A stretch of DNA of 64,000 bases, from the NCBI GenBank assembly GCA_021824345.1, contig JAKAKW010000002.1, forward strand, positions 86,552 through 150,551, written 5' to 3'. The position numbers were made by a program, and so were the translations under genes. Positions within the stretch are counted from its first letter, which is position 1. Each line of letters opens with the position of its first letter. Source of the stretch: a bacterium (GTDB lineage Bacteria; Patescibacteriota; Minisyncoccia; Phycocordibacterales; UBA9973). Below, in pieces: positions 1-64,000 of this stretch. The notes beneath the pieces were generated by a model. The model searched no databases. It was not told the origin of the DNA and saw only the letters and a program-made list of their open reading frames with translations.

Positions 1-390
1 GACTTGCCGGACGATATTGAAGCTGTACAAGACGATATGTCCGGGAAAGTTATTGCTTGCGCGCACGGAGGAAAATGTAACCAATTATGCACAGAAGCGT
101 TTCGTATAATCGAAGACGAACTTGCCTTTTACCGCAAGATGAACTTGCCCTTGCCTCGTTTATGCCCGAATTGCCGTACCTTTGAGCGTCTAAAGCAAAG
201 AACTGGCATAGATTTGTACAAGAGTAAATGTCAGTGTGCAGGAGAGTATTCCAAAAACAGTGCATACAAAAACACAGTAGCTCATTCTCACGGCAACGAC
301 TCATGCTTGAATGAATTTGAGACCTGCTACGCCCCGGATCGCCCGGAAATCGTATATTGCGAATCTTGTTATCAGAAGGAAGTTTATTAA
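1..390 (+). CDS. Cys-rich multi-zinc-ribbon hypothetical protein, paralog 1 (5' truncated by window edge)
   Basis: C-terminus ...FETCYAPDRPEIVYCESCYQKEVY is nearly identical to that of the next gene; multiple CxxC motifs. Confidence 0.8.
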   Translation, partial: DLPDDIEAVQDDMSGKVIACAHGGKCNQLCTEAFRIIEDELAFYRKMNLPLPRLCPNCRTFERLKQRTGIDLYKSKCQCAGEYSKNSAYKNTVAHSHGNDSCLNEFETCYAPDRPEIVYCESCYQKEVY

Positions 391-392
391 CC

Positions 393-2156
393 ATGCAAAA
401 CGAAACCAAAAATTGCCAGAATTGCAAAAATGATTTCATAATTGAGCCGAATGATTTCGGGTTTTACGAGAAGATTAAAGTTCCTCCGCCGACTTGGTGC
501 CCGGAGTGTCGGATGAAGCGCAGAATCATGTGGAGAAACGAAAAGACAATGCATCGCAACAAATGCGCCGCTACCGGAAAAACAGTTTTTTCTTCAATAA
601 GCCCTGAGTCTCCATACAAGATATATGACCGAGATTATTGGTGGAGCGACAAATGGGACCCTTTGGAATACGGCAGGGAAGTTGATTTTTCCAGGCCTTT
701 TCTGGAACAACTCAATGAGCTGATGCATGACGTTCCATGGTATAGCCGGTCGGTAATCAATAATGTAAAAAGCGATTATTGTATGAACGCCAGCTATTTA
801 AAGGATTGCTATCTTCTTTTTCACAGTTCAAAAAACGAGTCTTGCTATTACGGAGTGGGAATAAGCTTATCCAAAGACTGTTTTGACAATTCCTTTCTTG
901 AAAAATGCGAACTTTGCCATCAGTGCTTTTTTTGCACTAACTGCTATCAAGCATATTATTCCGTAGATTGTGAAAATTCCCAAGAATTGTTTCTTTGCCG
1001 AGACTGTATAAACTGCCATGACTGCTTCGGGTGTGCTGGTCTGAGAAATAAGCAATATCATATTTTCAATAAGCCGTTTTCTAAAGATGAGTACGAGGAA
1101 GAAAGGAAAAGGCTGTTAGGATCTTATAAAAGTTTTTTTAGCGTGCGCGAAAAAGCAATTGAAACGTGGCTCAAAGCGCCGGTCAAGTACGCGCACGAGA
1201 CACACAACCAAAATATTTCCGGAGATTATATAAATAATTCAAAAAACCTTTCAAAGTCGTATATTATGATCGACTCGGAAGACTGCAAGTATTGCCAAAA
1301 TGTTTTTCAGTCGCCCGGAGCGAAAAACTCATACGATTACAGTTTTTTCGGCCAGGGTGCTGAGCTGATTTACGAAGCGTGTTCCACCGGCATTCAGGTC
1401 TCCGAGATAAAATTTTCTTCTTTTATATATCCTGACGCCCAAAGGATAACATATTCGGTAATGTGCCCTTCGTCGAGAGATCTTTTCGGCTGTGTTAGTT
1501 TACGAAGCAAGCAGTACTGCATTTTAAATCGCCAATATTCCAAGGAAGAATATCTTGCGCTTGTTCCAAAAGTGATTGAGCACATGAATAATATGCCCTA
1601 CACAGACAAAAAAGGCAGGATATACCGTTATGGCGAATTCTTTCCGCCGGAGTTCTGTCCATTCGGATACAATGAAACGGTAGCCCAAGAGTATTTTCCC
1701 AAAACCAAGAAAGAGGCCGAAGAGGGAGGATGGCCTTGGATTGAACCAGACATGAAAGAATATGAGCCCGATCTTTCCTGGAAAAATATTCCCGACAAGG
1801 TTTCAGATAGCGGAATAGACATAACAGAAAAAGTAATTCTTTGCCAGTCTTGGGACGAGGAAGGTTCGGAAAAAGCTTTGGAACGAAATTGTTCTAAAGC
1901 ATTTAGGATAGTTTCGCGAGAATTTGAATTTTACAAAAAATACGATCTTCCCTTGCCGAGAAAATGTTTTTTCTGCAGACACTATGACAGGGGTAAGTTC
2001 CGAAATCCTCTGAAGCTCTGGCATAGACAATGTATGTGCACTCAAACCAGCCACGGGCACGCAGGCGATTGTAAAAACGAATTTGAAACAAGCTACGCCC
2101 CGGACCGTCCGGAAATCGTATATTGCGAATCCTGTTATCAGAAAGAAGTGTATTAA
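393..2156 (+). CDS. Cys-rich multi-zinc-ribbon hypothetical protein, paralog 2
   Basis: ATG 2 nt after previous stop; N-terminal CQNC...PPPTWCPECR, central Cys/Ser repeats, C-terminal PEIVYCESC. Confidence 0.85.
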   Translation: MQNETKNCQNCKNDFIIEPNDFGFYEKIKVPPPTWCPECRMKRRIMWRNEKTMHRNKCAATGKTVFSSISPESPYKIYDRDYWWSDKWDPLEYGREVDFSRPFLEQLNELMHDVPWYSRSVINNVKSDYCMNASYLKDCYLLFHSSKNESCYYGVGISLSKDCFDNSFLEKCELCHQCFFCTNCYQAYYSVDCENSQELFLCRDCINCHDCFGCAGLRNKQYHIFNKPFSKDEYEEERKRLLGSYKSFFSVREKAIETWLKAPVKYAHETHNQNISGDYINNSKNLSKSYIMIDSEDCKYCQNVFQSPGAKNSYDYSFFGQGAELIYEACSTGIQVSEIKFSSFIYPDAQRITYSVMCPSSRDLFGCVSLRSKQYCILNRQYSKEEYLALVPKVIEHMNNMPYTDKKGRIYRYGEFFPPEFCPFGYNETVAQEYFPKTKKEAEEGGWPWIEPDMKEYEPDLSWKNIPDKVSDSGIDITEKVILCQSWDEEGSEKALERNCSKAFRIVSREFEFYKKYDLPLPRKCFFCRHYDRGKFRNPLKLWHRQCMCTQTSHGHAGDCKNEFETSYAPDRPEIVYCESCYQKEVY

Positions 2157-2282
2157 GATGAGCAAGCTAGGGCAGAGGGTAAACATCCGCCCTCTCCACC
2201 CTAGAGAAAATAACCTTGCAGGAGTTGCCTTTTTCTTCGAAACTATGGTATAATATAGCGTTAATAAGGGTATTGGCGCGCC

Positions 2283-4010
2283 ATGAATACTCAAGGAAAA
2301 AATTCCTCCCGAGGCGGGCCGCAAGTCTGCCGCAACTGCCGAAGAGAGTTCGTAATAGAACCTCCTGACTTGAAATTTTACCAAAATATAAAAGTTCCTC
2401 CGCCGACCTGGTGTCCGGAGTGCCGGATGGCCAGGCGTTTTTCATTTCAAAATACCTGGAGCTTATACTGGCGTAATTGCGACAAATGCGGAAAGAAAGC
2501 GCTGTCAACTTATCCGCCGGAAAAGAAAATAATCGCTTACTGTTCCGAGTGCTGGTGGGCGGACGATTGGGACGGCACGGAATACGGCATGGATTACGAT
2601 CCTAAAAAAACGTTTTTCGCGCAACTGACAGAATTGAAAGAGCGCACTCCTTTTATGATGTTGCAAAATGATCATGTCACTATCAAAAATTCCGAATATT
2701 CTTCCTATATTGGCTGGAGCCGCGATTGTTACTTGGTATTTTGGGCCGATTACTGCGACAACGTGTGTTATTCTTCCATTTTAAATGGCTTGCGCTTCAG
2801 TTCCGATTGCCTGCGGGGATTTGATTCAGAGCTCTGCTATGAATCCATCGGCTTTTCCGGCAATTACCGCACTTTCTTTTCCGACGAATGCGACAATTGC
2901 GTGGACGTATGGTTTTCCCGCAATTGTTATGGATGTACCAACTGTATTGCCTGTGTCAATCTGCGCGGGGCCTCCTATTGCATCTTCAATAAGAAATATT
3001 CAAAAAATGAATACGTGGAGGAGGTAAGGAAATTGGGATTAAACTCATGGAAAGCCTTGCGCGAATTGGAGAATAGAGCGCACGCCTTCTGGTTGGAAAG
3101 ACCGTACAGAGAATACAACGGGAACAGCTTGAATACTAATGTTTCGGGAGATTACGTGTACGAATCCAGAAATGCGAAGGATATGTACATAGTAAACGGC
3201 GCGGAAAATTGCCGATGGTGCCAGTTCATCACCGTGAAGCCGGCCAAAGATTGCCGCGACTACTCCGGATGGGGGAATAACACTTCTCTCATATATGAAA
3301 GCATTAATGTGGGAGAGGACAGTTACGGCGTACGTTTTTCCGGCATTTGCTGGGCGGACTGCTTAAACCTTGATTACTGCTACTTTTGCATATCCGCGAA
3401 GAACGCTTTCGGATGCGTGAATCTGAAAAGGAAAAATTACTGCATCCTAAACAAACAGTATCCGAAGGAGGAATTTTTCAAACTGCGCGAAAAAATAATT
3501 GAGGACATGAAGAAAAATCCATATACGGACAATATCGGACGCGAATTTCGATATGGAGAATTCTTTCCGCCGGAATTCAGTCCATATCCGTACAACAAAT
3601 CCAATGCCATGCGCTTTCTGCCAAAAACAAAGAGCCAGGCGCTACGGGAAGGGTACTCCTGGGAAGAAGAGGAAATACATAAATATGACACCACTATCGG
3701 ATCGGCGGATCTGCCGGACAGCTTGGAGAAAACGGATGAATCGGTGCTGGAAGAGGTGATAAAATGTCCGAATTGTCCGCGAGGGTACAAGATCGCCAAA
3801 CTCGAATTAGACCTATTGCGCAAGATGGGCCTGCCTCTTCCGCACGAATGCCCTCGTTGCCGGGAAGAGAAGCGCTTCGCCCGGCTGAACAAGCCGAAAT
3901 TCTTTGAGCGCAAATGCGCAAAGTGCGGGGAAAAGATCAGCACCGCCTTTTCTCCCGACCGTCCGGAGATCGTGTACTGCGAAAAGTGCTACCAAGCCGA
4001 ATTTCTTTAG
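2283..4010 (+). CDS. Cys-rich multi-zinc-ribbon hypothetical protein, paralog 3
   Basis: Same architecture; ends in CAKC-x17-CEKC; upstream TTGCCT...TATAAT promoter-like sequence. Confidence 0.85.
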   Translation: MNTQGKNSSRGGPQVCRNCRREFVIEPPDLKFYQNIKVPPPTWCPECRMARRFSFQNTWSLYWRNCDKCGKKALSTYPPEKKIIAYCSECWWADDWDGTEYGMDYDPKKTFFAQLTELKERTPFMMLQNDHVTIKNSEYSSYIGWSRDCYLVFWADYCDNVCYSSILNGLRFSSDCLRGFDSELCYESIGFSGNYRTFFSDECDNCVDVWFSRNCYGCTNCIACVNLRGASYCIFNKKYSKNEYVEEVRKLGLNSWKALRELENRAHAFWLERPYREYNGNSLNTNVSGDYVYESRNAKDMYIVNGAENCRWCQFITVKPAKDCRDYSGWGNNTSLIYESINVGEDSYGVRFSGICWADCLNLDYCYFCISAKNAFGCVNLKRKNYCILNKQYPKEEFFKLREKIIEDMKKNPYTDNIGREFRYGEFFPPEFSPYPYNKSNAMRFLPKTKSQALREGYSWEEEEIHKYDTTIGSADLPDSLEKTDESVLEEVIKCPNCPRGYKIAKLELDLLRKMGLPLPHECPRCREEKRFARLNKPKFFERKCAKCGEKISTAFSPDRPEIVYCEKCYQAEFL

Positions 4011-4054
4011 AAAATTGCAAAAACAAGGCCTTTATGTTAGATTAGGGCATTGAT

Positions 4055-4570
4055 ATGGCAAAAACGAACATAAAATTCAGTCCGGTTAATATTGACGCGC
4101 GAAGGAAAATGGATTTCCATTCCGGAGATACCGTAAAAGTGTGGTCAAAGATCAAGGATGAAAAAGGGAAATTCCGCCTTCAAGCTTTTGAAGGAACGGT
4201 TTTGGCGCGAAAGCACGGCACTGAAGCGGGCGCCACTTTTACCGTGCGGAGGGTTGCTTCAGGGGTGGGAGTGGAAAGAATCTTTCCTCTTTTTTCTCCG
4301 CTGATAGACAAGATAGAGATTACGAAGAAGTCTCGTTCCCGCAAATCAAAGTTGTACTATGTGCGCACCAAGGCGGTAAAAGACGTGCGCAAGAAACTTC
4401 GCTCTACCACGTACCAGGCGGAAGAAGGAGAGTTTAACGAAGAGAAAGTTTCCGCTGAAGCCGAGAGCAAAAACGGAGAAGCGGAAACGAAAGGCGGAGA
4501 TTCAGCCGAAGATAAGAAAGAAAATACTAAGGACGCAGGCGCCGAAAAGAAGGAAAAAGCGGAAGCGTAA
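4055..4570 (+). CDS. rplS: 50S ribosomal protein L19 with acidic/Lys-rich C-terminal tail
   Basis: GDTVKV...RLQAFEG...TFTVRRVASGVGVERIFP motifs. Confidence 0.97.
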   Translation: MAKTNIKFSPVNIDARRKMDFHSGDTVKVWSKIKDEKGKFRLQAFEGTVLARKHGTEAGATFTVRRVASGVGVERIFPLFSPLIDKIEITKKSRSRKSKLYYVRTKAVKDVRKKLRSTTYQAEEGEFNEEKVSAEAESKNGEAETKGGDSAEDKKENTKDAGAEKKEKAEA

Positions 4571-4594
4571 AAATGTGCTAAACTAGGTGCAAAT

Positions 4595-4677
4595 GCGCGA
4601 GTGCTGAAACTTAGTAGACAGGCACGCTTGAGGTGCGTGTGTCGCAAGACGTGGGAGTGCAAGTCTCCCCTCGCGCA
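4595..4677 (+). tRNA. tRNA-Leu(GAG)
   Basis: Acceptor GCGCGAG/CTCGCGC, anticodon stem CACGC/GCGTG with loop TTGAGGT, long variable arm. Confidence 0.93.
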
Positions 4678-4691
4678 CCGTAAAACAACAG

Positions 4692-4722
4692 ACCCCCGGC
4701 TTTCTTAAGAAAGCCGGGGGTT
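4692..4722 (+). terminator. GC-rich hairpin after tRNA-Leu
   Basis: ACCCCCGGCTTTCT-TA-AGAAAGCCGGGGGT inverted repeat. Confidence 0.6.
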
Positions 4723-4741
4723 CTGGTATAATACACGTAAT

Positions 4742-7462
4742 ATGCAAAATGCTCCCGACAAGCGCGAGCCGGTAGAGCCATGGGCAATAACTGCCGAAGA
4801 GGCCGTTACGACCCTCGGTACTTCGGTCCAGAAAGGCCTTTCGGAAGAAGAGGCCCGAAGGCGCTTGTCCGTATACGGCGCAAACGTTTTTCTGGAGAAA
4901 GAAAAAATCGGGGTTTTTTCCATTTTCTTCAAGCAATTTTTGAGCCCGTTGATTTTTCTTTTGATCGGCGCCGCTTTTATCACCGGGTTTTTGAATGAAT
5001 GGGTGAACACTGCGGTAATATCTCTGGCGGTGCTTTTAAATGTGAGCTTGGGTTTCTGGAACGAATATCAAGCCGAACACACTTTGGAAAAACTCTCCGG
5101 CTATATCAAAGACCGCTCCAGAGTGATTCGCGGAGGAAAGGAGGAAGAGACGGATTCTTCGCTTCTGGTTCCGGGCGATATTGTGAAGCTTTCCTACGGC
5201 TCAAGAGTGCCGGCCGATATCCGCCTTCTTTCCGTGAATAATTTCCAGGCGGACGAGGCAGTGCTTACGGGAGAGTCTATACCCGTTTCTAAGTCTGAAG
5301 ATCCGGTGGATATTTCCGCGGAAGTGGCCGAACAGAAAAACATGGCCCATTCCGGCACTCTTTCAGTGCAAGGATTCGCCACGGGGGTAGTCTGCGCAAC
5401 CGGCAGCAATACCGAGATAGGAAAGATTGCCGGAATAGTTTCAAAAATTAACAGAGTGGAAACCCCGCTATCCCGCGGTGTGAGCCGGCTGGCTTGGCTT
5501 ATTTTCGGACTGGTGCTCGTTATCATGGGCGCGCTCATCGTCCTCGGCATTTCTAGGGGCGAGCCCTTGCTCACCATGCTGGTATTGTCCGCCGCCATCG
5601 CGGTGGGAGCCGTTCCGGAATCTCTGCCGATCGTGCTGACGGTCATTCTTTCCATCGGCTCCGCCCGCATAGCGGAAAAGAAAGGGGTGGTGCGGAAACT
5701 TTCCGCCGCCGAAACTCTCGGAAGCGCCACTCTCATTATGACGGACAAAACAGGCACTCTTACCCAGGCGGATATGCAGCTGACGGGGGTATATTCCGCG
5801 GAGGATATATTGTCGGAGAAAGCTTCCGGCAAGAGTTCGGGGCCTGACGCCGGGAAAGACGTAGAAGAAGCGAAGAGCAGGCGTTTTTCTCCGGCAGAAA
5901 TCAATCTTCTCCGCCAGTCGATTTTAAATCTGGACGTGCGGGTGGAAAACCCCGAGGAAGAAAAAAGCAAATGGAAGTTCCTCGGCCGGCCTTTTGAAGT
6001 AAATATCGCCAGGGCGTGCCTGGAACGGGGCATATCCCTTTCCGACATAGTTTCTTCGTCTTCTTCGCTCGTTCTGCCTTTCAATTCCACCAATAAATTT
6101 TCCGTTTCCGCCAAGGACGGCAGTTATGCGGTCATGGGCGCGCCGGACATACTGCTCAAACGCTCCAAAATATCCAAAGAAGATTATTTGAAACTGGAAT
6201 CATGGATAGAAAAGACCAGCGCCGAAGGGAAAAGGCTTATAGGCTTGGCAACCTTTCCCAAAAAAGAGGGACAGAAGCGGTTTTCTCCAGACGAAGCGAA
6301 AGACATGAAGTTTTTGGGCTGTTTCGTGTTTTTTGACCCGCCTCGTCCCGAAGTGGCCGAATCCATAAAAAATATCGAATCGCACGGAGTGAAAATGGTG
6401 CTGGTTACCGGCGACCTGAAGGGCACGGCTGTTTCTCTTGCCCGGGACATCGGCTGGAAAGTCGGCGAAGAGGAAGTGATTACCGGCGCAGACCTGCGCG
6501 CCCTGAAGGACGAAGAATTGCTTCCGGTGCTGCCGAAATTAAAGATCTTCGCCAGAGTAACCCCCGAAGACAAATTCCGCATAGGAGTGCTGTATCGGAA
6601 GCTTGGAGAAGTGGTGGCAATGACGGGGGACGGAGTGAATGACGCGCCGGCCTTAAAAGCGATGGACATAGGCATTTCTCTCGGTTCTGGATCGGATGTA
6701 GCAAAAAGCGCGGCCGACTTGGTGCTTCTGGATGATAATTTCCATACAGTGAGCATGGCTATAGAAGAGGGGAGGAAAATTTTGGCGAACATCCGCAAAG
6801 CTGTCATATATCTTATGTCCGGAGCCTTGGATGAAATATTCATCGTGGGAGGGAGTCTTCTCTTTTCCTTGCCATTGCCTTTGACGGCCATGCAAATAAT
6901 CTGGGTGAATCTTTTTACCGAGAGTTTGCCCGCTCTCGCTTTCGCTTTTGACGAAAACATGGATCATGAAAAATATGCAGGCAAGGATTTGAAGCTGATT
7001 TTTTCCAACGAAGTGAAGCTTCTGTGTTTTGGAGTGGGAATTTTCACTTCCACTTTGCTTTTCGTGCTGTACGACCTCTTGGATACGTATTGGCGCTTGC
7101 CTCTGCCCCAGGCTCGCAGCGTCTTCTTTGTGTGCTTTTCCTCTTATATCCTGTTTATCGCTTTTTCCTTTCGATCTCTTCACAAGCCGATCTTTTCTTA
7201 CAATCCTTTCTCCAACAAAAGATTGAATTGGAGCATCGGCATCGCGGTGGCCATACTTATCGCCACCATGACTGTTCCGTTTTTGAGGAATGCATTCGGA
7301 CTGGTGCCTCTGCCTGTTGCCTGGATTCCGCTGGTGCTTGTTTGGATATTGCTTAATGTGCTCTTGATGGAGGGCGCCAAATTCCTTTTTCGCCGCGGAT
7401 TCTTCGGCGGAAAGAAAAAGCGCGCAGCGGAAACTGTAAAAGCCTCATCAGTAAAAGTGTAA
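4742..7462 (+). CDS. Cation-transporting P-type ATPase (P2 class, Ca2+-type)
   Basis: TGES, PESLP, DKTGTLT, TGD and MTGDGVNDAPALK motifs; multiple TM segments. Confidence 0.93.
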   Translation: MQNAPDKREPVEPWAITAEEAVTTLGTSVQKGLSEEEARRRLSVYGANVFLEKEKIGVFSIFFKQFLSPLIFLLIGAAFITGFLNEWVNTAVISLAVLLNVSLGFWNEYQAEHTLEKLSGYIKDRSRVIRGGKEEETDSSLLVPGDIVKLSYGSRVPADIRLLSVNNFQADEAVLTGESIPVSKSEDPVDISAEVAEQKNMAHSGTLSVQGFATGVVCATGSNTEIGKIAGIVSKINRVETPLSRGVSRLAWLIFGLVLVIMGALIVLGISRGEPLLTMLVLSAAIAVGAVPESLPIVLTVILSIGSARIAEKKGVVRKLSAAETLGSATLIMTDKTGTLTQADMQLTGVYSAEDILSEKASGKSSGPDAGKDVEEAKSRRFSPAEINLLRQSILNLDVRVENPEEEKSKWKFLGRPFEVNIARACLERGISLSDIVSSSSSLVLPFNSTNKFSVSAKDGSYAVMGAPDILLKRSKISKEDYLKLESWIEKTSAEGKRLIGLATFPKKEGQKRFSPDEAKDMKFLGCFVFFDPPRPEVAESIKNIESHGVKMVLVTGDLKGTAVSLARDIGWKVGEEEVITGADLRALKDEELLPVLPKLKIFARVTPEDKFRIGVLYRKLGEVVAMTGDGVNDAPALKAMDIGISLGSGSDVAKSAADLVLLDDNFHTVSMAIEEGRKILANIRKAVIYLMSGALDEIFIVGGSLLFSLPLPLTAMQIIWVNLFTESLPALAFAFDENMDHEKYAGKDLKLIFSNEVKLLCFGVGIFTSTLLFVLYDLLDTYWRLPLPQARSVFFVCFSSYILFIAFSFRSLHKPIFSYNPFSNKRLNWSIGIAVAILIATMTVPFLRNAFGLVPLPVAWIPLVLVWILLNVLLMEGAKFLFRRGFFGGKKKRAAETVKASSVKV

Positions 7463-7541
7463 TAGTGTGTAACATGTTTCTTGATAAATTACCACAGGGT
7501 AGAGTGTTTGCATTTTAAAATTTGCGGATTATAATATCCGC

Positions 7542-8057
7542 ATGAATGAGATCAAATGCGCGATTTGCGGAAAAAAATTCATGAGAAAGAGATCCCAGAT
7601 ACTTCTGGCGAAGAAGCACTATTGCTCCACGGCCTGCCAGCGCATAGGACGGAGAACCGGGAAGACTATTGGATGCTTTGCTTGCGGCAAGGAGGTTTAT
7701 AAAAAAAGAGAATATTTATTAAGATCAAAAAGCGGCAAGAGTTTCTGCGGAAGAGCTTGCAGCAACGCTTACATAGGGTTGAATCAAAGAGCCAGCAATC
7801 ATCCAAATTGGACAACGGGCATATATTCTTATAGGGAAATAATGAAAAGGGAAAGCATTCGTCCGGGATGTATATTGTGCGGTAAAACAGACCCGAGGAT
7901 ATTATCCGTGCACCATATTGATAAAAATAGGAGTAACAACAAAAAGAGCAATTTGTCCTGGTTATGCAACAATTGCCATTTCCTGGTGCATCATTACAAA
8001 GAAGAGCGGAAAAAGTTTTTTGATTTAATAAAAAAACATGCCTACAGCACAGTGTAA
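7542..8057 (+). CDS. Zinc-finger repeat HNH endonuclease-like protein A
   Basis: Two CxxC...(Y/F)Cx3C repeats, NHPNW motif, C-terminal CILC...VHHIDKNRSNN..SNL..LCNNCH. Confidence 0.8.
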   Translation: MNEIKCAICGKKFMRKRSQILLAKKHYCSTACQRIGRRTGKTIGCFACGKEVYKKREYLLRSKSGKSFCGRACSNAYIGLNQRASNHPNWTTGIYSYREIMKRESIRPGCILCGKTDPRILSVHHIDKNRSNNKKSNLSWLCNNCHFLVHHYKEERKKFFDLIKKHAYSTV

Positions 8058-8544
8058 ATTTTGCAAAAAGAATTTTCATGTCAGTCCGTGGCGGATAAAA
8101 AGCGGATGGGGCATTTATTGCTCATTGGAGTGCAAATACCTTGGAAGCGCCTTCCAGAAAAAATTCTCCTGCTTCACTTGCGGGCAGGATGTTTTCAAAA
8201 CTCCTTCAAAAATAAGAAATTCAAAAAGCGGGAAATTTTTCTGCAGCAAGTCATGCCAGACAAAGTGGCGGAATGTTGTCTTTTCCGGAGAAAAGCACTC
8301 CGGTTACAAAGACGGGAAGCACACATACCGGAGGTTGCTAAAAAAAGCGGACAGAGCCCCAGAGTGCGAAATGTGCGGCACTCGCGACAGGCGCGTTTTA
8401 GCGGCCCATCATATTGACGAAAACCGGGCGCATAACGGTGTAAAGAACCTATCCTGGCTTTGTCACAATTGCCATAAATTGGTACATTATGATAATGTAG
8501 AGAAACAGAGATTTCTAAAAGAGCATAAAAAGAAATTCTCTTGA
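8038..8544 (+). CDS. Zinc-finger repeat HNH endonuclease-like protein B (paralog of A)
   Basis: Same layout: CKFC...YCSLEC, CFTC...FCSKSC, CEMC...AHHIDENRAHN..KNL..LCHNCH. Confidence 0.8.
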   Translation: MPTAQCKFCKKNFHVSPWRIKSGWGIYCSLECKYLGSAFQKKFSCFTCGQDVFKTPSKIRNSKSGKFFCSKSCQTKWRNVVFSGEKHSGYKDGKHTYRRLLKKADRAPECEMCGTRDRRVLAAHHIDENRAHNGVKNLSWLCHNCHKLVHYDNVEKQRFLKEHKKKFS

Positions 8545-8552
8545 CATAATAT

Positions 8553-8624
8553 GGTGGCCATGGTGTAGTGGTAACACAATAGCTTGTGGAGCTATTTTCT
8601 CCGGTTCGAGCCCGGATGGCCACC
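8553..8624 (+). tRNA. tRNA-His(GTG)
   Basis: Encoded G-1, acceptor GTGGCCA/TGGCCAC, anticodon arm ATAGC-TTGTGGA-GCTAT, TTCGA T-loop, C discriminator. Confidence 0.95.
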
Positions 8625-8694
8625 CATTTTAAATTTTATCAATCTATTGGGGCAATATTATTCCACCCGGCGCTATTTCCTGTATAATTAATCC

Positions 8695-9162
8695 ATGCCG
8701 CCCGCAACCTCAATCAACACCCTGGATTTTATAGGGCTATTTATATTTCTCGCCGGATTTATCATCGGTCTCGGCGCGGTGACCGTCATAGACATTCACG
8801 GGTTTCTCGGCCGAAAATCATCCTACTGGACTGAAGCGACCACTCGAGCGCATAAAGTGACCAAGCCATTGATCTGGGCGGGGACAATTCTCGCCATTCT
8901 CGGCGGACTGATTTTCTACCGTAATGTTGCCTTCGCCGGCATCCCGCTCATTCATGCGCTCATCGCTCTCGTCCTAATCTTAAACGGCTGTTTCCTTTCA
9001 TTCAAAGTAAGCCCGTTTCTCCTCAAGCGGGAAAGGGAGGGAAAATCCGGAGAATTGCTTCCGAAGGAGTGGCAGAAAAAAATCATGGCAAGCCTTATAG
9101 TGTCCGACATCGGCTGGTGGGGAGGGCTGATCCTGCTTGTTTTCTATCTGCTTAATCGCTAA
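8695..9162 (+). CDS. Hypothetical membrane protein (about 4 TM)
   Basis: Four hydrophobic segments; TATAAT 6 nt upstream of ATG. Confidence 0.75.
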   Translation: MPPATSINTLDFIGLFIFLAGFIIGLGAVTVIDIHGFLGRKSSYWTEATTRAHKVTKPLIWAGTILAILGGLIFYRNVAFAGIPLIHALIALVLILNGCFLSFKVSPFLLKREREGKSGELLPKEWQKKIMASLIVSDIGWWGGLILLVFYLLNR

Positions 9163-9167
9163 AGCGC

Positions 9168-9680
9168 ATGAAAAAGAAAACCGTAAAAGTGAACGACAAA
9201 ATGCAGAAAGGGTATCGGTATGAATTGACCGAGCCGGCAGGACGGAATTTCCATCCGGATTTCAAGCCCGACCTTACCCCGAAGCAAATGCTCGCGCTCG
9301 GAGTTTTCGGCGGGAAGTACATGACGGACTGCAAAAAAGAATTTCCGAAGTCGTGGTTTACCCGCGCCAAGCTTTCTCCGAAACATCACGACGATACTTT
9401 GAACTACTTCCACAAACACGCCAGCCAACCGCTTAAGGTGTGGAAAGAGAAGGGGTGGATAAACAAGAAGCACGATCCGCGCGGATGGTTTCAGTGGTAT
9501 TGCCGGTATTACATGGGCCGGCGACTGCCAGAAGAAGACGCCCGGCAGATAAAACGCTGGAAAGCGATTCGGCGGCACATGGCTCAAATCACCAAGAATT
9601 GTCGGCCAGGCGACACGTCCTGCCGTCCCGGCCAGCGCCAAGCGCTTTTACACTGGGCATACGACAGTAGGAAAATATAA
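9168..9680 (+). CDS. Conserved hypothetical protein with FGGKY and DPRGWFQWYCRY motifs
   Basis: Trp/aromatic-rich motifs; tight spacing after upstream gene. Confidence 0.75.
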   Translation: MKKKTVKVNDKMQKGYRYELTEPAGRNFHPDFKPDLTPKQMLALGVFGGKYMTDCKKEFPKSWFTRAKLSPKHHDDTLNYFHKHASQPLKVWKEKGWINKKHDPRGWFQWYCRYYMGRRLPEEDARQIKRWKAIRRHMAQITKNCRPGDTSCRPGQRQALLHWAYDSRKI

Positions 9681-9696
9681 GCGCTGCGGCTGGACG

Positions 9697-10185
9697 CTAG
9701 GAAGCATGTTCCGCGAAGCGCGGATGTTTCTTATAGAAGTTATACTCGTGCCAAGTGAGCCAGATGATCAGGAGATCAAACAAAGAAAGAAGAATCAAGA
9801 AAGCTGAATGAGTGTAGCTATAGCGGTAAATTTGATATGCAATGAAAAGGAAGAGGACGACGATGGCTGTGGGGTATACCCACAGCTTTTTCTTTAAGAG
9901 GCCTGCGACAAGAAAAATTTTTACTACTCCGTGGATTAACAGATATGCCGCCCAGAAAAGCTGGGTGTGTCCGGAAAAGTAGGGGATAAGATTCCGCATG
10001 CCGTTGGCCACCATATCCGTAGGATTTTCCAGAAGCTCTCCGCGAGTGAGGGAAATGATGAGGGAAGTTACGCTTCCGGTAAAGAGGAACATTATTCCGC
10101 CCGCAATTTCCAAAAGAGAGTCCAAGCCTTTTATAAGAAGGCTGATTACGAATACTCGATGGATATTTTTTTCCCGCATCTTCAC
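9697..10185 (-). CDS. DUF2127-like membrane protein
   Basis: KGLDSLLEIAGG, HGVVKIFLV and TWHEY pattern; 4 TM. Confidence 0.7.
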   Translation of the reverse strand: MKMREKNIHRVFVISLLIKGLDSLLEIAGGIMFLFTGSVTSLIISLTRGELLENPTDMVANGMRNLIPYFSGHTQLFWAAYLLIHGVVKIFLVAGLLKKKLWVYPTAIVVLFLFIAYQIYRYSYTHSAFLILLSLFDLLIIWLTWHEYNFYKKHPRFAEHAS

Positions 10186-10231
10186 TATTCTCCCATTTTA
10201 CACTTTTTCAAGCCGGATCCAAGCAATGAGC

Positions 10232-10261
10232 TTGACAGTATATACCCCCTGGGGGTATATT
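10232..10261 (+). promoter_or_regulatory. sigma70 promoter overlapped by a CsoR-type operator
   Basis: TTGACA (10232) and TATATT (10256); palindrome ATATACCCCC-T-GGGGGTATAT (10240-10260) matches the TACCC-n-GGGTA CsoR operator type. Confidence 0.85.
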
Positions 10262-10267
10262 GGAAAC

Positions 10268-10564
10268 ATGAAATCGCATAAACACACGCATTCAACGGGT
10301 TCTGATTATGAAAAGAAAGCGATTCGCCGCCTGCGCATTGCCGAAGGACAGGTGCGGGGATTGGAAAAGATGCTCCTAGACGGCAAATATTGCATCGATA
10401 TTATTAATCAGTCCCAAGCCGTCAAAGAGGCTCTTGCAGGTTTTGAAAATTTAGTACTGGAGCATCACCTAAAAACTCATGTTGCCGAACAAATGAAAAA
10501 AGGAGAACAAGCGAAAGCGGCCAAAGAGATCCTGTCGGTCTACAAAATTTCAAGAAAAAAGTAA
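10268..10564 (+). CDS. csoR: CsoR-family metal-sensing repressor
   Basis: RLRIAEGQVRGLEKM...YCIDI..Q..AV...LEHHLKTHV. Confidence 0.9.
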   Translation: MKSHKHTHSTGSDYEKKAIRRLRIAEGQVRGLEKMLLDGKYCIDIINQSQAVKEALAGFENLVLEHHLKTHVAEQMKKGEQAKAAKEILSVYKISRKK

Positions 10565-10567
10565 ACA

Positions 10568-12745
10568 ATGGATTGTTGCGAGCATAAAAAATCTGACAGT
10601 GAAGAACACGGCAACATGAGAGCAGTTTCCGGCGGGGCTATGTACGCCTGCCCGATGGATCCGGATGTGGTAAGCGACACGCCGGGTAAATGCCCGAAGT
10701 GCGGAATGGATTTAGTTTCCGTGGGGATGGAGCAGGCAGGAGGCATCGGCGGCCACGGCAAACAGGACGGCCATGCGGGGAATTCCATGCGCCCCCGGGG
10801 GGCGGAGCAGGATTTTAGGCTCAGATTTTTTATCACGCTGCCCTTCGTGCTTCTGGCGATGGCGCTATCGCTGAATATTCAGAAATGGCTGGGCTTCCAT
10901 TTTAATTTTTCCGGCCGGGATATCGTTCTTTTTCTAGACGGCGCCATTGTCTTCTTCTATGGAGGCTGGCCGTTTTTCAAAGCGTCAAAGGGGGAACTTT
11001 CCCAAAAGAATCCGGCCATGATGACGTTAGTGGCTTTTGGTATTACCGTCGCCTTCTTTTTTTCCATAGCCGCCACTTTTATGTTTTCCGGCGAATCCCT
11101 GTATTGGGAAATGGCCACTTTGATTTCGGTGTTTCTTCTTGGCCACTGGCTGGAAATGCGGGCGGTACGGGGAGCCACCGGCGCCCTCACCGAACTTGCC
11201 AAGCTCATACCTCCTTCCGCGCATCTTCTTAAAGGCGGAAGCACTTCCGAAGTGGAAACCGGACAGCTCTCCATCGGCGACAATATTTTGATTAAACCGG
11301 GAGAAAAAATTCCGATTGACGGAAAAGTGGCGGAAGGAGAAAGTTCCGTGAACGAAGCCATGATTACCGGGGAATCGCGCCCCGTCGCAAAAAAGGCGGG
11401 CGACGCGGTCATCGGGGGATCCATCAATCAGGACGGATCGCTCACGGTGCAAGTTTCAAAAACCGGGACCGACACCGCCGTCGCGCAGATAATGAAACTT
11501 GTGAGAGAAGCGCAGGGTTCCAAGCCGAATGTACAGCATTTGGCCGATAAAGCGGCGGCCGTATTGTTTTACGTAGCAGTTGCCGCAGGAGTTCTGGCCT
11601 TTGTTTTCTGGTTCTTTATTTTTCCGCAAGGAGCGATTTTTGCCGTTACGGTTGCCGTCGCGGCTGTTGTAGTTGCCTGCCCGCACGCGCTCGGCTTGGC
11701 AATTCCGACCGTTACTTCTATCACCGCCGCTCTTGGAGCGAGGAACGGCGTTTTAATAAAAGATATGAAAGGGCTGGAAATAGCCAGGAAATTGGACTAT
11801 GTTATTTTAGACAAAACGGGAACTTTAACTGAGGGAGAATTCGGAATTTCCGATATTGTTCTTGCGGATAATTCCACTGTCGGGGGTAAAAACGAACTCC
11901 TGCGGATGGCCGCCGCGGTTGAGGCGCCGTCAGAGCATTCAATAGCGAAGGCGATTGTCCGCAGAGCAAAAGAAAGAAATTTGCCAATTCCGGAAATCAA
12001 GGGATTCAAATCATTCCCCGGCAAAGGCGCAAAAGGAGAAACGGAAGGAAGAAATATTCTAGTCGGCAGTAAGGCGTTCTTGCTTGATCAAAAAATAGAG
12101 ATTACCGGGAATTTAAATTTCAATGAGACAGATACCCCGGCATATGTTGCGATAGGCAATGCGTTTGCCGGAACGATACTTCTATCGGATGCGGTTAGGG
12201 ATGAATCCAAAGAGGCGATTCAAAAACTGCATGCCTTGGGAATCAAAACCGCCATGCTTACCGGGGATACGCAAGAAGCGGCGGAGAAGGTTGGAAAAGA
12301 ACTGGGGATCGATAAGGTATTTGCCCATGTCCTGCCGGAAGACAAAGTAAATAAGGTAAAAGAATTGCAGGACGAAGGCAATATAGTGGCCATGGTGGGC
12401 GACGGAGTGAACGACGCGGCGGCGCTTGCCCAATCCCATGTCGGCATCGCCATCGGCGCCGGCACGGATGTGGCTATAGAATCGGCGGAGATTGTTCTCA
12501 TGAAGAGCAATCCGTTAGATATAGTCAAAGCCATAAAGCTCAGCCGGAAAACGAACCGTAAAATGCTGCAGAACCTCGCCTGGGCGGCGGGCTATAACGT
12601 ATTTGCTATTCCCATCGCCGCCGGAGCGCTTTATCCGTCTCTCGGCATTCTGCTTCGGCCAGAGTGGGCGGCGCTTTTAATGAGCGCTTCTTCGGTCATT
12701 GTGGTAATTAATGCGCTGTTTTTGCGCCGAGAGAAGCTGAGTTGA
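10568..12745 (+). CDS. Copper-translocating P1B-type ATPase
   Basis: N-terminal YACPMDP...CPKCGM metal-binding domain, CPH motif, DKTGTLT, GDGVND, YN and MSASS. Confidence 0.93.
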   Translation: MDCCEHKKSDSEEHGNMRAVSGGAMYACPMDPDVVSDTPGKCPKCGMDLVSVGMEQAGGIGGHGKQDGHAGNSMRPRGAEQDFRLRFFITLPFVLLAMALSLNIQKWLGFHFNFSGRDIVLFLDGAIVFFYGGWPFFKASKGELSQKNPAMMTLVAFGITVAFFFSIAATFMFSGESLYWEMATLISVFLLGHWLEMRAVRGATGALTELAKLIPPSAHLLKGGSTSEVETGQLSIGDNILIKPGEKIPIDGKVAEGESSVNEAMITGESRPVAKKAGDAVIGGSINQDGSLTVQVSKTGTDTAVAQIMKLVREAQGSKPNVQHLADKAAAVLFYVAVAAGVLAFVFWFFIFPQGAIFAVTVAVAAVVVACPHALGLAIPTVTSITAALGARNGVLIKDMKGLEIARKLDYVILDKTGTLTEGEFGISDIVLADNSTVGGKNELLRMAAAVEAPSEHSIAKAIVRRAKERNLPIPEIKGFKSFPGKGAKGETEGRNILVGSKAFLLDQKIEITGNLNFNETDTPAYVAIGNAFAGTILLSDAVRDESKEAIQKLHALGIKTAMLTGDTQEAAEKVGKELGIDKVFAHVLPEDKVNKVKELQDEGNIVAMVGDGVNDAAALAQSHVGIAIGAGTDVAIESAEIVLMKSNPLDIVKAIKLSRKTNRKMLQNLAWAAGYNVFAIPIAAGALYPSLGILLRPEWAALLMSASSVIVVINALFLRREKLS

Positions 12746-12746
12746 T

Positions 12747-13085
12747 ATGCATCTGAAAAATAAATTTAAAAAAATGACGGCGTTTCTGATTCTGGCAGTA
12801 TTTATAGCCGTCATTTTTTCTTCGGCTGTTTTCATGGCGCACAGCTCGTCGGCCAACTGTCCATTGTCGGCCACAGGCACCTCTCTGTGTCCTCTTGAGC
12901 CCGCCTTCTTGATTTTACACGAAGCTTTTTTGCAAAATGATTTTTTTAATCCAATAGCCGTTTGTCTGGTTTTCCTTCCTTTTTTGGTTTTTCCATTGCG
13001 TTTTCTGATTTCATTTGATTTTTCCGTCCGCCGGAGAACAATGCGTTGGCTTTCCCTTTTTGAGAACAGTCCCTCTTTCGTGTAG
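12747..13085 (+). CDS. Small hypothetical membrane protein
   Basis: Two hydrophobic segments, two CP motifs, 1 nt after the ATPase stop. Confidence 0.55.
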   Translation: MHLKNKFKKMTAFLILAVFIAVIFSSAVFMAHSSSANCPLSATGTSLCPLEPAFLILHEAFLQNDFFNPIAVCLVFLPFLVFPLRFLISFDFSVRRRTMRWLSLFENSPSFV

Positions 13086-13177
13086 CGCAAAAAGGAAGCA
13101 ATTTCTTTTTTGCGTGTTTTAAATCCGCGCTGTCGAAGGTCGGATTTCTTTTAATTCATTCAAAACATATAAAAAAA

Positions 13178-13699
13178 ATGAAACCAAAAAAAATTATTAT
13201 TTCCCTCGGGATAGCTTTTATTCTTTTCGGGCTTGTCGTTTGGGGCAGGGTGGCAAGCAAGAGAGATACTGTGCCTTCAACCGGTCCTCTTCTCGGACAG
13301 GTTCTGCCCAATGAGGCCAGAAATCACGTGCCGGACGGAACTCAAGTAACTTATGATTCCAATCCTCCGGCAGGAGGCCCGCATTATGCGGAAACTGCGC
13401 ATGTCGGGATTTACGGCCGGGCTCCATCAGACGGATATCTTGTTCACAGCCTGGAACACGGGGCAGTCATAATATGGTATCAGCCCGGCCTGTCCGAAGC
13501 CGAGATTAAACAACTGAAAAATATATATGATTCCGTGCCGGTAAACAAAAAGATCATGGTGCCGAGGGAAAGCCTTAATGTTCCCGTAGCCCTGTCTTCA
13601 TGGGGAAGAGTTCTTAAGCTCTCTTCCATTAACGAATCCGAAATTAAAGAATTCATGGAGACCAATTACGATCGCGCCCCGGAGCAGGAATCAATATAA
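13178..13699 (+). CDS. DUF3105-like secreted or anchored protein
   Basis: N-terminal TM; YDSNPPAGGPH and VHSLEHGAVIIWY motifs. Confidence 0.8.
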   Translation: MKPKKIIISLGIAFILFGLVVWGRVASKRDTVPSTGPLLGQVLPNEARNHVPDGTQVTYDSNPPAGGPHYAETAHVGIYGRAPSDGYLVHSLEHGAVIIWYQPGLSEAEIKQLKNIYDSVPVNKKIMVPRESLNVPVALSSWGRVLKLSSINESEIKEFMETNYDRAPEQESI

Positions 13700-13754
13700 C
13701 CCGCAAAGTTTTTCTTTCCCGAACGGTTCGGGATGCATATTCGGTTCCGGAAAC

Positions 13755-13790
13755 AACCCGGAAGGAAGCAAAGCTTCCTTCCGGGTTTTC
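13755..13790 (+). terminator. Intrinsic terminator-like hairpin
   Basis: AACCCGGAAGGAAGC-AAA-GCTTCCTTCCGGGTT followed by Ts. Confidence 0.6.
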
Positions 13791-13807
13791 GTGTTAGAAT
13801 GCCTTCT

Positions 13808-14266
13808 GTGAAGCATTTTGTTTCAAAAAACGAAAAAGACACTCGGACGGTTGCGAAGGAAATTCTGGATGAAATAATGAAGGACGGAAAGGAACGTTCC
13901 CGGGCCCTGGTAGTGGCCCTCTCCGGGAATCTTGGATCGGGTAAAACCGCTTTTACCAAGGCGGCTGCCCGCAATTTGGGAATAAAAAGCCGGATAACCA
14001 GCCCCACTTTCGTGATTATGAAGAGGCATTCCTTTTCTGCCGGAAAGGGATCAAAAGAATTCAAATTTTTTTTCCATATAGATGCCTATCGTCTAAGGAA
14101 TGAAAAGGAAATACTTAGCTTGGGATGGAAAGAAATTTCGGATGACAAAAACAACCTCATTTTCATTGAATGGCCGGAAAACATTCAAAAAGTTTTACCT
14201 CGCGGAGCGCGGCGCATAAGCGTCTCGGCAGACAAAACCGGCGCAAGGCATTTTAAATTTAAATGA
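13808..14266 (+). CDS. tsaE: tRNA t6A biosynthesis ATPase TsaE
   Basis: LSGNLGSGKT, ITSPTF, HIDAYRL, IEWPE; GTG start inferred from TAGAAT 7 nt upstream. Confidence 0.92.
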   Translation: MKHFVSKNEKDTRTVAKEILDEIMKDGKERSRALVVALSGNLGSGKTAFTKAAARNLGIKSRITSPTFVIMKRHSFSAGKGSKEFKFFFHIDAYRLRNEKEILSLGWKEISDDKNNLIFIEWPENIQKVLPRGARRISVSADKTGARHFKFK

Positions 14267-14826
14267 ACAGAAAAAACGCGTGGAAAAATGAAAAATTGGC
14301 GGAAACGCTCTTGCAAGGAAAAATAGCGGTGATGCCCACCGATACTATTTACGGTATCGTGGCCAAAGCGGAAAATCGGGAAGCGGTGGAGCGCGTTTAT
14401 GCGGCAAGGGGAAGGGATAGCCGGAAGCCTTGCATAATTTTAATCGGCGAAGAAGAACAACTGGAAAAATTTTCGATAGCGCTGTCCGAAAAACAGAAAG
14501 CTGAATTGGGTAAATATTGGCCCGGACCGATCAGTATTGTTTTTAACTGCCCGGCGGAAAACCTGGAATACCTGCATCGGGGAACGAAAAGCCTGGCCTT
14601 CCGCCTACCGGCAAATTTAATGCTTCGCGAACTGCTTTTGAAAGCCGGTCCTCTTGTTGCGCCTTCGGCCAATACTGAAGGCGCGGCCCCCGCCCGCACC
14701 ATAGCGGAAGCCGAAAAATATTTCGGCGACTCGGTTGACTTTTATGCTGACGGCGGAACCTTGGAAGGCGCTCCGTCCCGGGTCGTAAAGTTGAACGCCG
14801 ACGGAAGAGCGGATATAATTAGATGA
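14263..14826 (+). CDS. tsaC: L-threonylcarbamoyladenylate synthase (TsaC/Sua5 family)
   Basis: PTDTIYGI, WPGPISI, APSAN motifs. Confidence 0.92.
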   Translation: MNRKNAWKNEKLAETLLQGKIAVMPTDTIYGIVAKAENREAVERVYAARGRDSRKPCIILIGEEEQLEKFSIALSEKQKAELGKYWPGPISIVFNCPAENLEYLHRGTKSLAFRLPANLMLRELLLKAGPLVAPSANTEGAAPARTIAEAEKYFGDSVDFYADGGTLEGAPSRVVKLNADGRADIIR

Positions 14827-16154
14827 TGAATCAAGAGACTCCTTCTTCTTCCGTTTCCGAGGACGCTCCAAAAAATTCCGGCGGCCCGCTGGTGAAATTC
14901 CGCAAACATTATTGGAAGATACTTGGACCGGGGCTTACCACCGGCGCGGCGGACGATGATCCATCCGGCATTGCCACTTATTCGCAGATGGGAGCGCAGA
15001 ACGGTTTCGGCCTTGCCTGGCTGTCGGTCTTCCTTCTCCCGTTCATGGCCACGGTGCAGGAAATGTGCGCCCGCATAGGCTTGGCCACCGGAGCGGGGCT
15101 TGCTTACAATATCAAGCGCCATTATTCCCGGAAAGTTCTGATGTTCTCCACTTTCCTTCTTTTGTTCGCCAACGTGTTCAACATAGGCGCGGACCTGGGC
15201 GCCATGGCCAAGGCGACGGAACTTCTGGCGCCGGGCGCCAATTTCGTGCTTCTGATTTTTTTCTTCGCGATATTGTCTTTGGCCCTGCAGGTGTTCATAC
15301 CTTACAAAAAATATTCCAAATATCTCAAATATCTTTCTTTTGTGCTGATTGCTTATGTTTTATCCGCGGTATCCATCCGCATGGATTGGCCTTCCGTACT
15401 GCGCCACTTGGTAATACCGACCATAAGCTTTTCCAAGAGTGAAATAATTATCATTGCCGCCGCCTTCGGCACCACCATATCTCCTTATCTTTTTTTCTGG
15501 CAAACGGATCAGGAGATAGAAGAACAGATTGAACGGGGGGAAACGAGCGTTAAGTCCAGAAAGGCAGGGAACACTCCGGAGAAGATCAAAGATATGCGGG
15601 AAGACGTATGGTCCGGAATGGCTTTTTCAAATTTGATAATGTTTTTTATCATTGCCGCCTGCGCCGCCACCTTGTTTCCGAACGGCATTACAAACATAAA
15701 CACTGCGGCCGAAGCGGCCCTGGCCCTGCGGCCGTTTGCCGGCGATTTTGCGTATTTTCTCTTTGCTCTCGGCATTATAGGGACCGGTCTTCTGGCTATC
15801 CCGGTTCTGGCCGGGTCCGCCTCTTATGCCATTTCCGAATCAATGGGCTGGAAGTTCGGCCTATACCGCAAATTCAAACAGGCCGCTTCTTTTTACGGAG
15901 TAATAATCCTCGCCGTGGCGCTTGGCATTGCCATGAATTTTATCGGCCTTGATTCAATTAAAGCTCTCATATACTCAGCAGTGTTGAACGCCGTTGTTTC
16001 TCCCTTGGCGATTTTCTTCATTCTGCGCATCAGCGGCAATGGGAAAATAATGGGTCAATTCAAGAACAAGCCGATTGGAAACATCTTCGGCTGGATAACT
16101 TTTTTCGGAGCGGCTATACTAAGCGCTCTTTCAATATATTTTTTGATATGGTAA
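14823..16154 (+). CDS. NRAMP-family divalent metal transporter
   Basis: GPGLTTGAADDDPSGIATYSQ and GTTISPYLFFWQ. Confidence 0.9.
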   Translation: MMNQETPSSSVSEDAPKNSGGPLVKFRKHYWKILGPGLTTGAADDDPSGIATYSQMGAQNGFGLAWLSVFLLPFMATVQEMCARIGLATGAGLAYNIKRHYSRKVLMFSTFLLLFANVFNIGADLGAMAKATELLAPGANFVLLIFFFAILSLALQVFIPYKKYSKYLKYLSFVLIAYVLSAVSIRMDWPSVLRHLVIPTISFSKSEIIIIAAAFGTTISPYLFFWQTDQEIEEQIERGETSVKSRKAGNTPEKIKDMREDVWSGMAFSNLIMFFIIAACAATLFPNGITNINTAAEAALALRPFAGDFAYFLFALGIIGTGLLAIPVLAGSASYAISESMGWKFGLYRKFKQAASFYGVIILAVALGIAMNFIGLDSIKALIYSAVLNAVVSPLAIFFILRISGNGKIMGQFKNKPIGNIFGWITFFGAAILSALSIYFLIW

Positions 16155-16209
16155 ACAGTTAGTGCGGATGTCAAGGACGGAGGGCGACCCTCCTTCCTAA
16201 ACGAAAAAT

Positions 16210-17229
16210 ATGATGGTAAAAATTATTGAAAATTACGATTTGTCCAAGCTGAATACTTTCGGAGCGCCGGCGAAAGCGCGGTATTTCGCCGAAGTATCTT
16301 CGGAAGAGGAAGCGCGGGAACTATTTGGGAGCGAAATCTTCAAAAAAGAGAAAAAGCTTTTTATTGGCGGAGGCAGCAACATACTCTTTACTGAAGATTT
16401 TCCCGGCATCGTGGTCCGCGACAATTTGCGCGGAATTGAAATTATAAGTGAAAGCGAAGGAACTGCGAGAATAAAGGCGATGGGGGGAGAACCGTGGGCA
16501 GCCCTTGTTGATTTTTGCGCCGGACGAGGATGGTGGGGCGTGGAAAATCTATCCTTAATTCCCGGCACAGTCGGGGCGGCGCCCATGCAAAATATCGGCG
16601 CTTATGGAGCGGAGTTGAAAAATTCCCTTTACATGGTTGAAGCGCTTGACGTGCAAACGGGGGAGAAAAAAACTTTCCATAGAGACGAATGCGATCTCGG
16701 ATACCGCACCAGCATATTCAAAAGTTCGCTGAAAGGAAAATATTTCATCACCTCTGTCATCTTGGATTTGAAAAAGCATGGAGAAGCGAATACAAGCTAT
16801 CGCGTTCTTTCGGATTATTTGGAGGAAAAGAAAATAACCGTGCGCGGACCCAAAGACGTGAGCGACGCGGTGGCTGAGATACGGCGAAGCAAACTGCCCG
16901 ATCCGGCAAAGATCGGAAACGCCGGAAGCTTTTTCAAGAATATTTTTGTTTCCGAAGAAAAGCTCGCGGAGCTTCTTTCCCGCTTTCCGGACATGCGCTA
17001 TTTCCGGGAGGACGGAACGGCCAAGATACCCGCCGGCTGGCTGATTGAACAGTGCGGTTGGAAAGGGAAGAAGGTCGGCAGGGCGGGGGTGCACGACAAG
17101 CAAGCGCTGGTTTTGGTGAACCTTGGCGGGGCCGATGGAAAAGAAATAAAGCGCCTTGCGGAGATGATTATCCGCTCGGTGGAAGAAAAGTTCGGACTTC
17201 GGCTGGAAACGGAAGTGAATATCTGCTAA
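16210..17229 (+). CDS. murB: UDP-N-acetylmuramate dehydrogenase
   Basis: GGGSNILF, IPGTVGAAPMQNIGAYG, GNAGSFFKN, LETEV. Confidence 0.96.
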   Translation: MMVKIIENYDLSKLNTFGAPAKARYFAEVSSEEEARELFGSEIFKKEKKLFIGGGSNILFTEDFPGIVVRDNLRGIEIISESEGTARIKAMGGEPWAALVDFCAGRGWWGVENLSLIPGTVGAAPMQNIGAYGAELKNSLYMVEALDVQTGEKKTFHRDECDLGYRTSIFKSSLKGKYFITSVILDLKKHGEANTSYRVLSDYLEEKKITVRGPKDVSDAVAEIRRSKLPDPAKIGNAGSFFKNIFVSEEKLAELLSRFPDMRYFREDGTAKIPAGWLIEQCGWKGKKVGRAGVHDKQALVLVNLGGADGKEIKRLAEMIIRSVEEKFGLRLETEVNIC

Positions 17230-17261
17230 TATTCAAATATTAGGAATAATTTTTCAAACTA

Positions 17262-17813
17262 ATGAGTGCCAAAACAACCATTATCACGGCCCTAGCGGTA
17301 ATAGCGGTGGTCGTCATCGCAGTGTGGGCTTTTGTAGCCATTAATAAGGACAACAAGGAAGGGCCTGCCATTGCAGCCGACATGTCCGGAAATGCTTCCG
17401 GATCAAACGACAATTCCGGAACTTCCTCCCAATCGTTCGTACCTCATATTGATGGAGTGGATATAACCGTGCTGAAAGAAGGGACCGGCTCTTCGGCTCA
17501 AGCCGGCGACACCGTTTCGGTGAACTATACGGGGAGACTTTCCGACGGAACAGTTTTTGATTCCAACACCGATCCGAAATTCAGCCATGTGGAGCCTTTT
17601 ACCTTCACTCTCGGCGAAGGCCAAGTTATAAGAGGATGGGATGAGGGAGTTGTCGGAATGAAAGTCGGCGAAGAAAGAAAACTGGTTATCAGCCCCAATT
17701 ACGCCTATGGATCCGGCGGAATAAAAGGAATCATTCCGCCGAATTCCACTCTGACTTTTGATGTCACTATGTTATCAGTAAACAGCGGATCCTCCGCAAA
17801 AAGTTCGCAATAA
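17262..17813 (+). CDS. Membrane-anchored FKBP-type peptidyl-prolyl isomerase
   Basis: VNYTGRL..FDS, VIRGWDEG..GMKVGE, IPPNSTLTFDV; N-terminal TM. Confidence 0.92.
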   Translation: MSAKTTIITALAVIAVVVIAVWAFVAINKDNKEGPAIAADMSGNASGSNDNSGTSSQSFVPHIDGVDITVLKEGTGSSAQAGDTVSVNYTGRLSDGTVFDSNTDPKFSHVEPFTFTLGEGQVIRGWDEGVVGMKVGEERKLVISPNYAYGSGGIKGIIPPNSTLTFDVTMLSVNSGSSAKSSQ

Positions 17814-17817
17814 GAAT

Positions 17818-18630
17818 ATGGAAATACCAAACACACATAAAAAAATTCTCTTTTATGTTTTTACCGCTTTTTTGGCGGTGTTGACCGTTTATTTCGCGGC
17901 GCAGGCGGTTTTTGCCATTAAATATTCCGGATCCTCGGACAAGTCGGTCGAACACACGATCACCGTTTCCGGGCACGGAGAGGTGGATGCTTCTCCCGAC
18001 ATCGCCAATATAAGCTTTACCATCATGAAGGACGCAAAGACGGTTAAAGATGCCCAGGATCAGGTTGCTCAAATTGAAAAGAAGGCGCTGGAACTGTTGA
18101 AAGCGGACGGGGTGGAAGAAAAGGATATAAAGACTTCAAGCGCTTCATTTAGTCCCAAATATGAGTATGTGTATTCTTCCCTCGCTCTTCCTTGCGGACA
18201 GTACGGCTGTCCTCCCAGGCCCGGTAAAAATGTCATTACAGGTTATGAGGCGTATGAGACAATCAGCGTAAAAGTTCGAAACATAGACAGTACCGGAAAG
18301 ATCATCCAAGATCTCGGAGGAACGGGAGTATCCGATTTGAACGGGCCCAACTTCGCGATTGACAAAGAAGATGCGATCAAAGCCGAAGCCAGAAGCAAGG
18401 CTATCGCCGATGCCCAATCAAAAGCGAAAGAACTTGCGAAGGAACTGGGAGTGAGCTTGTCCGGCGTGGCTAATTTCAGCGAGTCGGGCAACAATGTTTA
18501 TCCGGTGATGTACAAGAGCGCAGCGATCGGCGCCGGAGCCATGGATTCCGCGTCGCCCGTTCCCGCCCAGCTTCCCAGGGGCCAAAATACGGTCACTTCC
18601 GACGTAACAATCACTTACGACTTCAAATAG
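17818..18630 (+). CDS. SIMPL/DUF541-domain protein
   Basis: TITVSGHGEV..PDIA, AR.KAI.DAQSKAKELA..LGV. Confidence 0.85.
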   Translation: MEIPNTHKKILFYVFTAFLAVLTVYFAAQAVFAIKYSGSSDKSVEHTITVSGHGEVDASPDIANISFTIMKDAKTVKDAQDQVAQIEKKALELLKADGVEEKDIKTSSASFSPKYEYVYSSLALPCGQYGCPPRPGKNVITGYEAYETISVKVRNIDSTGKIIQDLGGTGVSDLNGPNFAIDKEDAIKAEARSKAIADAQSKAKELAKELGVSLSGVANFSESGNNVYPVMYKSAAIGAGAMDSASPVPAQLPRGQNTVTSDVTITYDFK

Positions 18631-18736
18631 CTTCTCGCTCAAGGGCGGAGGATTACCCTCCGCCCTTGGTGTTTGACTTTTTGCCTGAAAAGAGTATATT
18701 CAAAAAAGCCCCCTGCGGGGGCTTTTTTGAAGAGGA

Positions 18737-18916
18737 ATGTCGAAAATAAAAAATTATTTGAAGGAAATAAAGGCGGAGCTGGTCCATGTGGTATGGCCGA
18801 GCAGGAAACAGACGGTTTATTACACCATTTTGGTGATCGTCCTTTCCATCGTGGTGGCGTACTTTTTGGGCCTCTTTGATTTTATTTTCCTCCGAGGATT
18901 GCAGCTGCTGGTATAG
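18737..18916 (+). CDS. secE: Preprotein translocase SecE (not in the ORF track, 59 aa)
   Basis: Own translation MSKIKNYLKEIKAELVHVVWPSRKQTVYYT... has the ELxxVxWP motif and one TM; directly upstream of nusG. Confidence 0.93.
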   Translation: MSKIKNYLKEIKAELVHVVWPSRKQTVYYTILVIVLSIVVAYFLGLFDFIFLRGLQLLV

Positions 18917-18929
18917 CGGCCATTGAAAT

Positions 18930-19478
18930 ATGTCCAAACAAGAGGCACAAGGCGTCAGAAATTGGTACGCCATTCATACTTACTCCGGATACGAAAACGT
19001 GGTCCTGCGAAATTTGAAACAGCGCATAGATTCTTTGATGATGCATGACAAGATTTTCAATGTGATCGTGCCGGTGGAAAAGAAGATCAAGATTAAAGGA
19101 GGCAAAAGGGTGGAAGTGGAGGAAAAAATATACCCCGGCTATGTTTTGGTGGACATGATAGTAACCGACGATTCATGGTACGTGGTAAGAAATACTCCGA
19201 GAGTGACCGGCTTCGTGGGAGCGGGAGTGAATCCTGTTCCGTTGAAGAAAGAGGAAGTGGATTATTTGTTCAAGAAAATGGAAGGAGGCGGATCCGTCAA
19301 GCACAAGATTGACCTGGCGGAAGGGGAACTGGTGACCATTACGGACGGCCCCTTCAGGGATTTGGAAGGCCGGGTGGAGTCGGTGGACCAGGAACGCGGA
19401 AAAGTAAAAGTGCTGGTTTCCATGTTCGGCCGGGAAACTCCGGTAGAGCTGGATTTCTTGCAAGTTAAGAAGACATAG
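18930..19478 (+). CDS. nusG: Transcription factor NusG
   Basis: WYAIHTYSGYE, PGYVLV, VRNTPRVTGFVG, KOW domain. Confidence 0.97.
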   Translation: MSKQEAQGVRNWYAIHTYSGYENVVLRNLKQRIDSLMMHDKIFNVIVPVEKKIKIKGGKRVEVEEKIYPGYVLVDMIVTDDSWYVVRNTPRVTGFVGAGVNPVPLKKEEVDYLFKKMEGGGSVKHKIDLAEGELVTITDGPFRDLEGRVESVDQERGKVKVLVSMFGRETPVELDFLQVKKT

Positions 19479-19506
19479 GTTAATCTATGGCTAATCACAT
19501 AAAATT

Positions 19507-19932
19507 ATGGCAAAGAAAATAATCAAAAAAATAAAGCTTCAGATTCCGGCCGGAAAAGCGACCCCCGCTCCTCCGCTTGGACCCGCTCTCGGACAGGCCG
19601 GCATAAACATCGGCGATTTCGTGACCAAGTTTAATGCGGCTTCCCAAAAGATGGCCGGAGACATAGTTTCCGTTTCAGTCTCGGTATTTGAAGATCGAAC
19701 GTATGATTTTATAATCAAAACACCGCCCGTTTCCGGATTGATCTTGAAAGCGGCGGGTATCGAGAAAGGTTCGGGCAAGAACGCCCTCAGTAAAGCCGGA
19801 AAGATTACCAGAAAGCAGGCGGAAGATATTGCGGAAAAGAAAATGCCGGATTTGAATGCCAAAGATATGGACGGCGCCGTGCGCATCGTTGCCGGATCCG
19901 CCCGCTCAATGGGAGTGGAAGTTGAAAATTAA
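19507..19932 (+). CDS. rplK: 50S ribosomal protein L11
   Basis: GKATPAPPLGPALGQ...ARSMGVEV. Confidence 0.97.
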   Translation: MAKKIIKKIKLQIPAGKATPAPPLGPALGQAGINIGDFVTKFNAASQKMAGDIVSVSVSVFEDRTYDFIIKTPPVSGLILKAAGIEKGSGKNALSKAGKITRKQAEDIAEKKMPDLNAKDMDGAVRIVAGSARSMGVEVEN

Positions 19933-19980
19933 AAGTTTATCAAAGAAGGAAGCTCTGCTTCCTTCTTTCTTTTTAAAAAG

Positions 19981-20697
19981 ATGAAAAAATATTTTACCAA
20001 GCGAAATGTTTTGTTTGTCATAATCTTCGCGGTTCTCGGGTTTCTCGCTCTGCAGATTCCGTTTACGGAGCTGGCCGGCTCCGGAGCGAAGTTTACCATT
20101 TACGACGCTTTTGCTCCGATTGCCGGATCTTTCATAGGGGCGGTGCCGGGGCTTATCGCCGTGCTTCTGATGGAACTGGCGAATTTCTTCATGCACGGGG
20201 CGGTAGTTTCGGATGCGGGAACCATTATCCGTTTCCTTCCCATGCTTTTTGCCGTAGCCTATTTCGCCCGCAAAGGAAAATTTAATATCATCATTCCGAT
20301 CATCGCCATAATCGCCTGGAACCTTAACCCGGTCGGCCGAAGCGTTTGGTACTATTCCATGTTTTGGACCATTCCGATTTTTGCATATTTCCTGAGAGAC
20401 AAGTTTCTTCTGGCCCGGTCTTTCGGAGCCACTTTCACCGCTCACGCCGTAGGCGGGGCTCTCTGGATATGGTTCTTCAATCTGCCGGCGGCTGTTTGGA
20501 TTGCTCTCATTCCGGTGACGGCCATAGAGCGCACCATTTTCGCTCTCGGCATATCGGCATCTTTCGTGGTGGTGGGCAATGCTCTTGCGTACCTGGAAAA
20601 GAAGCATATCGTGAATCTCGGATTTCTGGCAGAAAAGAAATATATCCTGCCGTCTCTGCGCTATGAATCAAACGCGCAAAACACAAATAACGCCTAA
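19981..20697 (+). CDS. Polytopic membrane protein, possible ECF S-component-like transporter subunit
   Basis: About 7 hydrophobic segments; first gene of a folate/nucleotide cluster. Confidence 0.55.
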   Translation: MKKYFTKRNVLFVIIFAVLGFLALQIPFTELAGSGAKFTIYDAFAPIAGSFIGAVPGLIAVLLMELANFFMHGAVVSDAGTIIRFLPMLFAVAYFARKGKFNIIIPIIAIIAWNLNPVGRSVWYYSMFWTIPIFAYFLRDKFLLARSFGATFTAHAVGGALWIWFFNLPAAVWIALIPVTAIERTIFALGISASFVVVGNALAYLEKKHIVNLGFLAEKKYILPSLRYESNAQNTNNA

Positions 20698-21208
20698 ATT
20701 CACGGCTTACATGGCCGTGAGTATTGACGGCGTTTTGGCCGAAAACGGGAAAAGCGGGAACCGTTGGACCAGCCGGGAAGACCAGGCTTTTTTTCAAAAA
20801 GCGCTTTCCAAACACGACGGTTTTGCGACCGGATACAATACATTTAAAATCGCCGAAAAGAAGGTGAAGAAAAGGAGGAACGTATTGGTCTTCACTTCCA
20901 AGAAAAGAAATAAAGGAGTTCCGGAATCGGTGACTTTTGCCGACCCGAAGCGTTTCAGTCCGCGCAAATTCTTTACCGGCCGGGGATGCAAAAATGTGGC
21001 CGTGCTCGGAGGGCCCGGGGTGTACGCGTATTTTTTGGAACATGGTCTTTTGGATGAATTGTTCATTACCGTCGAGCCCTATGTATTCACCAAGGGGGTG
21101 CCGATGTTTTTCGGCTCGAAATTCAAAGCGCATTCATTTGTTTTGAAATCCGCCAGACGGTTGAATAAAAACGGGACTTTGCTTTTAAAGTACAAACATG
21201 CAAGTTAA
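20663..21208 (+). CDS. Dihydrofolate reductase/RibD-C family protein
   Basis: MAVSIDG, GYNTF, LGGPGVY, DELFITVEP...G.PMF. Confidence 0.85.
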   Translation: MNQTRKTQITPKFTAYMAVSIDGVLAENGKSGNRWTSREDQAFFQKALSKHDGFATGYNTFKIAEKKVKKRRNVLVFTSKKRNKGVPESVTFADPKRFSPRKFFTGRGCKNVAVLGGPGVYAYFLEHGLLDELFITVEPYVFTKGVPMFFGSKFKAHSFVLKSARRLNKNGTLLLKYKHAS

Positions 21209-21902
21209 AGCCATTAAAACCGCGGTTTTTCGGGAAAATGAGGATTTGATCCGATTTATTTTGCGCTATGTGAAAAAGCTTCCGGAAAAATCCATTTTGG
21301 TTGTGACGTCCAAAATAATCGCTTTGTCCGAAGGCCGGACAGTGGAGCTTAAAGATGAAAAACAAAAGGCCAGGATAATCAAAAAAGAAAGCGAATTTGC
21401 AATAAAAACAAAGAGGGCCTGGCTGACAATCAAAGACGGGGCGGTTATGGCCTCCGCCGGCGTGGATGAATCCAACGCGGCTGGCAAATTGATTCTTCTG
21501 CCGAGGAACAGCTTTGTTTCCGCGGAAATGATCCGCAACGAGCTCATGAAAAAATTCAAAGTGCAAAAGCTCGGAGTGCTTGTGACCGACAGCCGGACTT
21601 TTCCATTGCGCGCCGGCATTGTGGGCATGGCCCTGGGCTACGCGGGGTTCAAAGGAATCCGCGATTACCGCGGAACTGGGGACATCTTCGGCAGGAAATT
21701 AAAAATGTCCAGAACCAACGTTGCCGATTCTCTTGCCGCTGCCGCAGTGCTTTGCATGGGAGAGGGGAAAGAGAGGCAGCCGCTTGCGATACTAGAAGAC
21801 GCTCCGGCGGTTTTCTCTCAAACAATAAATCCGAAAGAAATACTCATAAATCCGAAGATAGATTTGTATTTGCCATTTTTTAGGCGTATATTAAGGAAAT
21901 GA
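21198..21902 (+). CDS. CofE-like (F420-0:gamma-glutamyl ligase family) protein
   Basis: VTSKIIALSEG, AGVDESN, VTDSRTFPLRAG, DIFGR, MGEG.E.QP. Confidence 0.85.
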   Translation: MQVKAIKTAVFRENEDLIRFILRYVKKLPEKSILVVTSKIIALSEGRTVELKDEKQKARIIKKESEFAIKTKRAWLTIKDGAVMASAGVDESNAAGKLILLPRNSFVSAEMIRNELMKKFKVQKLGVLVTDSRTFPLRAGIVGMALGYAGFKGIRDYRGTGDIFGRKLKMSRTNVADSLAAAAVLCMGEGKERQPLAILEDAPAVFSQTINPKEILINPKIDLYLPFFRRILRK

Positions 21903-22381
21903 AAAATGCTAGGCCGTCTTGGGACGAATATTTCTTGGGCATGGCGGATTATGTCGGCAGCCGGGGCACCTGCGATCGCGGGCGGAACGGATGCGTGATC
22001 GTTCGCGACAAAAGAGTGATTTCCACCGGATATGTTGGTTCTCCTCCCGGACTGCCGCATTGCGATGACGTCGGGCATGAAATGCATAAAGTGACAAACG
22101 AGGACGGCACCGATTCCATGCATTGCGTTCGCACGGCGCACGCGGAAATGAACGCCATTGCCCAGGCTGCGCGGTTCGGAGTTTCCGTCGGCGGGGGAAC
22201 CTTATATACCAAGATGACGCCCTGTTACACTTGCGCCAAAGCGATTATCACCGCCGGCATCAAGCGGGTGGTAAGCGAAAAAGATTATCATGCGAGTAAA
22301 AGAAGCAAGGAAATTTTAAAGGAAGCCGGAGTAGAGCTGGACATTATCAATAACGAAGTCGAGAAATACGACAATCAATAA
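21899..22381 (+). CDS. dCMP deaminase family protein
   Basis: RPSWDEYF, HAEMNAI, PCYTC. Confidence 0.93.
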   Translation: MKNARPSWDEYFLGMADYVGSRGTCDRGRNGCVIVRDKRVISTGYVGSPPGLPHCDDVGHEMHKVTNEDGTDSMHCVRTAHAEMNAIAQAARFGVSVGGGTLYTKMTPCYTCAKAIITAGIKRVVSEKDYHASKRSKEILKEAGVELDIINNEVEKYDNQ

Positions 22382-22382
22382 C

Positions 22383-22712
22383 ATGGTTGACCTGAAAAAA
22401 ATGCAGAAGGAAGCGATGGAAAACAAGGTGAAGCATGGCTTCAATACCACGGACATCGCCCTGGAATTCTGCCATGCCCACGAAGAGCTTTCAGAGGCTT
22501 TCCATAAGTTCAACAAAAACGAGGAAGGAGTGGCGGAAGAGCTGGCGGACGTAATGATTTTCCTCCTCGGACTGTGCGAAATACTCGGTTTTGATCTTGA
22601 GAAGGAGGTGGTGGGCAAGATGGAAAAGAACAAAAACAGAGAATACGAAAAGAAGAAATCTCCCGATGGTAAAGATGTGTTTATCCGGATCAGGACGCCG
22701 GAAGATCCTTAG
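22383..22712 (+). CDS. MazG-like NTP pyrophosphohydrolase
   Basis: EELSE...EELADV motif. Confidence 0.8.
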   Translation: MVDLKKMQKEAMENKVKHGFNTTDIALEFCHAHEELSEAFHKFNKNEEGVAEELADVMIFLLGLCEILGFDLEKEVVGKMEKNKNREYEKKKSPDGKDVFIRIRTPEDP

Positions 22713-22750
22713 CACGAAAAAAGGAAGCCTGGCTTCCTTTTTTCGTGCTA
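22710..22750. terminator. Bidirectional terminator between convergent genes
   Basis: TAGCACGAAAAAAGGAAGCC-T-GGCTTCCTTTTTTCGTGCTA perfect inverted repeat. Confidence 0.8.
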
Positions 22751-23230
22751 GCTCCTTTCATATAAGACAAAAGAATACGGATGCGGATTTTCTTCGTCGG
22801 CCGGAAAATCTTCCCGGCTTTTTTCTTTCCATTCGGGGCCGATTTCCGGGAAGTATGTATCCGCGTCCGGAAACTCCGCTTCCACGCGGGTGATGTAAAG
22901 CCTTTCTGCCTTCGGCAGAAACAGCCTATATATCTGTCCTCCGCCGATTACGAAGTTTTCTTCTTTTTTATCCAGTTTTTCCAGCGCTTCTTCGGGAGAG
23001 TAAACAATTTCCGTTCCCGAAGCTTCAAAATTTTTGTCGCGGGTAAGGATGATGTTCCGCCTGTTCGGCAGGGGGCGGCCGAGCGACTCATATGTCTTCT
23101 GTCCCATGATTACCGGGTGTCCGGAAGTGGTTTTGCGGAAATGCTTCATGTCCGCGCTCATATGCCAAAGCAGGGCATTATTCTTCCCAAGCTCGTTATT
23201 CTTCCCAATTGCCGCAATAATTGAAAGCAT
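22748..23230 (-). CDS. folA: Dihydrofolate reductase
   Basis: SIIAAIGKN..LG, MGQKTYES..RPLPNRRN, IGGGQIY, DTYFP. Confidence 0.95.
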   Translation of the reverse strand: MLSIIAAIGKNNELGKNNALLWHMSADMKHFRKTTSGHPVIMGQKTYESLGRPLPNRRNIILTRDKNFEASGTEIVYSPEEALEKLDKKEENFVIGGGQIYRLFLPKAERLYITRVEAEFPDADTYFPEIGPEWKEKSREDFPADEENPHPYSFVLYERS

Positions 23231-23234
23231 GATT

Positions 23235-24107
23235 TTATACCGCAATCTCAAACGGAATGCGGGGATAGCTTTCATAGCCGATCACTTTTGAATCTTCCGC
23301 ATGCCAGTCAAAGATTGATTTCCAGTTTTCAGTTTCAAGCTTTGGCAGGGGATATTTCTTCGGGTCTCGGGAGAGCTGTTCCTTGGCTCCTTCCATGTGG
23401 TTTTCATAAATGTGCACATCTCCAAGAAACCCGACGAGTTTTCCTTCCTTGAATCCTGATTCTTTGGCGAGAAGGTGCAGAAGAAGGGCATAGCTTGCTA
23501 TGTTAAAAGGCAGCCCAAGCATGGTATCCACCGAGCGCTGGTTCCACATAAGGTTCAGCTTGTCGCCTATGGTGGTTACCTGGAAAGAATAGTGGCAGGG
23601 CGGCAGAGCCATCTCGCCAAATTGCTGGGGATTCCAGGCGGAAACTATCATCCTCCGATCTCGCGGATTGGTCTTCAAGGTTTCCACAATTTTTTTCAAC
23701 TGATCCACTCCCTTACCCGTGTAATCTGTATCGTAGCTTTCATACGGAGCGTTGAAATGCCTCCACTGGAATCCGTAAATGGGCCCCAGGTCGCGTTCTT
23801 CCATCATTTTTTTCTTGGACGCTTCGTCGTGCCCGTAGGGCGCTTTCTGCGGTTTGGCCCATTCATCCCAGATGTGATTATTTCGATCACGGAGCCAGTT
23901 CTTGTCCGTGACTCCATTTATAAAAAATTCAAGTTCTGAAGCAATCAGCCGAAACGGCATTTTTTTTGTAGTCAGGAGGGGGTACCCATCCGACATGTCA
24001 TGTTCAAATATCGCCCCGGCCATGGTGTATGCTCGTTCTCCGGTTCTTGTTTCCACTAATTCGCCTTTGTTCAAAACCGTCTTTACTATATCCAAATATG
24101 CTTTCAT
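23235..24107 (-). CDS. thyA: Thymidylate synthase
   Basis: LGPIYGFQWR, MALPPCH, QRSVD..LGLPFN, HIYENH. Confidence 0.97.
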   Translation of the reverse strand: MKAYLDIVKTVLNKGELVETRTGERAYTMAGAIFEHDMSDGYPLLTTKKMPFRLIASELEFFINGVTDKNWLRDRNNHIWDEWAKPQKAPYGHDEASKKKMMEERDLGPIYGFQWRHFNAPYESYDTDYTGKGVDQLKKIVETLKTNPRDRRMIVSAWNPQQFGEMALPPCHYSFQVTTIGDKLNLMWNQRSVDTMLGLPFNIASYALLLHLLAKESGFKEGKLVGFLGDVHIYENHMEGAKEQLSRDPKKYPLPKLETENWKSIFDWHAEDSKVIGYESYPRIPFEIAV

Positions 24108-24309
24108 GTCCTCCATTATAACAGAATCGGAAAAGGCTCTGCTATATTTTTATGTTGACAATATATCATATGTATGATATGCTCTAAGCATCATTCTCAC
24201 GGGCGCCGCGGAAGTGCGGCGCCCGCTATTATTTAACGAGACTGACGCTTGTGGAAATCAACTAAGACTTTCGTGTCGGGTGATTGATATCCATGACACA
24301 AAAGAAAGT

Positions 24310-25632
24310 ATGATAAACAAACGTGGGTTTTCGCGCCCCGCCAGGGCGGGGCGCGGTTCATCTTCCCGTTTTTCAAGGGGAAGCGCCGGGAGCAATGCCG
24401 GCAAGACAGCAGGCGGAGGCAAGCCCTTTCGCCGCTTTGGCAATTCAAATTTTAAGAGAGGAGGCAGGCGCGCTCCGGCCGGAGGCAGGAGGGGATCCGG
24501 AAAACGTTTCGGCGCCGAGCGCATAGACTTTTCCCGTTTCGTAAAAAAGGCCGAATATGCGGAAGAAAAGGCTTATATTCCCGAACATTCGTTCGCTGAT
24601 TTTAATTTTTATGATCAGGTGGAAAAAAATCTGGCAAAAAAAGGATTTTCAGGCCCGAGACCCATACAGGATCAGGCGATACCGAAAGTGCTTGAGGGCA
24701 GAGACGTTTTCGGCTTGGCCAATACAGGCACCGGGAAAACCGCCGCCTTCCTCCTTCCTTTGATAGATAAAATTTTAAAGGGCAAATCCGATGGCCGAAT
24801 GGGATTGAACAAAGTGCTCATAATGGCCCCCACCCGAGAGCTTGCCATGCAGATAGAATCCGATTTCCGCGAGCTGGCCTACGGGCTTGGAATTTTTTCC
24901 GCCGTATGCGTGGGAGGTTTGCCGATAACCAGGCAGATAAGGGAAATAGGCAGAGGGGTTACTTTCATTATAGGAACTCCGGGCCGGCTGAAGGATTTGA
25001 TAAAAAGAAAAAAACTCGATCTATCCAAATGCCAATATGTCGTCTTGGATGAAGCCGACAGGATGCTGGATATGGGATTCCGCCCGGACATGGTTTCCAT
25101 TTTGGGAGGAGTTCCGAAAGAGCGCCAAACTCTTTTCTTTTCCGCCACTCTTTCGCCGGAAATAAAAAAACTGACCGTCGAATTTCTAAGAGATCCGGTT
25201 TCAATTTCAGTGCTTTCCGGCGAAACTGCGAAGAACATAGATCAGGATATAATCCGCGCCAAGACGAAGGAAGAAAAACTGGAGAAGCTCCATGATGTGC
25301 TGAACAAGAAGGGGGCCGACAAGGTACTTATTTTCCGCGAGATGAAGCATAGCGTGGATTCTCTCACCAGAGAGCTGTCGGAAAGAGGGTTCAAAGTCGG
25401 CTGCATTCACGGCAACAAACGGAGCAGGGAACGCATACGCACCCTGGATTTATTCAAGCAGGATCATATTAAAATTCTGATAGCCACGGACGTTGCCGCC
25501 CGGGGTCTGGATATTCCGGACGTCACACATGTCATAAACTACGACATACCGCAGAATTACGAAACGTACATCCACCGTATCGGCCGTACCGGCCGGAGCG
25601 GCAAAAAAGGCATCGCTTTGACATTCATATAA
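24310..25632 (+). CDS. DEAD-box RNA helicase with RG-rich N-terminus
   Basis: TGTGKT, PTRELA, DEAD, SAT, HRIGRTGR. Confidence 0.95.
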   Translation: MINKRGFSRPARAGRGSSSRFSRGSAGSNAGKTAGGGKPFRRFGNSNFKRGGRRAPAGGRRGSGKRFGAERIDFSRFVKKAEYAEEKAYIPEHSFADFNFYDQVEKNLAKKGFSGPRPIQDQAIPKVLEGRDVFGLANTGTGKTAAFLLPLIDKILKGKSDGRMGLNKVLIMAPTRELAMQIESDFRELAYGLGIFSAVCVGGLPITRQIREIGRGVTFIIGTPGRLKDLIKRKKLDLSKCQYVVLDEADRMLDMGFRPDMVSILGGVPKERQTLFFSATLSPEIKKLTVEFLRDPVSISVLSGETAKNIDQDIIRAKTKEEKLEKLHDVLNKKGADKVLIFREMKHSVDSLTRELSERGFKVGCIHGNKRSRERIRTLDLFKQDHIKILIATDVAARGLDIPDVTHVINYDIPQNYETYIHRIGRTGRSGKKGIALTFI

Positions 25633-25673
25633 CAAAAAAGCGGGAGGCAAGGCCTCCCGCTTTTTTGTTATAT
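25627..25673. terminator. Bidirectional terminator
   Basis: ATAACAAAAAAGCGGGAGGC...GCCTCCCGCTTTTTTGTTAT between convergent genes. Confidence 0.85.
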
Positions 25674-25680
25674 ATTTTAT

Positions 25681-25926
25681 TTATTTCACTACTCCCGCCT
25701 TTTTCAGGGTGGAATAGACTCCGTTTTTCTTGATGGTGCGCAGGCCGCGGGCGGAAACGGTGATAATTACCGATTTTTTCAGTTCCGGGACATAAACTTT
25801 CTTTTTTTGCAGATTCAAGTACTTCCTGGCCTTTCCGGTCGGATTGAATTTGGTGGCGCGGGTGCGGTTGGAATATCCGCCGCCCACGAAAGAATTTTTC
25901 TTTGTTATCGCGCAGCTTTTCGCCAT
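25681..25926 (-). CDS. rpmB: 50S ribosomal protein L28
   Basis: MAKSCAITKK...NLQKK...VSARGLRTI. Confidence 0.88.
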   Translation of the reverse strand: MAKSCAITKKNSFVGGGYSNRTRATKFNPTGKARKYLNLQKKKVYVPELKKSVIITVSARGLRTIKKNGVYSTLKKAGVVK

Positions 25927-26009
25927 AGCGGTTTCCATGCTATCATGAAAGAGCGAGGAATGCAATGCGGATCGATTTTCCGCGCTTTTCCGGCAGATTT
26001 TTTAAATCC

Positions 26010-26630
26010 ATGCAAGCAGCCGATACTATATTTTTCATAATCATCCTGATAGTCTCCGTAGTGATTCACGAGATCTCGCACGGCTATGTGGCCGAGCTTT
26101 TCGGCGACGATACGGCCAGGCGGGCCGGCCGGCTTACTCTCAATCCTCTGAAGCACCTGGATATGTTCGGATCAATAATACTGCCATTGCTTCTGGTAAT
26201 TTTACAGTCCCCGTTTCTTCTGGGGTGGGCAAAGCCCGTGCCGTATAATCCGCTGAACTTGTCCAATCGAAAGTGGGGGACCTTCTGGGTATCGGCTGCC
26301 GGAGTGTTGGCGAATTTTTTCATAGCGATATTTTTCGGGATATTGCTCCGGTTTTTGGTGTCGGGCGGAGCGCCGGCTCAAGCTATTTTTATTCTTTCTT
26401 CCATCGTTCTCATGAACCTCGGACTTGGAATTTTCAATCTCATTCCGATTCCGCCCCTGGACGGGTCCAAACTGCTTTTCTCCGTTTTGCCGGACTCCGC
26501 ATATCCGACCTTGGTGTTCTTGGAAAGATATTCGCTGATAATCTTAGTGGCCTTCGTATTTTTGCTGTCCAGCTATCTGTTCCCCGTAATGTCCTATCTT
26601 TACACCCTGATTACCGGCATCGTCCTGTAA
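26010..26630 (+). CDS. Site-2 protease (M50) family protein
   Basis: HEISHG, NLIPIPPLDG. Confidence 0.92.
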   Translation: MQAADTIFFIIILIVSVVIHEISHGYVAELFGDDTARRAGRLTLNPLKHLDMFGSIILPLLLVILQSPFLLGWAKPVPYNPLNLSNRKWGTFWVSAAGVLANFFIAIFFGILLRFLVSGGAPAQAIFILSSIVLMNLGLGIFNLIPIPPLDGSKLLFSVLPDSAYPTLVFLERYSLIILVAFVFLLSSYLFPVMSYLYTLITGIVL

Positions 26631-26698
26631 TATTTGCATTTTCCGCACTGTTATAGTATATTCTAGCGAAGAGTCGTAGGACTCTTTTGTTTTAATTT

Positions 26699-27121
26699 AT
26701 GCCTACCATAAACCAACTGGTAAAAAGAAAAAGAAAGAAAGTGGCAAGCAAGCCCAAAACTGTCGCTTTAGAGCGCGGCTTCAATTTCTTGAAGAACAAG
26801 CCCGTTTTTTATCCTTCTCCGTTCAAGCGGGGAGTCTGCACCAAGGTGACCACTACCACTCCCAAAAAGCCGAACTCCGCCCTGCGAAAGATCGCCAGGG
26901 TTCGCCTGACCAACGGCATGGAAGTGACCGCATATATTCCCGGCGAAGGGCATAACCTGCAGGAACACTCCGTAGTACAGCTCCGCGGAGGGCGCGTAAA
27001 GGACTTGATCGGCGTGCGATATCATATCGTCCGCGGCGTTTTGGACACCCAGGGCGTGGAAAAGCGCCGGCAGAGCCGTTCCCTTTACGGCAACAAGAAG
27101 CCGAAAGAAGCGAAGAAATAA
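26699..27121 (+). CDS. rpsL: 30S ribosomal protein S12
   Basis: [26 protein letters not shown]. Confidence 0.98.
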
Positions 27122-27136
27122 TTTTCAAAGAATATC

Positions 27137-27607
27137 ATGCGCAGAGCAATCAAGAACAAAAATATCACCCCTCCCGATTTCGTATACAATTCTCCCAAGC
27201 TGGAGAAATTCATAAACTACGTCATGTGGTCCGGGAAGAAAGAAACCGCCCGCGGAGTGGTTTATGACGCTTTTGACATAATCAAAGAAAAAACCGGCAA
27301 TCCGAATCCTCTGGAAGTGTTTGATTTGGCCTTGAAGAACGCCGGTCCCGCTTTGGAAGTGCGTTCCAAGCGAATCGGCGGAGCGAACTACCAGGTGCCG
27401 AGGGAAGTGCGGCCGGAGAGAAAGCTTGCTCTGGCTATGCGCTGGATTCGGGACGCCGCCCGCGGAGGAAAGGGAAAGCCCATGCGGGAAAAGCTGGCGG
27501 AAGAACTGATCGCCGCAAGCAAGAACGAAGGAGCCGCCATCAAGAAGAAAGACGATACTCACCGCATGGCAGAAGCGAACAAAGCTTTCGCCCACTTCGG
27601 CTGGTAA
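27137..27607 (+). CDS. rpsG: 30S ribosomal protein S7
   Basis: [22 protein letters not shown]. Confidence 0.98.
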
Positions 27608-27745
27608 TATAGACAACAGAACAGCGGAGGGTTACCCTCCGCCCTGCCTCCGCCCTGTAATGCCAGAGATCCCCGGTTGGGGATTTTTTCGTTTGACAGG
27701 AAAAGAAAAAAGAGTAAGGTGAAAGCGAATAAGCTTGGAGGAAAT

Positions 27746-27985
27746 ATGTTTGTAATAGTTGAAAGCAAAATTCCCGAAGAATTGTTAAATTTTTTACTGC
27801 ATCATCTTGCAAATTTAACAAAAGGGATGACAGCCGTAGATGAAGAAGAGGCTGTCAAAAAAAATATTCCTGGTCTCATTAAGAAATTTGATGAGGAAAA
27901 TGGCACAAATTATTCGAATGATTCTTTGAATCTGCATGCTATCAAAAATGCAGTTTTGAAGAATTTTCACGGGGATCGATTTTGA
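27746..27985 (+). CDS. Small AT-rich hypothetical protein between rpsG and fusA
   Basis: GGAGGA SD before ATG; TTGACA upstream; AT-rich. Confidence 0.6.
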   Translation: MFVIVESKIPEELLNFLLHHLANLTKGMTAVDEEEAVKKNIPGLIKKFDEENGTNYSNDSLNLHAIKNAVLKNFHGDRF

Positions 27986-28137
27986 GTTTACCGAGGCATA
28001 CAAATAAGTCCTCGGTTTTAATTTGCAAAAAAGAGCCATATAATATATATTATAGCCGGCGCACAAGGCGCTTTTTTACTTATAAATTAGATAAGCGCGG
28101 CGAGAGGTAAGGCTTCCCGCCGGCAAAAAGTTTTCAT

Positions 28138-30285
28138 ATGGAAAGAGACTATCCTCTGGAAAAAGTAAGGAATATTGGAATAATCGCGCATATCGACGCG
28201 GGAAAGACCACCACCACGGAGCGGGTGCTTTTCTATACGGGCGTTTCCCATAAAATCGGAGAAGTGCACGAAGGGGACACCGTCACCGACTGGATGGAAC
28301 AGGAGCGCGAGCGCGGAATCACCATTACTTCCGCCGCGGTTACCTGCTTCTGGGTTCCCACTTACACGGGAGGAGATGTTTCCAAAAAGCATCGTTTTAA
28401 TATCATTGACACACCAGGGCACATTGACTTTACCGTGGAGGTGAAGCGGTCTCTGCGCGTTTTGGACGGCGCAGTGGTGGTTTTCGACGGAGTGGCCGGA
28501 GTGGAACCGCAGTCCGAGACCAACTGGCGCTACGCGGACGAGGCCAAAGTTCCGCGCATCTGCTTCATAAACAAACTGGACCGCACCGGCGCTTCTTTTG
28601 AACATTCTTTCTCCACTATTTTGAATCGCCTAACCAAGAAAGCGGTGCGCATGCAGATTCCCATCGGCCTGGAAGACAAGCATGAAGGGGTGGTGGACCT
28701 GCTTAACATGAAGGCATATTACTTTGAGGGGGAAATGGGAAGCGTGGTGCGTGAAGCGGAAATTCCCGAAGAGCTCAAGGCTGAAGCGGAAAAATATCGC
28801 AACGAATTGATTGAGAAAATAGTGGAACAGGACGACACGATAATGAATGAATATCTGGAAGGCATGATGCCGGAAATGCCGACCTTGAAGAAGCTTTTGC
28901 GCAAGGGAGTGATCGCCAATGAAATTTTCCCGGTTTACGCAGGGTCCGCTTTAAAGAACAAAGGCGTACAGCTGGTATTGGATGCAGTCGTAGACTATCT
29001 GCCTTCTCCCTTGGATGTTCCGCCGATTGACGGAGTAAATCCGGAAACCGACGAGCCTGACGTTCGCCATGCTTCCGATTCAGAACCTTTCTCCGCCCTG
29101 GCTTTCAAGGTGGCCACCGACCCGTTCGTGGGCCAGCTCATATTTTTCCGGGTATATTCCGGAACTCTTGCCGCGGGATCGTACGTGTATAATCCGCGCA
29201 CCCGCAACAAAGAACGCATCGGCCGAATCGTACGAATGCACGCCAATGACCGCGAAGAGGTGAAGAAGGTTTACGCCGGAGAAATTGCGGCCGCGGTAGG
29301 CTTGAAAGATACCATCACTTCCGACACTCTTTGCGATGAAGAGCGCCCGATTGCTCTGGACCGAATAGTCTTCCCCGAGCCTGTCATTTCCATGCGCATT
29401 GAACCCAAGACTAAGGCTGACCAGGAAAAAATGGGATTGGCTTTGAACCGATTGGCGCAAGAGGACCCGACTTTCCGGGTGTCCAGCGACAACGAGGCGG
29501 GGGAGACCATTATTTCCGGCATGGGAGAATTGCATTTGGAAATTATCGTAGACCGTTTGAAGCGGGAATTTTCAGTGGAAGCAAATGTGGGCAAGCCGCA
29601 GGTGGCTTACCGCGAGACCATTACCGGGAATTCCGAAGCGGAAGGCAAATACATCAAGCAGTCCGGCGGACGCGGAAACTACGGCCACGTAAGGATAAAG
29701 ATTGCTCCGATGAAGGCGATGACCAAGGAAGAAGAGGAAGACTTACCCAAGAACACCAAGCGCTCAGCCGGATTTGAATTTATAAACAGCATCAAGGGAG
29801 GAGTGATTCCGCAGGAATATATTCCCGCTTGCGAAAAGGGGTTTAGAGAAGGCTTGGACCGCGGAGTATTGGCGGGATTCAAAATGGTAAATGTATCCGT
29901 AGATCTTTGGGACGGATCGTATCACGAAGTGGACTCCAACGAAATGGCATTCAAAATCGCCGCTTCCATGGCTGTGCAAGACGCCTGCAAGCGCGCCAAG
30001 CCTGTGATTCTTGAACCGATGATGAAAGTGGAAGTGGTTACTCCCGACAAGTTCATGGGAGACGTTACCGGCAACCTTTCTTCCAAACGCGGGATCATAG
30101 AAGGCATGGAAGACCGCGGAATGAACAAGGTAATAAACGCGGTAGTGCCTCTTTCCGAAATGTTCGGCTATATGACCAATCTGCGTTCCATGACCGAAGG
30201 ACGCGCTTCCTTTACTATGGAATTCTTGCGCTACGACATCGTGCCCCAGAACGTGGCGGACACTATCATTGCGGACAGAAAATAA
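28138..30285 (+). CDS. fusA: Elongation factor G
   Basis: [26 protein letters not shown]. Confidence 0.99.
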
Positions 30286-30346
30286 TAAATATGAAAGAGA
30301 AACCCCGGAGTGTTCCTCCGGGGTTTTTTGATGTATACTGCAATAT

Positions 30347-30994
30347 ATGAGCCTAGAAAAGCCGGAAAAACAAACTCCAGAAGAGCAAAATAAAAGGCTG
30401 GAAGAACACAAGGCAAAAATAGTGGAAGAACTGTCTTCCTTTGCGGTAAAGCATGGCAATCCTTTGTATTTTGAGGACTTCGGATCCAGCTCCCTATTTG
30501 CAAATAATCAAGAAATAAAAATCAAAGATGGAGCCCTAAAGGGTCTTGATGAAAATGAAAGGAAAACAGTTGAAAATTTTACGAATATACTCAGTTACTT
30601 CATAGCTTGTCCTATTTTTACAGATGAATTTCATGAGAAGCATAGAAATCTTCAAGATTTATCCGTTTATTGGCGATATAATTGGGAACAAGATAATCTA
30701 TCTGAGTTGGGTAAGGAAGCGAAAACATATTATCATTCCAATCGTCTTTCCGGAGGCAAATGCGTTGGGGCAATAGGCGCGATTTTTATATTAAAGGAAT
30801 TGATATCTGATCCGGAAATAAAAAATAAAATCCCTGATATTTCTGAAAATGTATACAATGCTTTCCTAAAAAGGGACAATGGAGACGAAACAAAAGAATA
30901 TGATAGTTACTCCGATCAAAAGAAAATACAGATTGTACGAGAATTGACAGCCCTGGCTAAAGAGACTCTGGACTCGCTGGTAGAAAAGGATTAA
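30347..30994 (+). CDS. AT-rich hypothetical protein
   Basis: 215-aa ORF with TATACT 7 nt upstream; no motif recognised. Confidence 0.7.
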   Translation: MSLEKPEKQTPEEQNKRLEEHKAKIVEELSSFAVKHGNPLYFEDFGSSSLFANNQEIKIKDGALKGLDENERKTVENFTNILSYFIACPIFTDEFHEKHRNLQDLSVYWRYNWEQDNLSELGKEAKTYYHSNRLSGGKCVGAIGAIFILKELISDPEIKNKIPDISENVYNAFLKRDNGDETKEYDSYSDQKKIQIVRELTALAKETLDSLVEKD

Positions 30995-30996
30995 AT

Positions 30997-32061
30997 ATGC
31001 TTTATATTCCTTTCTACGATCCGGAAAAATCCTACGAAGAGAACTTCATCGACGGTCCCTTCGGCGCATTCGCGGACGGAAAAAAATATGAGAACGAGGG
31101 AAAGCCGAAGTACGATTTTTTCGGGGCTCCGGTATATGCGCCCTTCGGCATCCCGGCGGGCCCGCTCATAAACACTAAGTTTGCCAAAGCTGCCCTGGAT
31201 AAAGGTTTTGATATCGTTACATATAAGACAGTGCGCAGCGGAAAATACCCCACTCATCCGTGGCCCAATGTGCTTTCGGTGAAGGTGGACGGCGATTTGA
31301 CCATTGAAAAAGCGGGTGAAAAGCTTGTTGCGGGCCGTGACTATTCTGAGCCGCTTTCAATCACCAACTCCTTCGGGGTGCCGTCGTTTGAGCCCGAATT
31401 CTGGCAGAAAGATATTGCCGAGCTTATAAAATATGCAAAACCGGGACAGGCGGTAGTGGGAGCTTTCCAGGGGACCAAGAAAGAAAGACAGGGAAAGGAT
31501 GCTTACATTCAAGATTTTCGGGACGTCGCTCTTCTCATGAAAGAGACTGGGGTGAAAGTAATGGAAGTGAATCTCAGCTGTCCGAATGAAGGAACCGCGA
31601 ACCTGCTTTGTTACGACATCTCGCGGAGCGCGGAGGTGGCAAGGGCGATAAAGGAAGAAATAGGGGATATCCCGCTCATTGTGAAAACAGGATATTTCAG
31701 AGATGATACCGAACTTGAGAATTTTGCGAAGGAAGTAGGCGGAATCGCGGATGGAATTTCCGCCATCAATACCATTCCCGCAGAAATTGTGGATGAAAAC
31801 GGCGGGCAGGCCCTGCCCGGAGAGGGGAGACAGAAAAGCGGTGTATGCGGGCATGCCATAAAATGGGCGGGCCTGGATATGGCGCGCCGGCTTGCCGGAC
31901 TGCGCGAAAAGCTCGGGTACCGATTCAAGATAATAGGGGTAGGCGGAGTATCTTCCCCCGCGGATTTTCAGGAATACAGGCAAGCCGGCGCCGATTACGT
32001 CATGTCCGCCACCGGCGCCATGTGGAATCCGCATTTAGCTCAGGAAATAAAAGAATCTTAG
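30997..32061 (+). CDS. Dihydroorotate dehydrogenase-like FMN oxidoreductase
   Basis: GIPAGP, TYKT, EVNLSCPN, AINT, IIGVGG. Confidence 0.75.
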   Translation: MLYIPFYDPEKSYEENFIDGPFGAFADGKKYENEGKPKYDFFGAPVYAPFGIPAGPLINTKFAKAALDKGFDIVTYKTVRSGKYPTHPWPNVLSVKVDGDLTIEKAGEKLVAGRDYSEPLSITNSFGVPSFEPEFWQKDIAELIKYAKPGQAVVGAFQGTKKERQGKDAYIQDFRDVALLMKETGVKVMEVNLSCPNEGTANLLCYDISRSAEVARAIKEEIGDIPLIVKTGYFRDDTELENFAKEVGGIADGISAINTIPAEIVDENGGQALPGEGRQKSGVCGHAIKWAGLDMARRLAGLREKLGYRFKIIGVGGVSSPADFQEYRQAGADYVMSATGAMWNPHLAQEIKES

Positions 32062-32084
32062 TTTCTTATTGCTTGATAATTTGG

Positions 32085-32223
32085 GCCGGGTAAATATTTG
32101 TCTTTGAGCGGGTTGTGTGGCCGAGCGGGCACGGTTCGAGCGTAGGCGAAAGAGCGAGGCCGAGCCCTCGAGCCGGCTCGCTGGGCCGGCGAGAAAAGCG
32201 AAGAGGCAGAATATTTACCCGGC
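32085..32223. repeat. Intergenic fold-back element E3
   Basis: Terminal IR GCCGGGTAAATATT...AATATTTACCCGGC around a GC-rich core containing TGGCCGAGC. Confidence 0.7.
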
Positions 32224-32430
32224 TCTCTCATCCGTTTGACAATATTCCTCAATCTGCTAATATGGTGGCAACTGCACTTTCGCGGTTTTTTTGTTGCCAA
32301 TTTTACAAACTGGCGTAAAAAGCTCCCGAAAATGCTTTAAATTATCAATTATTATTAATCACATAGTTAGTGGCCCGGACTTAGCGACTGGTTCTCGTAC
32401 GTTAAGTCAGAGCTGTTAGCTAAAAAAGCT

Positions 32431-33624
32431 ATGGCAGAAGAATTTAAAAGAGACAAGCCCCACATTAACGTGGGCACCATCGGACACGTGGACCACGGGA
32501 AAACCACGCTGACCGCGGCCATTCTCCATGTTTTGGACATGGCCGGAAAGCAAGTCCGCCTGAAAGGAGTGGACCAGATCGACAACGCGCCGGAGGAAAA
32601 GGCGCGCGGGATCACCATTAATATTTCCCACAACGAATATTCCACTGATACCCGGCACTATGCTCACATTGACGCCCCGGGACACGCGGACTATATCAAA
32701 AACATGATAACCGGCGCGGCCCAGATGGACGGCGCTATCCTGGTAGTGGCCGCCACCGACGGAGCCATGCCTCAGACTCGCGAACACGTGCTTCTGGCCC
32801 GCCAAGTGGGAGTGCCGAAGATCATAGTGTTCATGAACAAGTGCGACATGGTTGACGATAATGACATGTTGGACATGGTGGAAGAGGAAATACGCGATTT
32901 GCTCACCAAGCAGAATTTTGACGGCGCAAACGCTCCGGTCATCCGCGGTTCCGCTCTGAAAGCTCTGGAGGCGAAGGATGTAAACGATCCTTGGGCTCAG
33001 AAAGTGCTTGAGCTGGTAAACGCTCTTGATACTTACATTCCTGTTCCTGAACGAGACACTTCCAAACCGTTTCTTATGCCCGTGGAGGACATTTTCTCCA
33101 TTGAAGGCCGGGGAACCGTGGTTACCGGAAAGATTGAACGCGGAGTTGTGAAAGTGGGTGAAGAAGTGGAAATCGTAGGTATTCGCCCCACCCAGAAGGC
33201 TACCATTACCGGGATTGAAATGTTCAACAAGAACCTGCAAGAAGGCATGGCTGGCGACAACGCCGGAGTGCTTTTGCGCGGATTAAAGAAAGAGGATGTC
33301 GCTCGCGGACAGGTTCTGTCCAAGCCGGGTACCGTTACTCCGCATGATAATTTCACCGCTGAAGTGTATGTTCTGAAGAAAGAGGAAGGCGGACGCCACA
33401 CTCCGTTCTTTAACGGTTACAAGCCTCAGTTCTACATTCGTACTACGGACGTGACCGGAGAAGTGACCCTGGCAGAGGGCACGGAAATGGTAATGCCCGG
33501 CGATACCGTGAATGTGACCGTGAAGCTGGTAACCCCTGTCGCTCTTGAGGAACAGCAAAGGTTTGCCATCCGCGAAGGAGGCAAGACTGTAGGCGCCGGA
33601 GTAGTCACCAAGATTCTGGGATAG
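32431..33624 (+). CDS. tuf: Elongation factor Tu
   Basis: [21 protein letters not shown]. Confidence 0.99.
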
Positions 33625-33644
33625 GAATCTGAATAAAGAAAAGA

Positions 33645-34091
33645 ATGCCAACATCGGATACAAAAAGCAAAAAGCCGGCCAAGCCGGCGGACGGTTCCGC
33701 TCGCAGCGCTTCTCAAAATGAAGGAGAAGGAAGCAAGCGCTCAAAAGGCGCTAAGGGCTCCAAAGAGGCGAAGAAAGCGGACGGTCATGTCATATTGCGC
33801 ATCAGGGTACGCGCTTACGAGAGCAAGATCCTGGATGCGTCCGTAAAGCAGATCATAGACACTGCGGCCCGCTATGATGCGGAAATCGTAGGTCCGGTGC
33901 CCCTGCCTACAGAAATAAAAAAGTACACGGTGAACCGCGCTTCTTTCGTATATAAAAATTCCCGGGAACAGTTTGAAATTCGGGTGCACAAACGGTTGAT
34001 AGACATAGTGAATCCAAATCCGAATACGGTAGAGGCTCTGACCAATATGTCCCTGCCTTCCGGAGTGGATATTGACGTGAAAATGCTATAG
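33645..34091 (+). CDS. rpsJ: 30S ribosomal protein S10 with basic N-terminal extension
   Basis: GPVPLPT, REQFEIRVHKRLIDI. Confidence 0.95.
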   Translation: MPTSDTKSKKPAKPADGSARSASQNEGEGSKRSKGAKGSKEAKKADGHVILRIRVRAYESKILDASVKQIIDTAARYDAEIVGPVPLPTEIKKYTVNRASFVYKNSREQFEIRVHKRLIDIVNPNPNTVEALTNMSLPSGVDIDVKML

Positions 34092-34093
34092 AC

Positions 34094-34720
34094 ATGAAAT
34101 TCATACTTGGCACAAAAGAAGAGATGACCGAGTATTTCGCCGAAGACGGAAAAGTGTTTCCGGCTACCGTGATCTCTGCCGGCCCCATTACCGTCACCAA
34201 GGTGAAAACCGCGGAGTCTGACGGGTACGACGCCGTGCAAGTCGGATTCGGAAAGAAAAATCAAGGAAAGACAGGCAAAGCCGAAAAGGGACGCGCGAAG
34301 GACGGCGTAAATTTCCGCTATGTTCGGGAATTTAGGATAAAGGGAAGCGGGGAGCCCGCTTTAAAAGCCGGAGATGTCATCACCGCAGGCGATATATTTA
34401 AAGCGGGGGATAAAGTGCGGGTGTCCGGAACTTCCAAAGGAAAAGGATTTCAAGGAGTGGTGAAGCGCCACGGTTTCCATGGCGGTCCCCGTTCCCATGG
34501 ACAGAAGCATTCCGAAAGAGAGCCGGGTTCTATCGGCGGAGGGTTGAGAAACAAAGTGCCGAAGGGAAAAAGAATGGCCGGCCGAATGGGAGGAGACAGA
34601 ATCACTCAAAAGAATCTTGAGGTGGTGCTGGTGGAAAAAGACAGCAATCTTCTTCTGGTAAAAGGAGCGGTTCCCGGAGTTCGCGGAAGCTTGATTGAAA
34701 TAGTTGATACGGGCAAATAA
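34094..34720 (+). CDS. rplC: 50S ribosomal protein L3
   Basis: SKGKGFQGVVKRH, MAGRMG. Confidence 0.97.
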   Translation: MKFILGTKEEMTEYFAEDGKVFPATVISAGPITVTKVKTAESDGYDAVQVGFGKKNQGKTGKAEKGRAKDGVNFRYVREFRIKGSGEPALKAGDVITAGDIFKAGDKVRVSGTSKGKGFQGVVKRHGFHGGPRSHGQKHSEREPGSIGGGLRNKVPKGKRMAGRMGGDRITQKNLEVVLVEKDSNLLLVKGAVPGVRGSLIEIVDTGK

Positions 34721-34730
34721 TTTTAAAATC

Positions 34731-35390
34731 ATGGAAGCGAAAGTTTACAACAAAGAAGGAAAGGAAAGCGGAACGGTCTCTCTGCCCGAGAAGGTTTTCG
34801 GCGCAAAGTGGCGCCCCGATCTGGTGCATCAAGCGGTCATGGGAATGAAAAGCAATGAGCGCGCCGGAACCGCCGATGCAAAAGGGCGCGGAGAAGTTTC
34901 CGGCGGAGGCAAAAAGCCCTGGCGGCAGAAAGGAACCGGACGGGCGCGGCACGGCTCCATTCGGAGTCCCATCTGGGTCGGGGGAGGAGTGACTCATGGT
35001 CCATTGTCGGAAAAAAATTACAATCGGAAAGTTTCCAAAAAGATGCGCGTTGAAGCCTTGTATTCGGTACTCTCAAAGAAGCTCAAGGAAGGGGAAATCT
35101 TTTTCATAGATTCCCTGGCAATTTCTTCCGGCAAGACAAAAGATGCCGACAAGACGGTGCTTAACCTATCTAAAATCTCCGGGTTGGAACCGCTGCATTC
35201 TTCCAAGAAAAAGCGCGCTCTTGCCACATTGTTTGAAAGCGACGAGAAAACAAAAAAAAGCTTCCGCAATCTCGCCCAGCTGCAAGTATCTTCTCTGAAA
35301 AATCTTAATCCGAAGGAGGCTCTTGATTACAAATTCATTCTGATAGAGAAGCCGGAAGACAGCGCCAAGTTTTTGGCGTCGAGGAAGTAA
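34731..35390 (+). CDS. rplD: 50S ribosomal protein L4
   Basis: KPWRQKGTGRARHGSIRSP. Confidence 0.97.
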   Translation: MEAKVYNKEGKESGTVSLPEKVFGAKWRPDLVHQAVMGMKSNERAGTADAKGRGEVSGGGKKPWRQKGTGRARHGSIRSPIWVGGGVTHGPLSEKNYNRKVSKKMRVEALYSVLSKKLKEGEIFFIDSLAISSGKTKDADKTVLNLSKISGLEPLHSSKKKRALATLFESDEKTKKSFRNLAQLQVSSLKNLNPKEALDYKFILIEKPEDSAKFLASRK

Positions 35391-35399
35391 TTAAATTTT

Positions 35400-35678
35400 A
35401 TGATTGAAGCTATAAAAATAATAAAAAATCCGAGAATCACCGAAAAAGCGTCCGCAGGCTACGCGGCCGGCGCGTACTCTTTTGAGGTTGCCCCTTCCGC
35501 CGGGAAAAAAGAAGTGATGAAGGCGATTTTTGAAATATACAAAATCCGGCCGGTGCGGGTGAACATTTTGCGGATTCCGAAGAAAAAAGTTTTTTCAAAG
35601 GGCAAGCGCGGGGTTAAAAGCGGAGGAAAAAAAGCCATAGTTTATCTTAAGGAAGGGGATAAGATAGATTTGATATAA
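35400..35678 (+). CDS. rplW: 50S ribosomal protein L23
   Basis: PRITEKA, KKAIVYL; operon position. Confidence 0.95.
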   Translation: MIEAIKIIKNPRITEKASAGYAAGAYSFEVAPSAGKKEVMKAIFEIYKIRPVRVNILRIPKKKVFSKGKRGVKSGGKKAIVYLKEGDKIDLI

Positions 35679-35682
35679 AAAG

Positions 35683-36528
35683 ATGAAAAAGTACAGACCG
35701 ACAACCAAATCAAGAAGACAGGCTACCAACGTCACTTATCGGGGCGTGCTTACAAAGGCTGCGCCGGAGAAGTCGCTGACCCGCGGATTCCGCCGGGCGG
35801 TGGGCCGAAACAGCCAGGGACGCATTACCGTCCGGCACAAAGGTTCCGGGCACAAGCGCCTGTACCGGGAAGTGGATTTTAAATATGACAAGATTGATGT
35901 TCCGGCCAAGATCAAAAGCGTGGAATATGATCCGAATCGTTCCGCTTTTATAGGGTTGGCCGTATATAAAGACGGAGAAAAGAGATATGTGGTCCTGCCG
36001 AAGTCGGTGAAGCCCGGAGACTCTTTTGTTGTTTCCCCGAAGGCGGAGCTTTCTTTCGGCAATCGTCTTCCGCTTCGAAACATTCCGGTCGGCACCTTTG
36101 TGCACAACGTTGAGCTAAAACCCGGAGGCGGAGCGAAAATCGCCCGCGGGGCGGGAGTTTTTGCCCAAGTGGTGGCAAATGCGGACGGCTACACCAACTT
36201 GAAGATGCCTTCTTCTGAAGTGCGAAAAGTGAAAGAAGAATGCTACGCCTCAATCGGCACTGTCTCCAATGAAGAGCATCATCTGGAAAATTACGGCAAA
36301 GCCGGACGTTCCCGCTGGAAAGGCATTCGCCCTACGGTGCGCGGAACGGCCATGAACCCGGTAGACCATCCATACGGAGGGGGAGAAGGCCGGCAAGGAC
36401 GAGGCATAAAGCGCCCGAAGACCCTTTGGGGTAAAGTTACCGGCGGCCGGAAGACCCGACACCCTAAAAAGTATTCAGACTCATTTATCGTTTCTCGGCG
36501 GGTGAAAAAGGGAAGGAAGAAGTCTTAA
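35683..36528 (+). CDS. rplB: 50S ribosomal protein L2
   Basis: EYDPNRSA, RGTAMNPVDHPYGGGEG. Confidence 0.98.
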   Translation: MKKYRPTTKSRRQATNVTYRGVLTKAAPEKSLTRGFRRAVGRNSQGRITVRHKGSGHKRLYREVDFKYDKIDVPAKIKSVEYDPNRSAFIGLAVYKDGEKRYVVLPKSVKPGDSFVVSPKAELSFGNRLPLRNIPVGTFVHNVELKPGGGAKIARGAGVFAQVVANADGYTNLKMPSSEVRKVKEECYASIGTVSNEEHHLENYGKAGRSRWKGIRPTVRGTAMNPVDHPYGGGEGRQGRGIKRPKTLWGKVTGGRKTRHPKKYSDSFIVSRRVKKGRKKS

Positions 36529-36600
36529 AAGTTGACTTTATCCGCCGTTCTGCTATTATGGAACAAGCTCGGAAACGAGCTTGTTTTCGTATGTACTCAA

Positions 36601-36951
36601 ATGACTAGATCAATCAAGAAAGGAATATATGTGGATGAAAAGCTCTTGGCAAAAATCAAGGGTAAAAATCCCCTCTCTACTCCGGTTATCAAGACCTGGA
36701 AAAGAGCAAGCCAGATTTCACCGGAAATGGTGGGATTTACTTTCGGGGTGCACAATGGAAAAACCCATATAGAAGTGCTGGTAAGCGAAGATATGGTTGG
36801 TCACCGCCTCGGGGAATTTTCTCCCACCAGGAAGTTTATAAAGCACGGCGGAAAGATGCAGAAGGAATTGGAACAGAAGAAGAAAGAGGCGGAAATAGCC
36901 CAGGCAAAGGCGGCCACGGCGGCATCGGACGCGGCGGGCAGTAAGAAATAA
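36601..36951 (+). CDS. rpsS: 30S ribosomal protein S19
   Basis: [21 protein letters not shown]. Confidence 0.97.
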
Positions 36952-36959
36952 ACACAAAG

Positions 36960-37361
36960 ATGAAAGCATCTCTCAAAAATTACAGGCATTCTCCCCGCAA
37001 GGTCCGCAAAGTGACGGATTTGGTAAAGGGCAAGGCATTTAACGCGGCAGTCGCGGAACTTGACCGCCTTCCAAAGCGCGCAGCTTTCCCGGTAAGGAAG
37101 CTCATAATGTCCGCGGCGGCCAACGCGGCCGAGAAGGGGACGGAAAAGGAAAATCTTTTCATAAAAGACATTCGAGTTGATGAAGGAACGGTTTTGAAAC
37201 GCATGGTGCCCAGAGCCATGGGCCGGGGAGTGATAATCAAAAAGCGTTCCAGCAGGATTTCCGTCCTTCTGGGAGAAAAATCGCCCGCTCGTTCCGAAGG
37301 AAAGAACAATAAAAAGAAAATGACGGATAAGATAAAAAAAATAGGAAAAAAACATGAGTAA
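36960..37361 (+). CDS. rplV: 50S ribosomal protein L22
   Basis: SPRKVR, SAAANA, PRAMGR. Confidence 0.96.
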   Translation: MKASLKNYRHSPRKVRKVTDLVKGKAFNAAVAELDRLPKRAAFPVRKLIMSAAANAAEKGTEKENLFIKDIRVDEGTVLKRMVPRAMGRGVIIKKRSSRISVLLGEKSPARSEGKNNKKKMTDKIKKIGKKHE

Positions 37362-38031
37362 AATAGTGCATCCATACGCCCATAGGTTGACCATATTGAG
37401 AGACTGGAAGTCCCACTGGTTTGCCGATCGTGGAAAATATCGGGAATATTTGAAAGGCGACGTTCTTCTTCGGGAGTATCTTGAAAAGAGGCTGCGCGGG
37501 ATGTATGTGTCTTCGATAGAAATTGAAAGAAATCAGAAAACCACTCGCTTCATTCTGAGAACTTCCCGTCCCGGGCTTATTATCGGCAGAAGCGGAGAAG
37601 GAGCGGCCAAGCTCAAAGCGGACATCGTAAAAAAAATGGAGAAGCTGAATCTTCCCAAAACAGAAGATTTTAAACTGGAAATCGTGGAAGTGGCCAATCC
37701 GGAAGCGGATGCCTCCATAGTCGCGTACATGGTCGCGGAGGGTTTGGAAAAAAGAATGCCGTATAGAAGGGTGGTCAAGCAGACTCTTGAGAAAGTGATG
37801 GCCACCCAAGGAGTGGAAGGAGCCAAGATAGTGGTTTCCGGACGCCTTGGCGGAGCGGAAATCTCCCGTACGGAAGAGCTGAAGCGCGGTTCCATACCGC
37901 TTCAGACTTTCCGCGCGGACATAGATTTCAAAAGAGAGCGCGCGGTTTTGCCTTATGGCACCATCGGCATAAAGGTTTGGATTTACCGCGGAAAAGTTTT
38001 TGCAGACAAGAAAAAAGAAGTGAAGATTTAA
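37354..38031 (+). CDS. rpsC: 30S ribosomal protein S3
   Basis: RPGLIIGR, SGRLGGAE, GTIGIKVWI. Confidence 0.97.
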   Translation: MSKIVHPYAHRLTILRDWKSHWFADRGKYREYLKGDVLLREYLEKRLRGMYVSSIEIERNQKTTRFILRTSRPGLIIGRSGEGAAKLKADIVKKMEKLNLPKTEDFKLEIVEVANPEADASIVAYMVAEGLEKRMPYRRVVKQTLEKVMATQGVEGAKIVVSGRLGGAEISRTEELKRGSIPLQTFRADIDFKRERAVLPYGTIGIKVWIYRGKVFADKKKEVKI

Positions 38032-38044
38032 TAAATATAAAGCC

Positions 38045-38473
38045 ATGTTATTGCCCAAAAAAGTAAAATACAGGAAATGGCAGACGGGACGCCTGAATCC
38101 TAAGAAAATTTCCCCTGAGACTCGCGGCACCAGTCTTTCTTTCGGATCCTTCGGGCTGAAAGCGGAAACCGCTTCCCGCGTGCGCTCCAACCAGATAGAG
38201 TCGGCGAGAAAAGTAGTGGCAAGAACGCTTACCAAGACGGGCAAGTACTGGATTCGCATATTTCCAGATCGTCCCTATACCGCCAAAGCGGCGGAGGTGG
38301 GAATGGGCAAGGGAAAAGGGGATCCTCAAGGATACTGCGCCGAAGTTATGCCCGGGCGGATAATATTTGAAGTGGATGGAGTGGAAGAGCCGGTGGCAAA
38401 GGAAGCCCTGCGCAAAGCCGGTTCCAAACTTCCCATGAAGACAAGAATAGTTTCCAGAATCGAAAACAAGTAA
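38045..38473 (+). CDS. rplP: 50S ribosomal protein L16
   Basis: WIRIFPD, MGKGKG. Confidence 0.97.
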   Translation: MLLPKKVKYRKWQTGRLNPKKISPETRGTSLSFGSFGLKAETASRVRSNQIESARKVVARTLTKTGKYWIRIFPDRPYTAKAAEVGMGKGKGDPQGYCAEVMPGRIIFEVDGVEEPVAKEALRKAGSKLPMKTRIVSRIENK

Positions 38474-38474
38474 T

Positions 38475-38693
38475 ATGAAAAAGAAAGAGGAAAATTTAAA
38501 ATCATTCAGCGCGGAGGAATTGAAAAAGCGCCTGAGCGAGCTCGAGGAAAAAATGCGCTCCCTGAAGTTCAAAGCGGAAGGCGCTAAATCCAAGAACGTA
38601 AAAGAGGGAAGGAATCTGCGAAAGGAAATCGCCCGCACCCTTACCGAAATGAGTGATCCGAAGCGCAAACAAAACAGCCATGGAAAAAAATAA
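38475..38693 (+). CDS. rpmC: 50S ribosomal protein L29
   Basis: [10 protein letters not shown]; operon position. Confidence 0.9.
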
Positions 38694-38910
38694 ACAAACC
38701 TTAAAAGGCACGGTGGTAGGCGACAAGATGGATAAAACCGTCGTGGTTTCAGTGTCGCGCTTCGTGAAGCACCCGAAATACGGAAAATATTACAAGATAA
38801 GCAAAAAGTATAAGGCGCACGATCCGGAAAACAAATGCAAAGTCGGAGACAAAGTGGAAATATCTCCCTGCCGTCCGATTTCAAAGGACAAGAGATTCCG
38901 GGTAGTTTAA
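38680..38910 (+). CDS. rpsQ: 30S ribosomal protein S17
   Basis: [21 protein letters not shown]. Confidence 0.96.
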
Positions 38911-38925
38911 TCTAATAGAAAAATC

Positions 38926-39297
38926 ATGATACAGACGGAAACATTGGTAAAAATAACGGATAACGCCGGAGGCACGGTGGGCAAGGTTTTTAAAATTCTC
39001 GGCAGTTCCAAGAAGCGCTACGCTTCCATAGGAGAGAAGGTTATAATCTCGGTCAAATCAGCCAGTCCGCGCAAGTTGGTGAAAAAGAAAGACGTGCACC
39101 AGGCGGTGGTGGTGCGCACCCGCGAAGCGTATCGGAGAAAAGACGGTTCTTACATTCGCTTTGACGACAACGCGGTAGTGCTTTTGGAAAAGGGGAAAAT
39201 GGACCCGAAAGCCGGGCGCATTTTCGGTCCCATTCCCAGAGAATTGGCGGAAAAAGGATATCAGAAAATAGTATCTCTGGCGCCGGAAGTAATTTAA
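38926..39297 (+). CDS. rplN: 50S ribosomal protein L14
   Basis: IRFDDNAVV, RIFGPIPREL. Confidence 0.97.
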   Translation: MIQTETLVKITDNAGGTVGKVFKILGSSKKRYASIGEKVIISVKSASPRKLVKKKDVHQAVVVRTREAYRRKDGSYIRFDDNAVVLLEKGKMDPKAGRIFGPIPRELAEKGYQKIVSLAPEVI

Positions 39298-39304
39298 TAC
39301 ATAA

Positions 39305-39523
39305 ATGAACATAAAAAAAGGAGACAATATAATAATTATCGCAGGCAAAGACCGGGGCAAAAAAGGAAAAGTGGCCCGGGCGCTTCCAAAGGAAAACAAG
39401 GTGATAGTGGAAGGCGTAAATTTGTATAAGAAGCACCGCCGAGCGAAAACAACCAACGATAAAGGATCGGTGAGCGAGATTCCCATGCCCATGCACGTTT
39501 CAAACGTGAAGAAAGTAGATTAA
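39305..39523 (+). CDS. rplX: 50S ribosomal protein L24 (short form)
   Basis: IKKGD..IAGKDRGKKG, VEGVN, HVSNV. Confidence 0.95.
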   Translation: MNIKKGDNIIIIAGKDRGKKGKVARALPKENKVIVEGVNLYKKHRRAKTTNDKGSVSEIPMPMHVSNVKKVD

Positions 39524-40083
39524 TGCAAAAAGACATGAAACATTTATCTGTAAAAGAAAAAGAAGCGGAAGCCTTTGAAAAACTGAAGGGTGTTTTCCAT
39601 TACAAAGCGAAAATGTCCGCGCCAAAGGTGGTTAAAGTGGTGGTAAGCGTCGGAACCGGAACAAGACAGAAAGCGAACAAGGACACGAATGAATTTGTCA
39701 TCGGGCGGCTGGCCAAAATCACCGGCCAGCGCGGGGCATTGCGCGGAGCCAAAAAATCAGTGTCTTCTTTCAAAATAAGGCAGGGAGATTCCATCGGAGC
39801 GGTGGTCACTTTGCGCGGAAAAAGAATGTACTCTTTTCTGGAGAAGCTTCTGAATGTGGCTTTGCCCAGAACCAAGGACTTTCGCGGAATCAGCCGCAAG
39901 GCGGTGGATGACGTAGGCAACCTTACCATCGGAATTCGCGAACATACCATTTTTCCGGAAACCGCCGATGAAGATATCCGAGACGTATTCGGGCTGTCCG
40001 TAACTTTGGTCTCTACCGCTAAGGATAAAAAAGAGGGCCTGGCCTTCTTTGAACTTTTGGGCGTGCCATTCAAAAAAGAATAA
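39523..40083 (+). CDS. rplE: 50S ribosomal protein L5
   Basis: ITGQ, VTLRGKRMY, LPRTKDFRG. Confidence 0.97.
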   Translation: MQKDMKHLSVKEKEAEAFEKLKGVFHYKAKMSAPKVVKVVVSVGTGTRQKANKDTNEFVIGRLAKITGQRGALRGAKKSVSSFKIRQGDSIGAVVTLRGKRMYSFLEKLLNVALPRTKDFRGISRKAVDDVGNLTIGIREHTIFPETADEDIRDVFGLSVTLVSTAKDKKEGLAFFELLGVPFKKE

Positions 40084-40131
40084 TTTATTAAATGGTTTGA
40101 TTGAGGTATAATAGCTGTGTATACAGCGACC

Positions 40132-40542
40132 ATGGATCCCAAACCATCTTTTGATCAAGAAATAAGCGAAGCTGTACAGCAGTTTGAGACAGAATCAACG
40201 GAAAAACCGGCGCCTTTCGGCAATGAAGGAGCAGAGGCTTCTTCATTGTACCCGCCTCATGCCTCTGTTTCTCAGTCTTCCATTGAAAAGCCTTCGGGCA
40301 TGATCGGGATGGTGATGAAACTCTCCAGCGGAACGGTGAAAACAAGAAAGCAGGCGAATGCGGCGATGTTGATATTCGTAGTTTTGTCGGCGGTTATAAC
40401 TTTGTTTTTACTAACCGGAGGCTTTGCGGGCAAGGCTCCAAACACGACGCCGATATATCAAGAAGATTTGACCCCTACAGCCAGGGCAACTATACCTGGA
40501 AGCGTGCTCAAAACAATACCTTACAAAAATGGGAATAAATGA
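40132..40542 (+). CDS. Hypothetical single-TM protein
   Basis: One hydrophobic helix after QANAAML; overlaps the pilin start. Confidence 0.65.
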   Translation: MDPKPSFDQEISEAVQQFETESTEKPAPFGNEGAEASSLYPPHASVSQSSIEKPSGMIGMVMKLSSGTVKTRKQANAAMLIFVVLSAVITLFLLTGGFAGKAPNTTPIYQEDLTPTARATIPGSVLKTIPYKNGNK

Positions 40543-41026
40543 TTCACAACTGGAAAGAGGTTTCACTCTAATAGAGCTTTTGGTTGTTATAGCAATAATA
40601 GGCGTTTTGGCTTCCGTGGTTCTTGCGAGTCTTACTTCTGCGAGGGAAAAGGCAAAAATAGCAAAGGCTCAATCTGAAATGCGGCAAGTAGTGCAAGCCA
40701 TTATCATAGCCCAAGGGGAACAAGGCAAGCCTCTTCTCGTATTTGCGCCGAATTCAAACTGCGGCCAATGTTATTGCGCTGACATAAATTCCACTTCGTG
40801 TAAAAATAATTGGGTGACCGCCTTGCAACAAATTCAGGACGCAACCAACGGACTGGTTACGGGGTTGACGGCAATGAAGTATGATCCATGGGGACATCCC
40901 TATCTTATTGACGCAAACCAATATGAAGGCGGGTCCAGCGCTTGTTTGAACGCCGATGGTTTTGGGGTATATGGCCAAGGCATACCCAATGCCCCTTCAA
41001 TTCCGCTCAGCCCGGTGTGTCCTTAA
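40529..41026 (+). CDS. Type IV pilin/pseudopilin-like protein
   Basis: Prepilin cleavage motif G-FTLIELLVVIAIIGVLAS, DPWG.PY. Confidence 0.92.
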   Translation: MGINDSQLERGFTLIELLVVIAIIGVLASVVLASLTSAREKAKIAKAQSEMRQVVQAIIIAQGEQGKPLLVFAPNSNCGQCYCADINSTSCKNNWVTALQQIQDATNGLVTGLTAMKYDPWGHPYLIDANQYEGGSSACLNADGFGVYGQGIPNAPSIPLSPVCP

Positions 41027-41321
41027 CAGCAAATTATCAAGAATCAATAAGAAGCGCCAACGCATCAGATACAGGCAAGTATCAGGTCGGCTACGGTTGG
41101 AGCCGCTCCGGCCGGGATTAGCAGGACGAATTAGCTGGGTGACCGGGGCGAGTTTGAACAATAGCCGTATTTGACTTTGCGGCATATTTTGCTAATATGG
41201 CATCCAAGGGAGCGATGCTCCGTTTAATCCGCTTTTCTCCTTTAATTTTCGCTTTCCGGGAGGGTTAAAGGAAAAAAGCGAGATATTGCGGAGCAAGCTT
41301 TCCTCTTTTTATCACGTACCC

Positions 41322-41507
41322 ATGGCAAAAACATCGGTTATAGCCAGATCAAAAAAGAAGCCTAAATTTTCAACCCGGGCGAAAAACCGGTGTTTTCGCT
41401 GCGGCCGAGGCAAGGGATATATGCGGGATTTCGGACTGTGCCGAATATGTTTCCGGGAATATGCCAATGAGGGAAAGCTTCCCGGAGTAAGAAAGTCTTC
41501 GTGGTAA
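41322..41507 (+). CDS. rpsN: 30S ribosomal protein S14, zinc-binding type
   Basis: RCFRCGR...LCRICFRE...GVRKSSW. Confidence 0.97.
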
Positions 41508-41520
41508 CAAGAACAAAAAG

Positions 41521-41907
41521 ATGGATCCGATAGCAAACATGATAATAATGATAAAGAATGGGAACGCCGCCGGACAGGAGTCTGTGTTTTTGCCGTATTC
41601 AAAAATGAAAGCGGCCATAGCCGAATGCTTGAAGAAAGAGGGATACGTGGGCGAGGTTGCCAAAAAGACGAAAAAGAATCGTTCGGTGCTGGAAGTGAAG
41701 CTCGTGTATGAAGGCAAGATCCCCAAGATAACTCACGCGGAAAGAATTTCCAAACAGTCCAAGCGGGTGTATTTCGGCGTGAAGGAGCTTTATCCGGTAC
41801 GGGGAGGCAATGGCCTTCTGGTGCTTTCCACCCCCAAAGGAATTCTCGGAGGAAAAGATGCGCGCAAAGAGCATGTCGGAGGCGAAGCTCTTTTCAAGTT
41901 GTGGTAA
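41521..41907 (+). CDS. rpsH: 30S ribosomal protein S8
   Basis: DPIANM..IKN, LSTPKGI, VGGE. Confidence 0.96.
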   Translation: MDPIANMIIMIKNGNAAGQESVFLPYSKMKAAIAECLKKEGYVGEVAKKTKKNRSVLEVKLVYEGKIPKITHAERISKQSKRVYFGVKELYPVRGGNGLLVLSTPKGILGGKDARKEHVGGEALFKLW

Positions 41908-41929
41908 GAAAAAACCAAAGCAAAAAAAT

Positions 41930-42463
41930 ATGTCAAGAATAGGAAAAAGAGAAATACCGATACCGACAGGAATAAAAATTTCCCAAGAGGGGACTTTCTT
42001 TACCGTGACCGGGCCGAAGGGATCCTTGAAAAAGTCTTTTCGCGACGATATAACCATAACCATTGGAGAAAAGGCCGTCTCTTTGAAAGCGAAGCGAAAT
42101 GACAAATTTTCCAAATCGCTGTGGGGAACGTATGCCGCCCATATCAAAAATATGATCAAGGGCGTGCAGGAGCCATATCAAAAGAAACTTATTTTGGAAG
42201 GAGTGGGATTCAAGTCGGAAGTGGCGGGAAAGGAAATGAAATTCGCTCTCGGGTTCTCTCATCCGGTAATCGTACCCATTCCCGAAGGCATTACCGCAGC
42301 CGCGGAAAAAAACAACATCACCATTACCGGCATTGACAAGGAGCTGGTGGGAAGCTTTGCCGCCGGCATCAGAGCTCTTAAAAAAGCTGAACCGTATAAA
42401 GGCAAAGGCATGAGGTATGAGGGTGAGGTCGTGAGAAGGAAGCAAGGCAAGAAGACGGCATAA
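41930..42463 (+). CDS. rplF: 50S ribosomal protein L6
   Basis: MSRIGK, LGFSHP, EPYKGKG. Confidence 0.97.
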   Translation: MSRIGKREIPIPTGIKISQEGTFFTVTGPKGSLKKSFRDDITITIGEKAVSLKAKRNDKFSKSLWGTYAAHIKNMIKGVQEPYQKKLILEGVGFKSEVAGKEMKFALGFSHPVIVPIPEGITAAAEKNNITITGIDKELVGSFAAGIRALKKAEPYKGKGMRYEGEVVRRKQGKKTA

Positions 42464-42467
42464 AATT

Positions 42468-42809
42468 ATGCAGAAAAAAGACGAAAAAAGAATACGCTTG
42501 AAAAGGAAGATTCGGTCCAAAATCCAGGGTACCGCGGGACATCCGCGCTTGTCCGTTTTTCGTTCCAACAAATTTATTTACGCTCAGGTAATAGACGATA
42601 CGGCCGGCAAAACCATTGCCGAAGCGAGCGACATAAAAATAAATGAGGGTACAAAGGTGGAGCGAGCGAAGAAGGTGGGCGCCATGATAGCGGAAAAATG
42701 CGTAAAGGCCGGAATAACCAAAGTGGTATTTGACCGGAACGGCTTCAAGTATGCCGGAAGGATTAAATTGGTAGCTGACTCGGCCAGAGGCGCCGGGCTT
42801 AAGTTTTAA
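42468..42809 (+). CDS. rplR: 50S ribosomal protein L18
   Basis: PRLSVFRSNK.IYAQ, VVFDRNG. Confidence 0.97.
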   Translation: MQKKDEKRIRLKRKIRSKIQGTAGHPRLSVFRSNKFIYAQVIDDTAGKTIAEASDIKINEGTKVERAKKVGAMIAEKCVKAGITKVVFDRNGFKYAGRIKLVADSARGAGLKF

Positions 42810-42817
42810 TAAAAAAA

Positions 42818-43402
42818 ATGGAAGAGAAAGAAGAAAAAAAAGAAGAACGGGGAGAAAGAGGCAGGAGGAACGGCGGAAGATCCGATCGGGGCAGAATGGG
42901 CCGGCCGAAGCCGGAATTTGACCAGAAGATCCTGGATATACGCCGGGTTACCCGCGTGGTGGCCGGAGGCCGGAGGTTTTCTTTCAGCGTATACCTTGCC
43001 GCCGGAGACAGGCGCGGATCGGTCGGAGTCGGGCTTGGAAAGGCCGGAGACACGTCTCTTGCCATCAACAAAGCTCTTCGCAACGCGAAAAAGAACATGG
43101 TAACCTTGAAGCTCACCAAAACAATGTCTCTTCCTTACGAAATGAAAGCCAAATTCGGCAGCGCCAAAGTTGTGCTTATGCCGAACAAAGGGCGCGGTTT
43201 GGTGGCCGGCACGGTGGTGCGCGACATTGTAAATTTGGCCGGCATGAAGGACGTGACCAGCAAAGTGATTTCCAATTCAAAGAACAAGCTGAACAACGCC
43301 AAGGCGGTGATGAAAGCTCTCGCCCCCGTTTCCGTAAAATATGAGAAAAAATCTGCTCGTCCCGCCTCAAGGAGCGCGGAAAAGGAACAGGAAAGAAAAT
43401 AA
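42818..43402 (+). CDS. rpsE: 30S ribosomal protein S5
   Basis: RVTRVVAGGRRFSF. Confidence 0.97.
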   Translation: MEEKEEKKEERGERGRRNGGRSDRGRMGRPKPEFDQKILDIRRVTRVVAGGRRFSFSVYLAAGDRRGSVGVGLGKAGDTSLAINKALRNAKKNMVTLKLTKTMSLPYEMKAKFGSAKVVLMPNKGRGLVAGTVVRDIVNLAGMKDVTSKVISNSKNKLNNAKAVMKALAPVSVKYEKKSARPASRSAEKEQERK

Positions 43403-43414
43403 TTTTTAACGATC

Positions 43415-43726
43415 ATGCAGATACACGAACTAAAAAGACAGCATAAAAACAAAAAGGACCGCATAGTGGGCCGGGGAGGCAAGCACGCCAAGCAATCCGG
43501 CCGCGGAGGCAAGGGCCAGACCGCCCGAGCCGGCAATAAACGCCGGCCGGAGCTGCGCGACATCATCAAGCGCTTGCCCAAGCGCCGAGGGTACAGGTTT
43601 CATTCCCGCCGGAAAGAAGTGATTATTAAAAAAGACGGTACGGGAACCGGAACGAGCAAGGCCGATTCTTTCTCCGCCATTCGCAAGCAAACCGGCCAGA
43701 AAGGGGGTAAAATAAAGTTTAAGTAA
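43415..43726 (+). CDS. rplO: 50S ribosomal protein L15, C-terminally shortened
   Basis: VGRGG..SGRGGKGQTARAG, RLPKRRG; only 103 aa. Confidence 0.9.
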   Translation: MQIHELKRQHKNKKDRIVGRGGKHAKQSGRGGKGQTARAGNKRRPELRDIIKRLPKRRGYRFHSRRKEVIIKKDGTGTGTSKADSFSAIRKQTGQKGGKIKFK

Positions 43727-43730
43727 GCCA

Positions 43731-44999
43731 ATGACTTTCTGGGAAAAAGTAAAATTGATTTGGACAGACAAGGCTTTGCGCAAAAAAGTTCTTTTTGTGC
43801 TTTTTTCCCTGATTATTTTTCGCCTTTTGGCCACCATACCGATTCCGGGCATTGATACGGTGGCCCTTTCCAGATTTCTTTCAAACAATCAGTTCTTCGG
43901 CATACTGAACATTTTTGCCGGAGGCGGGCTTTCCAATCTTTCCATTATCATGCTGGGGGTGGGGCCGTACATTACAAGCTCCATTATCATGCAGCTTCTG
44001 ACAATCATGGTGCCTTCGCTAAAGAGGTTGTATGAAGAGGAAGGAGAAGCCGGAAGGCGCAGATTCACCCAATACTCCCGCCTTCTCACCGTTCCCTTGG
44101 CAATCATCCAGGGTTACAGCCTTTTGGCCATTTTGCAGAAGCAGAATATTTTGGTAAATCTCACCGCTTTTGAACAGTTCATGAACATAGTAATCGTGGT
44201 GGCCGGAGCGATGCTGGTTACCTGGATAGGAGAGTTGATGTCCGAGTTCGGCGTCGGCAACGGCGTGTCCTTGCTCATTTTCGCCGGTATCGTGGCCCGC
44301 ATTCCTGCGGATGTGAGCCAGCTCGCATTTTCCTTTGATCCTTCGCAGGTACCTCTTTTGATAATGTTTATAGTGGCGGGCGTTCTGATCACGGCCGGGG
44401 TGGTGGTGGCTACCGAAGCGGAACGTCCCGTGCCCGTAACTTACGCCAAACAAGTGCGCGGAATGAAAATGTACGGGGGCGGTTCCACTTATCTTCCGTT
44501 GCGGGTAAACCAGGCCGGAGTTATTCCAATCATTTTTGCCTTGTCCATCTTGCTTTTTCCTCAGATGATAGGCAACTTCCTGGCCGGTTCTTCCAATGCC
44601 ACGGTCGCGGCAATCGCCGCTTGGCTTTCCAATTTCTCCCAGACTTCTCTTTCGTACGCCGTCCTATACTTCATTCTCGTGTTTCTGTTTACTTACTTTT
44701 ACACCGCTGTCACTTTTGATCCTGAATCTCTTTCCAAAAATTTACAGAAAAACGGAGCCTTTATCCCCGGCATCCGTCCCGGGCATTCCACCCAGGAGTA
44801 TATTTCCAGGGTGCTTAGCCGGGTAACATTCCTCGGCGCAATATTTCTCGGTGTTGTCGCTATTCTGCCTTTGGCCATGCAGGCTATTACCGGCATTACC
44901 GCTCTGGCTCTCGGAGGCACGGCGCTCTTGATCGTGGTGGCGGTATTAATAGATCTGATCAAGAAAATTGATGCTCAGATCTCCATGAGGGAGTACTAA
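43731..44999 (+). CDS. secY: Preprotein translocase SecY
   Basis: LGVGPYITSSIIMQLL, GVGNGVSL, GVIPIIFA, IPGIRPG. Confidence 0.98.
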   Translation: MTFWEKVKLIWTDKALRKKVLFVLFSLIIFRLLATIPIPGIDTVALSRFLSNNQFFGILNIFAGGGLSNLSIIMLGVGPYITSSIIMQLLTIMVPSLKRLYEEEGEAGRRRFTQYSRLLTVPLAIIQGYSLLAILQKQNILVNLTAFEQFMNIVIVVAGAMLVTWIGELMSEFGVGNGVSLLIFAGIVARIPADVSQLAFSFDPSQVPLLIMFIVAGVLITAGVVVATEAERPVPVTYAKQVRGMKMYGGGSTYLPLRVNQAGVIPIIFALSILLFPQMIGNFLAGSSNATVAAIAAWLSNFSQTSLSYAVLYFILVFLFTYFYTAVTFDPESLSKNLQKNGAFIPGIRPGHSTQEYISRVLSRVTFLGAIFLGVVAILPLAMQAITGITALALGGTALLIVVAVLIDLIKKIDAQISMREY

Positions 45000-45088
45000 A
45001 TAGTTTTATTTGACTGGTAAAGCTATTATATGTTATAATCACAGCAAAAGTGATATCATTAATAGTTCTAAAAACTGAAAGGAAAATT

Positions 45089-45367
45089 ATGAAGACTTTC
45101 TTTTATGCCTTGCCGTTATCGGAACATATATTTAGGGGCAATGTTCCCAATATGAATGTTTTATTGGCAAAATTTATGGGGTGGGCAGAGCAATTTGGTA
45201 TTAATTCTGACGAATCCATTGCGGTGTGGTTTGATGGTCGTTTTGACGACCATATCCCGCTTGAGGGATTTGGTTCGGGAATGAAAAATAATATCAACAA
45301 ATTTGCTCAATCTGCCAGAGAAAAGCTTCCGAAAGAGGCTAATATGATTGATTTAACTGATTATTAA
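45089..45367 (+). CDS. AT-rich hypothetical protein
   Basis: Own promoter (TTGACT...TATAAT), AAAGGA SD, downstream hairpins. Confidence 0.6.
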   Translation: MKTFFYALPLSEHIFRGNVPNMNVLLAKFMGWAEQFGINSDESIAVWFDGRFDDHIPLEGFGSGMKNNINKFAQSAREKLPKEANMIDLTDY

Positions 45368-45484
45368 AAATATGGTTAATAGCCATATTTTGTCTTAAAC
45401 CCATAGTTTATTCTATGGGTTTTTTAATGGCATTCAACGTTTTAGACAGGTTGCAAAAGCTTGTGATAATGCTAATCTTTATAT

Positions 45485-45598
45485 ATGCGAAAACGGCTCA
45501 AAAAGAAGCTTCACAGTTGTGCGCTATGCAAACCTCACAAAATGAAATGGAGTTTGCGCTGGGAAGCAAAGGAATTTGGCCTATTAAAAGAATTTTAA
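45485..45598 (+). CDS. 37-aa basic peptide with CxxCKPHK motif (not in the ORF track)
   Basis: Own translation MRKRLKKKLHSCALCKPHKMKWSLRWEAKEFGLLKEF; TTGCAA-16nt-TAATCT promoter 6 nt upstream. Confidence 0.6.
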   Translation: MRKRLKKKLHSCALCKPHKMKWSLRWEAKEFGLLKEF

Positions 45599-45611
45599 AA
45601 ATATAAAAAAT

Positions 45612-46139
45612 ATGCGAGAGTATAAACAGTCTACTATTGAAGTAATTATCACCGGCGGTACTATTGATTCTTATTACGAAGGAGCGAAAGATACCGCTGT
45701 ACCGTTGAAATTATCTTCCATTCCTCTCTTTTTCAAACTTATTAAACCAGAGGATAATGTATTTTTTAAAAAGGTTTGCATGAAAGACAGCCGGCAGTTG
45801 AATGGCAATGATTTAAAGAAAATACGTGAGGTTATTAATAAATCCAAATCAAAACTGTTTATTGTCACCCATGGAACGTATACCATGCCTGACACAGCCC
45901 GTTTTTTGGCAACAAACCTAAAAAGAAAAGATTGCACGGTTATTCTTACCGGCTCAATGATTCCGCTTACGGGATTTGCGCCCTCCGATGCTCCGTTTAA
46001 TTTAGGATATTCTTTTGCGATGGTCAAAACGCTTAAACCTGGGATATATGTGTGCATGAATGGAAGAATATTCGATCCAATGGAAGTAGCAAAAAGAATT
46101 TCTGCTGGAAAGTTTGTCTCGGTACTTGGTGAAAATTAG
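45612..46139 (+). CDS. Asparaginase N-terminal domain protein
   Basis: TGGTID, KDS, THGTYTM, LTGSMIP, SDAPFNLG. Confidence 0.88.
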   Translation: MREYKQSTIEVIITGGTIDSYYEGAKDTAVPLKLSSIPLFFKLIKPEDNVFFKKVCMKDSRQLNGNDLKKIREVINKSKSKLFIVTHGTYTMPDTARFLATNLKRKDCTVILTGSMIPLTGFAPSDAPFNLGYSFAMVKTLKPGIYVCMNGRIFDPMEVAKRISAGKFVSVLGEN

Positions 46140-46747
46140 CTTTTATCTTTTCGGTATTTCTCGATAACTTTCTCGATATCTTTTGTCACCTTAGGAATCG
46201 GCTGATTGCCGTTTATTTTTTTCATTTTACCGAGGCTTTCAAAATACTTTACAGTTTTGCTGACTTGTTTTTTGTGGTAGTCAATCCTGGCCTTTATTAT
46301 TTTGTCGTCATCCAACACTTTGTATATCGCTTTCATATTGCCGGCCTTCCGGGCTCGCGACCTGCGGTATACCTCCCTGTCCGGCAGGGTAATGTAAAAA
46401 GCAAAGAAGTCTTCCTTCTTAGACTCCATGATTTTCTTCAAAAGCTGGGCTTCCGGCTTGAGCCGGGGGTTGCCGATAAAAATCAAGTCTTTCCCTTTCG
46501 GTTTTTTGCCTATTTCATGCACTAAAAATTTTTTCATAAGTGCTACCGGCGCCGGTTTCCCTTGCCCGGTGGTTCTACGCACCCATGCTCCGTCTTGGCT
46601 TTTTTCTTTCATTAACTTGCGCCAATGTACCCCCGATTCTACCGGCCTAAGAGAATATTTTTTCATCAAAATATTTGCCTGGGTCTCCTTGCCAGAAGTA
46701 ATCATCCCCAGAAGCACGATATTGAACCCCAATCTCTCTTTTTTCAT
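46136..46747 (-). CDS. Divergent nucleoside monophosphate kinase (adenylate kinase-like)
   Basis: Altered P-loop LGMITSGKETQA, GNPR, INGNQPI. Confidence 0.75.
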   Translation of the reverse strand: MKKERLGFNIVLLGMITSGKETQANILMKKYSLRPVESGVHWRKLMKEKSQDGAWVRRTTGQGKPAPVALMKKFLVHEIGKKPKGKDLIFIGNPRLKPEAQLLKKIMESKKEDFFAFYITLPDREVYRRSRARKAGNMKAIYKVLDDDKIIKARIDYHKKQVSKTVKYFESLGKMKKINGNQPIPKVTKDIEKVIEKYRKDKS

Positions 46748-46810
46748 GATGTGCCAATGATATATCAAATACCTTGATTTTTCAAGCTGTTTCTTGTATT
46801 CTAGAACCAT

Positions 46811-47398
46811 ATGCAACCGCAAACTTTCGTGTTTTTCGGCATCGTGGGGTCCGGAAAAGGGACCCAGGTAAAGCTTTTAACCGAATATCTTAAAAAGGAA
46901 GACAATAAAGAAACGGTCTACGCTTATCCCGGGGCTGAATACAGAAAGCTTATGGAAAGCGGAAGCTTTACCGCCACATTAATAAAAGATTCGATCAATC
47001 GCGGAGAACTCCAGCCAGACTTTTTGACCGATGCAATTTTCACCAACATTCTCACTGCCGAGCTTTCTCCCGAAAAGCACCTTATCGCCGACGGATATCC
47101 GCGGACAGTGAAGCAATCCGAAGTTTTTGAAAAGGCGATGAAGTTTTTCAAACGGGAAAATATTAAAATTATTTACATTGAATTGAGCAAGGATGAAGCG
47201 ATGAAACGGAACCTCTTGCGCGGCAGGGAAGACGATACCAAGGAGGGGCTGGAGAAGCGTTTTGACGAATACGTTAACAATGTGGTCCCGGCCATGGAAT
47301 ATTTGAAGGGCAAGCCCGGATATGAAGCTTTTTCCATAAACGGGGAGCAGAGCATAGAAAACGTGCATAAGGATATAGTCAAAGCCCTGGGATTTTAA
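46811..47398 (+). CDS. adk: Adenylate kinase family protein
   Basis: GIVGSGKGTQ, DGYPR, RGREDD. Confidence 0.85.
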   Translation: MQPQTFVFFGIVGSGKGTQVKLLTEYLKKEDNKETVYAYPGAEYRKLMESGSFTATLIKDSINRGELQPDFLTDAIFTNILTAELSPEKHLIADGYPRTVKQSEVFEKAMKFFKRENIKIIYIELSKDEAMKRNLLRGREDDTKEGLEKRFDEYVNNVVPAMEYLKGKPGYEAFSINGEQSIENVHKDIVKALGF

Positions 47399-47413
47399 AG
47401 AAGACTCCAAAAG

Positions 47414-48094
47414 ATGCAGGATACAATCATAATTTCATTGGGCGGATCCCTCATAGTGCCCGACGCAATTGATGAGGGATTTCTGAGGGAATTTAGAGAC
47501 CTGATTCTTGCGCAAACCAAGCTTGGAAAAAAATTCGTGATAACCACCGGCGGGGGAAAGGTGTGCCGGCGGTATCAGGAAGCGGCCGCGGAAATCTCCG
47601 GGGCTTCGGATGTGGATAAGGATTGGATAGGCATAGCGTCTCTTAAACTGAACGCCGAGCTGGTGCGGGTGGTTTTCGGAGAGCATGCATATGAAAATGT
47701 AGTTTTCAATTTATCCGAAAAACCCGAAACTGAGAAGCCGATAATAATCGGAGCGGCATATGAGCCCGGGCACAGCACGGATTGGGATATGGTTCTGGCC
47801 GCCAAGACATTCGGAGCAAAAAAGGCGGTGAATCTTTCCAACGTGGATTACGTCTATGATTCCGATCCCCGAAATAATCCCGATGCCAAAAAATTTGAAA
47901 GTATTTCCTGGTCTGAGTACCGAAAGCTGATTCCTGAAGATTGGAATCCCGGCCTTTCCACTCCCTTTGACCCCATAGCCGCCAAGGAAGCGGAATCATC
48001 CGGCATCGAGGTGTCCATCATGAATGGCAAGCCGCTGGACAATTTCGCTGAATATCTTAGAGGAGGAAAATTTAAAGGGACTGTAATAAAATAA
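47414..48094 (+). CDS. pyrH: UMP kinase (archaeal-like short type)
   Basis: ISLGGS, TGGG, PGHSTD, YDSDP, FDPIA. Confidence 0.9.
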   Translation: MQDTIIISLGGSLIVPDAIDEGFLREFRDLILAQTKLGKKFVITTGGGKVCRRYQEAAAEISGASDVDKDWIGIASLKLNAELVRVVFGEHAYENVVFNLSEKPETEKPIIIGAAYEPGHSTDWDMVLAAKTFGAKKAVNLSNVDYVYDSDPRNNPDAKKFESISWSEYRKLIPEDWNPGLSTPFDPIAAKEAESSGIEVSIMNGKPLDNFAEYLRGGKFKGTVIK

Positions 48095-48095
48095 A

Positions 48096-48213
48096 GTGGA
48101 ACCATGAGAACAATTTTTGTAGGGGGTTTCGAGCGCGGCGGCGCGAGAATTTCAGGGATTTTTTCAGCAGAAAAAATCCCGTACCCGGAAAAAATTTGTT
48201 CTCATGGTTCCAC
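48096..48213 (+). repeat. Intergenic fold-back element E1
   Basis: 18-bp perfect terminal IR GTGGAACCATGAGAACAA; core 48155-48187 identical to reverse complement of 58222-58254. Confidence 0.9.
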
Positions 48214-48222
48214 GTATTCATA

Positions 48223-48990
48223 ATGATTATTATCAAAACACCCGAGGAAATAGAAATAATGCGTGAAGGCGGGAAGCGCCTTGCGGAAGTGCTCAACAAG
48301 GTAAAAGCTAAAGTAAGGCCCGGAATTTCCACCAAAGAACTGGATGATTATGCCTTTAGGCTGGTAAAGGAGATGGGCGACCGGCCGGCATTTTTAAATT
48401 ATCAGGCCGATGGCGCGGGCAGACCGTATCCGGCCAGCTTGTGCGTTTCAGTGGAAGACGAGGTGGTGCACGGCATTCCAAAGACAGGCAGAATATTGAA
48501 AGAGGGGGACATAGTGTCTCTCGATTTCGGCATTGTGCACCGAGGTCTTTTCACCGATTCGGCGATTACTGTTCCAGTGGGTTCTATCAGTCCGGCCAAG
48601 GAAAAGCTTCTCCGGGCCACTGAAGAAGCCTTGTATGTTGGCATTGACGCTGCTCGTGGAGGAAAGAAAGTGGGAGATATAGGCTACGCCATTGAAAGCT
48701 TTGTGAAAACTTACAAATACGGAATTGTGGACATTCTTTCCGGCCACGGGGTGGGCAGGGAGCTGCATGAAGATCCGTATGTGCCCAATTTCGGCAGAAA
48801 AGGCACCGGCGAGCTTTTAAAACCCGGACAGACTCTAGCCATCGAGCCGATGCTGAATATGGGGGTAAAGGAAGTGATTTTTGACGATGACGGATGGACC
48901 TTTCGCACCGCGGACGGGAAACCATCCGCCCATTTTGAACATACTATTCTCATCACCGACGGCGATCCGGAAATTTTAACAAAAGCGTAG
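48223..48990 (+). CDS. map: Methionine aminopeptidase type I
   Basis: VVHGIP, GHGVG..LHEDP, AIEPM, SAHFEHT. Confidence 0.97.
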   Translation: MIIIKTPEEIEIMREGGKRLAEVLNKVKAKVRPGISTKELDDYAFRLVKEMGDRPAFLNYQADGAGRPYPASLCVSVEDEVVHGIPKTGRILKEGDIVSLDFGIVHRGLFTDSAITVPVGSISPAKEKLLRATEEALYVGIDAARGGKKVGDIGYAIESFVKTYKYGIVDILSGHGVGRELHEDPYVPNFGRKGTGELLKPGQTLAIEPMLNMGVKEVIFDDDGWTFRTADGKPSAHFEHTILITDGDPEILTKA

Positions 48991-49059
48991 GCATGCGGGG
49001 CCGTTGCCGTCAGAGCCTTTCCTTGTAGGCAGTCGTAACGTGTTATAATAAATCCAATC

Positions 49060-51831
49060 ATGGAAGAACTGTCCCTGAAAGAAATGCCTAAATTCAAGAC
49101 TCCGGAAGAGGAGCTCTCGTATCTGCGCGCTCAAGTGGCGAACAGAGAGAAAGCGCTAATAAATAGCGGGCACTTTGAACACGCAAACGAAAATGCCGCC
49201 CAAGACGTGCTTTCCGAATACAAGAAAATTCCGCTTGAAAAGGCGGTGCACAAAGACAGCGCCATTTCCAAGGAAGAAAAAGAAAACATCGTACTTTCGC
49301 TCAAGCCTGAAGCGCACGACTCCGTGATGGAGGAATTGCTCGGAGTAGTTTTGGAGAAAGGCATAAAAAACGCGCTTTCCGTGGTGGAAGCCATGAACAA
49401 TCCGCACATAGACGATGATTTTCATCGCGTGCTGATCCAATATTTAAAGACCGGCAATATTCCTTTTCCTTTCAAAGAGGGGGCTCCGCTGTACAAAGCT
49501 CTGCATATGACCTTATTTGAAATCACCTTGCCTCCTCCGGAAGATGAAGGCGGAAAAGAAAAGGGATTCAAGGAATTCATCGGCGCCATGGAGCAATTTT
49601 ATGCGGGTATGGCTTCCATTTCTCAGGGAAAAAACAACGAGTTTGGAAACTATTTCGTTCTGGAGGTGGCGCTCTCCGGCGACAGCGACGAGGTGGTGGT
49701 ATATGCCGCCGTACCGGACCAATTTCTTTCACTTTTTGAAAAACAGATTCTCGCTTACTATCACGCCGCCAAAGTGCGCGAAGTGAAAGACGATTACAAT
49801 ATTTTCAACGAGAAAGGAGTGGCGGTCGGCGCTTACGCGGAGCTTACCGAGAAAGCGGTCATGCCGCTTAAGACCTACGACAACATTGAACACGATCCCA
49901 TGAACACCATTCTGAACGTTTTTTCCAAGCTGGCCACTGTAGGCGAAGGCGCGGCTATCCAGATCGCGGTGGCTCCGGCCGGAGAGAAATACATAAACGA
50001 GTTCCATAAAATTTTAGACGACGTTAAAGGGGGCATGTCCGTGAAGCATGCCAACGACAATTTGTACAAATTCAACAAAGCTTTCCTTCGCATCTCGAAG
50101 GAAATTGTTTTTGGAACAAAGAATAATGAAAATGCCGGCGAAAACAAGGAATTGAGCGCTCCGGGCAGGAGAGCGGTAGACGAAGGAGCTGCGGAAAAGA
50201 TCGGGAACAAAATGAAATCCAGCATCATGAAGGCGAACATAAGAGTGCTGGCTTCCGCCCCCACCGAAATGCGCGCCAACTCCATCCTGCAGGAAATAGA
50301 ATCATCCTTTAACCAGTTCGCCGAGCCGGCCAGTAATTCCTTGTATTTCCGAAAATGTTCCGGCGGAAAGCTCAAACAGCTTTTTCATGATTTTTCCTAC
50401 CGCACGTTTTCAAAGGATGAGGCCCTTCCGTTAAACCTCAAAGAACTTTCTTCCATTTTTCATTTTCCGGTGGGTGTTGGGGCCATGCCCCAGCTTCGAG
50501 AGGCCAGATCCGGCATCGCTCCCGCTCCGATCCAAATGGGCAAGGAGGGCATACTGCTTGGCATAAACAGCTATCGGGGCAAAGACACGGAAGTGCGCAT
50601 GGGCAAGGAAGACCGCATGCGGCATTTCTATGTGATCGGACAAACCGGCACCGGAAAAACGAACGTGATGCTGAATATGATTACCCAAGATATAAAGAAC
50701 GGAGACGGAGTGTGCTATATAGACCCGCATGGCACGGACATCCAGACTATTCTCTCGCGCATTCCGAAGGAGCGGGTGGACGACGTGATCTACTTTGATC
50801 CTAGCTATATTGCCCGGCCCATGGGCTTGAACATGCTTGAGTATGATCCGAAATATCCCGAGCAGAAAACTTTCGTGGTGAACGAAATGATGAACATCTT
50901 TAACAAGCTTTTTGACATGAAAGTGGGAGGAGGACCTATGTTCGAGCAGTATTTCCGAAACTCGGCGTTTCTGGTGATGGAAGACCCCGATTCTGGTTCC
51001 ACTTTGCTTGAAATTACCCGTGTCTTGGCGGATAAGGATTTTCGGGATATGAAACTGGAACGCTGCAAGAATCCGATCATCAAGCAGTTCTGGGTTTCCG
51101 CTGAGCAGACCACCGGAGACCAATCTTTGGCCAACTTTGTTCCATATATTTCATCTAAGTTTGACAACTTCATTTCCAACGACATCATGCGTCCGGTGGT
51201 GCTTCAGCAAAATTCCGTTTTTAACTTTCGTAAAATAATGGACGAAAAAAAGATTCTCCTGGTGAATCTTTCAAAAGGGCGCTTGGGAGAGATAAACTCA
51301 AATTTGATCGGGCTGGTGCTGGCCGGCAAAATCCAGATGGCGGCCCTGTCCCGGGTGGACATGTTCGGCCAGAAGATGAACGACTTCTATCTTTATATTG
51401 ACGAATTCCAGAATGTTACCACCGATTCCATTTCCTCTATCCTTTCAGAGGCGCGGAAATACCGCCTGTCTCTTAATATCGCCCACCAGTACATAAATCA
51501 GCTGGAAGAGGGGATAAAGAACGCGGTATTTGGAAACGTCGGATCTATGGCGGTATTCCGAGTAGGCGCCGAGGATGCCCAATTCCTTGAACCGAAGTTC
51601 AAGCCGACTTTCAGCGCCCGCGACATCACCCGGTTGGAAAACTACAACGCTTACATGAATATGTTGATAAACGGAGAGCCTTCCAAGCCATTCAATATGA
51701 AGACTCTTCCGCCGGAAAAGGGCAATTCGGAGATAGTGCAGAGCCTAAAGGAGCTTTCGTACATGAAATACGGCCGGGATAGGGAAGAAGTGGAAAAAGA
51801 AATTATGGCCCGATACGAGTCAGCTCAGTAA
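49060..51831 (+). CDS. VirB4/TraD-like (HerA-FtsK superfamily) ATPase
   Basis: RHFYVIGQTGTGKT, YIDPHG, LYIDEFQN, LSEARKY, AHQYI.QL. Confidence 0.88.
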   Translation: MEELSLKEMPKFKTPEEELSYLRAQVANREKALINSGHFEHANENAAQDVLSEYKKIPLEKAVHKDSAISKEEKENIVLSLKPEAHDSVMEELLGVVLEKGIKNALSVVEAMNNPHIDDDFHRVLIQYLKTGNIPFPFKEGAPLYKALHMTLFEITLPPPEDEGGKEKGFKEFIGAMEQFYAGMASISQGKNNEFGNYFVLEVALSGDSDEVVVYAAVPDQFLSLFEKQILAYYHAAKVREVKDDYNIFNEKGVAVGAYAELTEKAVMPLKTYDNIEHDPMNTILNVFSKLATVGEGAAIQIAVAPAGEKYINEFHKILDDVKGGMSVKHANDNLYKFNKAFLRISKEIVFGTKNNENAGENKELSAPGRRAVDEGAAEKIGNKMKSSIMKANIRVLASAPTEMRANSILQEIESSFNQFAEPASNSLYFRKCSGGKLKQLFHDFSYRTFSKDEALPLNLKELSSIFHFPVGVGAMPQLREARSGIAPAPIQMGKEGILLGINSYRGKDTEVRMGKEDRMRHFYVIGQTGTGKTNVMLNMITQDIKNGDGVCYIDPHGTDIQTILSRIPKERVDDVIYFDPSYIARPMGLNMLEYDPKYPEQKTFVVNEMMNIFNKLFDMKVGGGPMFEQYFRNSAFLVMEDPDSGSTLLEITRVLADKDFRDMKLERCKNPIIKQFWVSAEQTTGDQSLANFVPYISSKFDNFISNDIMRPVVLQQNSVFNFRKIMDEKKILLVNLSKGRLGEINSNLIGLVLAGKIQMAALSRVDMFGQKMNDFYLYIDEFQNVTTDSISSILSEARKYRLSLNIAHQYINQLEEGIKNAVFGNVGSMAVFRVGAEDAQFLEPKFKPTFSARDITRLENYNAYMNMLINGEPSKPFNMKTLPPEKGNSEIVQSLKELSYMKYGRDREEVEKEIMARYESAQ

Positions 51832-51911
51832 ATTGCAAAAATGCTGTTTTTTTGGTAATATGTCTGTATTACAACCACAGCATCAGCTGTTTTTTATTTA
51901 TGAATTAAGAT

Positions 51912-52496
51912 ATGAAACACCCGAAAGAAGAAAAAACGTTTGTAATGGTTAAGCCGGACGGAGTACGCAAAGGCTTGATAGGCCAGGTAATCAGCCGTTT
52001 TGAACAGCGAGATCTGAAGATTGTGGCGCTTGAAATGTTCCAGCCCACCCATGAGCAGATTCATGATCATTATCCCAAGGACGAAGCTTGGATTACTCGC
52101 CTCGGAGAGAAAACCAAATCGACCTATGAAAAATACGGATATGACCTGATCGCCGATTTCAACACGGAAGACGCGGCCCAAATCGGCCCGGAAGTTAGAA
52201 CCTGGCTGGTTGACTACATGAAATCCGCGCCTTTAGTCAAAATGGTGGTGCAGGGCGTTCATGCAGTGGATATCGTGCGCAAGCTTGCGGGCGATACCCT
52301 TCCGTATCGTGCGGCCGTAGGTACTATTAGAGGGGATTTTTCCATTGATTCTCCGGTGCTTGCCAACAAAGAAAAAAGAGCGGTGGCGAATATAATCCAT
52401 TGTTCGGAAACTCCCGAAGAAGCGGAACACGAAATCCAACATTGGTTCGGGAAGGCAGTTTTGCACGAATACAAGCGCTTCGGAGTGGACGAATAG
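51912..52496 (+). CDS. ndk: Nucleoside diphosphate kinase
   Basis: TFVMVKPDGV, GTIRGDF, NIIHCS. Confidence 0.96.
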   Translation: MKHPKEEKTFVMVKPDGVRKGLIGQVISRFEQRDLKIVALEMFQPTHEQIHDHYPKDEAWITRLGEKTKSTYEKYGYDLIADFNTEDAAQIGPEVRTWLVDYMKSAPLVKMVVQGVHAVDIVRKLAGDTLPYRAAVGTIRGDFSIDSPVLANKEKRAVANIIHCSETPEEAEHEIQHWFGKAVLHEYKRFGVDE

Positions 52497-52517
52497 TCTC
52501 AAATTTTGCGTAATATG

Positions 52518-52557
52518 GCGGGCTGTGGAAAATTATTTCCACAGCCCGCCTTTTTTA
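52518..52557 (+). terminator. Intrinsic terminator after ndk
   Basis: GGCGGGCTGTGGAAA...TTTCCACAGCCCGCC plus T run. Confidence 0.85.
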
Positions 52558-52653
52558 TCTTGTATTTTAAGTTCAGCCCGGGTTGGGAATATTCAGAAAC
52601 AAAAAAACTTGCTCGTCCAGTTGCAAGTTCTTGCAGTTTGTCTATACTGAAAG

Positions 52654-52780
52654 TAGGGTTATTTTCAATTATTACCTAGTACACAATCTATAGGGAGCCT
52701 CGATCGCCCCTTGCTGTGGCATAGGGCGTCTGACACCCACGTGGCTATCAGGCTACGGTAATACATTGGAAATAACCCTA
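52654..52780 (+). ncRNA. Candidate structured ncRNA (rod-shaped, possibly 6S-like)
   Basis: TTGCAA-16nt-TATACT promoter, end-to-end pairing TAGGGTTATTT/AAATAACCCTA and TATTACC/GGTAATA, downstream hairpin plus T run. Confidence 0.55.
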
Positions 52781-52887
52781 AGAAAGAATCCGCATTTTAT
52801 CCCGCCCCGCGGGATTTTTTCTTTTTCCGGGAGTTTTTCCCTTTTTCCGTTATATATTTTCTCAAAATCGTTTATAATAATCTTAAT

Positions 52888-54252
52888 ATGCAAAATAAGG
52901 CAAAAATAACGTTCTGCGGGGGAGTAGGCGCCGTCACCGGCGCCAATTTCCTGCTTGAGGCGGACGGGAAAAAAATTCTTGTGGATTGCGGGCTGACGCA
53001 GTCGGAAAAGCTGGCAGACGAAACGAACTGGGCCCCTTTTCCTTATGACCCGAAAGAGATAGACATTCTTTTTGTCACTCATGCTCATATAGACCACGTG
53101 GGCCGGATTCCCAAGCTCATGAACGAGGGATTTCGCGGGCAGATTTTTTCCACTCCGCCCACCATGGATCTGGCCAAGCCCATGCTGGACGATACGGCCG
53201 GTATTCTGGACAAAAGCGACAAGTACGGCTTGGACAAAATATATTCCGAGGAAAACATAAAAAAATCTTTTTCCTTTTGGAAAGGAGCGGACTATCACGA
53301 AAAAATTCCGATTACGGACAATCTGGAAGCCGCCTTTTACAATGCCGGACACATTCTCGGTTCGGCTATGGTTCTTTTCACATACAATGGGAAAAAAATA
53401 ATGTTCACAGGGGATTTGGGCAACAGCCCGTCTCCTCTTTTGCCCGACACCGACAACGTGAAAGGCGTGGATTATCTGGTAATGGAAAGCGTATACGGCG
53501 ATCGGAATCATGAATCTCGGGAAGACCGCCGAAGGATGCTGGAGGAGGTGATTGAAGACAATTATCACCGCAAGGGTACTCTGGTCATACCGACTTTTTC
53601 CCTGGAACGCTCCCAAGAACTCCTGTTTGAGATGAACAATCTGGTGGAAGAAAACCACATACCCGAGATGCCCGTATTTTTGGACTCTCCGCTGGCCATA
53701 CGCTTGACGGAGGTTTTCCAGAAGTATAAGGGATATTTCAACGAGAATGCGCAGAAATTCATGATAGAAGACCCGAACCTTTTCAAATTCCCCGGATTGC
53801 GCTTCACTTTGAACGCGGAAGAGTCAAAAATGATAGACGAAACTTCCGGTCCGAAAATAATCATCGCGGGCAGCGGCATGTCAAGCGGAGGGCGAGTAGT
53901 GTACCACGAGCAGAAGTATCTTCCCGATCCGAACAACACTCTGTTGCTCATCGGCTATCAATCCGTGGGCACCCCGGGCAGGCTGATCCAGGAGGGCGTA
54001 AAAACGGTAAAAATAGCGGGGGAATACGTGCACATGCGGGCGCATTTGGCTTACATATACGGGTATTCCGGCCATAAGGATTCAGACCACCTGCTGGGCT
54101 TCATCCAGGATATGCGCGAATCGCTTAGAAAAGTGTTCGTGGTGATGGGGGAGCCGAAATCTTCCATGTTTCTGGTGCAAAAAATGCGGGATAATTTGGG
54201 AATTGAAGCATACGCGCCCGAACAAGGGGACAGCGCGACCTTGGATTGCTGA
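52888..54252 (+). CDS. MBL-fold beta-CASP ribonuclease
   Basis: THAHIDHVG, AGHILGS, FTGDLG, ESVYG, GSGMSSGGR, YSGH. Confidence 0.92.
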   Translation: MQNKAKITFCGGVGAVTGANFLLEADGKKILVDCGLTQSEKLADETNWAPFPYDPKEIDILFVTHAHIDHVGRIPKLMNEGFRGQIFSTPPTMDLAKPMLDDTAGILDKSDKYGLDKIYSEENIKKSFSFWKGADYHEKIPITDNLEAAFYNAGHILGSAMVLFTYNGKKIMFTGDLGNSPSPLLPDTDNVKGVDYLVMESVYGDRNHESREDRRRMLEEVIEDNYHRKGTLVIPTFSLERSQELLFEMNNLVEENHIPEMPVFLDSPLAIRLTEVFQKYKGYFNENAQKFMIEDPNLFKFPGLRFTLNAEESKMIDETSGPKIIIAGSGMSSGGRVVYHEQKYLPDPNNTLLLIGYQSVGTPGRLIQEGVKTVKIAGEYVHMRAHLAYIYGYSGHKDSDHLLGFIQDMRESLRKVFVVMGEPKSSMFLVQKMRDNLGIEAYAPEQGDSATLDC

Positions 54253-54254
54253 GC

Positions 54255-54412
54255 AAAGCGGCGGTCATGGCAGCGCTTCTCAAAAGCACGCATAAAACTC
54301 TGCTGAGTTTTTGCTCTGCTCGTCGCTCAAGGGAATCATAGCCGGAGTACCGGCTTGATTCCCTAAGCTCCTGCGCAAGGCTTTTCTCAAAGTCTGCCAT
54401 GACCGCCACTTT
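54255..54412. repeat. Intergenic fold-back element E4
   Basis: Terminal IR GGCGGTCATGGCAG/CTGCCATGACCGCC with internal hairpins AAAACTC-TGCT-GAGTTTT and GGGAATCA...TGATTCCC. Confidence 0.75.
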
Positions 54413-54444
54413 TAGAAAACATTCATATTGTGTATAATTAGCGC

Positions 54445-55056
54445 ATGCAAAACAATCCGGAAGAGAATTTATTCCAGAAACACGGGCATGACCAGATAAA
54501 AATCTGCGTTTCGGGCGCGGCGGAGACGGGGCATTGCGGAATGGGAGCGCTGGAAAAGGCCAAAGAGCTTGGCAAAGAGATAGTGCGGCAAGGGGCGATA
54601 TTGGTCACCGGCGCCACCACCGGCTTTCCTTTCTGGTCTGCCATGGGCGCCAAAGAGGCGGGCGGAATATCCGTCGGATTTTCTCCGGCTTCCACGGAAA
54701 GAGAGCATGCCGAAGTTTATAAGCTTCCGCTGGATTACATGGATATGATCGTATATACCGGCTTCGGCTATCCCGGGCGGGACCTCCTTCTTACCCGATC
54801 CGTGGACGCTGTGATCTGTGGCTGCGGACGCATCGGCACCATCCACGAATTCACCGTGGCTTTTGAAGACGGCAAGGTGATAGGAATTTACGAAGGGCCC
54901 TGGGACATGGGAGACGAACTTAAAGAGATTTTGGAAAAAAGCCACCGGCCGAACGCGAAAGTAGTGGCCGGAAGCGACCCCAAAAAACTGGTGGCGGACG
55001 TAATCGCCCTGGTAAAGGAAATGAAGCTCAAGGAGTACAACGTGGTGAACGTCTAG
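54445..55056 (+). CDS. LOG/SLOG family protein
   Basis: LVTGATTG, GFSPA, GRIGTIHEF. Confidence 0.8.
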   Translation: MQNNPEENLFQKHGHDQIKICVSGAAETGHCGMGALEKAKELGKEIVRQGAILVTGATTGFPFWSAMGAKEAGGISVGFSPASTEREHAEVYKLPLDYMDMIVYTGFGYPGRDLLLTRSVDAVICGCGRIGTIHEFTVAFEDGKVIGIYEGPWDMGDELKEILEKSHRPNAKVVAGSDPKKLVADVIALVKEMKLKEYNVVNV

Positions 55057-55583
55057 CCTCTTCCATATAAAACAGTCTTAAGCTCAGGGTATTTTTTAAA
55101 GTTAAGATCGGCGAAAAATTCTTCCCTGTTATCGTAAAAAAATATTTCCTCGCCGGGGTTCTTCTCGCATATCTCCTCGACGGCCTTTTTTTTACTGTTC
55201 GGCACTATTATTATTTCTTTAAATAAAGGAGCGACGCAGCTCAGGTTTATCTTGTCTTCCTGAAACTTCTTATCTCCGTTCGTCACCAGATAGCAGTTTT
55301 CTTTTCCCGCCCGGCGCGCTTTTTCCGCCATTTCCTCGTTTATCAATTCCGGACATTTTTCCATTATTTCTTCATAAAGCCGTTCAATCGAGCCGGGTTC
55401 TCCGCCGCGGAAAATTTTTCGTAAAAAATTTTTCAAGGAAAATTCGCTTGCTCTATCGCCTTTATATAAATCTTCCGCTTCGGGACGAGGAATCCCGGCT
55501 TCTTCTATGCGTGAAAACATCCAGTCTTTGAACTCGGGGGTATTTTTGAAAAGCACGTCGTCAAAATCCAAAATCAATTTCAT
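55053..55583 (-). CDS. HAD-superfamily hydrolase-like protein
   Basis: ILDFDDVLF, LVTNGD..FQ..K, FYDN. Confidence 0.75.
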   Translation of the reverse strand: MKLILDFDDVLFKNTPEFKDWMFSRIEEAGIPRPEAEDLYKGDRASEFSLKNFLRKIFRGGEPGSIERLYEEIMEKCPELINEEMAEKARRAGKENCYLVTNGDKKFQEDKINLSCVAPLFKEIIIVPNSKKKAVEEICEKNPGEEIFFYDNREEFFADLNFKKYPELKTVLYGRG

Positions 55584-56575
55584 CTTTTCTTCTTGATTAT
55601 TTCCTCCACGCACTTGGCGATCTTTTGCGAATCATGGCGGATGAAGCTTCTAAATTTCTGCCGCGAATCATTTTTGTCGTATTTTACCAGTACATGGGAA
55701 ATCAAAGGTCTGCGAACGGCTCGGGAATCTGAAAGATCATCCTTCACCAGAACACCGTCTCCTTCCTTGAGCTTATATCGGCGGACCTGCGCCGGAGAAG
55801 GGGACTGGCTGTTAATTAATATTATGTCTATGGGACGGCCGAGATACTTTTCGGTGTTTTTAACGTAGTCGCTCGCTTTCCAATGAAGAGTATGCCCCTT
55901 CTTGTTTGTCAGGTTTACCGGCAAAATAATTTTTGCCTTGGTCCTGCCAATGGCTTCCTTGAAGCCGGGAACGATCAGATTGGGCACCAGAGATTCAAAA
56001 TAAGTGCCCGGGCCTATGATGATGTAATCAGCGCGCAAAATGGCTTTCTTTGCGTTCGGATTCAATTGAACCCTGGAAGAAAAATAAATTTTTTTCAATC
56101 CTCTCTTTTGAAAATTCGCTTTGTCTACTTCTATCTGCCCGCAGATGGAATGGCCGTCGCCGAGCTGAGCGCATAAATCAGTCTTGTTCTTGGTGACTGG
56201 CACGACCATGCCTTTTACTTTCAGTATTTCCGAGGCCACTTCAACCCCTTTGCCGAAATCGCCGGTGACCTTTTCCAGAGTTGCCAAGAGAATATTGCCG
56301 AAACTGTGGCTTTTCAGCTTTCCGTCGTCAAAACGGTAGTTCATCATTTTGCGCACCGTGTCCGTGTGCTCGGAAAGGGCCACCAAGCATTGGCGCACAT
56401 CCCCCGGCGGCAGCACGCCCAATTCGTCCCGAAGGATGCGGGTGGACCCTCCATTGTCCGCCATGGATACAACAGCCGTGAGGGAAACATCCTTCAGGTT
56501 TTTCAGCCCCGAAAGGACGGTATAGCTTCCCGTTCCGCCCCCTACGGTCACTATGTTTTTTATTTTTAGCGGCAT
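55580..56575 (-). CDS. YvcK/GlmR (CofD-related) family protein
   Basis: GGGTG, DNGGSTRILRDELGVLPPGDVR, HSFGN, IGPG, RHD. Confidence 0.92.
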   Translation of the reverse strand: MPLKIKNIVTVGGGTGSYTVLSGLKNLKDVSLTAVVSMADNGGSTRILRDELGVLPPGDVRQCLVALSEHTDTVRKMMNYRFDDGKLKSHSFGNILLATLEKVTGDFGKGVEVASEILKVKGMVVPVTKNKTDLCAQLGDGHSICGQIEVDKANFQKRGLKKIYFSSRVQLNPNAKKAILRADYIIIGPGTYFESLVPNLIVPGFKEAIGRTKAKIILPVNLTNKKGHTLHWKASDYVKNTEKYLGRPIDIILINSQSPSPAQVRRYKLKEGDGVLVKDDLSDSRAVRRPLISHVLVKYDKNDSRQKFRSFIRHDSQKIAKCVEEIIKKKR

Positions 56576-56623
56576 GTCAAATGAATCAGCCGCTCCGGCC
56601 TTATGGCCGGAGCGGCTGACCGA

Positions 56624-56968
56624 TTACTTTACGCTCTTGAGAATTCTGGCGAAAGTCTCCGGATTGTTTTCCGAAAGATCCGCGAGAATTTTTCTATCCA
56701 GCATTATTTTCTTCTTTGAGAGAGCACCGATCAGCTTGGAATAGCTCATTCCGCTTTGTCTGGAACCGGCGTTTATCTTGATATTCCAAAGCTTCCGATT
56801 AAAAGATTTCTTGTCTTTTCGGTGAGCGAAAGCATAAGCCCCGGCGTGCAAAAGCGCGTCCTTGGCCATTCTTTCTTTCTTGCTGCGGCCGTGGCGGAAG
56901 CCTTTGGCCTGTTTAAGCACGCTTCTCCTTCTTTTTAGGGCGTGCACTCCTTTTTTTACTCTGGTCAT
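56624..56968 (-). CDS. rplT: 50S ribosomal protein L20
   Basis: MTRVKKG, RKLWNIKINA, LDRKILADL. Confidence 0.97.
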   Translation of the reverse strand: MTRVKKGVHALKRRRSVLKQAKGFRHGRSKKERMAKDALLHAGAYAFAHRKDKKSFNRKLWNIKINAGSRQSGMSYSKLIGALSKKKIMLDRKILADLSENNPETFARILKSVK

Positions 56969-57003
56969 GCTTGTTTATTAAAAAATTATGTTCGGCCGTC
57001 TAT

Positions 57004-57189
57004 CTAATTGAAGGGCAGGAGGTGGCTCTTGTCCTTGTTTTTAATTTTGAATTCACTGCCTTTCCGTCCCGAAAGTTGTACAGTGCGGGATTGCTTTGCA
57101 TTGAAATGATTGAAGCCGGGCTTTCGAGCGATTATCTTGCCCTTTTTTGTCAGTTTCAATCTCTTTGTGTACGATTTATTGGTTTTCAT
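57004..57189 (-). CDS. rpmI: 50S ribosomal protein L35
   Basis: MKTNKSYTKRLKLTKKGKI...NH; between infC and rplT. Confidence 0.93.
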   Translation of the reverse strand: MKTNKSYTKRLKLTKKGKIIARKPGFNHFNAKQSRTVQLSGRKGSEFKIKNKDKSHLLPFN

Positions 57190-57699
57190 TTATTTTGCCT
57201 TTTCTATGGTAACGGCCAAACCCTTTGGACCCTTTTTATACGGATCCGATATCTTGTAATTTTCAGTAATAAGGTGCAGAACTCGGTCTAGACGTTCTCG
57301 GAGGAATCCTTCCTCCATATATTTAGATCTGCCCGTCAAGAACAGTTCTATTTTTATCCTATGCCCTTCCGCAAGCCACTTGGAAGCGGTTTTCGCTTTA
57401 AGGGCAAGGTCGTGTTCGCCGGTGCCTATCTTTACCTGTATTGACTTCGTTTCGCTGGGCTTTCCACCGCCCTGCTTCATCTTTTTCTGCTTCTTGCTGG
57501 CTTCGTATTGATACCTGCCGTAGTCCATTATTTTGGCTACCGGCGGTACCGCATTGGGTGATATTTCAATCAAATCCAGGCCTTTTTCCTCGGCTGCCTT
57601 CAGGGCGTCTTTAAAGCTCAAAACGCCTAGATTGCCGCCCTGGTCGTCTATTACCCGGAGCTCTTTGGCCCTTATTTGATTGTTTATTCTTTCCCGCAA
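57190..57699 (-). CDS. infC: Translation initiation factor IF-3 (non-AUG start, TTG)
   Basis: RINNQIRA..LRVI, LDLIEI..PPVAKIMDYG. Confidence 0.95.
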   Translation of the reverse strand: MRERINNQIRAKELRVIDDQGGNLGVLSFKDALKAAEEKGLDLIEISPNAVPPVAKIMDYGRYQYEASKKQKKMKQGGGKPSETKSIQVKIGTGEHDLALKAKTASKWLAEGHRIKIELFLTGRSKYMEEGFLRERLDRVLHLITENYKISDPYKKGPKGLAVTIEKAK

Positions 57700-57788
57700 G
57701 AGCTGTACATTAAAATTCCCTCAAAGGGGAATTAGTATTGCCAAGTCTAGCGTATTTGGGAAGGAAAGTCAATTGTAATAAAATCATG

Positions 57789-58184
57789 TGGAGATGGGGG
57801 AAATCGAATCCCCGTGCAAGAGGCTGCGGAAGGAAGGTCTACATGCTTAGCGCGCTTTTTGATTTGAGCCGGCGGATTCTTAAGCGAGCCAAATATCCGC
57901 GAGCCGATTCCTTAAGGTTTGGAGAGAGACCAGGAAAAATCTCTTCCTATCCCGATAATGTTACACCTCGCCCAATCTATCGGAAGTTGAAAGGGGAGAC
58001 GCCGGCGTTCTTAAGCGAAAGCCGGAGCGAAAGCGAAGTCCTTCGCACCGAAGTACGGAGAGACCATTGCCATCACCTTGGAAGTCAATTTTGCAATTAA
58101 CTGTTTGGGCGAAGTTTTGCGAGTTTACGCCCATTCTCGGCATGCATTCGGGCCGCCGGCCTATTGTCTATGCCTGGCATCCCC
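57789..58184 (-). ncRNA. ssrA: tmRNA
   Basis: Acceptor GGGGATG/CATCTCC-A with G3.U, TTCGA T-loop, tag frame 58094-58011 AKLTSKVMAMVSPYFGAKDFAFAPAFA*, downstream of smpB. Confidence 0.92.
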
Positions 58185-58197
58185 ATGCTTGTGGCGT

Positions 58198-58331
58198 CGA
58201 GGGTTTTGGTATGTTCTTTTACGGGTACGGGATTTTTTCTGCTGAAAAAATCCCCGAAGTTGGCTCGCCGCCGCCTGCCTGCCGGCAGGCAGGCTCGCCA
58301 AACCTCCTCCAAAAACATACCAAAACCCTCG
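58198..58331 (-). repeat. Intergenic fold-back element E2 with nested 22-bp palindrome
   Basis: 18-bp terminal IR CGAGGGTTTTGGTATGTT; 33-nt core shared with E1; GCCTGCCTGCCGGCAGGCAGGC at 58273-58294. Confidence 0.9.
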
Positions 58332-58362
58332 CCTGCCAACTTTATATGTGACGAGTTTTGCG

Positions 58363-58809
58363 TCAATAATCTTTCAAGGTTCTGCGAAGCTCCCGCTCGG
58401 TTTCCCGCTTCTTTATAGTCTCGCGCTTGTCGCGCTTCTTTTTTCCGCGCACCACGGCCATCCCGAGTTTGATCTTCTTGCCTTTATTATACACTGCCAA
58501 AGGCACTATTGTCAAACTTTTGTCCTTTTCGCCGGAGGCCAATTCCATAATCTCTTTCCTGGTGAGAAGAAGCTTTCGGTTGCGCAGAGGATCATAATCG
58601 GCCCCGGCGTTTTTCGGCTGGAAAGGAGTAATGTTCGCGTTTATCAGAAACGCCTCGCCTCCGCGGACAATGACGAAAGAGCCGTCCAGGGACATTTTGC
58701 CCTCGCGGACAGATTTCGCTTCCATGCCTGAGAGCTCAATACCCGCCTCGTATTTATCAAGCATCTCGTATTCAAAGCGCGCTTTTCTGTTTTCCGCATA
58801 ATTTGCCAT
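58363..58809 (-). CDS. smpB: SsrA-binding protein
   Basis: NRKARFEY..YEAGIEL.G.E.KS, RKLLL, GKK..DKR. Confidence 0.97.
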   Translation of the reverse strand: MANYAENRKARFEYEMLDKYEAGIELSGMEAKSVREGKMSLDGSFVIVRGGEAFLINANITPFQPKNAGADYDPLRNRKLLLTRKEIMELASGEKDKSLTIVPLAVYNKGKKIKLGMAVVRGKKKRDKRETIKKRETERELRRTLKDY

Positions 58810-58831
58810 ACGTCAATTCTAGCACATAGTA

Positions 58832-58947
58832 AAGCCGGAGAAGATATAAATTTATGCGATGGTTTGGCCGAGCTTCCAGCTCCGCAGGAGCAAAATTTTG
58901 GCGAGGAGAGCCGAGGACCTCGCGGAAATTTATATCTTTTCCGGCTT
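58832..58947. repeat. Intergenic fold-back element E5 between divergent smpB and ftsH promoters
   Basis: 22-bp IR AAGCCGGAGAAGATATAAATTT/AAATTTATATCTTTTCCGGCTT (one G.T); core begins GGTTTGGCCGAGC. Confidence 0.8.
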
Positions 58948-58988
58948 CTTTAATTTCATTCGGGGCGTTTTCATGCTATACTCGCAGA

Positions 58989-61900
58989 ATGGATTTCAAT
59001 CTTAGAAACAGCCAGGAGCCGAAAATGAAAGGAAAAAAACCTCCGGAAAGAGGTCCTGGTTTTGCTGGCAGCATCGCCTCGGTGATTCTTATCTTTATGA
59101 TAATCACCGCCATATATCTTTTGATTTCGGACGCTTCCCAGCCGGTTCCCGCCATTCCCATTTCCCAGGTTGCGGAAGATGTTTCTTCCGGCGCGGTGCA
59201 AAAGATAGAAGTGCAGGGGAACGATCTTACGGTCACTTACAAGGACAAGGAAGTGAAAAAATCAAAGAAAGAGACGGAAACTTCCTTAACCGACACTCTG
59301 TCAAACTACGGAGTGAGCAAGCAGGTGCTTGACGCCACCGAGATAGACATTCAAGAACCGGACGGATTCGGGTACTGGGCGATAAACATTCTGCCGTATC
59401 TTCTGCCCATTATCTTCATCGTGATTTTCTTCTGGTACATTTCCCGGCAGGTTAAAGGGGCCGGCATGCAGGCGTTCACCTTCGGCCAGTCCAAGGCGCG
59501 CATTACCGATCCTTCCGACAAGAACAATCGCATCACTTTCAAAGACGTGGCCGGATGCAAAGAAGCGAAAGAAGAACTGAAGGAAATTGTGGATTTTTTG
59601 AAAAACCCCAAAAAGTTCCTGGATATCGGAGCGCGCATACCCAAAGGAGTGATTCTTACGGGAGCGCCCGGAACCGGCAAGTGCGTCAATGGCGATACAT
59701 TGATACAAACATCCAAAGGCCTTGTTGCAATAGAAGATGTGCCGAAATACTTTTCAGTAAATTCAGATAATACAGTGGAAGGGTTAAGAGTGATAACTAT
59801 TGACCCGAAGAACGGGACTTTAAAAACCACGGATGCTTCGCATTGGTATTCTTTAGGGGAGCAAGAAACTGTTGCCATAAAGACGGAATCGGGAATGTTT
59901 TTGGAAGGTACGCCGGAACACCCTATCATCGTAGTTGATAAAGATACAGGCCATTTTGTTTTCAAAAAATTAGCTGATATAACAACCGACGACTGGTGCG
60001 TGGTGGGCTCCCGGACGGAGGTATTCGGAACGCATACAAAAATTCCAGGCCCGGAAACCGCTTATATACTTGGTGTTTTGACGGGTGACGGATGCATGAC
60101 CATTAAAGGCAGAATAGTTCTTTCCACTATTGATAAAGAGATTTTGAGCCGGGTGCAAGATAATGTTAAGAGATTGTTCGGCGAGGAGTTTTCAAAAATT
60201 TCCGCCCATAAATGCGATTATCAGCTTTCAAATAGCAAGGCAAAGAATGCGTTATTGTCTTTTGGACTTTCAGAAACATACGCGAAAAATAAGAGGATTC
60301 TTGAGTGGGTTCGTTTTGCTCCCAAAGAGCACATAAGCAATTTCCTGCAAGGATTGTTTGATACCGATGGCACGGTTGAAAAGAGCGGAAGCGTAAGTTT
60401 GTCCAGCGCCAGCGAACACTTAATAAGAGAAGTGCAATTTATGCTTCTTAATCTCGGCATAGTGACCAGAAGGTATGAGCGCCAGAAGAAATACAACAAT
60501 CAACTCCAATACTACATTGTTATTTATGGAGATTTTGTGCAGTCTTTTCAGAACCAAATAGGGTTTTCAGTTGTCAGGAAAAAAGAAAGATTGGAAAAAA
60601 TTTGCCTCAAACAGCGAAATACAAATGTAAATGTCATACCTTCGCAAGGCAAGTCTATTCACATGGTCTGGAAACAGGCGGTAGCCACCTCAGGAATGGT
60701 TTTTAATAGGGAATTTTATAATCAATCTATTTATAAAAATTTCAAACGATACGTTTCGGGAGAACGGATGCCTTCCCTTAAAGGGATGTCAATATTTCTC
60801 GAAGGAACATCTCGCATTTCACCGTATATAAACGAAATGCCCGAGGTGGCGCATTTGAAAAGCTTGTCTTCCGGTAATTTTTTCTTTAGTAAAATTGATT
60901 CCATTAGCCGAGGCAGGAACAAAGTATATGATCTTACTGTACCGGTAACCCATAATTTTTTGGCCAATGGATTTTTTAATCATAACACCATGCTGGCCAG
61001 GGCCATCGCGGGCGAAGCGAGCGTGCCCTTCTACCATCTTTCCGGTTCGGAATTCGTGGAAATGTTCGTGGGCGTGGGCGCCAGCCGGGTGCGGGATCTT
61101 TTCCGGGTGGCCAAGAAATCCGCTCCGGCCATAATATTCATTGATGAAATTGACGCCATCGGCAGAACCCGCGGAGGGGGATTCGGAGGAAGCAATGACG
61201 AACGCGAGCAGACCTTGAACCAAATTCTGGTGGAAATGGACGGCTTCGAGCCGAACGAGAAGCTGATCGTGATTGCGGCCACCAACCGGCCGGATGTTCT
61301 TGACCCTGCCTTAATACGTCCCGGACGCTTTGACCGCAAAGTGGTGCTGGATCTTCCGGATCGCAACGACCGCGAAGAAATTCTGAAAATTCACGCCCAG
61401 AAAAAGCCCTTGGCGGAAGATGTGAATCTGCATCTTGTCGCCGAGCGTACCCCGGGCTTTTCCGGCGCCGATCTTTACTCTTTAATGAATGAAGGCGCCA
61501 TTCTGGCCGCCCGGGAAAACCGCAAAAAAGTGTTCCAATTTGACCTGATCCGGGCGATTGAAAAAGTAATGCTGGGTCCGGAACGCAAAAGCCACCTGCT
61601 TTCCAAGAAAGAAAAAGAAATTACCGCCTATCATGAAGCCGGGCACGCTATCGTGGCCTCGGTATTGCCTCACGCGGATCCGGTGCACAAAGTTTCCATA
61701 ATCGCCCGCGGACGCGCCGGGGGATATACGCTTAAGCTTCCTCTGGAAGAACGTCGATTGCAATCTCGGAAAGAATTCATTGACGATATCGCCATGTCGC
61801 TCGGAGGATATGCCGCGGAAAAAATGATGTTTGGGGATATTACTACCGGACCGTCCAGCGATCTGCAGATGGCCACGAACCTAGCCCGGGCCATGGTCAC

Positions 61901-62219
61901 TCGCTTCGGCATGTCCGACAGCATCGGCCCGGTCACCTGGGCGGAAGGAGAAGGAAAGCCGGGCTGGGGAGAACTTCGGGAAGATTCCCGTTCGGAAAGC
62001 GTGGCCGCGAAGATTGACGATGAAGTTTCCAGAATCGTGAATGATGGCATAAAAACGGCGCAAAAAGTGCTGAAGGATCACAAGAAAGCCTTCACTGCCA
62101 TTGCCAAGAAGCTTATCGAAGTGGAAACTTTGGAACGGGACGAATATGAAAAAATTCTCATCGCCCACGGCATAGAGCTGAAAAAGAAGGACGAGCCGGA
62201 GGTGGTCATAGAAGGCTAA
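58989..62219 (+). CDS. ftsH: ATP-dependent zinc metalloprotease FtsH, intein-containing
   Basis: Two TM, FKDVAG, GAPGTGK-[intein]-TMLARA, FIDEID, SRH ATNRPD, HEAGH. Confidence 0.96.
59682..60986 (+). mobile_element. Intein with LAGLIDADG homing endonuclease (435 aa)
   Basis: Starts CVNGDT, block B GTPEHP, LAGLIDADG helices [10 protein letters not shown] and [10 protein letters not shown], ends [18 protein letters not shown] followed by Thr. Confidence 0.95.
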
Positions 62220-62226
62220 AAATATC

Positions 62227-62888
62227 ATGGCAAAGCGTGAACTAAAAAAATTGCGATAGAGCTGAGACTTGCCGGACATAGCTACAGCCAGATCAGAGGA
62301 CAAGTAAAAGTAAGTAAAAGCACTTTAAGCTATTGGCTTGCGGATTATCCGTTGTCGGAAGAAAGAATAAGAAAACTCAGAGATAATAGTCCCATTAGAA
62401 TTGAGCACTACATAAATACCATGCGGGCAAAACGTGAAGCAAGGTTTGCTTCCGCCTATTCTGAAATTTCAAAAGTTTTAAAAAAGTTTTCTAAGAGAGA
62501 AATAATCATAGCAGGATTCTTTTTGTACTGGGCTGAAGGCAATAAGACAAGAAATGCTTCTTTCGGCCTTACTAATACCGATCCAAATATGTTGAAATTC
62601 TATATTAGATGGATGGAACTTTTAGGCGTAAAGAAAAGCCAGATGAAAGTGCACTTGCATCTTTATTCAGATATGAACATAGAAAAACAGAAAAAATTTT
62701 GGTCCGACACGCTTTCCATTCCTCTTTCTCAATTTCGAAAACCTTATATAAAAAATACCTGTTCTAGCTCCATAACTTATAAAAATGGATTTGGCCAAGG
62801 AACTTGTTCTGTCCTTGTGGAAGGCGCAAGGCTATCCGAAAAAATACTGATGGGAGTAAAATATGTGCAAGAAAATTCATTAATTTAA
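62227..62888 (+). pseudogene. HTH plus LAGLIDADG-like (LYWAEG) protein gene split by a -1 frameshift at an A7 run
   Basis: ATG 62227 frame stops at 62259; the -1 frame continues IAIELRLAGHSYSQI...VSKSTLSYWL (HTH) into LYWAEG.K...TNTDP to 62888. Confidence 0.7.
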
Positions 62889-62949
62889 AGCTTAAAGAAA
62901 AATTATACGGTTGCGATAAATAAATAAAAGAGTTAGGATAGGGCATATT

Positions 62950-63023
62950 CCGCCCGTAGCTCAGTTGGTAGAGCAAGCGACTTATACTCGCTGTTAGCCT
63001 TGGTTCGAGTCCAAGCGGGCGGA
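62950..63023 (+). tRNA. tRNA-Ile(TAT)
   Basis: Acceptor CCGCCCG/CGGGCGG-A, D arm GCTC/GAGC, anticodon arm AGCGA-CTTATAC-TCGCT, TTCGA T-loop. Confidence 0.9.
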
Positions 63024-63026
63024 CAA

Positions 63027-64000
63027 TCATTCAAAATGAAACTCCTTGGTTTTTTCTTCGGCGATTTTGCGGAGCAGGGGATGGCTTGAAAGCCCTTGAT
63101 CTTCGCCGATCAGCCGGACTGCTTCGGTTCTGGCCGCTTCCACCATCTTTAGATTTTTGATCGCTTCCATAGCAAGGTCCGAAACGCCCCATTGCTTTCC
63201 GCCGGAAAGTTCTCCGGCTCCGCGCAGGGACAGGTCCATTTCCGCCAGTTCGAATCCGCTTTTCGCGCTTTTTAGGGCGCGCAACCGGCTCATTGTCTTG
63301 TCCGATTTCGCTTCCGCGAATACGTAGCAGTACGCCTGATGGGTACTGCGCAAAACCCTTCCGCGCAATTGGTGCAATTGAGCCAGCCCGAAGCGTTCCG
63401 CTCCCTCAATGATTATCACCGTGGCGTTCGGAACGTTTACGCCCACTTCCACCACTGAAGTGGCGCAAAGAATGCGCAGTCGGCCTTCGGCAAAATCTTT
63501 CATCACTTCCTCTTTCTTCTGCTTGCCCATCTTGCTGTGCAATACTCCGATTTCATATTCCGGAAAGACTTCTTTTTTCAAACGCTTCGCTTCGGCTACG
63601 GCCGATTTCGCTTGCAAAGCCAGCTCCTTCGCCGGATCAGGCTCGAATATGCGCGGGCAGATGACGTAGGCTTGCCGGCCGGCCGAGAGTTCCTTGCGCA
63701 CTTTTTCATAGATGTTCTCCCGCTTGTCCGGCGATACGATTTCGGTGATGATTTCCTTCCGGCCGGCCGGCATCTCATCCAAGAGCGTCAGATCCAAATC
63801 TCCGTAAATGGTGAGGGCCAGGGTCCGGGGAATGGGAGTGGCGGTCATGGAAAGCAAGTGCGGAGCGGTTCCGTCTTTGCGCACCAGCTTGCGGCGCTGG
63901 GCCGTGCCGAAACGGTGCTGCTCGTCTATCACCGCAAAGGCCAGATTTTTAAACTTTACCGATTTTTGAATGAGGGCGTGAGTGCCGATGAGTATGGGAA
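63027..64000 (-). CDS. recG: ATP-dependent DNA helicase RecG (5' part outside window)
   Basis: DEQHRFG, MTATPIPRTL, QLHQLRGRV.R, DL.LRG.GE. Confidence 0.95.
   Translation of the reverse strand, partial: PILIGTHALIQKSVKFKNLAFAVIDEQHRFGTAQRRKLVRKDGTAPHLLSMTATPIPRTLALTIYGDLDLTLLDEMPAGRKEIITEIVSPDKRENIYEKVRKELSAGRQAYVICPRIFEPDPAKELALQAKSAVAEAKRLKKEVFPEYEIGVLHSKMGKQKKEEVMKDFAEGRLRILCATSVVEVGVNVPNATVIIIEGAERFGLAQLHQLRGRVLRSTHQAYCYVFAEAKSDKTMSRLRALKSAKSGFELAEMDLSLRGAGELSGGKQWGVSDLAMEAIKNLKMVEAARTEAVRLIGEDQGLSSHPLLRKIAEEKTKEFHFE

Follow-up and report, generated by a model that had tools for sequence, protein, structure and literature searches.

Mobile DNA is normally recognised by its conserved ends. 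REPINs of the REP-RAYT system are extragenic, non-autonomous hairpin repeats of about 100 nt with compensatory changes, nesting and lone remnants, in which the two terminal REPs are conserved, the spacer is variable and a cognate RAYT adjoins (cited portion of PMC3116915). Bacterial MITEs, including ERIC/IRU, Correia and bcr1, are shorter than 200 nt, gene-less, patchy between relatives and foldable, with compensatory changes preserving a cruciform-like fold in bcr1 (as described in the cited portion of PMC3184786). Template-switch (quasi-palindrome) mutation, which is a mutational process and not an element, homogenises the arms of a hairpin in one step, creates stems and inverts spacers (cited portions of PMC5941160, PMC8604942 and PMC10710096).

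Here we describe two elements in a window of 64,000 nucleotides (the whole stretch of DNA analysed), E1 (48096-48213, plus strand) and E2 (58198-58331, minus strand), which share a 33-nt core at 48155-48187 (plus) and 58222-58254 (minus), exactly where the original prediction had placed it. E1 lies in the pyrH-map spacer, 1 nt past the pyrH stop codon (match to covariance model R1, E 1e-20), and E2 lies between smpB and the tmRNA gene and ends 13 nt before the tmRNA model start (R1, E 7e-10). E1 comprises the 5' arm of the closing stem P1 (48096-48118, a perfect 18 bp to 48113 and then a T tract), hairpin P2 (48128-48149; a 3-bp stem, a tandem GA/GA internal loop, a 4-bp stem and a GNCG loop), hairpin P3 (48155-48180; an A/T-tract stem with an AGCA loop, equal to the first 26 nt of the core), the conserved junction GTAC with the inner P1 pairs (48181-48187, near-invariant columns in alignment A1) and the 3' arm of P1 (48189-48213), the outer part of which matches single-copy sequence at the same site of the closest relative. 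In E2, the 5' arm (58314-58331) and the 3' arm (58198-58215) again pair over a perfect 18 bp, and the copy of the core comprises P3 plus the junction. As had been noted, the 18-bp repeats of the two elements are unrelated in sequence; in both, T/A tracts prolong the stem on its inner side, to a total of about 23-26 bp. The upstream similarity that had been noted corresponds to another conserved hairpin, P2, with its tandem GA and GNCG loop. E2 is longer than E1 because a 20-nt palindrome of another family (58274-58293) is inserted in the tip of its P2. Two further copies of this palindrome were seen elsewhere in the genome, in the tips of REP-like palindromes. On the tandem-GA strand, the folding z-scores are -9.6 for E1 and -10.2 for E2, and 0/200 shuffles fold as well. 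The window also holds a sister-family element, E (54260-54407, minus), with the same anatomy, a different core and its own closing stem, and elements of families C (58841-58938, plus) and B (32085-32223, plus), each a conserved core with its own closing stem.

E1 and E2 proved to be two of nine family copies in the genome under study (labelled G000), so they are no isolated pair. With the covariance model, the family or its sister families were found in 131 of 149 genus relatives, with 0 to 38 matches per genome within the one genus (18/150 genus genomes had no match), in 34/149 genomes at order level and in 1/149 genomes of a phylum-wide draw. The predicted fold is a three-way junction, with a tandem-GA hairpin and an A/T hairpin closed by a stem of 21-31 nt. 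The fold, closing stem included, covaries, as expected of the structured family that the original prediction had offered as one option: 35/42 pairs show double changes, and the covariation score is 0.412 vs 0.155 for shuffled and at most 0.219 for slid alignments. Indeed, the pattern is that of a MITE reversed, as had been proposed from E1 and E2; in 72 same-site pairs the core is 93%, the outer arms 55% and the flanks 75% identical, and among the nine G000 copies the cores are 84% identical on average and the outer arms are at shuffle level (0.32 vs 0.29). The arms are also strand-biased. Counted on the GA strand, mismatches are G.U in 52 cases vs A.C in 20 and purine-purine in 60 vs pyrimidine-pyrimidine in 7, and extra bases number 90 in the 3' arm vs 33 in the other. 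Since the copies and genomes are related, all p values given here are overstated. No described Rfam family accounted for the core: no relevant match reached the gathering score or E-value thresholds, the best match of E1 was a miRNA precursor (28 bits vs a cut-off of 83), and the window gave tRNA and tmRNA only. Literature searches by title and abstract opening returned no paper on this family, and such a motif may be listed in the supplement of PMC5737381. Viral contigs gave four matches, none carrying the P2 hairpin; in metagenomes, a pattern tuned to the G000 subtype gave 0 matches and a broader pattern at least 125. A hammerhead-like reading of the opposite strand was rejected by eye, the needed GAAA being variable and paired on the other strand.

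Family copies were gained and lost at orthologous spacers among relatives, and therefore the family is mobile, as had been suspected. At the pyrH-map spacer, 41 of 72 genomes are empty (17 nt or less, shorter than one arm), 11 are occupied by a member of this family or of a sister family, found in either orientation, and 13 carry other repeats. Close pairs for comparison were picked from a quick map tree with weak support. In one of them, the genus relatives G155 and G151, the core is flipped between like arms at 2/3 shared sites. Flipping in place is shown only in this pair, since opposite-orientation pairs over all distances share arms no more than at random (0.46 vs 0.435, p 0.15, n 43). 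Neither an excised nor a flipped E1 joint was found in the contigs of four DNA runs from one study, and contigs drop rare variants. Target-site direct repeats of 6 nt or more flank 5.9% of 153 copies vs 4.0% in the null. A spacer filled in one genome is, in the sister genome, often taken by a hairpin family unrelated to it.

With moderate confidence, we favour the explanation that E1 and E2 belong to a gene-less Parcubacteria repeat family of about 120 nt, predicted to fold into a Y on one strand, that this family likely moves single-stranded with a putative helper enzyme, and that template switching during replication likely rewrites its closing stem site by site. A copy would arrive with its own stem in a short spacer next to a stop codon, likely moving as a single-stranded unit helped by the putative enzyme. 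Fold-back copying by the replisome would then keep the two arms matched while they drift, lengthen them by a few bases of flanking sequence and occasionally flip the core; no MutS that might correct such products was found when G000 was searched for it. Copies would retain similar cores because the core is the module that is recognised and selection preserves it, and exchange between copies probably contributes. Template switching is a described cause of arm homogenisation and spacer inversion (cited portions of PMC5941160 and PMC8604942), and the inversions given in the cited portion of PMC8604942 span only 2-5 bp, far shorter than the Y-family core. Moreover, perfect extension of the stem is seen at ordinary terminators too, reaching 3 or more bp in 24/42, 13/38 and 15/38 cases, with nulls of 5-8% and 0/15 in E. 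coli. This points to a strong mutational process of hairpin perfection in Parcubacteria, one that would leave its mark on terminators as well and sometimes pair with the last codons of genes; selection for RNA 3'-end protection could likewise lengthen terminator stems. Further, we put forward tentatively a broader reading, namely that there is a superfamily of Y-shaped mobile cores with neither sequence-defined ends nor a transposase of their own, which would spread by copying into, or swapping between, hairpin-bearing spacers through a lineage-wide fold-back copying activity in the replication of Parcubacteria, by which each site would acquire and keep a closing stem of its own. If true, mobility would be defined by structure and not by terminal sequence.

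The strongest rival, partly compatible with the explanation that we favour and in itself rather unlikely, holds that the elements are host-useful hairpin filler: certain spacers would need a strong transcript stem-loop for termination, 3'-end protection or RNase III processing, any repeat family could supply it, and selection at each site would keep stem and core. The stem length of 21-31 nt and the presence of an RNase III gene agree with this, as does slot sharing. An unrelated repeat family occupies in G151 7/20 of the spacers filled in G155 vs 10/305 of the others (p 1e-5), both the E1 and the E2 site hold other hairpin families in G332, the closest relative of G000, and convergent spacers are over-used (7/20 filled vs 20/325 overall). 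However, slot sharing is also expected if few spacers tolerate insertions, the same spacers are empty in most relatives, as at pyrH-map, and 18 of the genus genomes do without any match. Orientation weighs on the same side. The sense direction noted for E1 and E2 relative to pyrH-map and smpB-ssrA holds for these two and is no rule of the family, the structured strand being sense in 27 copies and antisense in 46; its orientation can also change, and even so the core sequence is retained together with the strand-specific GA loops.

It is unlikely, and less probable than filler, that the core alone is the mobile unit, inserting at the tip of an existing hairpin or duplicating about 20 nt of target in full as an inverted copy; either way, the arms would be target DNA. 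The original prediction had likewise supposed that insertion generates an inverted copy of local sequence, and this stood in part: outer arms often copy the flank, and full duplication is no rule. Altogether 18/98 arm ends pair 5 or more coding bases vs 2.4% expected, by local alignment the stem takes in 7-12 nt from the end of pyrH at 5/11 filled sites (4 of the 5 clean), and the comparison of L133 with L387 gives a further case; such short flank copies also count for the favoured explanation. One E1 arm has a single-copy match of 14/15 nt at the same site in G332, and the palindrome there does not usually carry this sequence as its tail; the arms of a sister-family core in G332 resemble a REP-type palindrome at the same G000 site, and one element is nested inside another several times. 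One arm left at an empty site had been named as the sign of inverted target duplication, but 8/15 short sister spacers have no arm and 4 give weak matches, with one keeping both arms as a hairpin and two keeping one; these leftover arms are read as deletion remnants because they bear the family's inner-arm signature. Empty pyrH-map spacers, as given above, are too short to hold an arm. Moreover, copies at different loci carry the same arms (L082, L100, L113 and L190; L429 and L436), and therefore much of the stem travels with the element. At two shared sites the arms of G332 had at first looked like those of G000, but in a ranking test they were no nearer to their same-site counterparts in G000 than to other arms (rank 2 and 5 of 9), which weighs against the favoured explanation. 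A third genomic copy of the arms as guide or donor was also rejected, the best outside matches being 11-13 nt, which is chance level.

Returning to the putative helper enzyme of the favoured explanation, no enzyme gene adjoins the approximately 100 copies examined, and no gene is bounded by half-elements in G000, G151 or G155. The RAYT and IS200-type HUH enzymes suggested by the original prediction were not found in G000, searches of this genome for Y1_Tnp, RT, DUF559 and MutS families returned none, and tblastn with the small GIY-YIG, Y1, DUF559 and four-helix proteins of relatives gave no match. The single GIY-YIG match in G000 lies inside a 474-aa frame, which is likely UvrC. A REPIN- or PATE-like element moved by a Y1 HUH transposase (RAYT or TnpA) is a very doubtful reading, although Y1 genes occur in 107/150 genus genomes and the strand-specific hairpins, the lack of target duplication and a size near 100-120 nt are in its favour; the four Y1-type genes inspected, those of G151 and G155, are flanked by their own, different palindromes, copy number shows no clear link to Y1 transposases (p 0.06; 6/21 high-copy genomes have no Y1), and conservation is inside-out relative to REPINs. 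In addition, the GA-structured strand is the C-rich strand in 6/9 and 19/27 copies, and by skew rules this is presumably not the lagging-strand template, which counts against Y1 movement. Least probable of all is a small RNA retroposed by a reverse transcriptase acting in trans, for which the RNA-like motifs (tandem GA, G.U bias) and the reverse transcriptases of 67/150 genus genomes speak and against which stand the lack of a reverse transcriptase, adjacent or genome-encoded, in G000, its presence in only 6/21 high-copy genomes, the lower copy number where it is present and the lack of target duplication.

Taken together, the Y family keeps its middle, while its ends are free to drift, to flip and to take up flanking bases; it does so in bacterial genomes that are among the smallest, with up to about 40 matches per genome, and it points to a putative mover; both the mover and the hairpin-perfecting process are testable. 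Like REPINs, it is an extragenic hairpin with compensatory change, but alignment A1 has variable termini around a conserved three-way junction in place of conserved REP palindromes around a variable spacer; no cognate enzyme was found, and no Y-family repeat flanks a RAYT gene among the four Y1-type genes of G151 and G155 or in G000. As with MITEs, copies are short, gene-less and multiple, with empty orthologous sites; unlike MITEs, they have no family-wide terminal inverted repeat (arms are conserved only within a subfamily) and no flanking direct repeat above chance, their outer arms are partly copied from the flank, and the core is invertible. In comparison with invertible switches (invertons), orientation flips were seen between species and the arms are not fixed in sequence, with the population represented by contigs. 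Template switching would here have a mobile, dispersed family as its substrate besides ordinary terminators, and the spacer that it inverts would measure 60-80 nt. Within the genus, DUF559 and Y1 nuclease cassettes also have empty palindromes, gene-less hairpin repeats that occupy the spacers used by the Y family and expand in individual lineages (G151 has 42 half-sites and three DUF559 genes, G155 and G000 have none); for these, a cognate gene enclosed by the repeat is visible and the ends are conserved, neither of which is true of the Y family. Finally, integron attC sites resemble the Y family in their variable sequence, conserved single-strand fold, one-sided bulge and position just after stop codons; in contrast to their co-oriented cassette arrays of accessory genes, Y-family copies stand singly between housekeeping genes, in all four gene contexts and both orientations, around a branched conserved core.

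The two elements E1 (window 48096-48213, plus strand) and E2 (58198-58331, minus strand) share the 33-nt core claimed for them in the original prediction, and each is closed by a perfect 18-bp inverted repeat as described, with no mutual similarity between the repeats of the two. E1 extends from 1 nt past the pyrH stop to 9 nt upstream of map, which is followed by a 923-aa ATPase-like gene (49060-51831), and E2 is in the spacer that separates smpB from the tmRNA gene (57786-58184, detected by Rfam with 112 bits, missed by ARAGORN). Folding is much stronger than in shuffles (z = -9.6 for E1, -10.2 for E2), and a search of Rfam, where the core might have belonged to a described family, gave no match for either element. 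E2 has an extra 20-nt palindrome at its first hairpin's tip (58274-58293); each of its three exact-pattern copies, including C10:79834 and C7:37825 (contig:position) of the source genome G000, interrupts the tip of another hairpin, and none stands elsewhere.

E1 and E2 are not alone, as G000 (833 kb, 99.97% complete) has nine copies of their family, more than the two from which the prediction started. The core identity among these copies is 84% on average (maximum 98%), while identity over the outer 20 arm nucleotides is close to that of shuffles (0.32 vs 0.29), and no third copy of these arm sequences was present in G000. A pattern scan of named genomes matched at least 123 stretches; in the 80 of them examined by record, true copies came from Nomurabacteria, Paceibacterota, Parcubacteria, Patescibacteria, Yanofsky-, Vogel- and Yonathbacteria records, some uncultured Saccharibacteria labels and one uncultured bacterium, and the remaining matches were rejected as chance, as they lacked the hairpin P2. 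A covariance model, R1, built from an alignment of 64 of the 113 candidate copies, matched 131 of 149 relatives in the genus (at least 917 matches with G000 included, a lower bound with at most 23 candidates scored per genome; the tallies take in the unpublished genomes G083, G146 and G154), 34 of 149 genomes in the order and a single one of 149 genomes drawn across the phylum. Counted without the per-genome ceiling, single genomes reached 38, 36 and 28 matches. Weak R1 matches include sister families that share the P2 hairpin and the layout but differ in their junction sequences. Literature searches, with one key supplement outside their reach, found no description, and we regard the family as a real, widespread structured repeat family, apparently undescribed so far.

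At least four further core families (B, C, D, E) are built in the same way, with a core that is conserved and a closing stem private to each element, and D and E also have the tandem-GA/GNCG hairpin. The window holds a B element (32085-32223, plus) and a C element (58841-58938, plus), each with a conserved core and its own closing stem, and an E element (54260-54407, minus) with a different core and its own closing stem; further elements of these types are at C3:10413, C4:52247, C13:6041, C2:35393, C4:92053, C6:10337, C13:43235 and C14:7830. The ftsH-like gene (58854-62219) contains an insert of about 440 aa matching PDB inteins and intein endonucleases (best E 2.5e-8), and the tRNA-Ile at 62950-63024 has an unusual anticodon, TAT.

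A three-way junction is predicted for one strand of the element: the closing stem P1 reaches 21-31 nt from the core (10th-90th percentile, n=153 copies), P2 is a hairpin of constant length with a tandem GA loop (2-bp slide possible) and a GNCG loop, and P3 is a hairpin with an A/T-tract stem, after which comes GTAC. Double changes occurred in 35 of 42 pairs of a structure-blind alignment, and the covariation score was 0.412 (0.155 shuffled, at most 0.219 with slid partners), a comparison that favours the structure because it was chosen from the same sequences. The fold is strand-specific: among 100 copies, arm mismatches were G.U in 52 vs A.C in 20 and purine-purine in 60 vs pyrimidine-pyrimidine in 7, and unpaired extra bases numbered 90 on the 3' arm vs 33, clustering 8-11 nt off the junction. 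These asymmetries fit RNA and single-stranded DNA alike and do not separate them.

The reversal of the MITE pattern first noticed in E1 and E2 holds across 72 same-site, same-orientation pairs (not independent), in which identity was 93% in the core, 75% in the flanks and 55% in the outer arms. We somewhat favour explaining this inside-out conservation by a stem that would arrive with the element and would then have both arms rewritten together, site by site. The arms largely travel with the element, different loci can carry identical arms, and the two arms drift together. Part of the arm sequence also derives from the flank: pairing with at least five coding bases was seen for 18 of 98 arm ends, vs 2.4% with swapped gene ends, although some stops may be arm-supplied and a few cases are one site counted twice, and such pairing occurred on both sides of the element (8 and 10). 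At pyrH the direction of copying is clear, because 26 of the 41 relatives with an empty spacer natively have the Ile-Ser-stop end that the arm pairs. The proposal that insertion generates an inverted copy of local sequence has partial support in these arm ends and at pyrH, but the short sister spacers of G151 (15 in all, 10 of them for the family and 5 for sister families) fit arms that largely come with the element: arm traces were absent in 8, weak in 4, of one arm in 2 and of both in 1. The E1 site of G332, the closest relative (map 85% identical), has another palindrome and no core, and carries the E1 3' arm once (14/15 nt; shuffle p 0.0002; best of 24 other spacers 16 vs 24), which is not one of the usual tails of the local palindrome and may be a native target or a remnant.

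Empty sites, as sought in relatives, were found at pyrH-map: the map region was obtained from 90 of 143 matching genomes, with pyrH upstream in 72, and these spacers were empty (17 nt or less) in 41, had an element of the family or a sister family in 11 (2 in the orientation of E1, 9 opposite), other repeats in 13, genes in 5, a remnant in 1 and an artefact in 1. The E2 site holds a sister-family element in G332, the family reversed in G334 and G356, and the family oriented as E2 in the stretches L139 and L381. The close sisters G155 and G151 (81% identity over aligned DNA) have 38 vs 4 matches, and the G151 counterparts of G155-filled spacers had DUF559-type or family-C repeats in 7/20 vs 10/305. 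A sister-family element in G155 (C1:116296-116421) is apparently inserted in frame within coding sequence (net 117 nt), and the site is empty in the sister genome.

The nearest stop codon is a median of 27 nt from the core, at the stem's outer end (n=132), which the short native spacers (median 28 nt) can explain, and the contexts of these copies were antisense in 46, convergent in 35, sense in 27 and divergent in 24. The core can flip in place, being reversed between like arms at two of three sites common to G155 and G151 (at one, the P2 and P3 variants differ). This is not to be generalised, because arm sharing in distant opposite-orientation pairs was no greater than chance and, at two sites common to G332 and G000, the G332 arms did not point to the G000 arms of that site in particular. 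At G155 C1:167869, the last codons of two convergent genes form both arms of the stem; the G151 ortholog is without the core, and its gene ends are perfect inverted copies. Host use of the element as a hairpin is possible, if rather doubtful, and a core-only unit that targets hairpins is unlikelier still; these readings are not fully exclusive.

Rewriting of an element-borne stem may have parallels in other hairpins. Perfect inverted extensions of at least 3 bp past the A/T tracts were present in 24/42 terminator-like hairpins of G000, 13/38 of G155 and 15/38 of G151 (swap nulls 5-8%; 0/15 in one small 200-kb E. coli sample), and the REP-like palindromes of G000 had longer extensions than with swapped flanks. 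These private extensions suggest a lineage-wide hairpin-perfecting process; alternatively, those of terminators may come from selection for paired RNA 3' ends. According to PMC5941160, PMC8604942 and PMC10710096, template switching can homogenise arms and invert spacers. It might act on these stems. MutS was not found in G000.

No mobilising enzyme had been evident, and a wider search of G000 and relatives still found no mover: Y1_Tnp (the RAYT/IS200-type HUH nuclease suggested earlier), RT, DUF559 and small GIY-YIG genes of the relatives' type were absent from G000. Over 150 genomes, copy number had a weak, non-significant link with Y1 (p 0.06) and a negative one with RT (p 0.013, kinship ignored). 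In three genomes no gene was bounded by half-elements of the family, and the genes adjoining copies are mostly housekeeping, with no recurrent nuclease or transposase and no target duplication beyond chance level. Three G151 DUF559 genes (L270:13747-14082, L291:4494-4841, L310:18271-18654) are bounded by the DUF559-type palindromes, and Y1 genes by other ones, so a mover can be seen for those families but not for the family of E1 and E2. Gene-less versions of the DUF559-type palindromes occupy spacers, with 42 half-sites in G151 and none in either G155 or G000. Two REP-like palindrome families (29 and 29 copies) persist in G000, where no Y1 transposase was found, and a 214-aa ORF within a 19-bp inverted repeat (G000 C3:96966-97599) presumably resembles a LAGLIDADG endonuclease by its motif. 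The family is gene-less, dispersed and patchy like REPINs and MITEs, but differs from both in the tests that define them, namely termini, target duplication and a cognate enzyme.
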